In this document: positions 1 through 64,000 of the stretch, one piece after another
How positions within the stretch are numbered: position 1 is the stretch's first letter
Layout: the number at the start of each line of letters is the position of its first letter
Source: Oculina patagonica
Lineage: Eukaryota
Length of the DNA: 64,000 nucleotides
Assembly (NCBI RefSeq): GCF_052425735.1
Contig: NC_135764.1
Span: 20,150,001-20,214,000 of the forward strand
Direction: 5' to 3'
Position numbers and translations under genes: made by a program
Notes under the pieces: model-generated
Told to the model about the DNA's origin: nothing
The model's database searches: none
The model's input: the letters and a program-made list of their open reading frames with translations, nothing else

Positions 1-25261: not shown

Positions 25262-28200
25262 GTGGAAGGGGAAAGTAAAATCTATTTAAAAAAATTAAAT
25301 AAAATATATTTTTAAAAAACAGGATCTAAAACACTTTTTTTGGTGATGATTTATACAGTATATGGGCAAAAGCGATCACCACCGTTTGCATTGATACGGG
25401 ATTTTTCAAATCGAATTACCTTCGAAAACGTTTCCAAGATTTCCGTCAATCAAAGTTTGAAAGGGTTTCCGACAACATTTCTCGCGAGCGAACACGAAAG
25501 TGAACTGGCGATAAATAAATCAATTCTAACGATGGTAATCGACTTTGAAGGTTCGAGTTAGCAGGAAGATCAAGTTATCGAGGGTTTGAGTTATGGGGAT
25601 TTATAACAGTTGTTTTAATCATTGTTCTCAGTTTTGGCTTCCTCGTTTCCTACGATAACATTACAAAACCAGTTTTAATGTGGCGAATTGTCTAAGAAAA
25701 CGAACCCAGTAAAATCTTTGATAAGTAAAGTCTTCTACGCTGTCGATAGAGCGTGTTTGAAGTCGGTTAGTATCTGTTTAGTCTTAATTTCTCTTGGTTT
25801 AGTGTAACAAGAGTAATAAAATGTTCACTTACCAAGTCACGCCTTCAGTTGCGGGGTACAAACACAAAGTGTAAAACGTAGACACGAAAGTCGTGTAAAA
25901 ACTGTTTGAAGTGCATGAATTGTCGGGTAATAAAAAGAAGTCAAATGCAAAGTAATATAATCTAGATGTGAAGTTAATAATACTCCTTATAATACTGTCA
26001 GGAAATAAAAAATCTAATTACAATATCTTCTACTTAAGACATTTTAGATAGCATTAACTGTGATTAAAGATGTCTTTTACACTTTTCGGAAAGTGTTCTT
26101 TGGTTATCTCATATAATCTTCATTGAAAAAGAAATGAATACGTATGACACAAAGATGATTTATTAGCTGAATGCTATCTATCTTCTAGCCGAGTGCTATC
26201 TTTCTTCTTCTTTAGCAACAAAAGCACTTAATAATATAAGCTTAAATCATTACCTGCACCTTGCGGCGTTGAGCTAAAGTTCTTGGCAGCGTATCCGGTT
26301 TTTTAATATAAACAGTGCCGAAAGTGTGCCGATGGTTTTATTTTCTTATGTAAAGGCTATTAAAAGTGCAGTGCTAATATTTCCAACCGCAAAAGTGAGT
26401 CTATGTAAAGTTCTTGATAAAGATTTAAAAATGGGAATTAATTGTATTTATTTCCGTTTAACAAGTTGCGATACTTTTTGCTACTTCACTGCGCCAAAAG
26501 GCTAGCAATTTTTCGTAACAATTATTGGCTCTTACTTCGTGTAGAAGACACAGTTCACCTATAACAATAGAGAACAAAAGGACAAAAGAACGAGGAATAT
26601 AATAAAAACAAAAGGTTTGCGATGCAGTATTCTATTGTGACGTGTTCTGTGCTTCTACACGAAGAAGGAGCCCAATTACTCCATTGATGTTTGGTTAGTA
26701 GCTTAAATAATTAAGTAACGGAAATTTTGCGTATAAAAGAAAATGAATATTACTTAAGAAAACCGACAGTTCACAGTTTCCCCCGCCGTTCTGTAAGTAA
26801 AATTTTATATTTAAAAATACTGAAGGAGATACAAATTTTATTAAATTTAAATGGCTATGAGCCACTGAACTCGGAAAATGAATTATATGCAAACTAAACC
26901 ATCATTTCAGTAACCAGAAAGGAGCAATATACCTGTTCGTTTGCACACTCAAAAGATTACGGAAACGAAGGAAAACCAACAGCCAATAAAAAAATCCGCA
27001 TTTAAAATGAAATTACCACGGATGAGTTACGCTTTGTCAAATATTTATCAGATCAACGTTCTTCATGTCTGCCTACAGCAACAACAGGTCTTGTTATATA
27101 ACTGGATTTTTTTCCCAACAGCGCGCGCCATTATTGGCTACTTCAAGGTCACATGACATCTAACAATAAAACTGTTTCCCGCCAAAAATCTCTAGGCGGG
27201 CAATATTGCCAATTCTATTATTTCAGAGGGGAACAGTGTAATGTTGCCCGCGAATGTTGCCTCGGGAAACATGGAGGTTGTTGGAAAACAAAATTAATTG
27301 TTGCACTTGGAACCAGTCATTTAGTGTATAATACTGCACGGACTGTTTCTAAGATCACACGTAATGCCACCTAAATAAGCCAAGCAGGAAGGAATCTTTT
27401 ACAGCATCCTCTGTGAATGCTGGTGGTGAGACGTCCGAGAGTCTGATGGCCACGAGTTTCCTCCGGGTGGTCTAGGGCATGCCCTCTGAAATTTTTGGAA
27501 ATTAATGTGAGATTAATTGAAAACAGGTGCATTTTGAGACACAATTTTGTGAAATGTCTGGTCGATTTTTCGAAATTGGTTACTTATATCTGTCCTGATT
27601 TAAGAAAACAAGGCCCCAGGAACTGTCAGGGGCCAGATACTCTCTCAGCGCTCCCCTCCCTTCCCCCTGTGGGTTTCAGAGAGCCCGGGGGCACTGCTAG
27701 GAAGCCTTCCCATGCCCGGTCACAGCTGAGGTCTCAAAGACCTCAAGGCTACTTAGTCCAGCCCCCAGAAAACCAAAAGCGGGGAGCAATGCTTTACGGA
27801 AACAAGCCAAAAAGCCGACTTTAGCCAGTCCCCCACCCCCAAAGCCGGATTGCAATTCAGTCTGACCCAGGGCTCCTTAGGGTTGTTAGGTCAGGGCTCA
27901 AGCAACCTACCCACGGGGTTGTTGAAGCTGCCCCCTCTCAAATTTCTCGGATCGCAATGGCTTGAAAGCAGACGCAGTCACGAACGGGTCACGGAATCCA
28001 CGTTTTGTCAAATCCAGAGAGATAGCTAGAGATATACTGTGATAATAACAATGTTTTTTTGGGGGAAGCTGGGCATTGTTTTTTTTGGAGGCCGGGGAGG
28101 GGGGATTGGGGGGGAGGGAGCTTGTACCCCTCAAATACCCTTGATAGAACCTTGATAAGCACACGTTCGTGCGGGCAAAGGACATATTTTCTCTCAGCAT

Positions 28201-30676
28201 ACCTTGTAGAAAAAATTATAATCCCTGCGCAGCTTAGGTGCTAAATGTATGAATGACAAAATAGATAAATACTACGCTGTAGTCAAAATAATTTTCTCGA
28301 CGTTTCGGCAATGCTGCTTTCCTCAAGATTTGGAATTAGTTTTGTCCCCTGAAGAAAGCAGCTACCTATTTTATCATTCATACATACCTTGCAGAAACTT
28401 CAGATTTGTTTTGTTTTCTTTAAAAAAAGGAAATATTGAACTATTCTGCTTAAAAGGTCAACTGCTTACAATTACCAGCAGAAATGACATACGCAGCATG
28501 TACCTCAGTAGCGAAAAGTAGGCCAAGCATTGTAAGTTATAACTACATTAGGTATTTCTAGTTTTGGCTCACGAATAGTGCATTTTTCACAAGTTAAAGG
28601 CGTTTAGACTTCTGTTTCTGTTTTGAGGGTATTTTTTATAATAGAAACGCGCAACGCAAAAAAAAAACCCGACCCGACCGCTTAATGTTATCATCTCGTT
28701 AATAAAGTCGTTTTCTATGGTCTGTGGTCTCATCTGTGATTCTATTAACGAGGCGCCACTGTATTGTTTGTTGTTGAGTCATCTGCAATATTTCAAAGCC
28801 GTTTATCGCACAGAAATTCACCCCAACATTGCATGTTTAAATGAGAAGTAATTATGATTTTGGGAACTCTCCGTAACCTACTGTAGTAAAGAACGAAAGC
28901 ATGTGAATAGTAAGCTAATGTTGAAGGGAGTTTTCTTGGGGGGATTAGCATTCAACTTTAACACTCAATTTCTGTCCAACTTACTTTATTTGGCTACACG
29001 GGCTGCATAAACCACTCCGATGACCAGCATTTACAATTCTGATCTTTCGATTCGGCTCACGCTCTTTTATTTGGACCAAACTAGCGCTGTCAATCAGCTG
29101 TCAAGAATGCCAAACTCTCAAATTTGGAATTACGTAAGTTCATGCGCAGCTCGTTCCATTCAAGTGCAGCTGCGTCGCACTCCACCTTGACATGAACCTT
29201 GAAGTTAGAAAAAGTTTCTTTGCGAGGGATCTTTTCTTCCTAAATCTTTATATCATATAGAGCATGTTTGGTCCAAACAAGGTTGCACGAGTATTAAAAG
29301 GTTTACAAGGAATATATTTACAAGATAAAAGTTAACCTAGTGCTAAGATTGTCAAAAATGATGTTGTGGAAATTTTAGGTCGACATAGGTGTTTTAAGAA
29401 AATTCTTGCGAAATACAAGCTTCGTAGGCGTAACTTCCAACTAGAAATTATCCATATCATTAACCGAACGTGACTTGGGCACAAACATGTTCTTGCAGCA
29501 TCACTGTTTTAGTTTTTTTTTTGCACCTTTGTGCAAAGTGTGAAAGAAAAACATACTAAAGTAATTAAAAACATCCGAGAAGTCAGTAAAACGAGTAAAA
29601 TTTGACAGAAACACCCGCGTGTACATAGACAACTTTCGTCGGTAACACAGCAGGAGAACAGAAAATATTTCAAACAGCAATGATGCCCAAGAAGTATGTT
29701 TGAAACCGATTTAATCGATAAAAATGGTTTATAAGTTCTGATTAAGGTGTACAATTAAAAACAACTAAGTTCCAGTGTTCAGTTGCCTATGCAATAAAAT
29801 TGTACGAAATTCACACATATTTCAGGGAAGAACTGGTTCCTTGGAAACGTTACATCTGTGTGTATAAATGTAAAGGTTAAAAGAATATAGTAATTGATCA
29901 GTTAAATTTAGAAAGCAAGTTGGTACAGTTTTATGTCCCAAGCGCCTGAAATATTTCAGTATTATATTTTGAATGATCGAACACCTATAACTTCTAGAGT
30001 TGTTTTATTAAACCTGTGAAATAGATAGTGGGATAGTAGACGTTACTTCTTCGTATTAGCTCTTATTATTCCGCTATAATTAGTTATTCTCTTGTTTTTT
30101 ACTCTTTCTCTTTTGTGTACCACGCACTAATACTAATTAGTAAGCACTATTACACACTAACTAACAGTTCTTGTTTCACGGGTTAAGTAAAACCACTCTA
30201 ACATCAAAAGTACTTTTTACTTAATTGAAACACACGACTAAGTATTTCTATCTTGCTTGCATTTTTATTGTTAAACACTAATTGCTAACTTTCGAGCCGA
30301 GAGCAGCGTACTAATAAACACGTGTCACGATCTTAGAGAGAATAATCACTTTCTCTAACATTTAACAACGGCTTCGCAGCTAATTTTAATTCATTTAAGC
30401 ATTTACTCAACAAATATATAAACTCGAATAGTACCTTTAAGCTGCACAAACACGCTCGGCTTTCGATGAGTTGTGACGTTTCGAAGAGATTTCAGATAAT
30501 AGACCCAAATGAATCCACGAGAAATCATGCATGCTTTTACTGTCAGCACAAATTTAAAACTTATCTTGGTTTTTTCGACTATTCTTCATTCCTACTCTTT
30601 TGTTACCAATTTCGTGATTTCTCGCATTTATAAGAACATTGGTGTCGATAAAAAGTTGTCAACCGACTTCAACCGT

Positions 30677-33600
30677 TTAAAGTACTATGCAAAAAGTGTT
30701 TCTTACACGGTGATGCTGTTTTTGCCCAAAATCTTGTGAAGGATTGTTACTCTCTGTCGACTGTTGTAGATCAAGTGACTGGTGCTGAACAGCAGCCATA
30801 CTGTCAAGAGCAGCTGGGACATTAACACGATTAGCTCCGAGCCTTTTACATCTAATGAACACAGCACGATCATGGAACTCCTGGGCCTGTTCAAAGTCGC
30901 CTAACGCTTTGTAAACAGAACCCAAGTCACTGTAAATAGTTGCAACATCAACATGCTCAGGTCCAAGCGCCTTCAGCTGAATGTTTAAAGCAAGATGATG
31001 ATACTCCTTGGCCTGCTCAAAGTCGCCTAGGGCCTGGTGAACAGAACCCAAGTTACTGTAAGTAACTGCAACATCAACATGCTCAGGTCCAAGCGCCTTC
31101 AGGGAAATGTTCAAATCACGGTGATGATACTCCTTGGCCTGCTCAAAGTCGCCGAGGGCCTGGTGAACAGAACCCAAGTTACTGTAAGTAGTTGCAACAT
31201 CAACATGCTCAGGTCCAAGCGCCTTCAGCTGAATCTTTAAAGCAAGGTGATGATACTCCTTGGCCTGCTCAAAGTCGCCTAGGGCCTGGTGAACAGAACC
31301 CAACTTACTGTAAGTAGTTGCAACATCAACATGGTCAGGTCCAAGCGCCTTCAGCTGAATGTTTAAAGCAAGATGATGATACTCCTTGGCCTGCTCAAAG
31401 TCGCCTAGGGCCTGGTGAACAGAACCCAAGTTACTGTAAGTAGTTGCAACATGAACATGCTCAGGTCCAAGCGCCTTCAGCTGAATGTTTAAAGCAAGAT
31501 GATGATACTCCTTGGCCTGCTCAAAGTCGCCTAGGGCCTGGTGAACAGAACCCAAGTTACTGTAAGTAGTTGCAACATGAACATGCTCAGGTCCAAGCGC
31601 CTTCAGGGAAATGTTTAAATCACGGTGATGATACTCCTTGGCCTGCTCAAAGTCGCCGAGGGCCTGGTGAACAGAACCCAAGTTACTGTAAGTAGTTGCA
31701 ACATCAACATGGTCAGGTCCAAGCGCCTTCAGCTGAATGTTTAAAGCAAGATGATGATACTCCTTGGCCTGCTCAAAGTCGCCTAGGGCCTGGTGAACAG
31801 AACCCAACTTACTGTAAGTAGTTGCAACATGAACATGCTCAGGTCCAAGCGCCTTCAGCTGAATGTTTAAAGCAAGATGATGATACTCCTTGGCCTGCTC
31901 AAAGTCGCCTAGGGCCTGGTGAACAGAACCCAACTTACTGTAAGTAGTTGCAACATCAACATGGTCAGGTCCAAGCGCCTTCAGCTGAATGTTTAAAGCA
32001 AGATGATGATACTCCTTGGCCTGCTCAAAGTCGCCTAGGGCCTGGTGAACAGAACCCAAGTTACTATAAGTAGTTGCAACATGAACATGCTCAGGTCCAA
32101 GCGCCTTCAGCTGAATGTTTAAAGCAAGATGATGATACTCCTTGGCCTGCTCAAAGTCGCCTAGGGCCTGGTGAACAGAACCCAAGTTACTGTAAGTAAC
32201 TGCAACATCAACATGCTCAGGTCCAAGCGCCTTCAGGGAAATGTTTAAATCACGGTGATGATACTCCTTGGCCTGCTCAAAGTCGCCTAGGGCCTGGTGA
32301 ACAGAACCCAACTTACTGTAAGTAGTTGCAATATTAACATGCTCAGGTCCAAGCGCCTTTAGCTGAATGTTTAAAGCAAGGTGATGATACTCCTTGGCCT
32401 GCTCAAAGTCGGCTAGGGCCTGGTGAACAGAACCCAAGTTACTGTAAGTAGTTGCAACATCAACATGCTCAGGTCCAAGCGCCTTCAGCTGAATCTTTAA
32501 AGCAAGGTGATGATACTCCTTGGCCTGCTCAAAGTCGCCTAGGGCCTGGTGAACAGAACCCAACTTACTGTAAGTAGTTGCAACATCAACATGCTCAGGT
32601 CCAAGCGTCTTCAGGCGAATGTTTAAAGCAAGCTGATGATACTCCTTGGCCTGCTCAAAGTCACCTAAGGCCTGGTAAACAGAACCCAGCTGAACGTAAG
32701 CAGTTGCAACATGAACATGCTCAGCTCCAAGCGTCTTCAGGTAAATAGTAAGACAACGATGATGATACTCCTTGGCCTGCTCAAAGTCGGCTAGGGCCTG
32801 GTGAACAGAACCCAAGTTAATGTAAGTAGTTGCAACATCAACATGCTCAGGTCCAAGCACCTTCAGGCGAATGTTAAGAGCTTGGTGATGATACGCCTTG
32901 GCCTGCTCAAAGTCGCCTAAGGCCTGGTAAACAGAACCCAGCTGAACGTAAGCAGTTGCAACATGAACATGCTCAGCTCCAAGCGTCTTCAGGTAAATAG
33001 TAAGACAACGATGATGATACTCCTTGGCCTGCTCAAAGTCGCCTAGGGCCTGGTGAACAAAACCCAGGTGACTGTAGGTAGTTGCAACATGAACATGCTC
33101 AGGTCCAAGCTTCTTTAGGTAAATAGTAAGAGAACGATGATGATGCTCTTTGGCCTGCTCAAAGTCGCCTAGGTCCTGGTGAACAGAACCCAAGTCACTG
33201 TAAGTAGTTGCATCATCAACATGCTCAGGTCCAAGCGTCTTCAGGCAAATGTTTAGAGCACGGTGATGATACTCCTTTGCCTGCTCAAAGTCGCCTAGGG
33301 CCTGGTGAACAGAACCCAAGTTACTGTAAGTAGTTGCAACATCAACGTGCTCAGGTCCAAGGGCCTTCAGGCGAATGTTTAAAGCACGTTGATGATACTC
33401 CTTGGCCTGCTTAAAGTCGCCTAGGGCCTGGTGAACAGAACCCAGCTGAACGTAAGTAGTTGCAACATCAACATGCTCAGGTCCGTTCTCTTCTAGAAAA
33501 GTTGCTAATGAGTAATCATAATATCGTTTGGCCTCGTAAAAGGCGCAATGATTCTGGCAAGTTTGACCGAGCTTTACCATTCCAGTTTTGACAACTTGGC

Positions 33601-35586
33601 TTTCGATACCAAATTTTCAATATTTAAAATGAAAGTCCTTAAGTGAGGCAAGATACGTTTCGTGTGCAAAACAGTTTGTTCGTCTAGCCAGTGTTCCTCT
33701 GGTAGTATATCGTCTATGAACTGGTCAAATGCAGTAACAGCCCCATTCACAGCTTTATAATGAGTGCTGTCCGAATAGTTCTTCGTTACAGTCTGAATAA
33801 CATCACGTACAACTTGATGCACGCCAATGTAGACGCCGCTATCTTCTTCTTCAAGTAAAATCAAGGAACATCGTTGGATCGTCGTGATAATTATTTCTTT
33901 ATCTTGAAGGTCTTCATCTACGTTCTCAATATAATTGATCACGATGTTGAGACTCAATGGCTGTGGCGCACAGAGGAAAAGGAACCTAAACGTGTGATCT
34001 ATGACTTTGTCGGATGCCATCATTTCTTTAACAGCTAGTGTTGTCGCTGCTGTCATAGATTTTGGGTAGCTTGGATTCGTCTCAGATAGAATGGTTTCAG
34101 TAGTTACACGCTGGCCCTTTTCTACTTTCTCAAGGAAGTCGTGCCAGCCAAACTGTGATGTTATTTTGCTCTGTCGAAGTTGTTTGACATAGGTGGCGGT
34201 GCTTGCTAGGGCAAGAGGTTGGTAGTCCAGTGCTTGTGCAACCACTTTTGCCATATCGGTGTCATCGATACCTGAAAGGATGGCTAATAATGAAATGGCA
34301 TCATCGGGCTCCATACCCTTTTTCACTGAAATGTGCTGAATGAAGAAGCTTGTTAAAGGGATAGACGCAGTGTCCTGTGTTGTAATAAGCAGTTGACCTC
34401 TTAGCCATTGCTCATTTCCAGGTTCCGGTAAATGAACATGCATTCGAGATATGCTTTTGACATTGTCAGCTACAAGTAGCCACGATGTGTAAAACTCAAG
34501 TTTTGCGCTTATCAGCGTCTTCAGATGGGAAATCTTTTCGACTGTTTTCAAATCCTTAGACTGAAGGATATTTGTAACTGCATACTCTGGACACTTTAAT
34601 TGTCGAGCGAAAGAGAAATACGATTCCAGTAGTGTATCTAGGCTTTCAGCATTTAAAGTCATCACGAATGTAGTGGCGCTTGGATATTCTTGGGCATCAT
34701 CGAAAAATCGCTTAGCTACAAGACCGGCCAGCTGCGATTTGCCACTTCCAGGATTACCTGAGATGTACAGGTAGCTTAAATTGTTTTCACTGGTACGTTT
34801 AAGCTCCTTTAGCTGTTGTGCAATATCAGCCACCTCACAGTTGCGATGTGCGATATAGTGTGAAGGTTTGGGAGGAAGAATGCAAAATGGAGACATATCG
34901 TTCTGAAGCTGATCTTCAAGCACCCGTTTCTCTTTTTCCGTTTCGTGTAGCTGATGTTCAATACCCTGTAAATGCTCTTCTTTGTCTTGAAGCTTGTTCG
35001 CAAGTCCCTCCTGTTGCTTCTCTTTTTCTTGAAGTTCCTTTTTTAAGTCTTCAACTTTGTTTAAGACACCTGTTAACTCCTCCGTGGGAAAGGTTATCTG
35101 GTTTGCGACGTTTTGAATTTGCACAGTGGATAGACCGAGTCCACGAAATGCAGCATGAACTTTACCCATAACATTTTGCAAATCTGCGTCTGAAAGTTTG
35201 CCTTGTGGCATGTGAGCAAATTCTTCGTTTCGAAACCTTCTTAGATCATCTACATGCGATTGGACTACCGCGCAAAGGCCGGGGCCGACGCAATCAGAGA
35301 AAAGAATGGCGTAAAACAGCATGGTACAATCCCATTCACCTCTATCTCCATTAATCATGGTAGCCAAGAGATGCGCATTTCTTCTTTGGTTTCGCGGAGA
35401 TTCTGCATTATAGAAGTCCCTTCCATTTCGAGGCTCATCTTTCCATTCCCCCATTGTTGCTTTGTAACGCTTGTCCCATTCCTGTTTGAAGATTGATCGC
35501 AGACCTTCGGCCAGAATATCGGTGGTGACAAAACAAATCCTGTAGTAGTTCAGTTGGTCTGCAGTGTATTCTGTTGCAGTGGCCAT
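30677..35586 (-). pseudogene. NLR-like HEPN - coiled coil - NB-ARC/STAND - TPR gene, copy 2 (split by frameshift)
   Basis: All motifs intact (RNEEFAH at 35212-35232, GNPGSGKS). A net 10-bp deletion at ~33592-33598 splits it into a HEPN-STAND ORF (stop 33574) and a TPR-only ORF (ATG 33580, 967 aa). Confidence 0.85.
30839..33484 (-). repeat. Coding tandem array, 21 x 126 bp TPR units
   Basis: 32 + 21x42 + 53 = 967 aa matches the ORF length. Confidence 0.97.
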
Positions 35587-35748
35587 GTTTCTTTTGTTAT
35601 TTGGATTCGCAACCCCTTTGTGAACACAATGACACTTTTTATTAGCAAACAAAATGGAACAAAAAATATGAAGTATCGTTTTTAATCTTTTTTAAGAAAA
35701 ACAAATTGGCCCGATGTTTTTAACAGGACATACAAATATGTTAAATTA

Positions 35749-36274
35749 TTTAAACAATAGGATGTTTCTGTCGAGGAACTATCAGCTGATAGTTGTCCCG
35801 CAGAAATTTGACGCTCTTAAAACAAATAGCTTCGAGGGCTTATGTCCTAGTTTAAAGAAAAGAAAAATTCTTAAAAGGCAACTATTAAGACCGATAGTTT
35901 CGAGACTGAGACAGTCTATCGTTTTTATTCTTTACCACTAAATTTTTTACGCGCGCCCAATTAAAAAACAAGCATATGCATCGTGAATTATTTTTTACTA
36001 GTCAGGATAAAACAACTAAATTGAAAGCCGAAATTAAACAAAGGAAACAAAACCAGACAAAAAAAAAAACACTTAATGGAGTGAATTTGGTTGGGGTTTA
36101 TTGTCTGCAGGCACGCTTGTATATAAAAAATTTCACGGGCGGGCACTATCCATCCGGGCATTTTTCTCGGACCGGTAGTATGCGCTGAAAGTGCTCTCCC
36201 TGGATGAACACTATCGCGTTTCGTGAAAAATTTAAACCAATCAGAATCGGAGAAAATTTAGTTGTCAACTATAA
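35749..36274 (+). mobile_element. Single un-nested copy of the ~530-bp hairpin-ended element
   Basis: TTTAAACAATAG ... CCAATCAGAATCGGAGAAAATTTAGTTGTCAACTATAA. Contains the empty site (AGTAT|GCGCTG, ~36181) that is filled in units 1 and 3. Confidence 0.75.
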
Positions 36275-36356
36275 ATGCTTATAGAGCGCAGACAAAATTT
36301 TTATTAAACGATTAACAGTATAATATAAAATACTGTATAAAAGTCAAGAAAAGTAA

Positions 36357-36853
36357 GGCGTAGTTTAGACGTCGTGCTTCTGTCGTGCCGAACTAAATTC
36401 AGGAATTAAGTTCGACAAAAGCACGGCAGAAGCACGGCGTCTGAATGAAACTTTTGAATTGAGTTCGGCAAAACAATTTAATTCGACACGCCATGCCGTG
36501 CTACACGACTCTGGCACGGCAGCAGTTCAAACCTCGTGCTTTTGCCGCAATTAACCAAATTTTCCGGGCAAAAAAAGAAACATTTGCCGTACTTGCAAAA
36601 TGATTTTTTTTTCTGTTTCTTTTCTTTGCGTCTTTTTCTTGAGTCTTGAAATGATTTTAAAGTAAGCGTTTTGCTGCAATTTGCAAAACGGCACCATTTT
36701 TGCTGAATCACCGCTGACTAATTGTTACGTAGCTTCAGTACTCCTGAATTTGGTACGACTCTAGTAAGACGACGTCTGATTCAGAGACGTGCTTCAGCCG
36801 TGCTAATTGCAGTTAAGTTCGGCACGGCAGAAGCACGATGTCTGAACTAGGCC
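36357..36853. mobile_element. PIF/Harbinger-like MITE (left part also at 60787-60980)
   Basis: ~37-bp TIR GGC(G/C)TAGTT(T/C)AGAC(G/A)TCGTGCTTCTG.CGTGCCGAAC, with TAA on both sides. Confidence 0.85.
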
Positions 36854-36881
36854 TAAGATTCACTGGAAGGTAATCGAACCA

Positions 36882-36924
36882 TGGTCAGTATCAAGAGACC
36901 GGGGTTTGATTCTTCGCCGGTGAA
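36882..36924 (+). pseudogene. Possible tRNA-Asp-derived fragment with the anticodon arm missing
   Basis: TGGTCAGTATC..GAGACCGGGGTTTGATTCTTCGCCGG resembles the metazoan tRNA-Asp D-arm (TGGTGAGTATC) and T-arm (GAGACCGGGGTTCGATTCCCCG), recalled from memory. Confidence 0.4.

Positions 36925-64000: not shown

Follow-up and report, generated by a model that had tools for sequence, protein, structure and literature searches.

Three tandemly duplicated genes of the coral Oculina patagonica (A1, A2, and A3), contained in the 64,000-nt stretch of DNA analyzed here (the window), encode proteins with the order HEPN-like domain, coiled coil, P-loop STAND NTPase, and TPR array. In the middle gene, A2, the array spans positions 30839 to 33484 on the minus strand and consists of 21 in-register 126-bp units, each specifying a 42-residue TPR of the kinesin light chain (KLC) type. 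Our analysis suggests that it is probably a groove-diversified sensor domain of these STAND/TPR genes, in which a homogenized scaffold presents groove residues that vary and reassort among units. Such a combination of homogenized scaffold and groove variation is already known from fungal NLRs and has recently been surveyed across life. What is new here is that the principle of fungal NLRs with high internal conservation (HIC) is extended at the residue level to an animal, an extension for which there were previously survey counts only. Few of the molecules that mediate self/non-self, partner, and pathogen recognition in corals have been identified, and this family provides candidate variable receptors. 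Residues for mutation or swap experiments can now be named individually, and several species exhibit an amino acid excess at the predicted contact residues.

Repeat arrays and domain organization

Tandem Repeats Finder (TRF) located three 126-bp arrays in the window, at 10431 to 11423, 30863 to 33484, and 53979 to 56334. When counted in the open minus-strand frame, A1 has 8 units (10416 to 11423), A2 has 21, and A3 has 19 (53941 to 56334, with the reading frame open throughout), all with exact 42-codon spacing and without stop codons. The total is thus 48 units rather than the 49 counted in an earlier note on this DNA, whereas the stretch 30839 to 33484 that the note had singled out as an array corresponds exactly to units 1 to 21 of A2. 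The whole array of an A gene is one continuous open reading frame. On the same strand, the A2 array is followed by a degenerate 22nd unit and a C-terminal tail that runs up to the stop codon (30677 to 30838), and is preceded by a segment resembling an N-terminal capping repeat of the TPR domain, in which the TPR reading frame is kept (33485 to 33597). The nonrepeat part of A2 (33600 to 35586) specifies a weak HEPN-like N-terminal domain, the coiled coil, and the P-loop NTPase; its counterparts in A1 and A3 occupy 11424 to 13534 and 56335 to 58446, also on the minus strand. Coral proteins with this HEPN-like/STAND/TPR layout make up a large family, with more than 1,700 database proteins matching at E≤0.001.

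The A2 TPR open reading frame scores 1014 bits against Pfam TPR_12 (E=0; cutoff, 30.1) and 659 bits against TPR_10 (E=5e-205; cutoff, 27.5). An AF2 model of eight units (pLDDT, 89.7) has 16 helices, with helix A at unit positions 5 to 21 and helix B at 24 to 41, and forms the helix-turn-helix solenoid of solved KLC and LGN TPR domains. These domains are also the best solved matches of the model in Foldseek (TM 0.8 to 0.87 to LGN; probability of 1.00 to KLC1/2). The domain order read from the open reading frames places the NTPase between the N-terminal domain and the C-terminal repeats, and A2 retains a Walker A motif (GNPGSGKS; 34735 to 34758) and a Walker B-like hhhhD motif (34459 to 34479). 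In Pfam, A2 matches neither NB-ARC nor NACHT, only AAA_16, NPHP3_N, and nSTAND3, all below curated cutoffs; the protein is therefore NLR-like by architecture, which is distinct from demonstrated membership of the NB-ARC/NACHT class. Matches of the N-terminal domain to HEPN_Swt1 (E=0.027) and HEPN_DZIP3 (E=0.15) are likewise under cutoff, and this domain contains the motif R-N-E-E-F-A-H (35212 to 35238), which follows the R-x4-6-H pattern.

Variable positions and the predicted groove

Variation among the 48 units is concentrated at few sites on a nearly fixed scaffold, as the earlier note had described: 11 of the 42 positions are invariant, and the nine most variable ones (38, 13, 6, 33, 34, 41, 9, 36, and then 7/12) account for 64% of pairwise amino acid mismatches. 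Most of the residues listed in that note were recovered. Position 6 uses all four first bases (GAT/CAT/AAT/TAT in 25/12/5/5 units, plus one GAG), position 9 carries T, A, V, or I but also S, and positions 12 and 13 form the pairs SN, SK, VQ, SD, SQ, SH, IN, and GN, to which TY can be added. The block at 33 to 38 occurs as LALNIQ (13 units), LALNIY (9 units), RDLNIS (8 units), RSLTIY and RCLTIY (2 units each), RALNIR (1 unit), and others. Position 16, also listed as variable, hardly varies in these arrays (S44/T3/F1) but is hypervariable in relatives. Variation also occurs at positions 41, 7, and 19, which that list lacks.

The variable sites were mapped onto a surface by a gapless alignment to KLC1 and the published list of its contacts with JIP1 (PMC6214655), which the alignment translates into unit positions 9, 12, 13, 16, 17, 19, 20, 24, and 38; positions 6, 33, 34, 36, and 41 were placed by helical periodicity only. 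Seven positions that vary within the family (9, 12, 13, 16, 19, 20, and 38) coincide with KLC1-JIP1 contacts. The earlier suggestion that positions 6, 9, 13, and 16 share one face of helix A holds, and 9, 13, and 16 correspond to peptide-contact residues of the KLC1 TPR domain. The same note had also regarded the 33 to 38 block as variable; as a binding face, this block is backed by position 38, a KLC1 contact, but not by 33, 34, or 36, none of which is one, and position 34 is the canonical packing alanine of TPRs. Together with 41, the latter three are window-specific sites that lie outside the KLC1 contacts and are not variable in relatives. On this mapping, the variable residues at 6, 9, 12, 13, and 38, joined in relatives by 16, 19, and 20, are predicted to line the concave groove of the solenoid.

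Selection and recombination among units

In the window, piN/piS at the contact set chosen a priori is 1.22 (bootstrap, 1.00 to 1.52; piS of 0.147), a marginal excess over neutrality. By site class, omega is 1.7 both at position 6 and at 33/34/36/41, and drops to 0.23 at the remaining 28 sites. Tree-based counts of nonsynonymous/synonymous changes reach 15/0 for position 6 and 15/2 for position 13, but the site-wise P values are soft because recombination inflates tree-based substitution counts. The signal is stronger in related genes. Across 16 homogenized relatives, variation peaks at positions 38, 6, 19, 16, 20, and 9. In the eight independently homogenized relatives with available DNA, contact-set piN/piS ranges from 0.78 to 3.24 with a mean of 2.18 and exceeds 1 in seven (t test, P=0.003). 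Pooled omega in relatives is above 1.5 at positions 6, 9, 13, 16, 19, 20, and 38 only, and contact positions have higher omega than the others (Mann-Whitney, P=0.0026). An excess of the kind expected under diversifying selection, which the earlier note had proposed to examine by site-wise dN/dS, is thus seen at groove positions in seven of the eight relatives and, modestly, in the window itself.

It could be argued that constraint is simply relaxed, i.e., that the repeats are homogenized by unequal crossing-over and a few of their solvent-exposed groove positions drift, with neither selection for diversity nor variable recognition. The bootstrap lower bound of 1.00 in the window, the value of 0.78 in one relative (L005), and the failure of every individual site in a rank-free test when recombination is taken into account all fit this explanation. 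However, drift does not account well for the excess in the other seven relatives, nor for pooled omega values of 2.4 to 3.1 at positions 38, 16, and 19. That units in the window are less identical in protein (83%) than in DNA (90%) also counts against relaxed constraint. Overall, we regard this explanation as unlikely, albeit worth keeping in mind.

The 126-bp units are homogenized by concerted evolution. Divergence amounts to 5 to 13% within arrays versus 15 to 39% between genes, which, together with groove piN/piS above 1 in most relatives, sustains the analogy with fungal HET-E/HIC-NLR repeats drawn in the earlier note. Dyrka et al. (2014; PMC4986451) define the repeats of HIC NLRs by an identity of 85% or more across 100 or more residues. 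Units 8 to 20 of A2 have a mean pairwise identity of 91.7% over 546 residues (95.4% in DNA), and whole arrays have 82 to 86%. Recombination among units is evident from the PHI statistic (0.205 versus 0.282 in permuted data; P<0.0005) and from an Rmin of 26 within 126 bp. Reshuffling of variants among units, as previously claimed, is thus supported. Positions 6 and 13 are found in 15 combinations, and their mutual information is not above random; positions 33/34/38 stay linked and move as one cassette. Block duplications are present in the A2 and A3 arrays. Exchange between the three arrays was also considered and discarded; the closest interarray unit pairs are 1 to 5 nt apart, a distance within expectation because of purifying selection and the approximately 400 comparisons made.

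State of the gene copies and comparison with known systems

Each of the three copies has a lesion in the assembly. In A2, the bases at 33598 to 33599 render a deletion relative to A1 and A3 10 bp long and frameshifting; 335-nt DNA contigs from runs X1 and X2 lack these two bases but are otherwise identical, and in them the deletion is 12 bp long and in frame. A1 has a 31-bp deletion after unit 8 (junction at 10415/10416) that joins the last unit out of frame. A1 also lacks 1 bp at 13449/13450, which puts it out of frame near codon 29, counted from the ATG at 13534. In A3, an in-frame TAG at 56674 to 56676 replaces a Gln codon present in A1 and A2.

These lesions raise the question of whether the cluster is decaying, with three young pseudogenes whose pattern is a fossil of past family function. 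In favor of decay, an independent contig from DNA run X1 was read as carrying the joint left by the 31-bp deletion in A1, exact look-up in the protein collection did not find the A2 and A3 products, and the A1 cluster there has a single member. Against it, the contigs of the two DNA runs contradict the A2 frameshift, all 48 units are open, and contigs from RNA runs align to the N-terminal half with 97 to 99% identity, which is weak support for expression. Omega in the nonrepeat parts of the paralogues is 0.26 to 0.44 at dS of 0.07 to 0.21, so any inactivation must be recent. Decay of the whole cluster therefore seems a rather improbable account of the pattern. Least credible of all is a TALE/PPR-like code of one repeat per monomer, or somatic (VLR/VDJ-like) reshuffling of units within a colony: free assortment of positions 6 and 13 would agree with either, and in KLC1, asparagine pairs of neighboring repeats hold successive peptide backbone positions, which implies some modularity (PMC6214655), but at least seven positions vary per unit, not one or two, which leaves the code unsupported, a search for VLR-like donor cassettes detected no unit-like DNA in the window apart from the three arrays themselves, odd joints in short contigs cannot separate paralogues from rearrangements, and ordinary unequal crossing-over is enough to account for the block duplications.

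In the groove-diversified sensor that we favor, the 30839 to 33484 array would act as the sensor domain of A2. Unequal crossing-over or gene conversion would keep its 126-bp units alike, and purifying selection would hold the helix-packing scaffold while groove residues vary and reassort among units, presumably under selection for diversity. By analogy with KLC, an extended peptide-like ligand is the most likely binding partner of the groove, and specificity would depend on the groove residues and on how many units there are and in which order. As in fungal HIC NLRs, point mutation and unit shuffling in the germ line would create new specificities. The NTPase and the HEPN-like domain may transmit the signal. 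A bolder extrapolation, in which we place little confidence, is that the coral family is an animal equivalent of the fungal het-type HIC NLRs: encoded in the germ line, quickly reshuffled, highly polymorphic, and serving in allorecognition between colonies or in strain-specific recognition of symbionts and pathogens. The order of units and the groove residues would then vary from one individual to another and perhaps even among cell lineages of a single colony.

The closest known counterparts are fungal HIC NLRs with TPRs (Podospora Pa_2_10340 and the het-z/PaPnt1 group; Dyrka et al. 2014, PMC4986451; Ament-Velasquez and Saupe 2026, PMC13449251), in which a STAND NTPase also precedes 42-residue TPRs and a few variable concave-side positions, modeled on KLC, are accompanied by inter-repeat recombination and signs of positive selection. 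Their effector is an enzymatic or death-type domain at the N terminus. The coral family, from a scleractinian animal, has a HEPN-like N terminus and lacks a Pfam NB-ARC/NACHT match. Podospora exhibits repeat-number polymorphism among individuals; in the coral, repeat number is known here from differences between paralogues (8/21/19 units). Three selected sites were reported in the fungal study, compared with about eight recurrent ones in the coral family. The WD40 repeats of HET-E/HET-D/HET-R (HNWD) in Podospora similarly combine concerted evolution with unit shuffling, which runs within and between paralogues, and are under diversifying selection at the ligand face, but these are beta-propellers with proven roles in allorecognition, and the coral arrays are TPR solenoids. 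NB-ARC-TPR genes of Ectocarpus (Zambounis et al. 2012; PMC3341825) share with the coral genes 42-residue TPRs behind a STAND NTPase, module shuffling, and clustering, and they also have diversifying selection and pseudogenes; there, every repeat occupies a separate exon and modules are moved by exon shuffling, unlike the uninterrupted coral reading frame. TALE and PPR proteins are also built of near-identical tandem repeats in which few variable residues could set specificity, but each of their repeats reads a single base of a nucleic acid via one or two residues, whereas the fold of the coral repeats binds peptides in solved relatives.

The TPR domains of KLC1 and KLC2 (PDB 6FUZ, 3ZFW, and 3NF1) belong to the same 42-residue subtype and align without gaps to the coral units. 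They comprise six diverged, conserved repeats that recognize fixed cargo motifs in proteins without an NTPase, as opposed to the 8 to 21 homogenized coral units with variable groove residues. In KLC2, a single change at position 12 (S328N) is sufficient to switch cargo specificity.

Three duplicated TPR genes in a scleractinian family

Self-comparison of the window, which contains no N, resolved three tandem segmental duplicates of ~22 kb, each with one rhodopsin-type GPCR-like ORF and one TPR gene (A1, A2 and A3, all on the minus strand). GPCR-like ORFs of 310 residues lie at 2372-3304 and 49003-49935 (both minus strand; 7tm_1, E=1e-27); the middle copy, around 24322-25600, is degraded to a 159-residue ORF. 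Each TPR gene specifies a weak HEPN-like N-terminal domain followed by a coiled coil, a P-loop NTPase and a TPR array. The N-terminal domain matches HEPN_Swt1 (E=0.027) and HEPN_DZIP3 (E=0.15) below the cut-off and carries an R-x4-H motif in A2 (35212-35238). The NTPase (A2 Walker A, 34735-34758) matches AAA_16, NPHP3_N and nSTAND3, likewise below the cut-off, and the A2 array scores 1014 bits with TPR_12 and 659 bits with TPR_10.

Tandem Repeats Finder placed period-126-bp arrays with 90-94% self-match at 10431-11423 (A1), 30863-33484 (A2) and 53979-56334 (A3), all inside long minus-strand ORFs. Anchoring on a loop motif yielded 8 + 21 + 19 = 48 units (A1, A2 and A3, respectively) of one KLC-type TPR each, spaced by exactly 42 codons and free of stop codons; 30839-33484 corresponds exactly to A2 units 1-21. 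No unit-like DNA was found elsewhere within the window.

A search with the non-repeat part scored 8,000 candidates, of which 1,740 proteins reached E<=0.001. Named matches are scleractinian (Oculina patagonica, Desmophyllum, Orbicella, Pocillopora and Montipora) and include the window's own product on a 33.3-Mb O. patagonica chromosome. Another assembly places three family members (locus and protein handles L004, P0005, P0006 and P0011) on a single 1.5-Mb contig, suggesting conservation of the tandem cluster in a related coral. Identity of these three to A1 is 77-78% for two and 80% for the third.

Variable positions and the predicted groove

Across the 48 units, 11 of 42 positions are invariant, and amino acid entropy peaks at positions 38, 13, 6, 41, 34, 33, 36, 9 and 12. 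Unit pairs differ by 7.09 mismatches on average, 64% of them carried by nine positions, and inter-unit identity is lower for protein (83%) than for DNA (90%). All four bases occur at the first position of codon 6, whose third base is fixed except in one GAG codon. The earlier note had correctly singled out positions 6, 9, 12-13 and the 33-38 block but did not list variable positions 41, 7 and 19, and its position 16 is nearly fixed in the window (S44/T3/F1). Asn6 and Ile7 form a two-codon linked variant (AAT ATT): Asn6 always occurs with Ile7 (5/5; e.g., A2 unit 10, 32225-32350, and A3 units 7, 9, 16 and 17), and Asp6 in just 2/25.

An AF2 model of units 8-15 (pLDDT 89.7) assigns positions 5-21 to helix A and 24-41 to helix B, with the LGN and KLC TPR domains as best solved structural matches. 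By periodicity, helix A would carry position 6 in its first turn, facing the same side as positions 9 and 13, and positions 34, 38 and 41 would share one helical stripe. The canonical packing alanine of TPRs falls at position 34. Units align without gaps to KLC1 repeats (HMMER), with all residue letters in agreement with published numbering, so that KLC1 residues touching the JIP1 or TorsinA peptide (Pernigo et al. 2018, PMC6214655) map to positions 9 (K340), 12 (N259, N301, N343), 13 (N302, N344, N386), 16 (V305, L347), 17 (L348), 19 (R266), 20 (K309, N351), 24 (Y313) and 38 (R327). In KLC2, the single change S328N at the position-12 equivalent increases affinity ~37-fold (PMC6214655). Positions 9, 12, 13 and 38, variable in the window, and 16, 19 and 20, variable in relatives, coincide with KLC1 contacts; 33, 34, 36 and 41 do not.

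Among window units (piS = 0.147), omega (piN/piS) was 1.22 for the KLC1 contact set (unit bootstrap 1.00-1.52), 1.72 for position 6, 1.71 for positions 33/34/36/41 and 0.23 for the other 28 sites. Parsimony on a FastTree of units counted nonsynonymous/synonymous changes of 15/0, 15/2 and 11/2 at positions 6, 13 and 41, with Poisson p-values against the global synonymous rate of 0.001, 0.001 and 0.006, which are indicative only because recombination inflates such counts.

Per-position variability in 74 relatives with >=6 units correlated with that of the window (Spearman 0.56, p=1e-4). Internal repeat identity reaches >=0.8 in 16/74 (22%), and in these variability is greatest at positions 38, 6, 19, 16, 20 and 9. 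With the contact set fixed beforehand, DNA of eight homogenised relatives gave contact-set piN/piS of 2.17, 2.82, 2.43, 1.73, 0.78, 3.24, 2.94 and 1.32 (mean 2.18; versus 1, t-test p=0.003, Wilcoxon p=0.008), against 0.22-1.02 at non-contact sites. Pooled omega exceeded 1.5 at positions 6, 9, 13, 16, 19, 20 and 38 only and was higher at contact positions than at others (Mann-Whitney p=0.0026). Unlike the window cluster, the helix-B block of the relatives is not variable (omega 0-1.1).

Unit shuffling and concerted evolution

The suggestion that variants are reshuffled among units was borne out: 24% of 1,596 informative-site pairs are incompatible, PHI is 0.205 versus 0.282 +/- 0.021 under permuted site order (p<0.0005), and the four-gamete Rmin is 26 within 126 bp. 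Positions 6 and 13 combine freely (15 combinations, mutual information not above random). Tight linkage of positions 33, 34 and 38 (p<0.0005) makes RDLNIS, LALNIQ and LALNIY behave as cassettes; up to five nucleotide differences, some synonymous, separate them. A2 and A3 contain block duplications 2-4 units long and nearest-neighbour units come mostly from the same array, the expected product of unequal crossing-over.

Unit divergence is 5-13% within genes versus 15-39% between family members. With the nearest relative (L004), units diverge between genes by 15-17%, as much as the non-repeat part does (15%), yet by only 5% within L004 itself. Units thus undergo concerted evolution within each gene. 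The window arrays, with 7-11% divergence within and 9-11% between, share a single unit pool.

This pattern matches that of the fungal high-internal-conservation (HIC) NLR repeats, a likeness that the earlier note raised for HET-E-type NLR repeats. Like the window genes, fungal HIC NLRs carry 42-residue TPRs behind an NTPase, there NB-ARC or NACHT; in these TPRs the number of repeats is polymorphic and sites under selection lie on the concave side, as modelled on KLC2 (Dyrka et al. 2014, PMC4986451). The homogenised fraction of the coral family (22%) is close to that of fungal NLR TPR domains classed as HIC (21%; Dyrka 2014), under differing thresholds. In Ectocarpus NB-ARC-TPR genes, 42-residue TPR exons are shuffled (PMC3341825). 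We found no residue-level description of such arrays in corals in the literature searched. Diversification would most probably take place in the germline, with point mutation and unit shuffling jointly altering a predicted peptide-binding groove; the window analysis gave no sign of a TALE/PPR-type code or somatic rearrangement.

State of the copies and accompanying elements

A1 carries two deletions: 1 bp is missing at 13449/13450, and loss of 31 bp fuses unit 8 to the last unit out of frame; a joint in one contig of DNA run X1 is read as the latter junction. A3 has an in-frame TAG (56674-56676) at a Gln codon of its paralogues. Relative to A1 and A3, A2 lacks 10 bp, which puts its NTPase and TPR parts in different frames. 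Against this, 335-nt contigs from two DNA runs of separate studies are identical to 33460-33796 but for the absence of bases 33598-33599, so that the deletion grows to 12 bp and preserves the frame; the A2 frameshift is therefore an assembly error or one allele. These two bases decide whether A2 is in frame. Non-repeat parts of the paralogues (dS 0.07-0.21, omega 0.26-0.44) point to purifying selection through most of the copies' history, and contigs of RNA-labelled runs matching the N-terminal half at 97-99% are weak evidence of transcription.

Upstream of each TPR gene lies a ~530-bp element (14062-14599, 35747-36274 and 59005-60534), present as a direct tandem pair at 59463-60521 (98.7%) inverted relative to the 14062-14591 copy; candidate identities are a transposable element and a common promoter-region repeat. 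At 18207-19196 (minus strand), an ATG-initiated ORF of 329 residues lacks any Pfam match and lies in a segment only partly common to duplicates 1 and 2 (17738-18266 matches 39417-39952); it is possibly a mobile-element remnant.
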